Below, in pieces: positions 1 to 64,000 of a stretch of 64,000 nucleotides of DNA. The notes below the pieces were generated by a model. That model was not told the origin of the DNA. It made no database searches and worked only from the letters and a program-made list of their open reading frames with translations. How positions within the stretch are numbered: the stretch's first letter is position 1; the number at the start of each line of letters is the position of its first letter. The translations under genes and the position numbers were made by a program. Source of the DNA: Somniosus microcephalus (Eukaryota); contig CM126205.1 of NCBI GenBank assembly GCA_052327205.1, forward strand, positions 299,956,001-300,020,000, given 5' to 3'.

Positions 1-620
1 AAGTCCCTTTGCGCGCGCCAAAAATTCAGTAGCGCCGCGCCCAAACGGCTGCCGGCGCTACTGAAGGGTTTTAGCGCCTGAAAACTGGCGCAACGCGCCG
101 CATTGCGGCGCTATTCCAGCGCTGCGGCGCCCGCTGCGGTGCGGCAGGCTCGGGAAGTGCAGGCCTCCTCCTTCCGTTAAGGAGGAGCTGCCTGCACCCG
201 GCCGCGGCCCATGCAAATCTCTTCAAAAATGAGCCCGGCACCTCGGACAAGTGCCGGGCTTGCATCTGTTCCGGGGGGGGGGAGAAGTCCGGGGAGGGAG
301 CTGCGGGCAGGCGGCCGGCGGGAAAGCGGCCGGCCGCCGCGCCTCCTTAAAGCGCCGGCGCAGACTCCGGCAACACTCGTTTGCCGGAGTCTTAGTTGCG
401 GCTGCCACTGGCGAGGCGGCCGCAACTGAATTTCGGCTTGGGGCCGGGTTACCACGGCAACCGGGACGCTGCGCACACCGATGACGTCATCGGTGCTGGC
501 GCAGCGCTACCGGTCTACCGCCGCGGAAGGGCCCCAGGCAATTTAGGAACCGGCGCCAATTGCAGCGCTAGGCCCTCTAGCGCCGCAAAATCGGTGCTAA
601 GGGCACTGAATTTCTAGGCC
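1..620. mobile_element. GC/CpG-rich PIF/Harbinger-type MITE, left end outside the window; related to 23483-24193
   Basis: Ends in AATTTCTAGGCC, the reverse complement of the GGCCTAGAAATT terminus at 23483. It shares internal blocks such as gctgcgcacaccgatgaYgtcatcggt. Confidence 0.75.
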
Positions 621-805
621 CAAGTCTCTGGACAGTCAGAAGTATCTGAGCTGCTCCAGAGCCCCGTGCGGTTTCGAATCGCTCCCCTTTTCTGGTTCTG
701 ACCGCTGGACTTATTCAGTAGCGATGTAGACAAAACGAGACTCGTGGTTGGGTGCAAAGAAGACCAGTAGTTATTGAAATAAAAGGAAATAAATTGAAAA
801 TAATC

Positions 806-965
806 AATACAGCACACCTATGCTTAATACAGCACTATTTTGCTTAATACAACACTCTTTACTTAATACAGCACTTTTACCTAGTGCGGCACACTTTTAC
901 TTAATACAGTACACTTTTGCTTACTACAGCACTCTTTTGCTTAGTACAACACTCTATTACTTAAT
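806..965. repeat. Minisatellite, about 8 copies of a 20-bp unit (AATACAGCACTCTTTTGCTT-like)
   Basis: Head-to-tail degenerate copies with no spacers. Confidence 0.85.
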
Positions 966-2097
966 AGGGGAGAGGAAACGGACACATCGAGGGAAAATTG
1001 ACTAAAATTACAATTTTAACAAAATTCCCCTTAATTTCCACCCCTAATACCTATCTAAGTTGCCTTGTACTGGGCCAGAAAATCTATGCTCACCAGTGAA
1101 ACGCCTGCTCTGTGCCCCTGCGGTCTGTATTCGTCACTGCCCCGAAGTAGAGATACCCCATTATTTAAAAGTAACTGCTGGTATTCTACTTCTTTTGGGC
1201 GGGCTTGCTGAGCTGTTCTTCTCTGGGCAGGGCACAGAGGTGAGGTGGCAGAGAGAGAGAATGGCTTCCCGAGAGGCTATCTATATACCCCAATTGGGAG
1301 CTGAAATCTTTGCGCCCAAATCCGGATGTATCTGGGCTATACAAAAGGGAATCGATCTGTCCCCATTGACTGTGATGGGTTTTAATGTATTCCCCATTCA
1401 TTGACTGGTTTGAATAAAGCTGTCTCAGTTTGAAAAAACATGTCTGTTTCCTTAAGTGCTGAGTAAACAGCCCTTGGATGTTAGTGTAAACAAATCCAAT
1501 TGCCCTGCGGTCCCGCCCAACTGCAATTGATTGACAGTCTCAAGTACTTAACCTCTTGAGTCAACATTGTAAGAGTTCGTGTAAACAAACATCCATTGTC
1601 CTGCGGTGAAACTTCCTAAACTGCAGTTGATTGACAGTTTAAATACCTCATTACTTCAGAGGCTGTTTTTTTTTCAAATCCTTTATCAGCCATCTTTGAT
1701 TTTCCTTCCACATACACACAGGCTGTGTTGTGTCTTTTGCCACGAGGCCAGACAGCCATCTTTTGATGCCCTGGATTTTTAAGGTATATTCTACCCAGGT
1801 TTTCTTTAATCAAAAATATAATCTTCGGGGCTGTATAAATTTTGGAAATTCTTGCGAAACCTTACACAGTGCAGCCTTCAATTACTACCACATATTATTT
1901 ATATATATAATATATATAGAACACATTATTAGAACACAATGTATAACTGGCACACCAAACTATATTGATTTTACTACATCAAACTTAATACATGAGCTAT
2001 GATATTTGAAACAAAAACTTACTTAACTCAGTTAATCATGCAAAATCAATGGGACTTACTTGTACAGTAATTGAAGTAAGGGAATCTAAAAAATGAC

Positions 2098-2867
2098 AGC
2101 CTGGAGTTTTCACATGATTTCTGCCCAGACATCAACGCAATTTGGGTGGAATCGACTGAAATAGCACAAAAGATCGCGGAATTTAAAACGTAAGGGAGTT
2201 ACGCTCATAACCACTTACGCTCGAGGTCCCACCATCTTTTATGCTGGGTCAAAAGTCAATTCCCCCCGAAGCAGTTGCCTGCCCAAGAAACTGATCATGC
2301 CCCCCAGGTCAACATGGCAAGTTTCCGCTGATTGCATCCATTTGTGGGTGTTCACATTGTGCCCGGAATTTCAGGTACCCGTGGTCATATTAGTCCATCA
2401 TTAATGACCTACAGCTGCAGGGATCAGCAGTCAATTGAAGCCTCACTCTGGTCTGTTTCTCATACTGATACTGAAATTACTTTAAATTACTTTAAATTCA
2501 GTTTAAATGAGTTCAAATGCAGTCAATTGATCAGCCCGTGGTACATAAGACCTGTGACTAGCAGTCAATTGTAAACCACTGATTCACCTGTTTCTTCCAA
2601 CTGCTGCAATTACTTGAACACATTATCAGTTTAAATTAGTATCATTCACTAATCTTGAGGTCCCATTGGCCATGTTCCAGTCAATAATTGATTACGTTTG
2701 ATTACGTTGCTCGAATGCATTGATTAATGGGAGATTTTACCTTTGGGCTTAAGTAAATGAGATTGCATAGAAATTTGGGTGTAACTTCATCTCACCAAAT
2801 CCGGTACAGTGTCCACTGCATTCCAGGTGCATTTTCCCAATTGCGCCCCTAGCGGAAACTCCAGGTG
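2098..2867. mobile_element. Degenerate MITE, probably Harbinger-type
   Basis: Inverted ends cctggagttt ... aaactccagg. Confidence 0.45.
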
Positions 2868-2879
2868 CAGATGTTTTAC

Positions 2880-5030
2880 TTAGGATTACATAGGATATAC
2901 AGCACAGCAACAGGCCATTCGGCCCAACCAGTCCATGCCAGCGTTTATGCTCCACTCGAGCCTCCTCCCGTCTTTCCTCATTTAAATCTATCAGCATAAC
3001 CCTCTCTTTGGCAGCCACAAGTGCCCTTCTCCCTCATATGTTTGTCTAGCCTCCCCTTAAATGCATCTATACTTTTCACTTCAACCGCTCCCTGTGGTAG
3101 CGAGTTCCACATGCTCACCTCTCTTTGAGTAAAGAAGTTTCTTCTGAATTCCCTATTAGATTTCTTGGTGGCTATCTTATATTGATGGCCTCTAGTTAAG
3201 CTCTTCCCCACAAGTGGAAACATTCTCTATGTATCTACTCTATTAAAATGTTTCATAATTTTAAAGACCTCAATTATGTCACCCCTCAGCCTTTTTTCAA
3301 GAGAAAAGAGACCCAGCCTGTTCATCCTTTCCTGATATGTATACCCTCACATTTCTGGTATCAACCTTGTAAATCTTCTCTGTACCCGCTCCAGTGTCTC
3401 TATATCCTTTTTATAATTAGGCGACCAGAACTGTATGTAGTACTCTAAGCGTGGTCGATACAGGTTTAGCATAACTTCCCTACTTTTCAATTCTATACCT
3501 CTTGAAAGTGCTTGGTTTGCTTTTTTTATGGCCTTGCTAACCTATGTCGCAACTTTAAGTGATTTGTGTATTTGTTCTCTGAGATCCCCTTGTTCCTCTA
3601 CCCCACCTAGACGCACACCCTCCAAGTAATAAGTGACCTCTCTATTCTTCCTACCAAAATGTAATACCTCACATTTATCTGTGTTGAACTTCATTTGCCA
3701 ATTATATGCTCATTCTGCAAGTTTATTAATGTCCTCCTGTAATTTGTTGCAGTCCTCTTCAGTATTGACTATTCCCCCCAATTTGGTGTCATCTGCAAAT
3801 TTAGAAATTGTGTTTTTGATTCCAAAGTCTAAATCATTAAGTAAATTGTGAACAACGGTGGTCCCAGCACTGATCCTTGTGGAACACCACTACCCACCTT
3901 CTGCCACTGTGAATAGCTACCCTTTACCCCTACTCTCTGCTTGAAGCCAGCTATCTATCCATTCTGCTACTTGTCCCCTGACTCCGCATTCTCTGACCTT
4001 GTTCATCAGTCTATTATGTGGTACTTTATCGAAGGCCTTTTGAAAATCTAGATAAATTACATCCACTACATTACCCTTGTCTACTCTCTCTGTTACCTCT
4101 TCAAAAATGTCAGTGAGGTTGGTCAAGCAAGACTTTCCCTTTTGAAATTCATGGTGTCTATTTGTTACTATGTTTTTGGTTTCTAGATGTTCTTCTAGGG
4201 AGGATTTACCCCCTCCCTTTCCAAGTTCCTCTCCAGCCACCATGAGATATCCCTTACCAGGTAGGCAACACACCCTTCGGGATTCTCTTTCTTGGCTGCA
4301 GAGGATGCTATCTATCCCCCTAATTATAGAGTCCCCTATCACTACCACATTTCTATCCTGCTCTTCCCCCCCCCCCACTTGGACAGCCTTCTGAGCCATG
4401 GTGCCTTGGTCTGCATTGTGGCTGTCCTCCCTGCAGTCTTTCTCCTTGTCCTCACAGGTAGTGAGTACTTTGTACCTGTTGGACAGGACCAGTGTCTGTG
4501 GGACCTCCTTCTCAACCTCTCCTAAATCCCTGCTACCTGGCTCCCTAGCAGTCACACCCTCCCCTTCCTGAACCTGTGCTTTCCTCTGGGGTGTAACTGC
4601 ATTCTGAATAAAACTGTCCAGAAATTCCTCCCCCTCCCTTATGTGTCGGCGTGTCTCCAACTCGCACTCCAGCTCAATGACTCTGAGCCGGAGAGATTCG
4701 AGATGGAGACATCTCCTGCAGACGCGTTCGCTCGGGATAGTCTCGCTGTCCACAAACTCCCACAACCTGCAGTCCAGACACACAACCTGCCCTGTCATAT
4801 CTTAGTCTAGCCTTATTTTATTTATTTAATTAGTTAAAGTCTTCATTCAATGATTATTTATAGTTAGATCAATTAGTTTAACTAGTTAAGCTATAAATTT
4901 AATACAGTACTTTGTAGTTTCCCACCTAGTTTAAACCACTATCCTAGGTTAAAGAGAAAAGAGAGAAAAAAAACATTAATACTCACCAACCAATCACCTA
5001 CCTGCTGTCCTGTGATTTCACTCCTTGTTT
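2880..5030 (-). mobile_element. Internally deleted CR1 LINE: 5' region, partial ORF1 (zinc finger, leucine zipper, GDS esterase), 3' part of ORF2 RT and 3' tail
   Basis: ORF 3917..4798 contains CxxC..CxxC, VVVIGDSIIRG and CCLPG, then KGKSCLTNL and YLDFQKAFDKVPH. An FADD motif lies near 3790, RNFFTQR..WNSLP near 3100, and a CR1 3' tail near 2880-2960. Confidence 0.9.
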
Positions 5031-6127
5031 TTTGGAAATCGGCGAAGGTTCGGCCGCCGCTGATACCGTCTCCAATTAGGTCTGCGCTGCCTGGTCTCCT
5101 GTCATTTTAAGTACCGTCGCCAATTATGTATAAATATGGACTGTACTTTTTATATTTGATTCTAGCTTGCTTTTGCTGCTTGACCACATGGAACACAGTA
5201 TCAGTGTAAAATAATTTTTTAAAACACCAAGACGTTTGGAAAAGATTTCCGGAAATCTAATTGAGTTTTAAATATTTTTTTATTGGAGTTTTGCTTGAAG
5301 TAGACAATTACTCTACAGACCACAAATCTTTGTTATGAGATTACTCATTTTTAGTTTCCTCTATAACTCGATCAAAATAAAATTAACAAGAACGTAAATG
5401 TTATTCCAGTTGCTTAATCGATCCATACCAATTTTGTTAAGTTTTATTGCTGTTTTCCTTTTATTTGTTAAATTCATGAACATTATATTTCCAGTTTACT
5501 TACAACTATATTTATATTCAACATGATGTAATTACATTTTTAAACCTGTATCACTGCACAGTCTAAACTTATTTACATTGGAATCGAATGCAAATGCCTA
5601 CTTATTTAATGCAGATGGGTTAATTTGATGTAATTTAAGTGTAGCTCCAGAGTTTATACACATCTTGCACAATAAAACATTTCAATACTTTCAAAATGGA
5701 CCATTCTGCCATTCCCGTGCTGTTATCGGCTTTGTGATTTTAAAACTGCTAAGCATGCCTCATTAAATAATCTTGGGCAACTACAATAGAGTAGCTTGCC
5801 CTATTCAGACCAGGCTACTCTCTTGCTGCACACCTAGGACCTTGTGTATCGAGCTTGATTGATACTCTTCTAGACTAATGATTTTGATGCATGTAGTGAT
5901 GAATATATTTACCAACGTCATGTTAGCTGACACAGCAAGCATTCATTTATTATTTATTTTTTCCTTACATTGTTTTTTAGCCCCCCCCCCCCACCTTCTT
6001 GAGTTTGAATTTTCCTTGGTGCACATTTATTGCACGCATAAACAAGTGTCAGAGATAGTAACCCTAAAAAAATACATTTTGGCTAATATTTATGTTTTAA
6101 AATGTAATTTTTGGTTTTGTCTTGCAG

Positions 6128-6196
6128 ATATCCCGTCACAGGCGAAACCACTCTCAGCACAACCTTACAGAAATTACTGGGATGGTGGATCAGTCT
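6128..6196 (+). CDS. ARHGAP15: ARHGAP15 internal coding exon (equivalent to human exon 3), 69 nt, phase 0/0: ISRHRRNHSQHNLTEITGMVDQS
   Basis: Acceptor ttttgtcttgcag and donor gtaagt. The peptide ISRHRRNHSQH matches the recalled human ARHGAP15 segment just before the PH domain, and the exon splices in frame to the next one. Confidence 0.93.
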
Positions 6197-7114
6197 GTAA
6201 GTGTTCTGTACTGGAAGAGTTAGCTTACATGTCTTCTGGTTGAGTGTATTTCCTATCACATATGGGGAAACCAGAGGCTTTTATTTGTTAAAGAAAAGAA
6301 TTGAAAGACTTGTGCTGGCATGTGTAAGTGTGGTTTGTTGGATAAATATATATTTTCAGGCTACTGCCCATGTCTGGAAGTAAGTAAAGTATAACACACA
6401 CTAATCATACTGTCGAGATTGTTCCAGCATCAATTTCTTCTACCTGGAACTTGGTCATAGAAAGCCGTTGACCTCAATATACCACCAGCACATTGCAAGT
6501 GACAAGGCCGCATGTCACTTTGATTACAATGGGAAATGGTCTTTCAAAGGTAAACTTATTCATGCTCTCAGGGGTTTGTTTTTGACATGTTGATCCCATA
6601 AAGGTTACATACTGTGACATGAAATTTAGTATGTGGACATGATTAACTAAAAAAGAGGAGCTAGTTGACCAGACTGGAGTCTCTTCCTTCATGTACCCAA
6701 TTAATGACTTCCTAGTGTCTCATCCCATACTGCTGCCCTCTAACTGACAACTCCTATCCTGTCTTTCTGTGACTGGCTCATTGTTTTCATTTGCTTGAAT
6801 GTACTATTCTACCTAAAAGCAGTGATCAACATCAAAATGCCAAAAATGATCAACTGTAGCTTGCCAATATTATGTTATATACTACCTGTGGGCACAGATA
6901 CTTGCAGGATACTTCTGGTTCCATCTTAGTTCTGCCTGAAGTGATTCACACAATTCAAAGTAACTCTATTGCCCATGAATAGCGCACTTGCTTCAATCTC
7001 TAAAACATACTGTAAAATCACACAGGACACCATTATTTTGCAGTACTGAGTAAGAAACAGCTTCATTTACAAATTTACTTCCTAAGTATACAGTTTAACA
7101 GAGTAAAAGAATGA

Positions 7115-7440
7115 ACTTTCATTCACATAGCGCCTTTCATGACCTCAGGATGTCCCAAAGCACTTCACAGCCAACAAAATGCTTTTGCAGTGTAGTCACT
7201 GTTGTAATGTAGGAACACAGCAGCCAATTCACGCACAGCAAGCTCCCACAAACAGCAATGTGATAATGAACAGATGATCTGTTTTTGTGATGTTGGTTGT
7301 GGGATAAATGTTGGCAGGACACCTGGAAGAACACCCCTGCTTTTCTTAGAAATAGTGCCATGGGATCTTTTACATCCATGACCTTGGTTTAACGTCTCAT
7401 CTGAAAGATGGTGACTCCAACAGTGCAGCACTCCTTCAGG
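7115..7440 (-). mobile_element. SacSINE1/DeuSINE-type SINE, partial
   Basis: Reverse complement of the copy at 42852-43218: Deu-domain-like core and an L2-like tail (gtcctgaggtcatgaaaggcgctat). Confidence 0.75.
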
Positions 7441-7541
7441 GCATCACGAGGACAAGTGATTTTATCATTATTCAGGTCTACTCAGAAATAAACATTTTCA
7501 CTACCGTCAATACTTGGGTAGTAAATTGTGTTACCTGCATT

Positions 7542-8077
7542 AACAACAACAACTTGTATTTATAGAGTGCCTTTAACATAGTAAAATGTCCCAAGGCACT
7601 TTACAGGAGCGTTATGAAAGAACATTTGACACCGAGCCACTTAAGAAGATATTAGGGCAGATGGCCAAAAGCTTGGTCAAAGAGGTAGGTTTTAAGGAGC
7701 GTCTTAAAGGAGGAGAGTGAGGCAGAGAGGCAAAGAGCTTTAGAGAGGTGGAGCGATTAAAATTGGGGCTACTCAAGAGGCCAGAATTAGAGAAGCGCAG
7801 ATATCTCGGAGGATTGTAGGGCTGGAGGAGATTACAGGGATAGGGAGGGGCGGGGCCATGGAGGGAATTGAAAACAAGGATGAAAATTTTAAAATGGAGG
7901 CGTTACTTAACTGGGAGCCAATGTAGGTCAGTGAGCACAGAGGTGATGGGCGAACAGGACTTGGTGCGAGTTAGGACACGGGCAGCAGATTTATGGATGA
8001 CCTCAAGTTTTCGGAGGGTGGAACGTGGGAGGCTGGCCAGGAGTGCGTTGGAATAGTCAAGTCCAGAGGTAACAAAT
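7542..8077 (-). mobile_element. L2-clade LINE 3' fragment
   Basis: (ACA)n tail followed by an L2-type 3' end. The minus strand encodes decayed L2 ORF2 C-terminal sequence (VTSGLDYSNALL...). Confidence 0.75.
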
Positions 8078-8226
8078 GTAGAAATGCATAAAAATTGTTA
8101 TGGGATCACATGCCATGCCAAATCAGTTGACCTTAATATAACTGAACTGATTTTTTTGTTTTATTTAGTAGTTATTTACTGTTTACATGGTTCATTTTCA
8201 ACTGTATATTATTGTGTTGATTTCAG

Positions 8227-8297
8227 TGTTTACAACCACTGGAGAAAAATGGATTCCTTAATAAAGCAAAGATTACAGAGGGAGGCAAAAAACTGAG
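8227..8297 (+). CDS. ARHGAP15: ARHGAP15 coding exon (equivalent to human exon 4), 71 nt, phase 0/2: CLQPLEKNGFLNKAKITEGGKKL(R), start of the PH domain
   Basis: Acceptor gatttcag and donor AG|gtatgt. EKNGFLNKAKITEGGKKLR resembles human EKEGYLQKAKIADGGKKLR. Confidence 0.92.
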
Positions 8298-8641
8298 GTA
8301 TGTTTGAACAGCTTCTGCTCTTTCTGTTCTGCATTGGCAGGCATCCAGTATTAGTTTGGCTGCCATTAGGTTTGTTAAGACACTGCCTATTTTTATGTTA
8401 AATGTTTTACTTTATTCTGCTTTCTTTCAATTTTCATAGAGGATATCACTAATGCAATTAGCAGTATGAATGTTCAATCCAAAGAGACCTCTGGTGTATT
8501 ATACTATTCTGTTCATTAAGCTCTCTTGTGTAATCTAGAACACAATTTATGTCTGTCTGCAACCAGCAGTGACAATATTTGACTGGAATGATAATGGCTT
8601 TGATGGGTATATAGGCAAGCATTTTACCATGAAGAGACTTT

Positions 8642-9333
8642 AGGGTAGAAATTGGACCTTGTTGCACCCGTTTTATGAACTCAAAATGGTCACAATGAGG
8701 GCCAGTTTCAGAGACCAATGTCTTGCACTACAAGGACGTATGCAAGATGTCCGACCCGATATTAGGTCGGGCTGTTTTTCAGGCAAATGGGCCTAAAACA
8801 GACATTAAGCCCTTTGCATATACTAATGAGGAAACTAACACTTGTTTTAGAACCCCCTCAGAACAATTGAGTTGCCCTGAATGGAATACCTGTGCATCTG
8901 CTCCCCCACCCCACCCCAGGTTTTCCAAGTATGAATGTGGTCCAAGAAGCAACTACCACCAAAAAGTTGATTATTTTTAGGTTTGTTATGGAGCAAGGAG
9001 GAGCAGGAATGCCTCATTTCTGAGGGCCACTGTTATCCTACAATTGGCCCCCTCCCATTCTCCTCTCCCTGGGACGTATCTTTAGACTGTTGCCGGCGAA
9101 GAAAGTGGCCAGACATTGATCTTTCAAAATGAGTCTCATTTAGAGCTGCCTGTGGAGGTACGACAGGCATTGGCAGCTCGCCTAAATGATGTTATTGAAG
9201 CCCGAGGCCCAAATTTGGGCCAGCTTCAGGCCTCCATGCACCCCAATAGCCCCAAAAACAGGCCTGAGGGAAGTTGCACCTCTTTAGGTCACCAAGGGGC
9301 TGAGGTTGCATTACGTGATCCAATTTGCACTCT
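8642..9333. mobile_element. Harbinger-type MITE, degenerate
   Basis: Ends agggtagaaattgga ... tccaatttgcactct. An internal ggagcaggaggagc-like core is shared with other MITEs in the window. Confidence 0.55.
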
Positions 9334-10661
9334 TCCCGGTGACAATAAATTTTTAACTTTAAAAGCATTGAAAATCAAATTTATACTGCAATCAGCGTAA
9401 AGGTAGTCTCTGATCACTTGGTTTTGTACAGTCGGGAGTCAGGTTGTGATAGTGGAAGTATAACTGCCCTAATAGACTTATACCATTTCCTTCTTTAACA
9501 GTCCAGATATATTGAGATTCTTGAAGTAGAAAGTTTGAAACTCAGAAGGATAAATAACCTTAATATCTCTTCTGATTCCCTAGAAGTTGTTGTCCTGTCT
9601 AGATCTATATATATTGCAGGTTAACGAGTGAACGGAATGTAATCCAGAAATGCTGTTTCCACTACACTTGCAAATTCTAATTTCACCAAAATAGTATTGT
9701 GCAATAACTGTTAAGTCTATAAATAGAACACAATTATCCCATTGCAAGGTAGCACTTTCTACTTCCTTTCAAGGCAAGTATTCTTAAAATGTCTGCCTAT
9801 ATTCCTGGTCAAGTCCACTGTTGGTGTGAGTGAAGTACATAGAACTAAATGTAATTCATGGAGGAACAGATGGTGGTACACTGTAAAATCTATCAAAAGA
9901 GGCAGGTCTGCTATTTAAAGTTTTCCATTATTAGAACTTCATTCATGAATATTATGATTTCCTCCCCTCCCCACTTTTACAGCCTGTTCATAACTGATTT
10001 CTGTCACTTGGATCAATTATTAAATGAATCTTTAGCTTATTTTCTACAATAATTTATTTGCTCCAGAGTAAACTATAGTCCCATTACCGTGACATTGATT
10101 TCCTCTTCTGCTATTCACAATTTTTCCCCTTAAATTAAAGGGTTATTCTTTCTGTTGCCCCAAGTCCAAGAAGTTTTGAAGAAAGAGGACAGAACGCTTA
10201 TCAGTACTCTCAATATTGCTACCATTGAGTTTAATTCAGAAGTCATTCTATGCTGCCAATTAAATTGTAGTTTCTTTCCAGATAACCTACCCCGTCCAAG
10301 AGCACTGATGCCAATTAAAAAGCCTTAGTCCATCACTCAAGTGCCTGTTCTATTATGTCTAAGAGCTGAAAATGTAATATTACAAAATTCTATCATTCAA
10401 TCATCTCAATCCTTACACACATATAATAAAAATTTGAAAATGGTATCTCTGAGCTGACATAAACAATTAATTTTCTTCCATTCATTCCAGCTATGTTCAT
10501 TAATCAGCGGCTTCCTGCCATTAAGACTGTAAGGCAGGATGTTTAAAGTGAATAAAAATGACATTGAAATTAGTATAATTTGTAATTTAGAGGATGGACT
10601 TAAATTGAGCAAGACGTTCAAGAGTACTGCAAAGGTATCTGTATTTCTTTCCTCTTCAGAG

Positions 10662-10960
10662 ATGAAGGGTATAAATTCAGATAAGGAATTGCAGGTTATT
10701 TTAGAGGAAGTAGAGATGAACATATGTATCATTCAGTTCTGAATGGTGCTTTGTCCCTCTTTATTTCCTTTAAGAATTCTGAGTTCATTCAGCAGGAGAT
10801 TCATTAATGTTGCCAAAAGTAACTGGCAGAACATCACTCAAAAACTGAGCATAGCTACCTCATGCAGGATGGGAGCGGTTTGAAGTGCACAACAAGAGGT
10901 AAGATTGGAAGATTCAGGTCAAAAAGAAGGCAGCCAAGATCAAGAGTCCTATGAATGCTA
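10662..10960 (+). pseudogene. Fossil Myb/SANT-like (trihelix) ORF of PIF/Harbinger type
   Basis: Frameshifted pieces SDKELQVILEEVEMN, KSNWQNITQKLS and EVHNKR*DWKIQVKKKAAKIK follow the NAIF1/MSANTD Myb-like pattern. Confidence 0.6.
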
Positions 10961-11435
10961 GAGAGGCAGCAACTCTCCTCTCCTTTGACTTCTTCAATGA
11001 AGAGTTTGTAGTATGATAGGAGATAGCAGTATTATGGAATCTCTACCTAAAAAGAACAATGTTATCAAAATATTATTGTCTATCCTAATAATTAATGCTT
11101 TCACAGTTCCCTTATTTACTCCTACCTTCTTTCTGGTCTTGCTGCTGTTGTAGGGGTGGGGTACATTTGTTACAAATTTTTAACGAATTTGATGGTATGC
11201 TTTGTATTTCTAAATGTGTAAATCTGTTCCTTGTTCCCCATTTACAATAAGATCTAAGAATCCTCTTCTCACAAACTATAACCATGTCTTGAAAATAGTT
11301 TCATTGCAATCATAATCCCCCCACATTCTTTGGAAATGGAAATTGTATCAAAGACCTGGAGGGAAGCAATTGTTACACCTCTAAACAAGAAATGATAAGC
11401 CAGTTTGTTTTGGCCCAGTTGTGGGTAAACCTCCA

Positions 11436-11616
11436 GGGAGTAATTTTCACTTTTGGCGCAGGTGGTAATGGGCAGGAGCAGATAGAGCGCCCATTCTACA
11501 CCCCCACAGTCATCCTTTCCATTGAAGTCAATGCAGAGGAATATCGGGCGGCGTGTTTAACAAGCGGCCAATCCGCTACCGCCAGATTCCGCCTGCACCG
11601 AAAGTGAAAATCCCCG
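11436..11616. mobile_element. Short MITE with a central CATTGAAGTCAATG palindrome
   Basis: Inverted ends attttcacttt ... aaagtgaaaat. Related short elements lie at 11848-12488, about 19961-20104, about 42740-42845 and about 58441-58530. Confidence 0.65.
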
Positions 11617-11938
11617 CCCCCCCCCCGCAGAGTTCATAATATGCAAGGAAATTAGTCAACTCTTGCAGCATTAGTTGACCAGCAATTCTAAAGGCTACAC
11701 CATGCTTGATTAATTTAACTGAATTTTTTAAGGAACCTGTAGAGTGTATTAATAAAATGAATGCACTGAATGTTGCATATCTGAATTTTGAAAAGGCGTT
11801 TCATAAGCTGCTGTTTAAGATACTTCTTGCAAAAATTAAGGCACATGGGGGTAGGTGTTTGTCTTTGCCTAGGTGGTAATCTGGCGGAGTGGAATGCTCG
11901 CCCTTTATAGAACCTGCTCGATTTTCGTTCCATTGAAA

Positions 11939-12399
11939 TTTTTTTTTTTTTTTCGTTTATGGGATGTGGGCGTCGCTAGCATTTATTGCCCATCCCTAGT
12001 TGCCCTTGAGAAGGTGATGGTGAGCCGCCTTCTTGAACCGCTGCAGTCCGTGTGGTGATGGTACTCCCACAGTGCTGTTAGGGAGGGAGTTCCAGGATTT
12101 TGATCCAGCGACGATTAAGGGAGGGCGATATACTTCCAAGTCAGTGTAGTGTAGTGTATGTACTTTGAAGAAGGAACTATATTCTGCAGCCCCTGTATGC
12201 TGCAGTACCAGTAGTGACCACCCCGGTATATAAGCCTGTGGAGTAACTTTGTATCGTAGTTCCAGTTTCGTCTCCATTCAGTAAACACCTGTTATAACCA
12301 ACTCCTGCAGTCCGTGTCTCAATTACACACAGACGTTACAGTCAGGATGGTGTGTGACTTGGAGGGGATTTGGAGGTGGTGGTGTTCCCATGCGCCTGC
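11939..12399 (-). mobile_element. 3' tail of the CR1-group LINE family also seen at 34571 and 60833
   Basis: Reverse complement of the ...caccaccttctcaagggcaactagggatgggcaataaatgc... tail, with poly(T). Confidence 0.85.
12145..12340 (+). mobile_element. Solo LTR, 196 bp, 5-bp TSD GTCAG
   Basis: Termini TGTA..TACA, GTCAG at 12140-12144 and 12341-12345, TATATAA near 12227 and AGTAAA near 12280. Removing it restores the LINE tail. Confidence 0.8.
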
Positions 12400-12746
12400 A
12401 GTCGAATTAAAATAGGAGAGGTTCTATAAAGGGCGAGTGATCCACTCTAAGAGATTGCCACCAGGTGCTGAAGATGAACATCTACCCCATGGTATTTAAG
12501 GAAATGTAGCTACGTAGTTAGAGTGGTTCTGAATGGTATTTTTTGGATTGGCAGGATGTAGTTAGTGGCTTGCTCCAGGAATATGTTCTAGGAGCTCCTT
12601 TGTTTTCCATTGTATATATGATCTTGATAAGGGCATAAGAGGAATGATATTGAAGCGTGCTTTTACCTCATTAGGGGACATGGCAAACTATGAGGAAGAA
12701 CATCGGAAACTGCAGAGTGGAATGCTAGATGACAGATGCAGGTTAA

Positions 12747-13705
12747 TGTAAAGGGTTTTCTTTGTTACTGGTCCCCCGTTACACACAGTTCTTGGACGTC
12801 AGGATTTATAAGAACAAAATACACACGGCACAGGGTTTTGGTTCAACCTTTGATTCATTTGTTTATTGAACACACACACACAATTACTTCCCCAGTATAA
12901 ATCTCTACGATTTATATTAGGCTAACAACCTCAAAATACAAACCCCTACGCAAGGGTCATTTGCATCGACACAATATGACACAATTAAACCCATCCGCGA
13001 TTTGACTGTTACATATAAAGTTACCCAGACTCAATCACAAAACCCTTATTGTGATCTGACTGAAACTCTCAAACTTACTCAGACTCAAACACAAGAGCCC
13101 CCTCTATGATTTGACTGAAACATACAATCACCACTCCCGATCGGCTGTCTCTTGGAGTTGATTGTAGGCCCAAATCTTTCTGTTCGCTGTTCTGCCGTTG
13201 GCTTCCCACACCACTGTCTTCAAAGTGATCTTTTACTTAAACCAAAACCAACTTGCAATCTTGAAACACATATCCTGGTCCCTCCTATGCACATGATGGC
13301 CATATCAAAATGTGCGAATTGTCCCTCGTATTGTCCATTGATTAGAGATACCTTTCTGACAATGCAACCTTCCCAAGGTGACTGCATGTGTGAAGTTGTT
13401 GGTTTCTGTTAGCATTCGTATTCAAATTGTTCGAGGCCCGGCCCATTGTCTAGGCCTGCACTGAAACTAGTTATTCGGGGGCCATGGTCTTCTTTAACAA
13501 TGTAAACTCTTAAGGTAAATGAATATGCGAATGTTCTTGTTCAGAAACATTCGTATTTTAGATTGTCTGTGATCCAGTCGTAGTTTCGGCTGCAATGTTT
13601 GAATTAACCCTTTATTGCTGAGCCCTTTTTGCGGGCTCTGTAGTTCTGGGCTTTTATATTTCATAGTCCAATTTTTACCATTGGGGGAGAGGAATGAATC
13701 CTACA
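12747..13705 (-). mobile_element. Solo LTR, 959 bp, 4-bp TSD TTAA (Gypsy- or ERV-like)
   Basis: Termini TGTA..TACA, TTAA at 12743-12746 and 13706-13709, minus-strand AATAAA near 12865, and internal repeats of about 54 bp at about 13000-13130. Removing it restores the CR1. Confidence 0.75.
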
Positions 13706-14259
13706 TTAATGAAGAGGATGTGGATTAGTTTAGTTTAGGAAAAAGAACAGTGAGAGGGAGTCTACCCTAAACAGCAAGCCCCTGATATTCCTTTCCTGTG
13801 CACCTGGCAAACAATCCGATCTTGGGCACAAAGGAGAGGAATAAAGCGCAGGGTCTCCTTTATGGTGCCACAGCATTTCCGAGGCTCTGCTCCGACAATT
13901 AGTGTAGCCATTGTAACTCCAGGGAAATCTGGAAATTTTCAAGAGCAGCTCTTGATTTACTTGATTTCTTGATTTTCTGTACAAAACTGCCGCTGGGAGG
14001 TCTGTAAGCTGTTCGCCAAATAACTTCACCACATAAAGCTAACGTGCCATATTTGTGATACATTCTGACTGCTGTTATGTTTACTGCCGGTCTTCTTCCT
14101 TTGAACACTCCTTTGGTGTTCACCTCCCACAGCAACATTCCTGTCACCACCAGTTGGCTCCTGCAGCTGCAAGCAAAGCTATTCGGCCAGTTGATGGCAG
14201 TTTGAATTTGGAAGAGGAAAGACAATTCCTGAAAAGGAAAAGCGGGTGTACTGTGGGTG

Positions 14260-14942
14260 GCCCAGGGATTATGTCATACAAGCCAAGCCTGACTATTGTG
14301 GCATGTCAAGAAGATCTGCTTTTGCTGTCTATGACACAGCAGGGAGGCAGTCATCAAGTTATGCTGTCTACTGGGCCTGGTGTTCAGACTACATCCAGCA
14401 CAAGGACAGCCCTTCGTGTAGTGTTTAAAGTCACCACCACATTGAACTTTTATGCTATTGGCTCATTTCAAATGACTTTCCCAGATTAGTCAGTTGTCTA
14501 TAAATTATTGCTTCAAACAGATCCCTGTTCCAGGGGAGACACATTTGTTATTTTCCCAGTGGAAGGGAAGAAGCAAGCGGAGAGAACCTGGCACTTCTGC
14601 CAAGTAACGCAAAAGTGCAGGGCCCCATCGATGGCAACTAACAAGGCACCAAACAACAATCCCATGACTTATATGAGTTGAAAAGGATTTAATTTGATCA
14701 ATGTACAGGTGATCTCAAAGGAGGATTTGCATCAGTTTCCCAATATCTTAAAGTTGTAAGATACCCCGGTACCAGCCGCAATGCATTCATCAGTTATGCC
14801 ACAATTATTTGAAGGAGCAGTAAGGTTGGATGGATGGTTGCTGGGAGGCCAAGGATACCTTTGCTGTCCTGTCTATTGATGCCCATCTGGAACCCCCAAA
14901 CTGAGGCTGAAACAACATACAGTGAGGCTCATGTCTCCACCC
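14260..14942 (+). pseudogene. Fossil PIF/Harbinger DDE transposase (HARBI1-like)
   Basis: Ordered motifs with stops and frameshifts: KVTTTLNFYAIGSFQ, VQGPIDG, KAP..Y...KGFNLINVQVI, RYPGTSRNAFI, GWLLGGQGY, LMPIWNPQTEAETTYSEAH. Confidence 0.85.
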
Positions 14943-15242
14943 AAATTTTCGTAGAACATACCACGATTATTTTGAAGCAGCACTTCTGTGGTCTAGACAA
15001 GATTAGGTGAACTCCGATTCTACACCCTCAAGAAAGTATCAAAGATCATTTGTATCTACTGTATTCTGTACAATTTTGCCACTCGAAAACCAAAAACGCT
15101 GAAAGATGAGTTTGTGCCCTTACCTGCAAAGGAGCAGGTGAAGAGCAGCTGCACTCTCAATTCCACGCTCACATATCCCAGGTAATTCAGAGCTCCCTGC
15201 ACATGGGAAAACCCATGTAGGGGGATTATTTAAATCATGTTA

Positions 15243-15576
15243 CAGGAAACTTTCTGGTATCTGGCACTGACGGGGCCGAGCTGGTGCCGTTAGATCAAAA
15301 CTGCCGTATAAACCAGCGGCAATGTTAAAACATACAGAGCTTTTCAGCTCCGTGTGAATCAACAAACCCTATTGCTTAGCAACAGCTTCAAAACAATCGG
15401 CTGCAGCTGCAAGCGTCTCTAGCTGAAGCTGTTGCTTAGCTACAGACCTTGCAGAGCCTGACTGGGGGAAAAAAAAGCAACGAGAAGTAAAAAAACTTAT
15501 AGAAAACGGCTCCTGAATTTTGCCGGTAGATAGAGCTTTCCAGACTTTTAACCTCCAGTTAAACGAAAGTTTCCTG
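15243..15576. mobile_element. Tc1/mariner (pogo/Tigger-like) MITE
   Basis: TA|CAGGAAACTTTC ... GAAAGTTTCCTG|TA. Homologous to 22120-22737 and 54363-54666. Confidence 0.8.
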
Positions 15577-18204
15577 TAATTAGCTAATACTGCAGAATGT
15601 GATAGGTTTAGACTGCTATTCAACTACTGCAGATTATCATGCAAATGATAGAAGCTTGGGCCATTTCTTGGTCCAACTGTAGGATTGGCCCTATAGATGA
15701 TTAAAGGTGGAAGTGAGTTGGGAACACCCATAAAAAGGCAAATGGGTTTTATATGTGGAACATTGGATAGGAAAGCAAGGAAATGATGTTGAATTTGAAC
15801 AGAACATTGGTTAGATCATAGAGGAAGCATTGCATGCAGTTCTTGGCACCCCATTGTAGGAAAGATATTAGAGCCATGGAAACAGTGCTCAGAAGGATCA
15901 GCGAAGAATGGTTCCCAGAATAAAAGGTTATAGTATCAGTCAGCATCTGTGAAGAGAACAGATGAGTAATGTTTCAGGTGTAGATTCTTCACATAAAACT
16001 TTTCAAATGCAAAATCCATAGCTTTTTCCAAAAAATAAAATTGTGATGGTATGGATTTACATTATTTTCCACAGTGTAATATAACATGGTATTTGATTCC
16101 TCTGGTTCAGTATCCACTCATTGCTGAACAAGAGATGTGAAAGAGGCATTAAACAGAGCCTGTGGTGGAATACTTCTAAACGACGATTGAATCTGCTACA
16201 TCTAGACAGTAGAAGATGCTGCTCCTAACTCACCTTTAATTGGCAGGAAGCATTAAAGACAACAACAATTTCCTAGGCTCAAGGGTTAATTATCCAAAGC
16301 ATTTTCAATCACAATATGTATTTCTGGCACATCTGTAGGAAGTAATCAATTTGGATTTGTGACATACTTCAATTTGTTCAGATGCTATTTTCAATTCGCC
16401 CAAATTACATTTTCAAAATTCCAAGCGAATTTTCTTTAGAACCTGTCGCATTTTCACCTTCCCGTGTTATTTTCGAATCAAAATTTCTCTGGTAATTGCG
16501 AGAGGAGGAAAGAGGAATTGCATCAATCTCCCAATATCCTAAAGTTGTAAGAAATGCAATTGAAAAATAGAATTTCACAGATTTAGGATATTTCCAGCTT
16601 CTGATGAAATTTGGTGCCACAATGTCATTGCGGAATAAATAATTGACATTGTTCCTGTCGTTAGGAGGGAGTATGGCAATTTCTCCCGCTGTTTTCTAGG
16701 ACTGGCATCTGTTATGTGATGGCTGCAAGAATGGCATTATTCAGTGTTAGAGTTCCTGTTTCAGCTGATGTTCACCTCAGAGAAATTGTTAATAACATGG
16801 AGTCTTTCGAAGTGGTCTAAGTGTAAGATTAGAAGTCACAAAAATTCACTATGAACAGGGAAAAAGTGACCACCTCATTTGGGTGCACATGAAATAGCAG
16901 TGCATGTGTTACACATGAGTAAAATGATCACCCTGTAACTGAATGATGCTTATTAGAAAATGCTCAGAGTTTCTTTTCATTAGCTTTTTTGGCTGTTTTA
17001 CTACATGCCCAGTACTGTTTACTGTCGTTCATGCAGAAATGATTTCCTCTACTTTGAACTTTAGATGGCATATTTTATTTCTCTTTTATCCCAGAATGTT
17101 TTATGATTAGGCTTCTATTCAAAGCAGCCACTGCAACTTTTAAACATACAGAGAACATCATTAGCGTTGGTTGTCTGTGTTTATCGTACATTGTTATTTC
17201 TTTTTCAACGGCTACTCACATCCTTCATGCATCAATTGTAATTGTATGCATTCATCACGTATTCCATGAAAAACAGCCAATGCAAAGAAATGTCACTTTT
17301 TAATTTTTTTTTTGCATCTCAAGAAGCAAGACATTTTCATTTAAAAAAAACATATTTTGAATTTCAGGCCCCAGGTGACCAAGAAAAGTTCTTTGGAAAT
17401 GTTAACCTAATAGTAGAATGCCCAGATGTCTGAACTGACATTCTCAACAAGATAATGTAGGCCCTTCAGAATACTGTAGAGGCCAAATAGGCAGAGCTCC
17501 AAGTACCTGGAGATGCTTGTTAAAAATTTGGTCAGTGATGAGAGAACACTTAAATATTCCATCATCTCTCTTGCAGGGTAAGGAGAGCAATTCTTGGCTA
17601 AGGACAATGAAACAAATCAGTAGACATTAGGGTTGGACTCCGCTTAAAATCTAAGCCTACACAAAATTCTCAAAAAATGACCCTTAAAAGTTTGATTCTA
17701 GCCCCTTTAAGATTACAGAAGCTTTGTGATGATGTGACTGAAGTAATACTTCCAGAATCAAAAGAAAGGATGTGTTGCTTTGTGCAGGAGTGCCTGTGGG
17801 AACACTGTAGCCAACAACTGGGACCTGTGGAGCAGCTATCAAGGGAAACATGGTATTATTCTCTCACAGCCTGGAGGATGCAATCTCTGGAGGTGCCTGC
17901 TGGGGAAATTAAACAGATTTTTTAGGGAGGCCATTAGGATATTTACTTTATTCTGAGGAACATCTGTTGTTATAGTGGATAAGGGCTCAGTATGTATAAT
18001 TGGTAAATGTCTCGATGTAGTGTACTATAATAGCTATTGGGTCTTAAATAAGTTGCGGCAGGTAGCATTGGAAATTAACAATAATTTGATATATGACTTC
18101 TCGTTCAGGTTTTTCCTGGACTTTAACTACAATCTGTAATCTGAGCTTAGCTGTTCAGTGGATGAAGTGGTCAGAATAAGATGCCAGGCTGCACTTAATC
18201 TTAG

Positions 18205-19170
18205 AAATACTCAGCAGGTCAGGCAGCATCTGTAGAGAGAGAAACAGAGTTAACGGCCCAGAAATTGGTGTCGGGGGCTTCCCGCGGGTGCAAGGCCCCG
18301 ACCTACACTTACATAGCGCGCCGACAGTTGAAGCCTGGCCCTGCGTGGATTTCCTGTCAGTGGCCCGGTCCAGCTCCCGGCGCACTGTGCTTGCGTGATC
18401 CAGCGGCATAGTTAGTGCGATGAGCCGGCTGGGATCACGTGAGCACTGGGCAACCAATCGGAGGTTGCAAAAGTTCATTCATGAGTTTGATACGTAAGAA
18501 CTGTCAAACTCATGAAAACTCTGGGTTCCCAAAACAGTACTTAAACTTCAAATAAAAGTTTTTAAAAATCCCACTAATTAAATGAACTATTAATAACTGT
18601 AAAAAAACTATTTTAAACAATTATTCAAATTTTTGGAAAAAATAATTTTTTAACAAATCGGGTCTAAAAATACACTTACCTTACTGTAAATTCTTTAAAA
18701 ATAATGAACCTGTGGAAAAAAAATTCTAACTTTAATTAATAGACCACTTACCTTTTAAAACTAATTCCTTACGTCTGCTTTTTTCACGCGTAGAAACCGA
18801 AGGCCTTCACGCACGGGCAAAGCTTAAAAAGATAAGGAATTTCAGCACACACGCGCAGACTCCTGCACACACGCGTTCGACCTCTGAACCCCTTGGTTCA
18901 GAGGAAAGGAAATGCCGGTTTTCCGCGCATGCGCTGTGCATGCTGAAAACCAGCAATTCCATCGGGCCCACACATGAGTACCTCCGTCCGTACTCACGCG
19001 TTGGGACCCGAATTACTGGGCCATTGTTTCAGATCGATGACCCATCATCAGGTCATTGACCTGAAACATTAACTCTGTTTCTCTCTCTACAGATGCTAGC
19101 TGACCTGCTGAGTATTTCCAGCATTTTCTGATTTTATTTCAGATTTCCAGCATCCGCGGTATTTTGCTTT
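18205..19170. mobile_element. Foldback Penelope-LTR-like retro-insertion with a 15-bp TSD, interrupted by a MITE
   Basis: Inverted arms (ctcagcaggtcaggcagcatctgtagagagagaaacagagttaa and its reverse complement). TGCACYTAATCTTAG occurs at 18190-18204 and 19171-19185. Confidence 0.75.
18255..19022. mobile_element. Harbinger-type MITE, 768 bp; direct copy at 33233-33989
   Basis: TIRs GGCCCAGAAATT / AATTACTGGGCC. The insertion adds 3 bp (aac/att) to the host element and is similar to 33233-33989 along its length. Confidence 0.85.
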
Positions 19171-19287
19171 TGCACCTAATCTTAGTTTGATTCTTCACCT
19201 CCTTCCATTTTCCTGCCAGTGATTTTCCCTTTCTCTTTTCACACCAAAATAACGAGTAATGTCTGGTAAGAAAACAAAATGTATATT

Positions 19288-19886
19288 GCCCCAGAAATTG
19301 CTGGAATGGCACATCTTGTGCTGAGCGATGTGAACTGGACTTTTTAACTTATCCTTCAGACCGAGTGTAGAAACAGCTTTGCATCCTGAAAATGATTGCC
19401 TTCCTACACTAACAGGAGTGTGGACGGCAAGACTGGCACAAAAATACTGCCAGGATAGATAAAAAGTTTTAAAATAGACCTCCAGGAACAATTTACTACC
19501 TGCAGGAATGAGACTCCACAGTTTCATTGTTCCCTTTCTGGGCCTCCAAGTTTGTCAGGCCCATAATTCACGTCAATAACAGGGTCCTTACAACATGAAT
19601 TACAAGCCCTGAATGGCTGCAGCGAGATTAATTTGCATTAACGGTGTAAATCAAACAATTTCATGACATGCAATTTATTTCAGCTGGGAGACTCACGCCG
19701 AGATTGCAATTTTTTGCGGTTTTGTCGTGGCTAACGGCGGAGCGGTGCAAATCGTTCAGCAATTTTTGTGGAGCATTGGAACTCCTGGCAAATCTCTTCT
19801 TTACCACAAACTGCTGGATTCATCTTACAAACTAATAATGGCGAATGTTGCGAACTCGCCATTACTTTTCCAGCAATTTCTGGGCC
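19288..19886. mobile_element. Harbinger-type MITE, TSD ATT
   Basis: TIRs gccccagaaattgctggaa / ttccagcaatttctgggcc, with ATT on both sides. Confidence 0.8.
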
Positions 19887-21171
19887 ATTATGGTGCTCTA
19901 TGCAAACCATAGAATATTTTGCTCTACAGCCCCCCAAATTATCCAAATATGAAGAATATAGGAGTGAAATTGGTCAGAACCAGTAGCACAAAGCGAGTGT
20001 GAAAGCCTGTTGACTTCAATGAAAAACAAAATCGGCGCAATGTAAAACATGCTGATGTACTTTGAGCTTGCTTTGCGCTACTGGCGCTGACGAATTTCAT
20101 ACCCATATATCTTAATTATTATCAAAGTTTATTTTCATAATCACCAAAGTGTGGGCATTTATGCTATATTTATTCCCTGCCAACAATTGCGGAACTGCAC
20201 AGAAGTCATTAAGAGATTCTGCACGGCCGATTCTTCCCCATTCCCTTAAAAGATTGATTATGTTTGAATTACTTACTATGGAACATAAATGCTCTGTAAT
20301 GGGCTGCAGTGAAAGTTATATTTCTGGTGATGATAATTGCAAATCGGAACTACATAACGACATTTGGTGGTGTGTGATAGTAACCTGAAGCAACTATCAC
20401 CAGCAAACAAGTGACAGCCATTTTAAACCAACTGCATCTGCAATAATTTCAAGGTTTTTATCTTCTTTGTTTTATCAAAACAGTATTTTGTGCTGAGTTA
20501 TTCTAATATTTAATAACTATTTTTCAGTAAACACTAATCTCTGTAAAATTACCTTTGGCACACATAAAAGTAGGTCAGCTTGTGACCCCTGATTCATACA
20601 GGATGCACATTTATGTGTGGCATGCTGTAAATCTACAGGTTATTATTTTATAATGTTCCATGTGGATATAGAATAATTTGTTCCTTATGAACCGTATAAA
20701 AGTTGAATGTTCACATATGATTGTTCAAGCTAAACTAAATTGAAGGCACTAATTTCACATCTGAGGTGAATTAAATCCGTAATTCAGCAAATTGGACTTA
20801 GTAACTTATCTTGAATGTGTGTGGGGTTGAACTGCAATTAATTGTACCCAATTTAAGTACTCCAATATCTGTTAAAATAATGTTACAAACAAACTATTTC
20901 AGAAACTCACTGTGACAGTCAGGAAGAAACAGATTACAGAATCAAGAATTTTGCTAGATAAAGTAATTTTTGCTCTGCAATGTTTTGGCCATTGTATATG
21001 CAGTTAATGTTGGTGTTTCCCACAATCTATCAATGTGCTGCATTGGTTACCATGCACTGTTTCTGTAACACTATTTCTTGCAGCATTCTGGAGCTGGATG
21101 GGGAAAGTGGGGAGAAAAACGCTAAATATTGAGATCAAAGAAAGCAGGCATTGGTGGTCTCACTGAAGAGT

Positions 21172-21872
21172 AGAATTACAGAATCATGGAATGATATCGC
21201 ACAGAAGGAGGCCATTGGGCTGTCCAATTAGTCCCACGCTCCTGCTCTTTCTCCATAGCCCTGTATTGTTCCCTTCAAGTATTTTTCCCATTCTCTTTTG
21301 AATGTTACCATTGAATCTGTTTCCACTACCCTTTCAGGCAATGCATTCCAGATCACAACAACTCGCTGTGTAAAAGAATGTTTCCCCATGTCGCCTCTGG
21401 TTCTTTTGCCAATCACCTTAAATCTTTATCCTCTGGTTACTGACCCTTTTGCCACTGGAAGAAGTTTCTCCTTATTTACTCTATCAAAACCGTTCATGAT
21501 TTTGAGCACCTCTATCAAATGTTTCATCTGCAAACTTTTAAATTATGCCCTCTATACCCAAGTCCAGGTCATTGATATATATCCAAAAGAGCAGTGGTCC
21601 TGAAACTGACACCACTGCACACCTCCCTCCAGTCTGAAAAACAACTGTTCACCGCTACTCTCTGCTTTCTGCCCCTTAGCCAATATTGTGTCCATGCTGC
21701 CACTGTCCCATTAATTCCACGGGCTTTAATTTTGCTAACAAGACTATTATGTGGTACTTTGTCAAATGCCTTTTGAAAGTCCATACACACAACATCAACC
21801 ACACTACCCTCAACAACCCTCTCCGTTACTTGATCAAAGAATTCAATCAAGTTCGTCAAACATGATTTGCTT
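21172..21872 (-). mobile_element. CR1 LINE fragment (RT and 3' end, with an internal deletion)
   Basis: MTNLIEFF..MDFQKAFDKVPH, FTQRVVVIWNALP and a CR1 3' tail. Confidence 0.88.
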
Positions 21873-22119
21873 CATATAATTGTAGTCCTGGGCATCAGGA
21901 GGTTGATGAACAAACTCCAGCAGATAGATTCCTGTGTATGCTTGAAGCAAAGGAGGGGAGTTGGGGTATGCCTGGACAGTGGGTCCTGGAACTTCCTTTA
22001 CTAAACAAAGCCACGGTCATTCCTGAGAGTTGTACTGGGAACATCATAGACAATTTGAATACAAATTTTGCCTGATTGTTTATCATGGGGTGGATATACC
22101 CAACTGGGGATAGGGTGTA

Positions 22120-22737
22120 CAGGAAACTTTTTTTTATCCGGCACCGACGGGACCGACGTGGTGCCGGTTCATCAAAAATTCCAGATCACCGAGCGCTATA
22201 GTAAAAGATACGAGAGCTGAGCGCTCCATATAAAGCAACAAACCCTGTTGCTTAGCAACAGGTTCAGAACAATGGTCACAAGTTACAAGCGTCTCTGTAG
22301 CTTAGCAACAGCTGCAGCCACACCCTTGCACAGCAACAGATGGAGGAAGGCAAGTAATATGAAGTATGAACTGCCATCTGGGAGACGCTACAGATGCATT
22401 CGCACCCGTACAACCAGATTTAGGAACAGCTTCTTTCCCAGGGCTGTCATCCTACTGAACTCCACAAATAAACTCTAAAGCCTGCACATCTGCCAATGCA
22501 CTTTATTATGGTTATGTTTATGTTAATGTATTACAAGCCAAATGTATGTTGAATGTTTAAATGTCTTAATCTAAATGTACACTCTCGGGAGCCGCAAGCC
22601 TACATTTCGTTGTACTGCACTTGTGCACTAACAATGACAATAAAAGTTGATTTGATTTGATTTGAACCTACTCCTGAATTTTGCCGGTTAACCGAGATTT
22701 CCGGTTATTTAGGTGCCGGTAAATCAAAAGTTTCCTG
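22120..22737. mobile_element. pogo/Tigger-like MITE containing a Rex1/Babar insertion
   Basis: TA|CAGGAAACTTTT ... AAAAGTTTCCTG|TA. Confidence 0.82.
22372..22662 (+). mobile_element. Rex1/Babar-type LINE 3' end
   Basis: LPSGRRYRCIRTRTTRFRNSFFPRAVILLN, followed by AATAAA and a (TTGAT)n tail. TGAAC flanks both sides. Confidence 0.8.
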
Positions 22738-23482
22738 TACATTAAATTGCTTATAGAAGAGAGTGTAAGAAAGTTCCAGGAGTCAAATGAATGCGAGTAT
22801 ATTGCTTTTATTTTCATATCTTTGTTAAGTGATAAATTTTATTTTTCAGAGTTCACAATGGACTGGTGGAAAATATACATTAGTTTTTTTGCTGGAATGG
22901 GATGGTAGAACATGATTTTGTACAAAAAGTATTGTTGTAATGAGATTGGGAAGAAAATTAAAATTATGAAGGAAGGTTTTGTTAAATATGACGGGTCATT
23001 TTTTACTTTCACTATTCATCAATCAGAAAGGAATAAGCCACAGAGCAAGAAGAAAATTGGCCAGAATTGACAGTCTTGACACAGACAATAGTCACAACAG
23101 AAGCACAAAACTTTATTATACAGATTGCAGACTAGTACAGCCATGTCCTCCTATCAGGAGCTTTAAGATCTCAGTGATGCAACAGCTTAGAAAAGCCATA
23201 ACTTGAACAAGAAGTTCTACCTCATTTTGTTATTGTACAAACCTGACCTCATAGGGGAGAGTACAAATTTGAAGTCATTTTAATAATATATTTATTTCAA
23301 TGTTAACATTTCTCTTTTAACACTTTGACGCTATGTCCAAACTTTTAGAAATTCTATAAGGTTACCTTGTAGGCTACTGTAGAACTAACTTTTTTCACGT
23401 AAGTAACAGCTGTTAATGCTTTCCTCATTTTAAGGACCGTTAACATTCCACTGCTTAAGTAAAGACACTTCTAAAACTTCAA

Positions 23483-24193
23483 GGCCTAGAAATTGGGTTG
23501 GGGCGCCAAAGTGGCACAAAAGTCGCCTGAGCGCAGGATTTAGCGCAGCGTTCGAGGCTTTAGCGATCGTCAGATATTCAGTTCCATTGCCCCTAGAGGG
23601 AGACGGGGTGAGGCTCGAGGTGCTCTGCGTCCCTCTTAGGGCGCTGAAACTGAATATCACAGCGCAACGTGCCGCAGCGCCACACGCTGCGGCTCGGCAC
23701 GCTGCGGTACTGCAGGCCTTCCTCCCATTGTTAAGGGGGAGGGGCCTGCAACAGCGCAATCCCCGCTCGCGAGTGCCGGCAAATGAGCCCGGCACCAAGA
23801 AGAAGTGCCGGGCTCTCGGGAAACAGTCGGCAATGCCGCGGGGGGGGTGGTCAGGAGGCCGGGGACGGAGGTGCTGGCAGGCAGCCGCCGAGAGAGGCGG
23901 CCGCCCCGCACCTCCACCTTAACTTGCGCCACTGCCGGCACAGTAAGGCCCCGTGAACCGGGCGCGGGTAGCGAACGGCACAACAGCGGTGTTCGCTACC
24001 AAATATCGGGAACGGGGCACGAATGGGGCGCTGCGCACACCGATGATGTCATCGGTGGCGGCGCAGCAGAAATGGCTAACGCCACCATTAGCGCCCCTGC
24101 TGAATATCGCGGGAGGCGCAGCCAGTGGCGCTACAGCCACTGACTGCTTCTTTAGGCACTAACAGGTGGCGCTACTCACCCAATTTTTCCCCC
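23483..24193. mobile_element. GC-rich Harbinger-type MITE, TSD CAA
   Basis: ggcctagaaattgggt ... acccaatttttccccc, with CAA on both sides. Related to 1-620. Confidence 0.78.
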
Positions 24194-24386
24194 CAAGAGT
24201 CTTATTTTCTTTCAACCCTGCATGACAAACTCAGGCAATCTCACTGTAGTGCGAACTTGCTATTTATTCTGCCGGTGCTCACACCAAATTTAATTATATG
24301 TAAATGAGCATGTGACACAGTAGGAGGGCAGTGACACTGCATCAATAGGCATCTTGTTCTTAACGCTGTGGAGGATTGTACACAGT

Positions 24387-24877
24387 GGGGACGAAATTCC
24401 CATCATTAGCGCCTCCAGTGGGCAGCGCTGCCGGATATCACCCCGATCTTCTGCGCCTGGAGATCATGACGTCATCTCCGGGTGCAGCGCCCTGGTAGCA
24501 CCTCAGGTGAAAAAATCCTCCTTGCTCCCCGCAGCAGCGCCGGGCAATGTTACCGACTGCTGCAGGGGTCGCGAACAGTGAGGCCGGCCGCTCGCGAGGC
24601 GCCATTTAAAAACGCAGTAGCCGGCTGAAATGAAAAAAATAATAAGCGATTAATAAAAAAAAATTCCGAGCACCGGACGTGGGCTGAGTGCCGCGATCGG
24701 TCAGCCTGGCACTCAGCTGATCGCATGGCACTCCCGCACCCCGGTGCTTCAGCAGATGCCAAAAAAAAGGCAAAGAGGGAATTTCTCAAATGCTTGAAAA
24801 GGTTAGCGCCTGGTGCTAACTTTTCAAACGTTTTTGACTTAGTGTCCCAAATGGCCCTCTAGGGGAATTTCTCCCCC
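24387..24877. mobile_element. GC-rich Harbinger-type MITE, TSD AGT
   Basis: ggggacgaaattccc ... gggaatttctccccc, with AGT on both sides. Confidence 0.75.
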
Positions 24878-25428
24878 AGTGAGTACCAAACAAGGAAGTG
24901 CCTGAGCCTCCTGAAATCTCTGTGCCTTTTGTTTAACAATTGTTGATATACTTCCTCTATATTGCTTGGTTTGTGTCTCAAATAGAGCAGACATCCAACT
25001 GGTAAGTATTTTTGATGAAGGATTGTCGATGCTCTGAGATGAAACCAGCTTTTTTCTTTATTGATTTGATCCTGGTCGGCAAGAGACAAGAAACAAATGA
25101 CACTGTGATCAAGGCATTGTCCTCCCCCAGTGTTAACACAAGTTTTTCAAGCTACAATGCAAGTTAACTAATGTTGGCACTGGATGGAGGGACAGATTTG
25201 ACACCTTAACACAATATTGAATGTTGCACTAGTTCTAGGGCCTGGCCTGCTTTACGTCACTGTCGTGTGTGTATGGAACTGAGTTTGAAAAATATGAAGA
25301 AGAAACCAGGTTCTTGTTTCAGCAGCACACATTCCTCTCCTTTGATCCAAGAGGAGTAGGACATGCAGGCCGGGATCTATAGCTGTGGAAGGTCACCAGA
25401 TTCTCCAGGCAGAAAGTCTAATAATCTA

Positions 25429-25602
25429 GGGGCTGAATTTCCACGGTTCCTCCCAATCATTTGCCATAATGTCTGAGGAAGAGCCCAGAATCCCAGAAAA
25501 AGCAACTTAAGTTCCACTTACGCCAGCTTTTCCTGGGTTTCTGCGGCTCTTCCGCTGAAGTTACGACAGACGAGCGGGTGAACCCCTCAGAAATTCTCCC
25601 CT
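25429..25602. mobile_element. Short MITE
   Basis: Ends gggctgaatttc ... gaaattctcccc, with internal quasi-symmetry. Confidence 0.55.
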
Positions 25603-26142
25603 CACAGAGACTGATATAAAAAGTGTTGGGTGCCAATTAGAAGGGATTTGATTTTTCTGACAGTACCCGTGAATCTTGTATGATTTTCCCCCCACATTTT
25701 AGTTTGCCGCTGTTCCTCCAGCCATAAATGATAGTTATTGGCTCAAAAAGAATATTATGCCTCAAATTATTGACCTACCTACATAACTTCAGTGGAAGAT
25801 TGGTGAAACCCTGGAGAGCATGGCTACGAACGACTATTTCTCTGGGGATTCTGCTGATCTTTCGCCGAAATTATGGTTGGAGTTCAGGAGAAGCCTTCAG
25901 TGACACCAATCGTGTGCCAACCAAATGGCAAAGAGCATGTGCTGTGGAGTCTCTTGTCTCCATGTAGAGATAAAAAAAAACAGTCAGCATTTGAAGAGAG
26001 AAAAGAGAAGTTATTGTTTGAAGTAAAACCCTTCTTTCAAGCATTAGCTTATCTAAAGCACCTGACTGACTTGCTGTATATTTCTAGAATTTCCAACTTT
26101 TTCTTGTCTTTGTGGCCTTTTTATTAAAGGGACAAACATAAT

Positions 26143-26887
26143 GGCCCAAATTTTGCAAGGGTAAAAACTATTATAACGGAATAAGTTGGACAGCAACTTC
26201 TGGCATCTGCACATGCACAGTTAAACGCAGAAATCCGGAAGTTGCTGTCAGAGGTACCCTGCTCCTCCACAGGTTGCACTGTAACCGTCCTCGCCAATAG
26301 ACTCAGCACTGAAATCAATGCAACGCGTGAAATTGGGGTACTTGCCCATTAGTTCCCCACTAAAAATGACGGAAAAAAATTAGGGCTGGTACATTCAGGA
26401 ATAAGTGAATTTTAAACATCATGATAAGTGATAATTACTGCCAAACAACTGCTCTGGCCCTGAAAATTAAACTTTACAAGTGTGGAGTCTCATTCCTTCA
26501 GAAGCTAATTAGTGTTGGAGATTTTTAAAAAATAAAAATTACATTTTTATTTACATTTTCTGATATCTTTTTTTATCTCCCTTTCTGAATCCCATCTGTC
26601 TTTCCCAATCTTTATTTCACTTTCTGTACATGATTTAATTCTAATTTATACTTCCTGCTTTTTACTTCCTGGTTTCAGTGTCTCAGTGAGGATTCTTCCA
26701 TCTGATTGGTTGAAGAGCCTTGCTGTTACTTTGCCTGCTCACCGGTGCCATAGAGCCCCTGTAGAGGGCACCATGCTGGATCAGACACTGGATTAGAGCA
26801 AGTCTCTGCTCAAAAGCACGAGCAAACTTTGTGGGCATCTGTCAGCGGCGAGTGACGTTCCTTCACTGCTGATGCAAATTCCGGGTC
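26143..26887 (-). mobile_element. Harbinger-type MITE; inverted copy of 29019-29799
   Basis: aat|ggcccaaattttgc ... gcaaattccgggtc|att. Long reverse-complement similarity to 29019-29799. Confidence 0.8.
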
Positions 26888-28079
26888 ATTCAGGCCCAGA
26901 GGAGGAGAAAGTCGACTTGCGCACAGAACGGACGGCAGGTCAGTGGAGCGATTACTCCACACGCTGGTCCATGCTAGCCTGAGGCCCGAGCCAAAAGCAT
27001 TGGGCCTTGTTTGGGTGGGAAAGGTGAGCTGCAGGTGCAAAGTGGGCATCAAGATGCAGCTCGCCATTTGGAGCCTGACAAATTCAGCTGGCTCCAACGT
27101 CAAGCCATCCACAAGTAAGTCCTGGGGTGGGGGTGAAGGTTGAAGCCGAGCGAGGCAAGTCTGGGGCCAGCTGCAGCTCACATTAGTTTCGGGGAAGCAG
27201 GGAGAGCAATCCTGCTCCTTCCAGCTCCCCAGAAGTATAACTTAGAAAAAGTTCTGTGGCTGTTTTTTGAGTGACTTCTAGTGGTCCCTTTAAGAAGTCT
27301 GCCTAGTACCAGGCCATTCAAGACCTGGTGCTAGGCAGAGCTTGCACAGCGCAAGCTCAGGCCCTTTGTACCTGAATTTTGCATTGGGGCCCTAGAACTG
27401 GTGTAAGATTTGCAGAGTAAAGCAACCTGATGCCTGTTTCAGTCTCATGAATCGTTTGCCCATTTACAGGCCTGCCTGAGTATGGCATCAAGGTGAGGCT
27501 TGAGTATCAATGGGTGACTGAGTTACCCCCGCCTGATATTGTACACATGGCTTCCCATTTTTCAGGTGCAAAATGAGTGGCTATGAGTTGAATTTCTCCC
27601 CCAGAGTGTCTAAAGTAAACTAAATTCAGCTGTTCAGCAGATTATCTGAAACTGGCCAAATTCTAGAGGCTTGAGAGCTAATTTTCATCTACAGGTCAAA
27701 GTCAGTTCTAAATGGTTAAGAATTGTGCAAACCCTACCCAAATTGTCAAGTGCAAAATTGTACTCAATTCTCTATTGGAAGCTTATTGGAATTATTATTA
27801 ACAACACCAGGTGCAGTCTCTGTTGGTTTAGGGAGGACATGAGTAATGGAAAAAAAATGCATTTAAGACAAGTTTAATCTAATGGGAATAATTAAAGGGG
27901 AGTCTTTTAATAAGAAGACATAGATTGGAGGGCTTTAGAAGACATCTCAACTCATTAATAGCCTTGGTTAAGGTTGCAGGAGCAGGTGGTTAATAAATGG
28001 CAGAGAAAAATGAAGGGAAAGGGTTTCCTAGGTGCTCTGCCACTTTCAGCCTGTTACCCATTGTCACTGACTTCATTCA

Positions 28080-28450
28080 TCTTAAACCGTTTTGCCTCTC
28101 CACCTCCCTCTTTTCCTTTAAGATCCACTTTAAGAGCCATCTCTTCAAGATTTTGGTCCCCCCCCCCCTCCTAATATCTTCTTCTTTGGCTTGGCAGCCA
28201 TTATTTTGATCACACCTCTGCATGTTTAGCTGGAGGAAATTGTGGCTCTTCCATGAATGGATGTCGAACAAGCAGTCTGACAACAGAGAGACGGTGGAGG
28301 GGTCAAGAGAGGTGCTCCAGGAGTAGAGCTGGATGTCGTCAATGTACATGTGGAAGCTAGCCTCGCGTGGCAAAGGGGCAGCTTGTAGCTGAGGAAGAGG
28401 ATGAGCCAAAGATAGAGCATTGGGGGACTCCGGAGGTAACAGTGTGGGGG
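28080..28450. mobile_element. L2 LINE fragments in two orientations
   Basis: The minus strand encodes SFHMYIDDIQLY...NFLQLN (L2 RT). An L2 3'-type sequence lies on the plus strand at about 28080-28210. Confidence 0.65.
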
Positions 28451-29018
28451 CTATAATCGAATGGAAAAAGCAAAAAGGAGGAAAGAAGAAAAATATTTGA
28501 TGTAGGGAGAAGTAGTTTCCATGGAATCTATGTATCATCTTCTGTCCCCTGTATCCAATTTTACAGTATATTTTAAAGCCACACTGTAGCGGTATGATAC
28601 ATGCATCTGCCCCCCAGAAATTATGAATTTGCAATTCTAAAACCCAGTATTTTGTAAAACTTATATTGTTGCAGACTTAGCAACTATCATAGCTCACCCA
28701 ACCAATCAACGTATTGGACAAAATCGAGTGCGTAGACTTCTCTCAGGAACATATATTCATTCATGTCATGGCAATGTTCTTTAAATTCCTTTTGATCAAG
28801 GTATCTTTAAATTCTGTCCTTCTGAGGAGTAACCTTTAGTGGCAACAGTGATAGGTCTTTCCTTCTAGGGCAACTATTGTTAATGTTATATTTAACCTGG
28901 GAAACTTAATGGCATTCAAATCTCCTCAGTACAGCAAAATGAGGGAAGCTAAAAGGTGGGCCATATCACAATTTAAAAATGAATATCTCTTTAATCCAAT
29001 GCTGTCCAATAACACAAT

Positions 29019-29799
29019 GGCCCGGATTTTTCAGTTAGCAGCCAAGGAACGGCGCTTGCCGTTAACTAAGCTGAGAGCTGCCCACAGAGTTTTCACTGGC
29101 TTTTGAGTGTAGACTTGCTGTCATCAGGCACCTGATCCAGTGGGGAACCCTCTACAGGAGATCTGTGGTGTCTGTGAGCAGACGGGCAACAGCAAGGCTC
29201 TTCAACCAATCAGATTGAAGAATCCTCACTGAGATATGCAGAATCTAAACCAGGAAGTATAAATTAGATTTAAATCATGTACAGAAAGCAAAATATAGAT
29301 TGGGAAAGAAAGATGAGATAAAGAGAGAGAGATAAAAGACAGACAGAAAAAGTTCAAAAGAATTATTTTAATTTGTAGTTCTTCTTAAATCTCCAACACT
29401 AATTTAATTATGAGGGAATGAATCTCCACACTTGTAAAATTAAATTTTCAAGGCCAGAGAGGTTGTTTGGCAGTAATTATCACTTGTCACACCATTAAAA
29501 TTCACTTACTTCTGAATGCACCAGCCCTAATATTTTCTGCTGTGTTTAGTGGTGAACTAATGGGTAAGTACTGCAACTTTATGCCATTACATTGATTTCA
29601 GTGCCGAATCTATTGGCATCTGTTGGAACCTATCTGTTACAGCGCGCCCTGTGGAGGAGCGGGGTATCACCGACAGCAACTTCCGGATTCCAGCATTTAA
29701 CTGCGCATGTGTGGACGCCGGAAGTTGCTATCCGATTTACTCCGTAATAATGGTGAGCACTGTTAGCCTCACCGTTATTATCATTGCAAAATCCGGGCC
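29019..29799 (+). mobile_element. Harbinger-type MITE, TSD AAT
   Basis: Perfect 12-bp TIR GGCCCGGATTTT / AAAATCCGGGCC, with AAT on both sides. Confidence 0.85.
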
Positions 29800-30674
29800 A
29801 ATGTTGTGGTCTGTTTTTTTAACGTTTTTTGCTGCCTAAATTTTTAACAGTTGCGTCCAGAGTGATTTTCTTGTTTGGGATCCCATGAAAAGAGAGCTAC
29901 AATTTTATGCTGTGGTGATCACTAAGCTACTGGAAGGCCAGCTAGCTATAAACAAGTTTGTCAAACAGTTGAAAATCATTATTGTTTTCATGAATTATTC
30001 TTTTATTCTGTACAAGATATTGCGTATATAGGAAAGTAAATATCCATCACCTTTTTATGGGTCTGTAAAATATATTCCGTAGAAGTAAATGTGTGTGCAC
30101 AATGAACAGACTGCAACATTTGAAAACAGTATCACGGAACTGCTTTTAAATGTTGCAGTCTGTTCCAATGAATATTGATTCTGCTTACATGATGTTGGAC
30201 TCATTGGGATTTGCATACGAATCCAGTATCAGTTTTCCAGTTCATTCATGAACCAGCAGGTGATACACACTTATCCTCTCCCTGAGTTGAAATCAAGATT
30301 CATTGCATAGTCTTCTACTCTCACTCATTCTTTTCTAGGACCTTAAAACTGTGGAACTTATTGCTTCCCTCAGTTGTTTCCTCCTCCATCAAGGCGCAAG
30401 CTTTTAAAACCCATGTTCGGCATGATTTAACCACTGCTCCTTGATATATCCTGTCTTCTTTCCTAATCTTTTCAATGTTGGTGCAACCTCGCCATTGCTT
30501 TCTCAATTCAAACAAAGATTTCAAACACAAATGGCTGCTGCTTCCAAACTGCTGGCACCCTCCTGTAGTTGGTTTATCATGCAGATTTTCCCCCAGCATA
30601 TTTTGCCCATTGTTTTATCACTGGTAGTTGGGTTTTAAACTCAGAACAACAGATTCATTTTTAATTTGCAGTTC

Positions 30675-30676
<2 letters not shown>

Positions 30677-30716
<40 letters not shown>
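30677..30716. repeat. (GT)20 microsatellite
   Basis: Read directly from the sequence. Confidence 0.97.
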
Positions 30717-30718
<2 letters not shown>

Positions 30719-32122
30719 ACAATTTTTTTAAAAATCCCTATTTTTAATTTAACTTTTGTTGACTTGTATTAAAATAAATATCAATTTAAAACAGTAGAAA
30801 AAAATGCTGCATAAACAGGCAGAAGTTATCAACGGTATTGTTTTGGTGTATGCAGAATTCCGAAGTGGAGGTCTCGTCACCAGAATACAGTGTCATACAA
30901 GGGCTGAGATCTAATTAAACTAGTTCAGAGTCTGTGAGGTTGGCTGGTGTCAGATACAGTTGTACAAATTTCCACACCCCGTGTTCAAACTTAGGTCCCA
31001 AAGATGATAACCCACTGTATTAGCTGTTCTTGTTGAGATCTACACTTTCTTCACTAATGAACTTTAATGATGACTGGTGAATACATTCTACTAGCTGTGA
31101 TCCCTTTTTTTTATTGGTTGACTTTAGTGATCAGCCAATACATTACCACAGGACAGGTAAAAAAAAACTCAAACTCATTTTTAGGGTACAGTGACTTCAT
31201 TAATAATGTGCAAAATTCCAGAACCATGTACGAATTCTAATGTATATTTACAACTATGTAGCAATCATCTCATTTTAATGTAAATAGAACAACAAATTAA
31301 CTCAAAAGGTCAGTACCATTCAATTAATGTGTCTGCAGAAGCAAAAAATGAACACTTCATAATTGGGAAAAACTTTAAGTATTTGTATGTTAAATTCAAG
31401 TCAGCTGAAGTCCTTTAACCTGAAAATAAGTATGTATATTAAACAAGCTACATTAAGATATAAAGCACAAATTAAACAGGAATAAAGAGGAGAATATTTT
31501 GCAATCTTTATTAAATAGAGGTATGATTTTTTTTTTAAATACACTCTTCATTTCCATTCTGTGGAATTGCTGATCCAAACATAATCCGAGTGCACTGGCA
31601 AAGCACTGTATTTCTCAGCAAACTTCAGTATTTACTGACTTATCAGCATTTATCGGTGCTAAAATGAACGTCAATACCAGTGATTTCTGTCAGGAGCAAC
31701 ACTTATGATACCTGAAGGCATTTGAAATTGTGTTTAAAAAAAAAACAGGTTGCCTGCCTTTCATCTCACCTACTGTCTGGCTTCAGTTTCTGTGAGGATT
31801 ACTTTGATCTAGCTGTTTCAGAATAGATTAATGCATTAACAGGAACAGGCAGGAAGAGTAAGAAGAAAAAAAGACAAATGTAATAAATGCAACCTGGCTC
31901 ACACCACAGGGAAACCTTTGCTTCCATTTGATTCTCTGCAGCCCCGTCCATAAATCTCTTCCCTACATATCAGTAGCCCATGAAATCCTGGAGGAGTTCA
32001 CATTCTGGCCATTCTAATTATACAGACGTTACTTACTGCACAATAAAATGGGCTTTTAAAAATTAATAAAACTAGCATTTGCTATTTTCCTTGTATCTCT
32101 ATTTCAGAAGTGCTGCTAATTT

Positions 32123-32155
32123 TGCTACCATCTGGTGGCTATTTGAGGAACTGTC
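32123..32155 (-). promoter_or_regulatory. Candidate CTCF site with an upstream motif
   Basis: The minus strand reads GACAGTTCC-TCAAA-TAGCCACCAGATGGTAGCA, in apparently non-repetitive intron. Confidence 0.4.
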
Positions 32156-32534
32156 ACAATGAAAAGCTGCTTTTTCTGCCCCCTATAGACATACATACAT
32201 GTGTTAAAATGGTTAACTATGCCACTCAAGTACCTTATATATAGGGCTGTTATTAATAGACATTAATATTAATATAAACCTAGCAAGTGCATTCCAGTCA
32301 TGTAGTTTCAAGACATTGCAGTGATTTGTGCCATCTATATTTGTGTCACTGATGCCTGTTTCTAATCTCGACTCTAATGTCCAAATTTAGCTATGCTTGG
32401 TTAGTTATTCTGGCTTTTATATATGGTGGTATCCTTTAGTATGCAGTTCATATTTTATAGCTAGATGTGTGATATTAAGTGCGCTTATAAAAATATGTAG
32501 GAAATATAAACCAGACCATAAAAGAAATGAAAAG

Positions 32535-34032
32535 GGGGTAATTTTAACTATCGGGTGGTCAACCAATGAAATGACTGACAGTACCATTTTGAGGGCCGGG
32601 CCTCATCAACATAAGGTCGGCAGGATGCTGTCAGAAAACGAGTGCCCAGCGCAGCCTGCTGCCTCCGGGCCTCTGAAATATCGGGCAGCCCAGCCAGCCT
32701 TCAGGACTGGAAACAGGTAGAGCCACACGGACTGCAGCAGTTCAAGAAGGCGGCTCACCACCACCTTCTCAAGGGCAACTAGGGGATGGACAATAAATAC
32801 TGGTCTTGCCAGCGACGCCCACATCCCATAAACAAATTTTTTAAAAAGTCTGTTCTTGGGGAGCCATGGTGGTGGTGGTGGGAAGGGAATCAGTGGCCCA
32901 GGTTGTTTTTGTGGAGCCTGAAGGAACACTCCTGCTGCGCCAGGCCCCACAAAAAATAATTCAAAACTTACCTTTTTGGGTTGCTGTTCTGCTGTACCGC
33001 CAGTAAAACTAATCAGAGAATACACGGCGCATGAGCTGCCAAGTTGTCTCCCAATATGCCAGTCAGGGTCCTATGTACGTTCTGGAACCCCAATTTGCAT
33101 ATTAAAAAAGCTTACCACCTGAAACGGGCAGATGTTTTAGCCACCCACTGGTCGGCCTCTTTAAAAATGATGGCAGAAGGAGCATTGGTTCGGGGGCGGT
33201 AGGTCTGCTAATCCCATTTTGAGCCATTTAATGGGCCAGAAATTAGGATCGGGAGCTTGCCGCGCGTGCAAGCCCCCGATGTGCACTCACCCGGCGCGCC
33301 GACATCTGAAGCCCGGGCCTGCTTGGAATTCCTGTCACTGGCCCGGTTCAGATGTCGGCGTGATGTGCTTGCCTGATCCAGCGGCGTAGTTAGTGCGATG
33401 TGCCGGCTGGGATCAGGTGAGCACTCTGCAGCCAATCAGGGGAGGGGAAACGTCATTCATGAGTTTGATAGTAAAGACTGTCAAACTCATGAAAAGTACG
33501 GGCGCCCAAAAGACTAGTTTAACTTTAAATAAAATTTTAAAAAACATCCCAATAATTAAATAAACTATAAATAACTTTAAAAAACTATTTTAAACAATTA
33601 ATAAAATTTTTGAAAAAAATAATTTTTAACGAAATCGGGTCTAAAAATAAACTTACCTTACTGTAAAGTTCTTAAAAACAATGAAGCTGTGGAAAAAATG
33701 TAATCATTTTAAATAATAGACCACTTATCTTCAAGAATCCACTCCTTACGCCTCCTTTTTATATGTCTAAAAAGTTCAGGCCCTTGCACACGCGCAAACC
33801 TGTCAAAAAGAAGGAAGTTCAACGCGTGCACGCAGAGTCCTGTGCGCACGCGTTGGACCTCTGAACCCCTTGGAGGAAATGCCGGTTTCCCGCGCATGCG
33901 TTGTGCATGCTGAAATCCGGCACTTCAAACGGGCCCACGCGTGAGTACCCCCGTCCGTACTCACGCGTTGGGACCGGAATTACTGGCCCATTGCCTTGTT
34001 AATGCTGATTTGGATGAGTTAAAAGCGGCCCC
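32535..34032. mobile_element. Harbinger-type MITE hosting a LINE tail (about 32723-32848) and a second MITE (33233-33989)
   Basis: Ends ggggtaattttaact ... agttaaaagcggcccc, with recognisable nested inserts. Confidence 0.55.
33233..33989. mobile_element. Harbinger-type MITE, same family as 18255-19022
   Basis: aat|GGGCCAGAAATT ... AATTACTGGCCC|att. Confidence 0.85.
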
Positions 34033-34161
34033 ACTTTCAAGACTCCTCTTTGGTTAAAACTGGTCAGAGCCGAGCGTACACGGGGCATGCGCCATCTAGT
34101 TCTGTTCTAAAATGGTGATTGGGGTCCTAAGTATGTTTGTTCCCAAAAAGTCTTTAATCAG

Positions 34162-34207
34162 AAAATTGTTAAAATATTTACCACAAAATTGTTAAAATAT
34201 TTACCAC
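34162..34207. repeat. Exact tandem duplication of a 23-bp unit
   Basis: aaaattgttaaaatatttaccac twice. Confidence 0.9.
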
Positions 34208-34570
34208 AAGTTAGTGTTTTAATGTAAGATGTGGCTATTTGCGAAGGAAACAATAAATAAAGTTTTTAATTAATCATAAGCGATAACTGGCTAGGAGATT
34301 CTAATCATTACCTTTATTCTCTCCTCATTTGCTGTACAAGATGGATTTCTGCTGTTGGAGCTGTCTGCTATTATGACTACACATAATATACCTTTGTAAA
34401 GATATCCCTTTTATAGCTGGTGTAACACCCTGTTCTCAAACTGGTCATATTTCATGGATAGAGCATCTGTTTTGCAATGTGTATCAATCTACCTTATGCC
34501 TGAACTAGAGCTAAGGAATAGATCCAGATGTGACATGTCCTCTACTTCCTGTTCTTTCTTTTTTCTTTCA

Positions 34571-35823
34571 CTACTTGGCTCCCGAACTCATTACAGCCTT
34601 GGTCCAAACCTGGACAAAGGAGCTGAATTTCAGAGGTGAGGTGAGAGTGACTGCCCCTGAGATCAAGGCAGCATTTGACCGAGTCTGGCATCAAGGAGCC
34701 CTAGTAAAACTGAAGTCAATGGGAGTCAGGGGGGAAAACGCCACACTGACTGGAGTAATACCTAGCACAAAAGAAGATGGTTGTGGTGGTTGGAGGTCAA
34801 TTATCACAGCTCCAGGACATCGCTGCAGGAGTCCTTGAGGGCAGTGTCCTAGGCCCAAACATTTTCAGCTGCTTCATCAATGACCTTCCCTCCAACATAA
34901 GGTCAGAAGTAGGGATGTTCGCTGATGACTGCACAGTGTTCAGTGCCATTCACAACTCCTCAGATAACGAAGCAGTCCATGCCCGCATGCAGCAAGACCT
35001 GGATGATATTCAGGCTTGGGCTGATAAGTGGCAGGTAACATTCGCACCACACAAGTGCCAGGCAATGACTATCTCCAACAAGCGAGCATCTAACCACCTC
35101 CCCATGACATTCAACGGCATTATCATCGCTGAATCCCCAACCATTAATATCCTGGGGGTCACCATTAACCAGAAACTTAACTGGACCAGCCACATAAATA
35201 CTGTGGCAACAAGAGCAGGTCAGAGGCTGAGTATTCTGTGGCGAGTGTCTCACCTCCTGATTCCCCAAAGCCTTTCCACTATCTACAAGGCACAAATAAG
35301 AAGTGTGATGGAATACTCTCCACTTGCCTGGATGACTGCAGCTCCAACAACACTCAAGAAGCTTGACACCATCCAAGATAAAGCAGCCCGCTTGATTGGC
35401 ACCCCATCCACCACCTTAAACATTCACTCCCTCCACCACCGGCGCACCGTGGCTGCAGTGTGTACCATCTACAAGATGCACTGCAGCAACTCGCCAAGGC
35501 TTCTTCGGCAGCACCTCCCAAACCCACGACCTCCACCACCTAGAAGGACAAGGGCAGCAGGCGCATGGGAACACCACCATCTCTAAATTCCCTTCCAAGT
35601 CACACACCATCCTGACTTGGAAGTATATCACCGATCCTTCATCATCGCTGGGTTAAAATCCTAGACCTCCCTCCCTAACAGCACTGTGGGAGTACCTTCA
35701 CCACACGGACTGCAGCGGTTCAAGGACGCAGCTCACCAGCACTTTCTCAAAGGCAACTAGGGATGGGCAATAAATGCTGGCCTTGCCAGCGACGTCCACA
35801 TCCCATGAATGAATTTTTAAAAA
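34571..35823 (+). mobile_element. 5'-truncated CR1-group LINE (RT and 3' tail)
   Basis: AAFDRVWH, GSVLGP and MFADD in ORF 34777..35586. The 3' tail is shared with the copies at 60833 and 11939. Confidence 0.92.
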
Positions 35824-35964
35824 CTCGTCCTGCCAGGTCTAGTGCAAATTTAGCAAGATTGCATTGGCATTACCTTGTGGTTGCATTACTTTTATAATTC
35901 TTCCACTTGAACGCAATCCATACTTATATGAAGGAACAGAAACAGGAAATTTCATCTAAAATGC

Positions 35965-36380
35965 CTTCATGTACTTGGCTCAGTTGGGAAATGCACTATA
36001 TAGTTTAGAACTGAACAATGCCAACTAGGAAGATCCCAGATTTGATCCCTAGTCTGTGCTGAGCTGCTGATCTCAGTCAGGGCAATACTAGGAGCCTCCT
36101 TATCCCTGGGCCATAGAGGAGAGAGAGAAAAATAACCACCATTCTCTCTCTCAATCATTCTCCGATGGTGGCTACTAGACTGTGCTCATATACGGACATA
36201 AGATGAGGACAGGATCGGTTTGCCTGTGATGCTGTCACAGTCAAATAGCCTGCCAATGCTCCCTGTCTCAACTCAGACATGAAGAATGGAAATTTGATCA
36301 AAGTACTGGTGGGTAACCAGCATCCCTGGAACCACACCCCAGTTTGAATCAGCACTTTCATGAGAGGAGAGGAGAAAATT
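35965..36380 (+). mobile_element. Old tRNA-headed SINE-like element
   Basis: A-box-like tggctcagttgg, decayed B-box-like gatttgatcc, and a purine-rich end. Confidence 0.45.
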
Positions 36381-37021
36381 CATTGAAAGTTATTTCAACA
36401 TCTTCAAGTATATGCTGGTTTAGTATAAGGGCTGTGATATAACTAATGGTCCCTCGGGAACGGGATTGGCAATGTTAAAAGCACATTATCTGTGAGTTAT
36501 ATCTGGTTAAACGATCATGAAGGAAGCTCCTAACACTAGAGTGAAATTAATGGAGCTGTTCTGATTCAAAAAAGTAGCAGAATTTCAAAGCAAAGCACTC
36601 TATGACAAATTGGTGTAAGCTCGATATAAGTTTTTGTAGCACTAAAGTACTTCCAGGAAATCAGTAGGGAATGATGAGGATCATAAAAATGAGATGAAAG
36701 CACATTTTTTTCTGTAATGATGGTGTGTTAGTTCAGAATTTCTGCTGATCTCTAATCTGAACCCTAACTCTAAACTTCAGGAGAAGAGGTTTCAGCATCA
36801 AAATTGTAGCAGGCTCTTTCGTGTTCTAGGTGTAGCAGAGGAGAAGCAAATTAAATGCAAGAATAAAATTATCTGGTTCTGAATATAACAACAAACCTCT
36901 TGTGAGACTAATTATTAACAGATTTATTGATAGGGCATTGCACTAAGATTGATAGTTATGAATATTCTGCGCTGCTAATACATTTGGTCCGCGGGTATTA
37001 AGGATCTCACTTCTTTTTCAG

Positions 37022-37109
37022 GAAAAACTGGACCAGTTCTTGGGTTTGCCTCGAGGGAAACAGAATTGAATTCTACAAAGAACGCAAACAACAAACTTTA
37101 GCCAGTTTG
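37022..37109 (+). CDS. ARHGAP15: ARHGAP15 coding exon (equivalent to human exon 5), 88 nt, phase 2/0: (R)KNWTSSWVCLEGNRIEFYKERKQQTLASL
   Basis: Acceptor ttctttttcag and donor gtaagc. It completes the split AG+G Arg codon and resembles human KNWSTSWIVLSSRRIEFYKESKQQALSNM. Confidence 0.95.
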
Positions 37110-39507
37110 GTAAGCTCTTCTAAAGATATCCATTGTGACATCTTGTTAAAGTGAGACCTGTACTTGACGTGCAGCCTTTGATCTGCAGCTAAATGTCTCA
37201 TGCTGTCTGCTAGTCAGTTTGAAGGTGGGATACGAGTAACTGCAGTGTTGAATAAAAGAGAGCCTTAAGGAAGACACAAGACCACCGATTTCCTTTCCCA
37301 TGCAGTCGGCATTAATAACTAACTGTGACAGACAGGGGTAATAAAAAAATCGAGGGTTTTGAGTGTGTGGCAGCAGTTGTTACCTTGCAGCTGAAAGATG
37401 CCCAGGGAAAAGAAAGGCGCGCACCTCCATGTGGGATTAAGGCCAGGGAGCAGACAGTGACACAGTGTGGGTAGAAGAGAGCTGCCTCTGACGATAGCCC
37501 ACTGCTAAGTGCTCTCAGGGGTGGGCAGGGCCTGCCAGACCTTATTGAAGTGATGTGCGGCTGGGAAGGTGCACTCTGTGCAGGAGTCAAAATGAATAAA
37601 CTCTTTTGATGTAGCAGTTGACTAAAATCCATTACTCCGATTGTCATGCAGGCATTTTGGCAGCTTGTAACATGCGACTCCCATATTAATTCTGACAAAA
37701 TGACCAAGATATCTATCAAAGAAACTGAAATGTTAAGCGCTACAGGAAATGCATACTGTATATCATAGCCTTACACATGGACTTAATAACCGAAAGAAGA
37801 GGCTTCCTCCCCAACTGGGTTGACAAATGTGAACAAAGGGAAGAAGCATCCATAAAATTACACGTATACAAGTCTTTATTAAACTTTACTAAGTTCAAAG
37901 TAACCAGCAAACATCCAGGAATAAACATTTTATTTCATTCATATTTTTTTAAGGTGGAGTTCAGGTAAAAAAAAAATTTAAACAATGAAACATAACCCTT
38001 AGAAAAATCCATATTTGTACGATCATTTGGATCTATAAACTAATCCTTTTAGAGAAACCAGAGTACATTATTATATACGTGAAAAACTAATTAGCACATT
38101 CTGTACACGTGTTAATGATGGCTGCCACATCAATACTTTTAACAGTGATGTGTTTATATTTTGCCATTATTTGCTTTGCTCTGATCTGCGCTTTGAATAA
38201 ATAAATTCTTCTGGTAGAATCGATTATGAGAAGACAATGAGGTGGAGTTTCTGCTTTGGGTGTAGTCGGCAATCTGGGCACAAATTGTGCTCAAGATTGC
38301 CCTGGTTTTCCGAAGTGAAGTTATGGTTCAAGTTTCCGGTCAAGCTCATTTGCATAATCACAAACGCAAAATCTTCCATGAACCAGCGAAATCGGGCAGC
38401 GTAATAGAACATAATTGTTTATTCTTTTTGTTGCATTAAAAAATATTCATTGACATATTTAAGAGTGGTAACCTGGTGCAGTTTAACCAATACAGCTGAA
38501 AAGGGATTTATCACAAAAAATAAGCATTTTTAATAAGGGTGTCCAGTCCACCACCTGTGAGTAACTTGATTTTAAATAACTGAAAATGACTTTGAAAAAC
38601 TATATTGAACCACTCACTAGTTACATTGGTGTACACTAGTCAGTTTCTTAGTAAATTAAATATTTTTAATATTTAAATACTTTTAAAACTTGCTCATTAG
38701 TGCCCATGCGCCTAAAAAAAAAGCTTAATTTGAAGAGCCTTCTCAAATGGTCGCAAATGGCAGAAACTCGGCATGCTCATTATTTCAATCTGGGGGCATG
38801 GGCAGTTTTGTGGGCAGGGCCGGACCCCGGCGTGATGTTTTTTGAACCAGCGTTAAAGATCGCGGAAAATCGATTTACGGTCAACGTAATTTGCGCTAAA
38901 AATTCCTCGATCTTTTACGCTGGTTTGGCCGATTTCCGTCAGGTTGCATTCGTTTTAGCGGAAACTCTAGGCCATGGTATATAATAGCTCCTTATTAAAG
39001 GTATTTAGTGGGGAAAAAAATGAGAAAGTTCAAAACATTGAAGGCTTAACACCTCTGTTACAATGGTGCAGGGAGGAATTTGGTACAGGTGTGTTAGTTT
39101 AATATACAATAACATTTCTATTCTTAGATGCTTTTTGCCGTTTAAAAAAAAAATGCAGTTAGAAAAGAATATCGCCCTTTTCGAGCGTTGAGAAACTTTT
39201 CTAAAAAATAATTTTTTGTCCTTCCTTATCAGTAATGTCGCCACAGCTAGAATGGGAAGGAGTGAGTAGGGGTAGCACTTCCACCTCTATGTGAAAAGGT
39301 GCAGGTCTAGGCAGTCCCGGCAAGTAAAAACGCGAAGGTCCGACTCTGAATTCTGGGTTGACGTGCAGTGGGATACTGGCATTTGGAGAGTGGCCCCTTC
39401 CTCATTGTGTGGATTGTGGGAGCCCAAAAAAACACTTACGCCATGTAGGATAAACCACCTCATCGGCTGGTATAAAGATGGTTACGGCCATGGACGATGC
39501 ACTCACA

Positions 39508-39856
39508 TCACAGAAATCACAGAATCACAGAAACCCCACAGTGCAGATAGAGGCCATTTCGGCCCATCGAGCCTGCACCGACACATATCCCACCCGATCC
39601 CCGTAACCCCTACACCAACACATATCACACCCTATCCCCGTAACCCCATGTATTTAATCCCCCTAACACTAAGGGTCAATTTTTATCATAGCCAATCAAC
39701 CTAACCCGCACATCTTTGGACTGTGGGAGGAAACCGGAGCACCCGGAGAAAACCCACGCAAACACGGGGAGAATGTGCAAACTCCACACAGACAGTCACC
39801 CGAGGCCGGATTCGAACCCGGGTCCCTGGCGCTGTGAGGCAACAGTGCTAACCACT
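39508..39856 (-). mobile_element. HE1-type V-SINE, slightly 5'-truncated, with an internal duplication of about 37 bp
   Basis: tRNA-like head, V-domain (gggttttctccgggtgctccggtttcctcccac on the minus strand) and a CR1-like tail with (TCTGTGAT)n. Confidence 0.9.
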
Positions 39857-40481
39857 TCACACGGTTCGCCAAGGGAAGAGTGTGAAGATATGAATACTAC
39901 AACAGCTACAATCGGACATTCACAGACCCAGGGAAATGTTATCAACTTAAAATGTGAAAGTCACTGCAGATTGCAAGGACATTCTGCTCAGAATCGGCTT
40001 CAAGACTAGATCAAAACTGTAGCCAGAGATGCGTGAAACAAATATTTTACCACTCTGCCATTGGGCCCCTGTTAGGGAAATTTTTATTCAGTGTCATTTC
40101 CGTTTCATCAATTTTTAGAGCATTCAATATAAAATGAAAAAACTGAAGTCAGAGCATGACAAAAACTTTCATATGTTGAAATGTGCAAATGCTATGAGAA
40201 AAATAGGATAATGCACACATTCAGTCTTTTTAATTTAATGCACTTCCATCATTCAAATCAAACCTGACGTATTAAAATGAGAGATTGTCTTCACTAAAGA
40301 AAATGTAAAGTTTGAAAATATTTCCTTTACATCAAACATTGCTTTGACATCGGTAAATATGATGACAACAATTGAAATAAAATTGGGCAAACAATTGTGA
40401 TTTTACGTTAAATATGTCATAAATTCCGTCTCCAGTTTTCTAATTGACAGATCACATGACCATTTGGTTTGATACAAGATG

Positions 40482-40806
40482 GGGGCACGGTGGCATAGTG
40501 GTTAGCACTGTTGCCTCACAGCGCCAGGGACCCGGGTTCAAATCCGGCCTCAGGTGACTGTCTGTGTGGAGTTTGCACATTCTCCCTGTGTCTGCGTGGG
40601 TTTCCTCCGGGTGCTCCGGTTTCCTCCCACAGTCCAAAGATGTGCGGGTTAGGTTGATTTGGCTATGATAAATTGACCCTTAGTGTTAGGGGATTAAATA
40701 CGTGGGGTTACGGGGATAGGGTGGGATATGTGTCAGTGCAGGCTCGATGGGCCGAAATGGCCTCTATCTGCACTGTGGGGATTTCTGTGATTCTGTGATT
40801 TCTGTG
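40482..40806 (+). mobile_element. Full-length HE1-type V-SINE, TSD AAGATG
   Basis: A box tggcatagtgg, B box ggttcaaatcc, V-domain and tail repeats. AAGATG occurs at 40476-40481 and 40807-40812. Confidence 0.92.
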
Positions 40807-42851
40807 AAGATGCTTGGTCAAGGGGATGAACAGATATTCAGACCTTAAACATCTCCCTAACCATCATCATTGTTGCCCTAGGGAAGCCCTATAGCTCTGA
40901 TGATAAAACACCAGGCTCAAAACCATATGGTCACAGGGATTTGAGACCCAGCCTCAATGCTGGTCATCCAAGTTCACCAATTGCTCAGTAATTCAATGGA
41001 CATTTCACATTATGGCAGAATGACTCAGCTCCTGGAGAGAGAGAGAAACCAATACCACTTGTAGTTCTGTAGCTATAGATTCTATTATTATTGGCAGACT
41101 GGATATCTCCCGACTATCCTAATCTCTGAGCTGAAGGAGGAAACATGGAAGTGAGCTGTATTTTCGGCTGAATAAGGGGATCAAGTCAGTCAGTGTAGAA
41201 AATAGAACTGCTCCATGATTGACCAGCAGAACATACACTTGTAATAGCAGAGGTTGAACTCTGTCAATTTTTTCTGCTCTCCTCAAATATAATGGGACCA
41301 CGCTCACAGCGAGCCTCCATTTTGTAATCTGGTGACAAATTTGATCATGAATGAGCCTGGCTGACTTGTTTGAATTAACATTTTGCTGAAATTCCAGTGG
41401 GCACCAGTAAAGAAAGGCCAGTTTAAACCACTGAAACCAATATAATCGCTACAAATTGGAATTTAGAGCAGGGTAGTTTATCGGGAATTTTTTTTAAAGT
41501 AAGTAACAAACTTGACGTGTTCCAAGTCTGTAACCAATAAAACTGACAAGTACAAGATGGATAAATTCTGCTGTATCCGTTGTGAAAGAATGTACATGAC
41601 TGTGATCTCAGCCACACATCATCTCAGAGTTACTGTACAATCAGAGCAATTGGACTTATCAGACTTTGTAGCTTATGGGGTGGAAAGGCTGGCAGATTCG
41701 GTTATTAAGCAGTCACAGAACTCAAACCTGTGACATTGAGATTATGAAACAAGTGCTCTTACTGCTGCACTGCCATCATGCCTCAGGTCAAATGCTTCTT
41801 TTAAATACAAGAGAATCCAGATAAGGTACAACAAAAAGTGCATTGTATTTTGAAAAAGTTAACAGGAACTGTCAGGGTCAATGAAAAGTCATCATCACTA
41901 AAACATTGTCAAAAACAAATGATGTGAATTAAAATTAACTGCAATACTGGACCAGTACTATGATGTGGTGCATTATTTCCAGTTAGTAATGCCAGAACAC
42001 AGAATTAGAATATGTATTCAAATGAAGTTTACCTTACACTGAGTATAATTTAACTAATCAGTCCAAGCTTCAGTGACAGCAAAGAGAAAGCTATAACAGA
42101 GACATATAAACAAATTAGACAGTAAACCTTAATTTATGAGATAAGTGGAATTTACTCAATCACTTAGGCTGTTCTAGTGTTTACTAAAACACAGTAAAAC
42201 AAGCCCAAGCACTGCATTTAATGGATCTAACCCATTATAGATGCTTTAGTTTACATACATTGAGGGAGTTATAGTCAAATACCACAAGCCATAAAACATG
42301 GACTGATAAACAAATTTAACCAATCAGTAAATTAGTGAATCTATGAACGGAATGTGTGATATCTGGCTGGTAATTATCTAGAACTTGTTTACAACTGTAT
42401 CTACCATTCAGGATTGAGTGATTGCAACTTCATACATTTAGATAGGTGTTTTAACTCTTCCTTAAGAAGATCAGCATGCTTATGTCATTTACTTCAAACC
42501 ACATCAATTTGTTTTCTTCTTTTGGATAATTATTTGCTAGCAGTACAGTGGAGCGATTGTTCAGGTGTTATGTTTAGAATTAGTGTCCCTGTTCCATGCT
42601 TGAGTTTATTTACACCTAGATCCAGATTACCAACATTTTACATAATTAATGTGCATTGTGCTGTCATTTTACGTTGTCCAAATCGCAAGAAGGGAGAGTC
42701 ATTTTTGTATGCAACATAGAAAATCTTTAAAGTGCTCTCACTCCCTATGAAATCAATGGAATGAACATCAGATGGGTTCTGCAAAGGGCAGGTAATCCAC
42801 TCAGCCAGATTACCACCAAGGGGTTGAAGACGAAAATCTATCCCAGGGTAT

Positions 42852-43218
42852 AGGCTGACACTCCAGTGCAGTATTGATGGAGTGCTCCACTGTCGGAGGT
42901 GCCGTCCTTCGGATGTAATGTTAAACCGAGGCCCCTCCTGCCCTCTCAGGTAGACGTAAAAGATCTCAAGGCACTATTTTGCAGAAGAGCAGGGGAATCC
43001 TGATAAATATTTATCCCTCAACCAACATCACTAAAACAGGTTATCTGGTCATAATCTCATTGCTGTTTGTGGATTCTTGTTGTGCACACATTGGCCGCCG
43101 TGTTTCCTACATTACAGCAGTGACTGCACTTCAAAAGTACTTAATTGGTTGTAAAGCGCTTTGTGATGTCCTGAGGTTGTGAAAGGTGCTATATAAATGC
43201 AAGTCTTTCTTTCTCTTT
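42852..43218 (+). mobile_element. SacSINE1/DeuSINE-type SINE, partial
   Basis: Deu-like core (ggaggtgccgtccttcggatg..ttaaaccgaggccc) and tail gctatataaatgcaagtctttc. Further fragments lie at about 45660-45730 and 56960-57050. Confidence 0.78.
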
Positions 43219-44236
43219 CCTGTGAGCAATGCAAAATTACCCAGTATGCAAAAATGAATTTACAAATGCACGATGAATATGTGTAAGCTACTGCACTTCA
43301 GAAATATTTTGCCGACACTGATCCAATCCCTTTATCATTGAGCTGTACAGTTAGCTATTGGTTTGGCGGCAAGATGAAGCACTGGCAGCATAGGCACTGG
43401 CAAAGGAGACTGGTGGAGAGGGATACAATGGCATCAGCAGCGCTGGGGGGCAGCTTTAGGCTGATGTCGTGAGACATATCAGGCCTGTTTCAGATCTCCT
43501 CCCACCCCACCTGCCCTGCTCTTCCACACTGAATCCATATAGTGTAGAGCCTCCCCTTTTCAAATTCACTCCTGAAAAACATTCACTCTAAACCTGAGAT
43601 TAAGCCCAACCTTAACCCTGGCCCTCATCCCAAATCGTAGCCCTCAGTCTAAGCCTCAACTTACACATATATTTTCCGTTCAGCCTGTTCAATTAGGGAA
43701 GATAGATGAAATTGGGAATTCAGGGACTTTCCACCATTTCGTTGAAACCTGGAATTCCAGGGTTGTCCATAACAAACTGATAAAACATCCACACCAGAAG
43801 ATGGTTCCTATTTCAAATGAGATGACTAAGCTGCTGAGTCAACAGCAGAAGTCAAGTTCTCTCTGCCGCCTTTGTTTAATTTGTTACATGTCCATGTGAG
43901 GCAGCTTACTCTATTCATAAATATTCAGGTGGTCTATAAACATTGGCATTGATAACTTGACCCTCCACTTTTCAACTATAACTGCTAACATACCCTCTTT
44001 GCTGGAGGTAGCTGCTATCACAATGGGAGCGACCTCTTGGGTGTTTTAAAAGCTTCACTGTTTACAGAGCTTGTAGAATCTATCATTGTATTGATGAAAT
44101 ACTCAGTCCTCCTCAATCCTAGTTTTGCACATTTAGAATAAAACCGACGTACCCAATTTGAACAGCCCAACTCGAAGAAACAGCACAGTAGACAGCCAAA
44201 GCTCAGCCCTGACTCCAACCCGCTTCTACTTTTGTA

Positions 44237-44319
44237 GGAGCAGTGGCCAAGGTGATGGGGAGCAGTGGCCAAGGTGATGGGGAGCAGTGGCCAAGGTGAT
44301 GGGGAGCAATGGCCAAGGT
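44237..44319. repeat. Minisatellite, about 3.8 copies of a 22-bp unit GGAGCAGTGGCCAAGGTGATGG
   Basis: Read directly from the sequence. Confidence 0.92.
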
Positions 44320-45303
44320 TTGGGCGGTTGGGGTGAGGGGTGCGGGGGCAGGGAGGGGATGGTGACAAGGTGAAATGGCTCAGCAGTGACAGCAACAAAA
44401 TTCAAGATAGACTTACCTACATTGGTACACTAGTAAGAAGCTGCTATGGGACCATGTGGGAGGAAGTCTTCATAATGTCATGAGATCCACCAGTCTTGCC
44501 AGAAAATGAAGAGCCGGCACAATAAGTAGCCAATTGGACAAGAGGCAGGCGAGCTGATCCTGACTTACTTGAACCCTGGTTATGGCCTAATGTAAAAGGA
44601 ATTGATTCTTCCAGTAGTCCTTTGTATTTCTTTGCTCTCTGCATGTTCACTTTAAAATGCAGACCAGCTGTATCTATATATTAATAAAACTCCATTAACA
44701 ATGTTTTATGAGCTCCAAAAATAGCATTTGTTAGCTGTTTTGTTTTTCTACAAAATTAAGCAAATGACTAATGTAAGAAACTGTGGTTTCTGGATCTGAA
44801 GAGCTTTGAGAATAATAGCTTCTTCTGAAATGAATTAAAGTCACAGGCGATATAATTATTTATGATTAGCCTAATGTAGATAACTGGGCTAAATACCAGC
44901 AATGAACACAAGACTCATTATCCATCATGTTTTACATACTCCAAGGTGTGTATGTATGTGTGGATTTATGTAAGAAATTAATGTAACCTGACATATTTGC
45001 TATACTTCTTTCAACTTTTTTTCAATAGCTAGGATTGACAGCTAAGTAGGCTCAGAGCCCAGTTCTTAAAGATTGGCTTTTCATCCACATATTTGGTTAT
45101 ACAGTCAATATTCCCGGAATCCACATCTAAAGCTGCCACTTTGAAATCCTTTTGCATAACTGGGTGTCTGGTATAAAGATTGAAGGAATTTTTTTATGGG
45201 CATGTCATTCCTATTTCTACCAGGGACTTGTTTACATTATACATCTTGCAGCATCCTGGGCTAAGGGGGACCATTTAAAAAAAAATTGTGTTCGCTATGA
45301 TCA

Positions 45304-46348
45304 TTGCACCACTATGGAGTGAAACCAGAAACGTTTTCCCACTTGTTTTAGACTACGAATGTGTTTCTCCACTGTGCACCTTTTGATACTATTTTGAGGG
45401 AGCTAGTCATGTTGATGAGTGAGTTTGATTACCCACAGGGGTCAATCTCTATTAGGCATGAGATGCCTTTTGGTTTTGTTTGTCATTTTATTGCTGAACA
45501 ACTGGGAAATGTGGCAACAATGTGGCAACCACTGTTCAATTTGCCAGTTTTCTGTATTCTCCCCATGACTTGGTGCTCACTATTATTCATGTCAGAAGAA
45601 TGAAAGGCTGATTGAACCCTGCCATTATTTGAGCTTTTGGCTCTGACTCTGACGTTCAATAAAGAAAGAAGAAAAGACTTGCATTTATATAGTGCCTTTC
45701 ACAAGCTCAGGATGTCCCAAAGCGCTTTACTATCCATCCTTCCCAAATAGGCTGTTGGTCCACCACCTTTGTATCAGTGTATTGCAGTCATGATTCTGTT
45801 TTGGACCCAGTATGCTCCTGTAATAACACTCTTCAAAAAGTCTTTAACAGAAAGATTAACTTTGCAAAATATGTTTACACCTTTGCTCAGCCTTTAGGCT
45901 CCAGATAAATAGGACTCTTCACTAAAAATCAGATAGACTCACACTCAGATAGTGGGGAACGGATAAGTGATTTGTATAGTGGCTGCTACTCAGCAACTAA
46001 TCAGATGTCGGATGAGAAGTTCTTCTGCAACAATCTGGAACCGTGATAAAAGAGCTGGGTTTCCGAAATCAAAGTAATGTGTATATTTTAGCAGTTTTTC
46101 TAGAGCTGGCTTTTCCTTTCTATACTTGAAAGAGAAAAATAAAGCCTGTTTGTATGTGTACCTACCTTCATGATCTTGTTTCTTCAAGAAGACCAGAGCT
46201 AGACTGGTGAGATGCAATTGTTGCACCACTATGGAGTGAATCCAAAAACGTTTTCCCACTTGTTTTAGACTACGAATGTGTTTCTCCACTGTGCACTTTT
46301 GGATACTATTTTGAGGGAACTATTCATGTTGATAAGTGAGTTTGATTA
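45304..46348. repeat. 128-bp direct repeat pair (45304-45431 and 46221-46348)
   Basis: Both copies run ttgcaccactatggagtgaa...gagtttgatta with few differences. Confidence 0.92.
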
Positions 46349-46917
46349 TATTAATTATTGTATTAATTCCTGAAACGGGCAATTGAAGAAAAAGTGCAGA
46401 TTTAGTGAGTTTTGCTTTTTAATGACTTGTACATATGATGGAGGTCAGACGATGGTGCTAGAGGACTTAAAACACATGGCACAAATTAAAATGCACTACA
46501 GCAGAGTCCTCATATGGTGTGCATCCAGGCTGTGGTAGAGGATAATTGAGCCATGCTTTCCATGTTCAGTGTGAGATTTTCTGGAACTCCTGAGTCCAGT
46601 ATCCACAGAAATTGGTTGGGGACTTAGCACACAGGATACAATTGGCAAAGACCTCAGGCACCATGGCTGGCTGCCACCAGTTTGTTTTTGGGCTATGAAC
46701 AAAGAAAAATTATTTATAAAGCACTTTAATTATGAAGTGGTTTCATAATTTTCTTTAACCCTTTAAGTATCATTTCTACACTGAAAAGGTAATGGCGTTA
46801 TTGTTTTTTGTTATTCTGCATATACTGTGACCTAGGAGACTTTCCGCCATTCTGAATGTTTCTCTGACTCTACATTACATTGAAAAACCCATTGGGTTAG
46901 AATAGGGACCTGGAAAG

Positions 46918-47373
46918 GGCGATTGAGTGGCGCAGTGGATAAGCAGCTGTCTGGGACCTGGATTTGTTAGCACCCCAGAATGATAGCATTAAAAAAAAGC
47001 AAATCCCCATTCTCTTTCAGCAGTCAGGGCCCTAAGTGAAATCAGTTGGTTTATTCTCACCAGTGGTGGCAGGCCCCTAGGGCAGCAAACTACCCACACA
47101 CGATCACTAAACTGACAGTCTCACTCAGAGAGGTCAGAGTGAAGAATTGTGGTGAAAGTGAAACAACTGAGAGAGGCAGTAGAGGGTGCTCTTTCTTGTT
47201 TTAAGTTGACACACTGCTGGGGAAGAGCAGAGGGTGCTTTACCCTGCAGCTACCTGCTTTAACTGACTTGAGAGTATTTGATGTTGGCGCTGGGTAACAA
47301 CAGTAAATAATATATTCTAATCCCCAGCATTGACATCCATAATCTTGAAGAGCTCAAAACATCACCCAAAAAA
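46918..47373 (+). mobile_element. LF-SINE-like element
   Basis: A-box-like tggcgcagtgg. The blocks ggccctaagtgaaatcagttggt and gacagtctcactcagagaggtcag and the 3' end resemble the recalled LF-SINE consensus, in the same order. Confidence 0.55.
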
Positions 47374-47698
47374 GTATATATGTTTAAAGTGCAGATGTTT
47401 TTAAATTATGATGTTATTAACAATGATTTTGTTTTAAAAATCCATTCCAGTATGAGGCAGATACAAATTATGTTGCTTTCACTGTCTAGAATTAAAATTC
47501 TTGACAGGAAATGCCCTATCTTATATAACCACTGGCACTGGAGTGTGCTATTAAATACTGAACTCTAATTTCTATTTAACCTGTCAAAACAGTTCTTTTT
47601 CCCTTTTGAATAATCCTCACATTTTTCAATATGTGGCCTCACTGCACAGTTTTGAGATTTGGAGATGACATCTTTTTTTTTCTCCCGCCTCTGTACAG

Positions 47699-47788
47699 AA
47701 AACAGGCTGTAAGCCAGAAAATGTGGACTTGTGCGGTGCTCAGATTGATTGGGCAAAAGACAAATCCAGCAGAAAGAATGTGCTTCAG
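47699..47788 (+). CDS. ARHGAP15: ARHGAP15 coding exon (equivalent to human exon 6), 90 nt, phase 0/0: KTGCKPENVDLCGAQIDWAKDKSSRKNVLQ
   Basis: Polypyrimidine tract with ctgtacag acceptor and CAG|gtagga donor. It resembles human KTGHKPESVDLCGAHIEWAKEKSSRKNVFQ. Confidence 0.96.
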
Positions 47789-48097
47789 GTAGGATATTTT
47801 TCTTGGTAGCATGATTAACTTTGCAGTCACTTCAACCTATTAATCCTCATGTGGGTGCAAGCTGTTTAGTACCTCAGCTTTAGCTGAAGAGCTATCACTT
47901 TTAGAAAATGAAGAATATAAGACACCAAATAAAACTCATTGGGGGGGAAAAATGTGTCTACAGGAACCCAAGTGCATTGTACACATAGCAGTTCCCTAGC
48001 AAGAATCTGGCTTGGAAAGCCTTTTTTAACAATATTAGACCATGTTGGTATCTCATACTTGGCTAGTATAATCCATAGCTATTACCAGGACAATGAA

Positions 48098-48725
48098 GAG
48101 CCGATATTAACTCCCTCTGCAGGGTGGAAACGGAGCAGTGGTGGAGTTAAAATCGCAGCGGTGGCCTTACCACAATGTTTCCCACTCGCTGTACACCCGC
48201 TGCTATACTGAGTTTACATGGGTGGTCAAGGCACCCACCTCAGTCAGGCTGGAGCCTAATGAGCCCATGCAAATGGGGCCCATATGATGGACATAGGCCC
48301 CGAAACAATTTAATGGCCTACTGGGTGGATTGTGTGTCACAGCCAGTCCGCTCAATAAAACGTGGCCGGGAAGTGGAAGAGGCTCCCAAGAAGGTAAGCA
48401 TTCAAATTATTTTTGTAGGGCCAGGAAGAGCTAAAGTGCTCCTCCGGGATCCACAAGAATAACGTGAGCTACTGCCATCTCGGGCTCTCCCACCCCCCCC
48501 TCATCCTCCAGGATCACACCTCCCACCCCACACCACCAGACCTACCTTTCTGCTAGCCAGTTCGGCCTCCAGGCTGTCTAATATTGCATCAGTCCAGAGC
48601 CAGCAAGTGACTACGGGATGCCTGTTCGGGCCGTGCAGCTTGCAGGATGTATGTTAATGAAGCTCAGCCCTCAAAATGGACCCAAGCATTCCGCCAGTCT
48701 GATGCCTGGATGTTAAAATCCCCAC
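48098..48725. mobile_element. Degenerate Harbinger-type MITE
   Basis: Shares its internal core (aaggtaag..tttttgtagggccagga..gctcctcc) with 32535-34032 in reverse orientation. The ends are decayed. Confidence 0.5.
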
Positions 48726-51700
48726 CTCCTCTTGCCTTTTTCTTTTCCATTCCTACCCATGGATAAGAATCTGTTTTCTAGTTGATTAATCAGCCAACAA
48801 CTTAATTTAAGGTCATCATTACCAAAGAAAAATTGTAAAGTAAGGATTTGAGTAATGTTTGTGTAAACACAATAGGGTTGAAATTGCCCTGTGTGATATT
48901 AGTAAGGCGCACATTAACGTTTTCATATGAAAATCCTCTGCCCATTTCGAGGGAACAGACAAAAGTTTCAGATGTGGACCCTTCATTAGGACGTTCTGAC
49001 AAAGGGTTCACACTAACTTTCCTGTTCTCTGCACAGATGTTGACAGGGCACTGTCTTAAAGAAATGATATAGTTGGCTGAAATAGCACATGCATGATCAA
49101 ACAAAGATGTCAAATATGGAGGAGAAGTAGTACAGCTTAAAAATAAGCCACCAGGAAAACCTCTGTAATGGTATAATTATTTCACAGTTTATAATTCTCT
49201 TCAATTGTCACTATCTTCCATCATATACACATTACCCTCTTCTATAGGGTTAAATTACACATTGTTTGAATTTCTTTCCAAGAATTCTGTTTCATGGTTA
49301 TCCATTAACTTTATCCTTCAGAAATCTTGAGAGATCTTTGGAGCTCAACGTGAAAGAGTTTTTCTTCTCCATCCAACTTCAATCACATTTACATGCAGCC
49401 TATTTATAAAACCACTCAGTACTTCATTTTGTAGATATATACGTATTGATAGTCTCTTCTGCCATCTCAAGTCTGAAGAGTTTAATAAAAACTACTTTTC
49501 TAAAATGCTTACACAAGATCCTAGTCCAAATGTTGGTGACCGCATTGTTTATTTGCACTGGTGCCTGTGGCTAAGTACGCACATATTCCAAGATTGCAGC
49601 CAATGATTATCTAACAAGACTGGCTGTGAGAAGTGTATTTTACATTGAAACAGGTTGCATCAGCTTTGCTGAAGACAGACAATTTTTTTCCTCAAATAAC
49701 ACAGGTTTTCTGGCTAACTGATATGCTTAAAATGTTTTCAGTGTTAGATGGTAGTTCAATGCTTGTTATTTGGTCTGAAACTTGAGGCGATGAGGATTGG
49801 AACGGATTACTCTATAAGCCCAAATAATCCAAAGTGTCATCAACATAACCGTGTATGTAATGACTAAATAAAACCATCTTAAAGGTGGACAATAATATCA
49901 ATCAACAGCAGGGGGTTAAGTGCTTCAGAAAAAGTGCCATGGCCTGACATTCATTTATCATGCATCATTTTTTGTGTGTGTGGATGCTTGCTTCTAATGT
50001 TCTGAAATTCCTGCACCTTTTCACATTTTAACTGGAGCCGTGAAGACATTTTTTTTGAGTTAGTGATCAGAATAGATTTTAAATTTAAAATTGTGCTGCA
50101 CTTTCTTACGTTGCAATGTTTTGTTTTTCCATTACAAGCTGATGCAGCACATCTTGGTGGTGCTGCCGGCAACAACAAAAAAAAATTAAGGTTATGAAAA
50201 GCTATCATTTACAAAATGTTTCAAATGATGCTGTCGAGCCAGGCTTCACTTCAAAATCAAGTGCTATTTTGCTAAAGGGTGTCAATTTTCTTAAATCCAT
50301 CTATGGGATGATTGCCACACCACTGATTTCAGTTTCAGCGTGGAAAAGGACTGCTGGGACAGTAGATTTAAATTTCACTACTTGGAAAAATTGTAGATCG
50401 AAGGACAAGAACCAAATTGTAATATTAGCAGCATTTCAAATTGCTTTCTGCTGAGGGAATTTTTGAACAGACCACTATCGCGCTCTTTAGTGTGCATCCA
50501 TACTATTCCCAATATATATTTACACTCTATGTGCAACCTGCAACCTGCACTTGCAATGACAAATAGCTTAAAAATGTGTTATTTTTGCTTATGTTTTACT
50601 TCATATTATTTCTCTGTTATAATTTAATATAATCCTTATTGTGACTGTGCACGTCCGCACATTCTCTTTCCGAGGGGAAGCTGTGCAAACGGGTCACAGT
50701 CTTCTCCTTGCCTTTTCACTGCTTTCCCTGCTTGTTTGACAGGAGTCATGCTTGATGAGAAACAATTCAGACAAAGGTGTCCTTTTATTTTCCTGAAGTG
50801 AGGCCATCAATCTTGGATCACATTTTATTTTTGGGTCGATTGATTATGTGTATGCTGGCTGAATACCAGATAAGTTTTTGCACTGAGGCTATAGGATTCA
50901 GAAGCGACAGAGGGGGTTTATGGAATCTAGCTCATATTTTTAGCGATGAAAACAAATAACCTTTGCATTTTGTACAATGTCACATATTCAGTTTCATGGC
51001 GTCAGAAAGCATCTTGAAATGGTGCATACTTTGTTGAACATTTGTGTGAGAAGATTATGCTTTCTGCACTTCAAATGAGAGGAAGGCATAGATCATCTAA
51101 ACTCAGGCAGAATGGCGATTAAATTACAAATACACAAGTTCCTTGACCTTTTTTTTACAGGCGCTGTTTTCTGGCAGCACCATTGTTAACACAGATTTGT
51201 TTCTCTAAACATTACATTACGCCAGTAAAGAAAGAAAAGTTAACACTGTTTGATCTCTGTCCTTAATAGGGACAAGTGCTTAAAATGCTTACTTTTTTTG
51301 AAGAAGCTTTTGCATTTTTTTTAAATGGTGGGGAATAGCCCAGATTTCTCTGCCCCTACATTCTTCACTACAGTGGCTGTTGCACAGCAGTGGGCTGGAA
51401 GTCCCATCACATTCTACCCTAACTATTTACATGAAAATACAAAACATTGCAGCGGAAATCCATAAAGGGTTCATCGATCCATAAATATAATAGTAATATT
51501 TATCAGCTCTCAACTCAATTGTTCATCCTTGTTTCTCATCAGTTCTTTATTTTAAATAGTTTGATTAGAATGAAGGTTGCCGCTTTCCCGCTACACGCTT
51601 AGACAATTGTCTTTTGAGGAACTAAGCTGTTATCTCAGATGATGATTCCAGATAGCTCCAGAATTTAACAGCGTAACGTGACATTTTGTTGTTACAGGAA

Positions 51701-52240
51701 GATCAATTAGAAATGGTAAATAGTTTAGTTGGTGTAATTTCAGAAATCTCATTAAGTCTCAACATGAAAAGCAGCTTAATCCCAGATTAAACCAGAACAA
51801 TAAATATGACTGAGATTCTGATGAGTCATATTATTGCTGAAACATTGCAACTGGCTGGCAGTGGAGATAAAATTATGCTTATTTGTGTGACTACAATGTT
51901 TTGAATGGGGCAGTAGTTTTTAGTACGGACCATTCCATCTCCCAACAATCAAAGTGCATATCTTGGCAACTAGAATATGCATTTAAACCTCACCTGATCC
52001 ACAGATATAACCTGATCCACAGAAATAAGCAAAAATCCAATTGTTACCTTGTTACATTGTACCCTGTTCAAGGGTGTTCCATGCACAGTCTGTCACTCCA
52101 AATGGAGGAGATGCCAAGGAAAACAAGCATATTCCTCAATTGATTTTGTTATAAACTTCAATATAACAGAAATACTTAACACTGAAGTCTGTGAAAGAGC
52201 TCCTAACCAATGTAGTGTCTTCATGGACTCATCATTCCAT

Positions 52241-52345
52241 ACATAGAATTACATAGAATTTGCAGCACAGAAACAGGTCATTCAGCCCAACTGGTCTGTG
52301 CGTCACATGAGCCTCCCCCGACCCTACTTCATCTAACCCTGTACC
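52241..52345 (-). mobile_element. CR1 3' tail fragment
   Basis: (ACATAGAATT)2 followed by cagcacagaaacaggtcattcagccc, matching the tail at 2880. Confidence 0.7.
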
Positions 52346-53049
52346 TAATGTCCACATTCACTGCAGGTGATGGGGGGTAGGCAACGGGAGGGGTGGGGGA
52401 CACTGAGTACAGGCGTAAACCTGCTGAGATTTTCCCTTTAAACTTTATGTAACCTTACAACCTGCAACAAAAATGAATTTCCAGTGATGGATTTTAAGAA
52501 ATACACATTTATATTCTACACTAATGAGAAAATCTCTCCAATTCATGGTGTCCCTGGAATAAACTAAAAGAACCAGAAAGAAAATGGACACAGTTTTGCA
52601 ACCGGAATAGTGCTTCTCAAACGGATTGAAGATCTGCTGAGAAATTTAGTGACATTAAAGAAATGTTCAAAGTCTTTTTTATAAAATTCTGCTTACAACA
52701 TTTGCGATGATTCCCACACATTAAATACAATACCGCTTGTCAGAATGTAATTAAAGCAGTACCATAAAATACGCTCCAAAAATGTAACTATAGAGCTAAA
52801 AAAGGAAGGAAAATATAAGGTGAGCACATTTTGTTCAGAAGAAAACATTCATCTTATCTGAAATTGCTGTGACATTTTCTTTTAAAGCATCCAATTTATT
52901 GCTGACATGGAGATCTCTTGTGCCCTGCAAAATTGCTACAGTGGTGTCAATTATGGGAAAAATCATAGATTTGGGGAAAGGGGGGTGACCTGATCTGAGA
53001 GCCACTCCAGAGTGTCCTAATCCAGTGAAACCATGCCACTGGCTAAGTA

Positions 53050-53271
53050 ACAACAGAAAATGCTGGAAAAACTCAGCAGGTCAGGCAACATCCGTGGAGA
53101 GAAATTTGAGTTGACGTTTCGGGTTGGACCCTTCTTCAAAAGTTTTGAAGAAGGGTCCTACCCGAAACGTCAACTCAAATTTCTCTCCACGGATGTTGCC
53201 TGACCTGCTGAGTTTTTCCAGCATTTTCTGTTGTTATTTCGGATTTCCAACATCTGCAGTATTTTGCTATC
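53050..53271. mobile_element. Foldback Penelope-LTR-like retro-insertion with hammerhead-like motifs and a 14-bp TSD
   Basis: 94-bp inverted arms around 53142 with one mismatch. CCACTGGCTAAGTA occurs at 53036-53049 and 53272-53285. Confidence 0.85.
53141..53175 (+). ncRNA. Minimal type I hammerhead-ribozyme-like motif (C3>U variant, probably impaired)
   Basis: AGTT-TTGAAGA-A-GGGT(CCT)ACCC-GAAA-CG-TC-AACT gives stem I, a CUGANGA-like core, stem II, GAAA and a GUC cleavage triplet. Confidence 0.6.
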
Positions 53272-54362
53272 CCACTGGCTAAGTATACAGGTTCCCCAGC
53301 CTTTAGTGTGGTTGCTCAGTTAAGCAGGCCATGGAATAGCCTTTAGGCCGTTTAAAAGATACACCATTTGCAATGGAGTCTCTTTGGATCAATCTCTTCA
53401 ACAAAAGCAGCCTTAGCAGAGTGTGAGACCTGACTTGGAGATAAATGGCAGGCAGGAAGAGTATGTTCTCATATGAAAAGGGGAGATACTTTGAAGAAAA
53501 ACAAGATTAACTAAATAGTCCTAGATTTTCAATGTAGAGTACCCCAGAGTATTTGGCATTCTTCACTGTGTTTACCATTAATTTCAATGGAGTAAATTGC
53601 ATGATAAAATGATATGGAGTTGTTGAACTGAAAAAAGCATTCATATCATGGCCACAGAGAGTTTCTAAAGAGTTTCTCTATGCTGCCCCTGCCTAAGGTT
53701 AGTGTTACACAACGTACCTTATAGATTGAACATCTGTAAGTGTGGATTTTCTGATTGGGTTCATCCAATTTGAGCACGCAAATTGGGTAAACCCAATTGC
53801 GAAGTGGGGCTAAGGTCCATTATGCCAGATCTCTGCTCACTATTGCACCTTCCTCATTTTCCACCATCATATTCACCGAGTGTAGGAAGCACCTGCCCAT
53901 TTTTGTGCGCATGTATACAAATTAGGTGAAAATACCACAATGGTATCATGCCTGTTATTTTTTGTCATTTCTACATCATTTGCATTATCTCATTTTCTTG
54001 CTTATAGAATATGGGTGTCCAAGATCGCTAGGTGATGAGGAGATTGCAGAAAGTCTATTTAAAGAGTGCAGCAGGGAAACTGTTACTAAAAATGTTATTT
54101 CTGGACCATTTTTCTGTTTTATTTTCTATGTCTTTCTACTTTTCGTCTGGACTTGTGGCATTTGCTGTAAGGCTGCCTTCTTTCTCCAACTAGCTGATAG
54201 TGGGCACAATGAGTTTCCCAATGGGAATCTTCCTGTAACTATATTAGCTGATGAAGGAGGAGCAATAGCGGATACACCAGTCAGGTAAGACAGTACCACG
54301 GGGTGTTCTGTGCCTACCCGTCAGTACTTGCATACCCACATCTACAGACAAAGGCACACATA

Positions 54363-54666
54363 CAGGAAACTCTCTTTTAACCGGCAAAATTTAGGAGTAG
54401 GTTCAGGTAAGTTTTAATTCATATTAGTGGCAGTTCCTGGATCTGTGGCTGTGTAACTGGGGTTCATGCACTTGTTGCTAAGCAACAGGGATGCTTGGTC
54501 TGTGGCCGGAGTTCCTACACATGTTGCTAAGCAACAGGGAAGCCTGGAATTGTTGCTGTGTATGGAGCTCTCGTACCTTTTAAACTATACCTCTCTATAA
54601 TCCGAACTTTTTGATAAATCGGCACCACGCCGGTCCCGTTGGTGCCGGATAATAAAGAGTTTCCTG
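54363..54666. mobile_element. pogo/Tigger-like MITE, opposite orientation to the 22120 copy
   Basis: TA|CAGGAAACTCT ... AGAGTTTCCTG|TA. Confidence 0.82.
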
Positions 54667-54966
54667 TATCTTGTTTTGGCATGCAGAGCCTCCTAATCCC
54701 ACAGGAAGCTGGGACAACAGATTGGATGGCGTAAATAGGATATATGAATGCCTGATTGACTATAATACTAGATTTTTTTTCAGAAGCACTTCAATCTCAG
54801 TATGTTATGCTTTCAGTGCTACATCATAAAAGGAGACATGCCAGGCTGATCACTGGGCACCATAACCTGATTAGTCATACTGAGCTAGGCATCACCAAAC
54901 ATACGTTACAGGCATTGTTGCACCTATCGGGCAACAGCCTTGAAGAGCTATCCTCACAGAGTCTTA

Positions 54967-55776
54967 GGCCGCGATTTTATTAATGGAGGCATGTTGAGTG
55001 CGGGTCAGCTGGTTTCCAGCTTCCAGTCCCACCCCCAGCTGCTTCATCTCCACAGACGTGATTTTGCCGTGATTGACTTTGTTAAGCCTGCCCTGCGGGC
55101 TTGCCGGGCAATTAACAGGAAGCAGGTCAAATGACATCATTTGATGACGCGTCATCTGCTGGTTTCCTTAAAGGGACCACACACAATTTTATTTTGACAG
55201 TTGATTTCTCAGTGTTTGACAGCATTGAGGTGCTGAAAACACTGGTAATCACTGCACAAAGGTGACCTCTTGCACCCAGGCTCTCCAATGACTCCCTCCA
55301 TAGGCTGGAATAGATGGCAGCTGGTGAGCGAGGTTCTCCCAATGAGGTGGCACTGGACATGGATTTTAAAACTTGTAAGCTAAAGGTATCTGTAAATGTA
55401 TTAAAAATGCAGTACCCAACATTTTCTTTCCTCTGAGACACACCAGTGCACCATTGGATCCTTCACACCACTTCTGCGGCTGTCATCAATCCAGAAACAT
55501 TACAGCAGACTCACAACACGCCACACTTACCTGGCGTGGTGTCCGGATGTCAGGAAACCCGAGCCAAAAGCGGCAAAATCCAAAAATAGGCTGACAACTA
55601 ATTGCCTTTAATCCGTTTGCAGCTGCTAGGTGCATTCGCAAATTGGGGACACGACACTTGGGAAAGCTGTTTGGAGGCAGGTTGATGGCAGGATGGGAAC
55701 CCGCCGTCAATCAAAATGAATTTAACCTATGACCCGCCTCCAAACCCACCCTCTGAACGCCGGCAAAATCGCGGCC
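54967..55776. mobile_element. Non-autonomous PIF/Harbinger element, TSD TTA
   Basis: Perfect 12-bp TIR GGCCGCGATTTT / AAAATCGCGGCC, with the canonical TTA duplication. Confidence 0.88.
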
Positions 55777-58700
55777 TTAATCATCAGAGAGCTAGATGCA
55801 GAACTGCAGCTACCATGCAGCATAGGGCTGCCACAGCCCATGATTGTATCAGTCAGCCGCAGCCTCAAGCCTGCTTCCACTTTCTCCGCGGCATGCTATT
55901 GTCCTGATCTATGAGGATGATGCTTAGGAGTGGCAAATATTGCCACCTTCCTCGTTACCACATCCTGCAGCATCACCTCCACTTCAGTAGCCATGAGTTT
56001 TGAGCTGCACCGTCACTTACTGCAAACACATGCCTGCACATTTTGTCTGTCACTTCTTAGACCTCGCCCGCTTCAACCTTGGCAAAGGTTGCCAATGGAT
56101 TTAAATGCCGAGCCTTTCCAAAACCTGTTAAAAAAAAAAAAAAATTCTGCTACTTTTCTTCAATTGTTTGCATCTCTTCCAATTTCACGACATGGAATTT
56201 TCCACTCTGATCATCACTCGTGTAGTTCCTGTTCATATTCAAATCTACACCGTAAACAGTGCATAATTATCATAATGAGCTGTCCATGGAAATTGTATAC
56301 AAACACCACACTTCAATTCAGGTGAGCTTTGTACGCATTTTTCCATCCATTCTGGTATAAACTACACCCATATCAGGAAATCTAACCTGTAGTGCTTCAA
56401 ATGACATAACTTTGAAATGTTCTATTTTTCAACATTTGCGCTAAAGCACATTTCAGTGTTTTAACTGAATTGCAACCAGATTTTCAACAAAACTATTTGG
56501 TGGCTTTTCACTAAAAAGAGCAGACAAATCCAAACCTGAATCTAACTTTGATATTGAATCATTTAAACTTAAGTTGAGCTTTAATCTACATGAATCTTTT
56601 TGAAACATCTGTTTCCTGTTGTTCTGTTTTAATAACCTCTTTCACTGTAGTCTCTTGTCAAATAGAATTCACACATGGAGTACAGAACTAATGGTATTAA
56701 AATGGCAGTTCAAAATTATACAGCCAAATAATAAATTCCTTTTGAATTGCATAAAATAAAAAAAACCTTGAATTTTAATAGACTACATTTGTCTGAGGAA
56801 TACTGGATTTGTTTGAAAATGCAAAGAAAGCTTCCAAGATGAGAATTTTTTCTTAACTTCAACAAATACTGACATTTAGGAAAATATGGCATGTAGTAAT
56901 GTCAAAACCCCAAAGCCAGTAATTTCTCCTGATTAGGTTCTCCTGATCATCTGATGAAAGAAAGAAAGAGTTTAATGTCTCATCTAAAAGATGGTACCTG
57001 TGACACTGCAGAACTGTCGAAGGTGCATTCCCTGAGTACTGCAGTGCAGCAAGTTAACATACGGTTCTTCACCTGAGAGCTAGGATTGAATCCAACACAG
57101 AATAATGGGACAATATTTCCAATTTTCTCTGACTTGAAACAGTTTCTTCTATGTCAAATGGTTTGGGCGGTCCTAGTTCCTCATTGCATGTTATCAGAAC
57201 AAAGCTGATGCTAATTTGGTAATAATAGGCACATAAATGAGCAATCTCTTGCAGATAGGCCACAGGGGTGGCTGGTTTAGGGAAATAGAAATGTAATTCT
57301 GATATAATAGGGTTGTTCTTCTCACTTTGGAGCTAAGGCACATTCTTTGGGACAGAATACAGGTGAACTTGATATGGTAGCTGGTTACTCTATGCCTGCA
57401 CTGGGAATGCTTGGTGCTGACACTGGGTACCTGGAAGTTACATCCCTTTGCTGTGGTTTGAAGAATAACATAAGTGTATAAACTAAATATGTCTGCCTAT
57501 TTGCGACACTTATAGAAATGTACCTCTTGATGTAATAAAACAGGGGGGTTATAGAATTTATCCAGTCCAGTGCTAATCTATCAAGTAAAAGACTAATATG
57601 TTGAACAACAAATGATAGTGAGTTCCAGAACACTTTCCCTTTAAATTCTTTTCACGTAATGTCATTGTCTGGTGATTCCATATTTTTTTTTAACTCCTTT
57701 TTAAGCACTTTTACAATTTGATTGTTATCCAATATCCTTGCTATTTTAGATCCACACAACTTATTTGAGCCTTTGAGCTTTTAAGTCAATGTATTAACCC
57801 CAATTTAAATCTAATGTGGATAGCTAATGTAATTTGTGTCAAAGCTTTCCTCGTTTCACCTTTCTGCTTTAAAGCCTCTGTTTGGGAGCTAGTTTGGTTC
57901 AGTCCTGTGCTCTTTACATTACTGGGATGTCTGAACACAATCTGTCCTAAAGCTGTGATGTTGGAGTTAACTCTACATGGTTTGCTGCTTCTACAGTTTG
58001 CATTATAATAGATACTATGTCATTTATAAACCAGTAAAGTGTTGCCAAGCCAGGTTGCAATTGTGTCCTTGAACAATGAGTTCCTTGAGATCTTACATCA
58101 CAGTCGACAATAACACCAAAGCCCTCTCTCATGTTACCTCAACTTACAACTGCCAACTAAACAGTCACCCCATGTTCCCAGATTTAGTTTTATTTTCTTG
58201 AATTGTTTTACTATTTAACATTAATTTTAAAAAATCTGGTAGTGAGTTAGAGGCTGTAATGCAGCTTTAGGGTTCAGATGGCAATCAAATACTACTTGAG
58301 TTACACATTTAATTTATTTAAGTTATCAAATTGAAATTGTACCCCTGTACTCACACTCAAGGTTTAATTTGCCAGCATGTTGTGTTTTACCTACAAATGT
58401 GTTTTTTTTTTCTATAAACTTTCCATTTCAAGGATAACATGGGGCCAATTTCCATCTTCACCCCTTGGGTAGTAATCTGGAAGAACGGTTCGCCCACCTG
58501 TTACAGAACCCGTCCAATATTCATTCCATTAGAATTTATGGAAGGTTTTATTTTGCTGTTCAAAGGTGAAGAGAGATTTAGCTCAGTTTGAAGTTTTGGC
58601 CTTGGACAGATTAGAGAAGGTTCTGGATAGTCATCCTAACCCCGGCTTTTAACTTAGAGTAAAAGTAAATAGGACAAAAATGGAAAAGGTTTGTATCCCA

Positions 58701-59777
58701 GATTTAGCCCCACCAGAAATACCAAATGTGATGAATAGCTTTAATCGGTTCTGCAAGTATAAGTTCAGAGCAGGACTGTTTGAAATAAATGGGTTCACAA
58801 TGATCATTTCCTTCCTTACCTTGTTCTTGAACTCATACCAGGAGTTACTGGAAAAAATTTGCTATTTTTATACACATCCTGTCTACTCATACTTAAAGTT
58901 TAGAGGAAATGAAAATAATAAAAGGTATCATGTCACTGTGAACATGGCTGGTTTAAGTTGTGATTTTCTGTCTAAACTCCATTTTGATTTCAAACTTTAA
59001 AAAAAAATACAATGGTCATGTTGCTTTGTTAGCAATTCAAAAGAAAATGAATAAAACATAAACATTTCCATCACAAAGTGATTTCTGTGATGTTGCCACA
59101 ACTTATATTCGCTTGTAATACTTTTGTTCTTGAGCCACATTAAGGAGTGGAATGAATGGAGGACTCTCTGTGGAAAACTAGAATATGGAATTTATTTCAT
59201 GAGTGAGGAAGACCTTGATAACTCACGAGTGGCAAAGTCATGAATAAGTGATCCTGATCTTTCTTTTGACTGGTATAAATTCACTGCTCCATGGCTCCCC
59301 TTTGAAATTTCTGGTTATGCAACTCGTAATTTTTTTTGAAATTTCTCATTTACCTAATTATGATAAGGACAGTTATAAACATGAAGAGTGTTTTAAGGCT
59401 GGTCCCAGTTTAGCTGAACTGCCTTTCATTTCTTTCCTATAGTCCATTACTGCCATCTTGAAAATCACCTTTCAGGGATGAGAAATGGCATTTGTGCAGC
59501 AATTTCAATCCAAAATGGAACATAGTTCAGCCCTGAGTCATTGAGCTAAGGTTTCAGCTCTGTGGCTCCACATGAAGGAAAACTGGTTATATCTTCTTTA
59601 AACCTGAAATGTGTCGGCTGTATCGAATTAAAGTACTGCACTACCACTTCAGTTCCATACAGTGGCTGAAATGTTTTTTAAGAGTATATTCATTTTTTTT
59701 TAGTTCTTTTATTATTTCAGGTAACTGAGCTAAGACACTGCCCTTGCCTGTGAAGTGTAACAATGTGCTGACATTCA

Positions 59778-59980
59778 AGCAGCATCTGTGGAGAGAGAAA
59801 CCTTTTAGGTCGATGACCTTTCATGAGAACTGAAGAAATCTTCCAGTTTTTGACGAAAGGTCATCACCCTGAAACGTTAACTCTGTTTCTCTCTCCACAG
59901 ATGCTGTCTGACCTGCGTATTTCCAGCATTTTCTGTTTTTATTGCAAATTTCCAGCATCTGCAATATTTTGCTTTTGCTG
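59778..59980. mobile_element. Foldback Penelope-LTR-like element, older copy
   Basis: Inverted arms. It contains ttgacga-a-aggtcatcaccct-gaaa-cgttaact and the same 3' tail as the 53050 and 18205 copies. Confidence 0.75.
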
Positions 59981-60832
59981 CTTTTTCAGCCAAGGTAACC
60001 CGTGTCTAGAGTTTTTTTTAGCATTTTCAAAATGACAACAAATGTAGCGACAGTTATATTCCTCATTAGTGAGCAGTGTTGCGAAATGTTTTTAATAGTT
60101 CAGACCCATGATTTTTTTAAATATAAACTTGGCGAATTTTAAGTTTTAGATCATTAAAGGCAGCAAGAAACTGAAGGAGTAAGAGATTGGTGCTGCGGTT
60201 CATTATTTCTCAGTTTGCCAGCATTGGAAAGTAGCTAGCCCCTTGTTAGTTGCTGAATGGAATTTACCAATCCTGCATTTGAGATAACAAAGATTTATCA
60301 TGTAGTCATAGACCTTATGAGCTGTATAAACAGCTGAAAACGAAGGGCTGATAATTTGCTTGTCCTCCAAACTTGTGGACTGCATATAGTGGAGATGTGT
60401 TGAGGTAAAACCTCATTAATACTAATTCATGGAGGCCAGCACATGAAACTTATTAAGAGTTAGTCATATTGATTTTTCAACTCTTCTACTTATTCCTACG
60501 GAGATTTAGCCACACAATGCACTTACAATAATGAGGTTTATTCAATGAATTTTATTTCAAATTATGTCCTGTACTTTATGAAAACGGTACCTTCTGGGGT
60601 TTGATCAGATGCAATTCATATGGATGGACAAAATAGTTGGTTTAAACACCACCAAAGGAAATAAACATAAATGCATCTTGCCCATAAATTTGCACTTTTT
60701 ATAGGAACTTATCCACATATTTCCAACAAAAGAATAAAATGAGAAAATTGTGCTTACTATTCTTGGGAGGGAGAAGGAGAAGGGGAGGAGATTTCCTCTG
60801 TTTTGTAAATGCAAGTGCAGCTGTGAATAGGG

Positions 60833-62366
60833 GACAGGCTATCGTGTTAAAGACTTGTGCTCCAGAACAAGCCGCACCTCTAGCCAAGCTATTCCAGTAC
60901 AGCTACAACATTGGCATCTATCCGACAATGTGGAAAACTGCCCAGGTATGTCCTGTCCACAAAAAGCAGGACAAATCCAATCCGGCCAATTACCGCCCCA
61001 TCAGTCTATTCTCAATCATCAGCAAAGTGATGGAAGGTGTCATCGACAGTGCTATCAAGCGGCACTTACTCACCAATAACTTGCTCACTGATGCCCAGTT
61101 TGGGGTCCACCAAGACCACTCGGCTCCCAACCTCATTACAGCCTTGGCCCAAACTTGGACAAAGGAGCTGAATTCCAGAGGTGAGGTGAGAGTGACTGCC
61201 CTTGACAGCAAGGCAGCATTTGACCGAGTGTGGCATCAAGGAGCCCTAGTAAAACTGAAGTGAATGGAAATCAGGGGGGAAACTTTCCACTGCCTGGAGT
61301 CATACCTAGCACAAAGGAAGATGGTTGTGGTGGTTGGTGGTCAATCATCACAGCCCCAGGACATCGATGCAGGAGTTCCACAGGGCAGTGTCCTAGGCCC
61401 AACCACCTTCAGCTGCTTCATCAATGACTTTCCCTCCAACATAAGGTCAGAAATGGGGATGTTCGCTGAAGACTGCACAGTGTTCAGTGCCATTCACAAC
61501 TCCTCAGATAATGAAGCAGTCCATGCCCGCATGCAGCAAGACCTGGATGACGTTCAGGCTTGGGCTGATAAGTGGCAGGTAACATTCGCACCACACAAGT
61601 GCCAGGCAATGACTATCTCCAACAAGCGAGAGTCTAACCACCGCCTCTTGACATTCAATGGCATTACCATCGCCGAATCCCCACCATCAACATCCTGGGG
61701 GTCACCATTGACCAGAAATTTAACTGGACCAGCCACATAAATACTGTGGCAACAAGAGCAGGTCAGAGGCTGGGTATTCTGCAGCGAGTGGCTCACCTCC
61801 TGACTCCCCTAAGCCTTGCCACCATCTACAAGGCACAAGTCAGGAGTGTGATGGAATACTCTCCACTTGCCTGGATGAGTGCAGCTCCAACAATACTCAA
61901 GAAGCTCGACACCATCCAGGACAAAGCAGCCCACTTGATTGGCACCCCATCCACCACCTTAACATTCACTCCCTTCACCACCGGCGTACCGTGGCTGCAG
62001 TCTGCACTATCTACTAGATGCACTGCAGCAACTCGCCAAGGCTTCTTCGGCAGCACCTCCCAAACCCGCGACCTCTTCCAACTAGAAGGACAAGGGCAGC
62101 AGGCACATGGGAACACCATCACCTCCAAGTTCCCTCCAAGTCACACACCATCCTGACGTAGAAGTATATTGCAGAGCCTTCATCGTTGCTGGGTCAGAAT
62201 CCTGGAACTCCCTCACTAACAGCACTGTGGGAGTACCTTCACCACACGCACTGCAGCGATTCAAGAAGTCGGCGCACCACCACCTTCTCAAGGGCAATTA
62301 GGGATGAGCAATAAATGCTGGGCTTGCCAGCGACGCCCACATCCCATAAACTAAATTTAAAAAACA
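60833..62366 (+). mobile_element. 5'-truncated, disrupted CR1-group LINE
   Basis: NYRPISL, AFDRVWH, GVPQGSVLGP and FAED (mutated), with a stop at 61261, a frameshift near 61680, and the family 3' tail. Confidence 0.92.
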
Positions 62367-62795
62367 GGTGTGGGAAGGGGGGCGGGAGTTAAATTGGAGC
62401 GAGGGATTTACCCACTCCTTTCCTGCCCCGATCTGGCCAGCTACAATTTTAAGCTGCAGGCGGCAAGGGCAACTCACCCCAAGCCAGCAGGATCCTCTTT
62501 AAATATACAGATCAGGCTACGATATTGTCATCGAGGCCATGATCTGTTACTTTAACCTGAGGGCTGAGCAGGCTTAATGCTATGTGCTCATGCCTTTGCT
62601 GATGGAATGCACCAAAGGTTCTACCAGCCTACTGCATACCGTTCTGTTCAAGCTTGGCTGTTCTAAATTCGGACGTCATGTTTCGAGTCCTATGCTCCAG
62701 GTTTTGACACTTGGAATGTGAATCCAGTCCCTGCGCTGTAACCGTCAGAAAACAGTCGGGAACAAAAAGGCAGCTTTATAGGCAGAGAATCAAAT

Positions 62796-62815
62796 CTGCT
62801 GCCATCTAATGGCCA
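62796..62815 (-). promoter_or_regulatory. Candidate CTCF site
   Basis: The minus strand reads TGGCCATTAGATGGCAGCAG. Confidence 0.38.
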
Positions 62816-63042
62816 AGTGCATTGTTGGTTAGACTGGCTGGACAGCAAACTTGTACTTGTGAATTACATTTAGCTTCCTTGCCACTGGTAATGAAATAGT
62901 GAAAATTATACATTCAGGTTTTAACACTCTGCCTGTGAATGGAATTTATGAGAAAAAGATACATCGCAAAAAGTACAAACCAAAAAGATAAATGTAACAT
63001 GGTTCTATTCAAGGCTTCACATTATTTTTACAAAAGGTTGAA

Positions 63043-63452
63043 TCACCGAATCATACAGCACAAAAGGAGACCATTCATGTCTGTGCCAGCTCTTTAAAAC
63101 AGCTATCCAATTGGCCCCACTCCCCTGCTCTTTCCCCAAAGCTATGCAAATTTTTCCTTTTCAGGTATTTATCCAATTCCCTTTTGAAAGTTACTATTGC
63201 ATCTGCTTCCACCGCCCTTTCAGGCAATGCATCCCAGATCATAACAACTCGCTGCGTAGAAAAAACTTCTCCTCATCTCCCCTCTGGTTCTTTTGTCAAT
63301 TATCTTCAATCAGTGTCCTCTGGTTATTGACCGTCCTGCCAGTGGAAACAATTTCTCCTTATTTACTCCATCAAAATTCTTCATCATTTTGAACAGCTCT
63401 CTTAAATCTCCGCTTACCCGTCTCTGCTCTAAGGAGAACAATCCCAGCTTCT
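63043..63452 (-). mobile_element. CR1 LINE 3' fragment
   Basis: Same 3' region as 21172-21520 (cttttcaggcaatgcatcccagatcataacaactcgctg...). Confidence 0.85.
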
Positions 63453-64000
63453 GTAATGTTCACATTGCAAGAACAGCGCATGCAGCAGTCAAAATAGGAA
63501 AGTTGAGGTTTTTTATTTACAGCACAAAGTATTTTGACCCCCCACACTCTCCCATGCAGAAGAGACTGCAAGTAGGCATGAGGAATCTTTGATGGTCTGG
63601 GTATCCTCCTACTACAAAGCTTTTTTTAAATGAACAGACTCCCATTCAGACAAGTACCTAAAAGTATATCTTTAAACATATTTCACTAGCTTCAGTTTAG
63701 TTGACTTAGAGGGGAACTTGGAGGTGATAACATTCCCATGATCTTACTTCTCTTACCCTTCTTGGTCTAGGATTTCTGCAGCTTCCTTGGGGAATGGGTG
63801 GGAGAGCGGGGGGTGGGGGGAGCAGGTGAATGTCTATGTCTGCAATAGGTGCAGGCCAGTGGCAGTCATTTAAGTGAGAAAGGACAGGATGCTCCTGACC
63901 TTCTCGTCTTATTTTCCTGATCCTTCATCAGAGGAAGCAGGCCTAAGGCCCTGTGTCCAGTCCCTGTCTGATTGAAAGATCGCAGTGAACCTGCAGGTGA

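Follow-up and report, generated by a model that had tools for sequence, protein, structure and literature searches.

A 222-bp foldback in a RhoGAP intron is probably a doubly truncated end of a Penelope-like element, with arms likely made together by twin priming

Introduction

Insertions of EN+ Penelope-like elements (PLEs) leave a recognizable footprint, which in the cited sections of PMC3846280 and PMC8557442 consists of an inverted pLTR, a one-sided tail of 30-40 bp and a TSD, and the way in which this inverted pLTR plus tail is formed is stated to be unresolved in the corresponding sections of PMC8557442 and PMC11167929. Arkhipova et al. 2013 read the palindromes at the junctions as the outcome of self-priming on an antisense template (PMC3846280, cited section). 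For a Poseidon PLE, in vitro work has shown nicking and extension of both strands, with synthesis initiated at two internal sites, one at either boundary of the tail; the protein is predicted to be a dimer, and insertion does not need hammerhead cleavage (PMC11167929). The start site was equal between the strands in that work, hence arms that start at different sites are not accounted for there. Dual hammerhead motifs on opposite strands, 100-700 bp apart, are noted in the cited part of PMC4209133, where the 3′ end of the D. virilis intron is placed at the 5′ edge of helix I. The cited part of PMC8557442 lists a CX2-5CxxC linker between RT and EN as a feature of Neptune and Nematis, not of Penelope/Poseidon. 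Among titles and abstract openings no paper on PLE insertion by twin priming was found, and the literature search returned no paper on miniature PLE foldbacks in sharks. Here we analyzed a hairpin-forming insertion in a 64-kb stretch of Somniosus microcephalus DNA (the window, 64,000 nucleotides). There is good reason to regard it as a recent, doubly 5′-truncated end of an autonomous Neptune-type PLE, the arms of which were likely made together by twin priming and not carried as a hairpin RNA.

Results

Anatomy of the insertion

The arms at 53048-53141 and 53143-53236 (94 bp each) are perfect complements except for one T.T mismatch (53125/53159), only 1 nt lies between them, and the 14-mer at the left is exactly repeated beyond the tail. 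An earlier note on this DNA had claimed this very geometry (94-bp arms, one mismatch, 1-nt loop, tail and exact 14-bp repeat), and it was confirmed from the sequence. Since the left TSD shares 2 nt with the end of the left arm, the insert proper spans 53050-53271 (222 bp) and the tail has 35 nt (Table 1). The hairpin folds with -185.8 kcal/mol (z = -26.6), and 0/200 shuffles were equally stable. The note had also seen a minimal type I hammerhead motif, TTGAAGA-A-GGGT-NNN-ACCC-GAAA-CG-TC-AACT, on each strand. The motif is indeed present in the pLTR part of the arm, once per strand, but only the copy on the + strand keeps the 4-bp stem I (AGTT/AACT); its further parts are a core with U3 (53145-53151), a bulged A, a 4-bp stem II, GAAA and a palindromic CG, with a predicted cut after 53171.

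Host exons were found on the + strand at 6128-6196 and at the position given in Table 1; the best PDB matches of the latter were the PH domains of ARHGAP9/27 (E 0.006). RhoGAP exons lie on the + strand about 450-510 kb downstream. With a PH-domain exon upstream and RhoGAP exons downstream, the intronic placement proposed earlier stands, and from the exon peptide we take the host gene to be ARHGAP15. It is plausible that the hairpin forms a long dsRNA within the host pre-mRNA. The locus itself is ordinary and without sign of function; that the 222-bp insertion was dead on arrival is the best explanation, and by rough extrapolation this genome probably holds several hundred stubs of its kind.

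Two older stubs lie in the same window. The one near the right end has a longer central region and the same layout in an earlier wave, and the other is interrupted by an insert of ~770 bp (about 18256-19030) whose ends are GC-rich and whose middle is AT-rich. Immediately before the ATG, older copies (19080-19095) have an acceptor-like CAG; the young lineage (53180-53195) has CGG there and keeps an upstream CAG at the edge of the hammerhead.

Table 1. Positions of the features in the window
Feature	Position	Strand	Remark
Older two-armed stub split by a later insertion of ~770 bp	18204..19170		9-bp flanking repeat
Host exon, PH domain of an ARHGAP9/12/15/27-type RhoGAP	37022..37109	+	Last host exon found upstream of the insert
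Left TSD, 14 bp	53036..53049		Last 2 nt overlap the arm end (microhomology)
Inverted tail-less arm	53048..53141	-	5′-truncated PLE 3′ end; counted from the tail end, about -134 to -41
Mirror hammerhead motif, cut off inside stem I (2 bp remain)	53109..53141	-	From sequence
Tailed arm	53141..53271	+	5′-truncated PLE 3′ end, -136 to about -6; 1-nt overlap with the left arm at the junction
Minimal type I hammerhead motif	53141..53175	+	From sequence; architecture as in the cited part of PMC4209133
First 26 codons of the PLE ORF	53193..53271	+	Counted from the initial ATG (-84 of the unit) of the long frame, as seen in full-length copies
One-sided 35-nt PLE 'tail'	53237..53271	+	Compare PMC3846280, PMC8557442 and PMC11167929 (cited parts)
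Right TSD, 14 bp	53272..53285		Exact repeat of the left 14-mer
Older two-armed stub, related subfamily (~81-82% identical)	59775..59975		No clear TSD recovered

The parent element

Genome copies were located by sequence patterns, not by alignment search. Exact matches to a 38-mer from the arm number 12,276 in the 6.45-Gb genome, and pairs of matches, tandem or inverted and 3,133-3,154 bp apart, enclose long ORFs that start inside the arm, which defines a unit of ~3.14 kb. The ORF of this unit matches Pfam RVT_1 with E~1e-5, below the cut-off, and ends in a C-terminal GIY-YIG with a score at the Pfam cut-off. Between RT and EN the translation has a CX4CxxC linker (CKRRRCNTC), accompanied by CCHH-type cysteines; the copies translated have near-intact ORFs, all with frameshifts or stops, and the nearest named proteins are from cartilaginous fishes. 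Full-length elements that match the arm at over 95% are present in the genome. Judged by sequence, the arm combines the 3′ terminus of the pLTR with the first 26 codons of an autonomous PLE, so that the link to Penelope suggested in the note, together with its proposed check for RT/GIY-YIG ORFs, was borne out; the linker suggests that the parent probably belongs to the Neptune clade. Partial tandems that form pLTRs and frequent 5′ truncation were also seen (loci L081, L082, L083 and L085), and with an inverted 5′-truncated copy and a one-sided tail of the 30-40-bp class this is an EN+ PLE insertion. A MITE or DNA transposon was rejected, as the termini are asymmetric and ragged, TSDs are mostly 13-16 bp and the sequence derives from an RT element, in agreement with the earlier claim of retrotransposition.

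Several rearranged copies were encountered. In L081:568-3027 a PLE tandem lies within a two-ORF element, the minus-strand ORF of which presumably resembles a Harbinger/PIF DDE nuclease; a 58-bp tandem array at L086:4627-5772 directly adjoins a rearranged PLE cluster; and PLE stubs have been amplified in larger tandem arrays at C4:74100819-74107376 and C5:3150732-3158018 (periods of about 3.26 kb and 1.45 kb). L096 and L130 are complex short insertions with ORF sequence beyond the tail (to about +105) and inverted or tandem repeats, for which a third start site or template jumps are possible.

The hammerhead motif

Rfam gave no hammerhead match for this region at E<=10, and its 14 matches were hairpin-driven or weak and all below the gathering score. 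The core combines U3 with G8, which is neither the C3-G8 nor the U3-A8 pair. This U3 core occurs at 13,653 places in the genome and a C3 core with the same stem at 1,810, and at least 2,543 further copies belong to an older C3 subfamily in which an A-U pair closes the stem. The change from C3 to U had been taken to suggest copying between the arms; it is a trait of the whole young lineage, whose 13,653 copies include those with a near-intact ORF, and carries no information on arm copying. Across the subfamilies the pair 10.1-11.1 is A-U, G-U or G-C, and although the search patterns presuppose the stem and thus bias this covariation test, it suggests that stem II was kept through the subfamilies. 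The literature search found no direct measurement of U3-G8 activity; a natural U3/G8 variant is described in the cited part of PMC7151607 as slower but presumably active.

In the foldback the ribozyme is predicted to be buried in the hairpin, with a stem II probability of 0.00 in the foldback transcript vs about 0.95 in the arm alone. Furthermore, a dimer needs two sense motifs and one transcript carries only one, the two motifs being on opposite strands; hence the reading of the back-to-back hammerheads as a dimer is not supported. The hammerheads in the foldback are predicted to be inactive passengers.

Two-armed insertions

A sample of 73 loci was drawn from the first matches on contig C1 (mostly 0.5-35 Mb, plus one pair at 41.9 Mb); L057, L076 and other listed matches beyond 36 Mb are not part of it, so that pairs are slightly favoured. 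L102 (cut by the edge) and L101 (redundant with L100) were excluded, and L058, L087 and L088 were moved to the two-armed class. Of the 71 insertions that this leaves in the C1 sample, 31 were two-armed, with lengths from 210 bp to 6.9 kb; in the 5′ direction arms extend for as little as 29 bp and for more than 6 kb. Only 6/31 measured 240 bp or less, and the 222-bp foldback is the short end of this continuum, not a separate family. Flanking repeats of at least 9 bp enclosed 27/31 two-armed insertions, mostly with 13-16 bp, vs 11/40 single-armed ones (Fisher p 7e-7), and such repeats arose in 1/600 shuffled flank pairs. In a second set of 50 loci selected by their junction, 48 of which were called two-armed by script, a TSD of at least 9 bp was present in 46/48, with a mode of 14; L080 is the same insertion as L001 and is counted in both sets. 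The composition of the TSDs gave no appearance of microsatellite targeting.

One tailed arm was paired with one tail-less arm, ending about 35 nt earlier, in 30/31 two-armed insertions of the C1 sample, where 44% would be expected if the arms were independent (from the tail frequency of 13/40 in single-armed insertions). The same was seen in 58/60 parsed foldbacks. The rule is broken by L004, with two tailed arms, and by L131, with two tail-less arms. The two 3′ termini of the PLE were also observed as loose ends in contigs of three other organisms.

Junctions and source of the arms

Foldback junctions were collected from 65 loci, of which 60 were parsed; the anchor failed in L007, L010, L019, L027 and L175, and L180 was represented without its five tandem duplicates. 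The overlap at the junction was 0-2 nt in 44/60, and the remainder had 1-8 additional letters; several of these are consistent with snap-back copying by the cDNA of its stem II, in L045 on both ends. Arm concordance was analyzed in 55 insertions, after 4 had been skipped and 1 removed as a duplicate, and in every one the two arms agreed in subfamily variants (permutation mean 14, maximum 28); arms differed by a mean of 0.6 within an insertion vs 3.0 between insertions, and 39/55 pairs were identical over ~78 nt. Both arms of a foldback come from one source.

This concordance, together with insertion-private variants that are found in both arms (L012, L024, L043, L176 and L187), would equally be expected if the PLE origin were the same but the second arm were produced by self-priming or template switching, i.e., by fold-back of the cDNA or by priming on an antisense RNA as Arkhipova et al. 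proposed. Junctions with a loop of 4-6 nt and AA/TT pairing that allows a snap-back in cis are common among 71 matches, and several long insertions have nearly equal arms (L072, L097 and L087). However, a cis fold-back of cDNA from a sense RNA needs the tailed arm to be the longer one. Among 58 foldbacks the tail-less arm reached further 5′ in 23, the tailed arm in 32, and both equally in 3, and in many long insertions (e.g., L082, L084, L085 and L113) the tail-less arm exceeds the other by hundreds to thousands of bases; the tail-less arm being so often the longer one, a simple fold-back of a tailed first cDNA cannot produce this pattern. In addition, loops of 0-1 nt, as in 53050-53271 and in the CTTCAAGAAG type, are too tight for a hairpin primer in cis, and the link of two arms to a TSD of 13-16 bp is left unexplained. 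We therefore consider self-priming or template switching rather unlikely, and twin priming the better account of the two arms.

The reading of the earlier note, a non-autonomous, retrozyme-like hairpin family that moves as a unit of ~220 nt, appears very improbable. At least 131 loci do share the central pattern, 71 match a tighter one, the junction-selected loci cluster at 222-239 bp, and a few junction types recur up to 7 times. The size cluster, however, results from the search pattern used for selection, as the few short insertions in the C1 sample (see above) make clear. Among 57 foldbacks there were 31 junction types, and 10 of the 11 recurrent types had the tail on either side and 7 occurred in more than one loop variant; the type of 53050-53271 recurs 6 times, with CCA/CCT, CAA and TTCA loops. 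Recurrence across tail orientations, loop variants and several subfamilies indicates that junctions are made anew and not inherited, and no inherited master junction, as a mobile hairpin RNA would require, was seen. Neither a head-to-tail tandem of canonical hammerhead units nor a canonical core was found, nor was propagation as a non-autonomous family of its own. With an arm that is the end of an autonomous PLE, a continuum of sizes and junctions formed anew, twin priming of the parent element remains preferred. L004, a 963-bp near-perfect palindrome (L004:1035-1997) in which ~350 bp beyond the tail are mirrored on both sides, might point to a palindrome that DNA repair or inverted duplication generated from a single-armed stub already in place. 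This is nevertheless the least probable reading, because in most loci both arms lie within an intact 13-16-bp TSD, and random repair would not yield the pairing of one tailed with one tail-less arm. L004 was also rejected as a master copy, since the sequence by which it extends past the tail has a single occurrence in the genome, as part of a local, larger palindrome.

5′ ends of the arms

The 5′ ends of the arms cluster at -138 to -126, where 14/36 of the ends between -116 and -238 fall (nominal p 9e-6, for an interval chosen after looking). This is the 5′ edge of stem I, the edge that also marks the intron end of D. virilis (PMC4209133, cited part); we take it to be a polypyrimidine-CAG site and initiator-like sequence, and two arms that both end there give a hairpin of ~230 bp. 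Before the AG at this point 5,956 matches retain C and 187 have another base (about 3%); of 30 loci that were read, at least 2 carry substitutions and not truncations. A cap-derived G at the stop point was unsupported, the non-C base before AG being G in 26, A in 57 and T in 17 of the first 100/187 (by eye), and the G cases mostly fit microhomology (30 loci read). A weaker cluster at -585 to -555 (8/21, nominal p 0.004) is a possible transcription start. It shortly precedes a donor-like GTAAG at -551 in the sequence that encodes the endonuclease (L083 unit); spliced copies joining this candidate donor to the acceptor had 0 matches in the genome. No cluster at the predicted ribozyme cut (-106) was present in the 109 ends listed, among which single-armed cases would be hidden, as the sampling 38-mer spans the cut.

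Discussion

Twin priming at the target accounts for the orientation of the arms, the TSD, the one-tail rule, the arm concordance and the free arm lengths. As read from end products, not from insertion intermediates, the reaction would begin with a PLE endonuclease, probably dimeric, that nicks both target strands about 14 nt apart. Each 3′-OH would then prime reverse transcription of one source RNA, so that one cDNA may start at the site of the tail end and the other at the upstream start site. Both cDNAs would halt at a frequent stop point, -131 to -138, and their free ends would be joined via microhomology of 0-2 nt, sometimes after short snap-back additions. Several points speak against twin priming. 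The biochemistry comes from the Poseidon and not the Neptune clade and showed no strand bias in start site; self-priming on an antisense template (PMC3846280) is a competing account; concordant arms could also arise by cDNA-templated copying or later conversion; and a single RNA would have to serve as template twice, for the same region or at two copies of the pLTR. Moreover, repeats of at least 9 bp also flank 11/40 single-armed copies, and L004 and L131 break the pairing of the arms.

A broader proposal, which we judge about equally likely to hold or to fail, is that PLE inverted-repeat insertions are the product of obligatory asymmetric twin priming, in which a dimeric RT-EN with a stagger of ~14 nt would make two cDNAs on one RNA, one per tail end. 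Mini-foldbacks would reflect run-off at a fixed barrier located on the 5′ border of the hammerhead, and the U3-core lineage would be amplifying now, so that ribozyme cleavage would be dispensable in vivo. If this is true, the young family with its near-intact ORFs offers a direct test system for the structure of inverted pLTR plus tail. The sample analyzed here is large enough to quantify the rules of inverted PLE insertions, and it provides countable rules for any model: two arms come with a 13-16-bp TSD, one arm has a tail and one has none, both have one source, either may be the longer, and the 5′ edge of the hammerhead acts as a stop point. In practice, PLE stubs of this sort are easily mis-annotated as MITEs, microRNA hairpins or retrozymes.

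The closest described insertions are those of Pen2a_Av and its relatives, which in the cited sections of PMC3846280 and PMC8557442 share with the present ones a head-to-head inverted 5′-truncated copy, a tail of 30-40 bp at one end and a TSD around the unit, as well as a pLTR that includes the first ORF codons and non-inverted copies with a TSD-less microhomology junction. Unlike those of Pen2a_Av, the arms here are cut to ~95-130 bp and no ORF body is left, and the TSD is 13-16 bp instead of the 8-10 bp of the rotifer examples given there. The parent resembles Neptune in its C-terminal GIY-YIG with two cysteines inside the motif and in its CX2-5CxxC linker, which Nematis also has (PMC8557442, cited section). 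With PAc, the Poseidon of Anolis, it shares two termini separated by the tail and a hammerhead that overlaps the start region of the ORF; cutting and extension of both strands, as well as insertion without hammerhead cleavage, are established in vitro for PAc (PMC11167929) and would apply here too. It differs from PAc in that the predicted cut site is followed, not preceded, by the ATG, at a distance of about 20 nt, it probably belongs to a different clade, and the inverted arm and the TSD length fall outside the model of PMC11167929. The hammerhead has the architecture of the minimal PLE motifs in the cited part of PMC4209133 (no real stem III, a palindromic CG, a bulged nucleotide before stem II and a short stem I) but departs from them in its core, U3 with G8, and in a loop II of only 3 nt. 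The foldback is, like the metazoan non-LTR retrozymes in the cited parts of PMC7229834 and bioRxiv 10.64898/2026.07.22.740005, non-coding and PLE-related, with a type I hammerhead and a long TSD; whereas those are head-to-tail tandems with canonical ribozymes and circular RNA, here the two arms are arranged head to head and each strand has a single sense motif. The 222-bp hairpin is thus the smallest size of an already published PLE footprint, not a new type of element.
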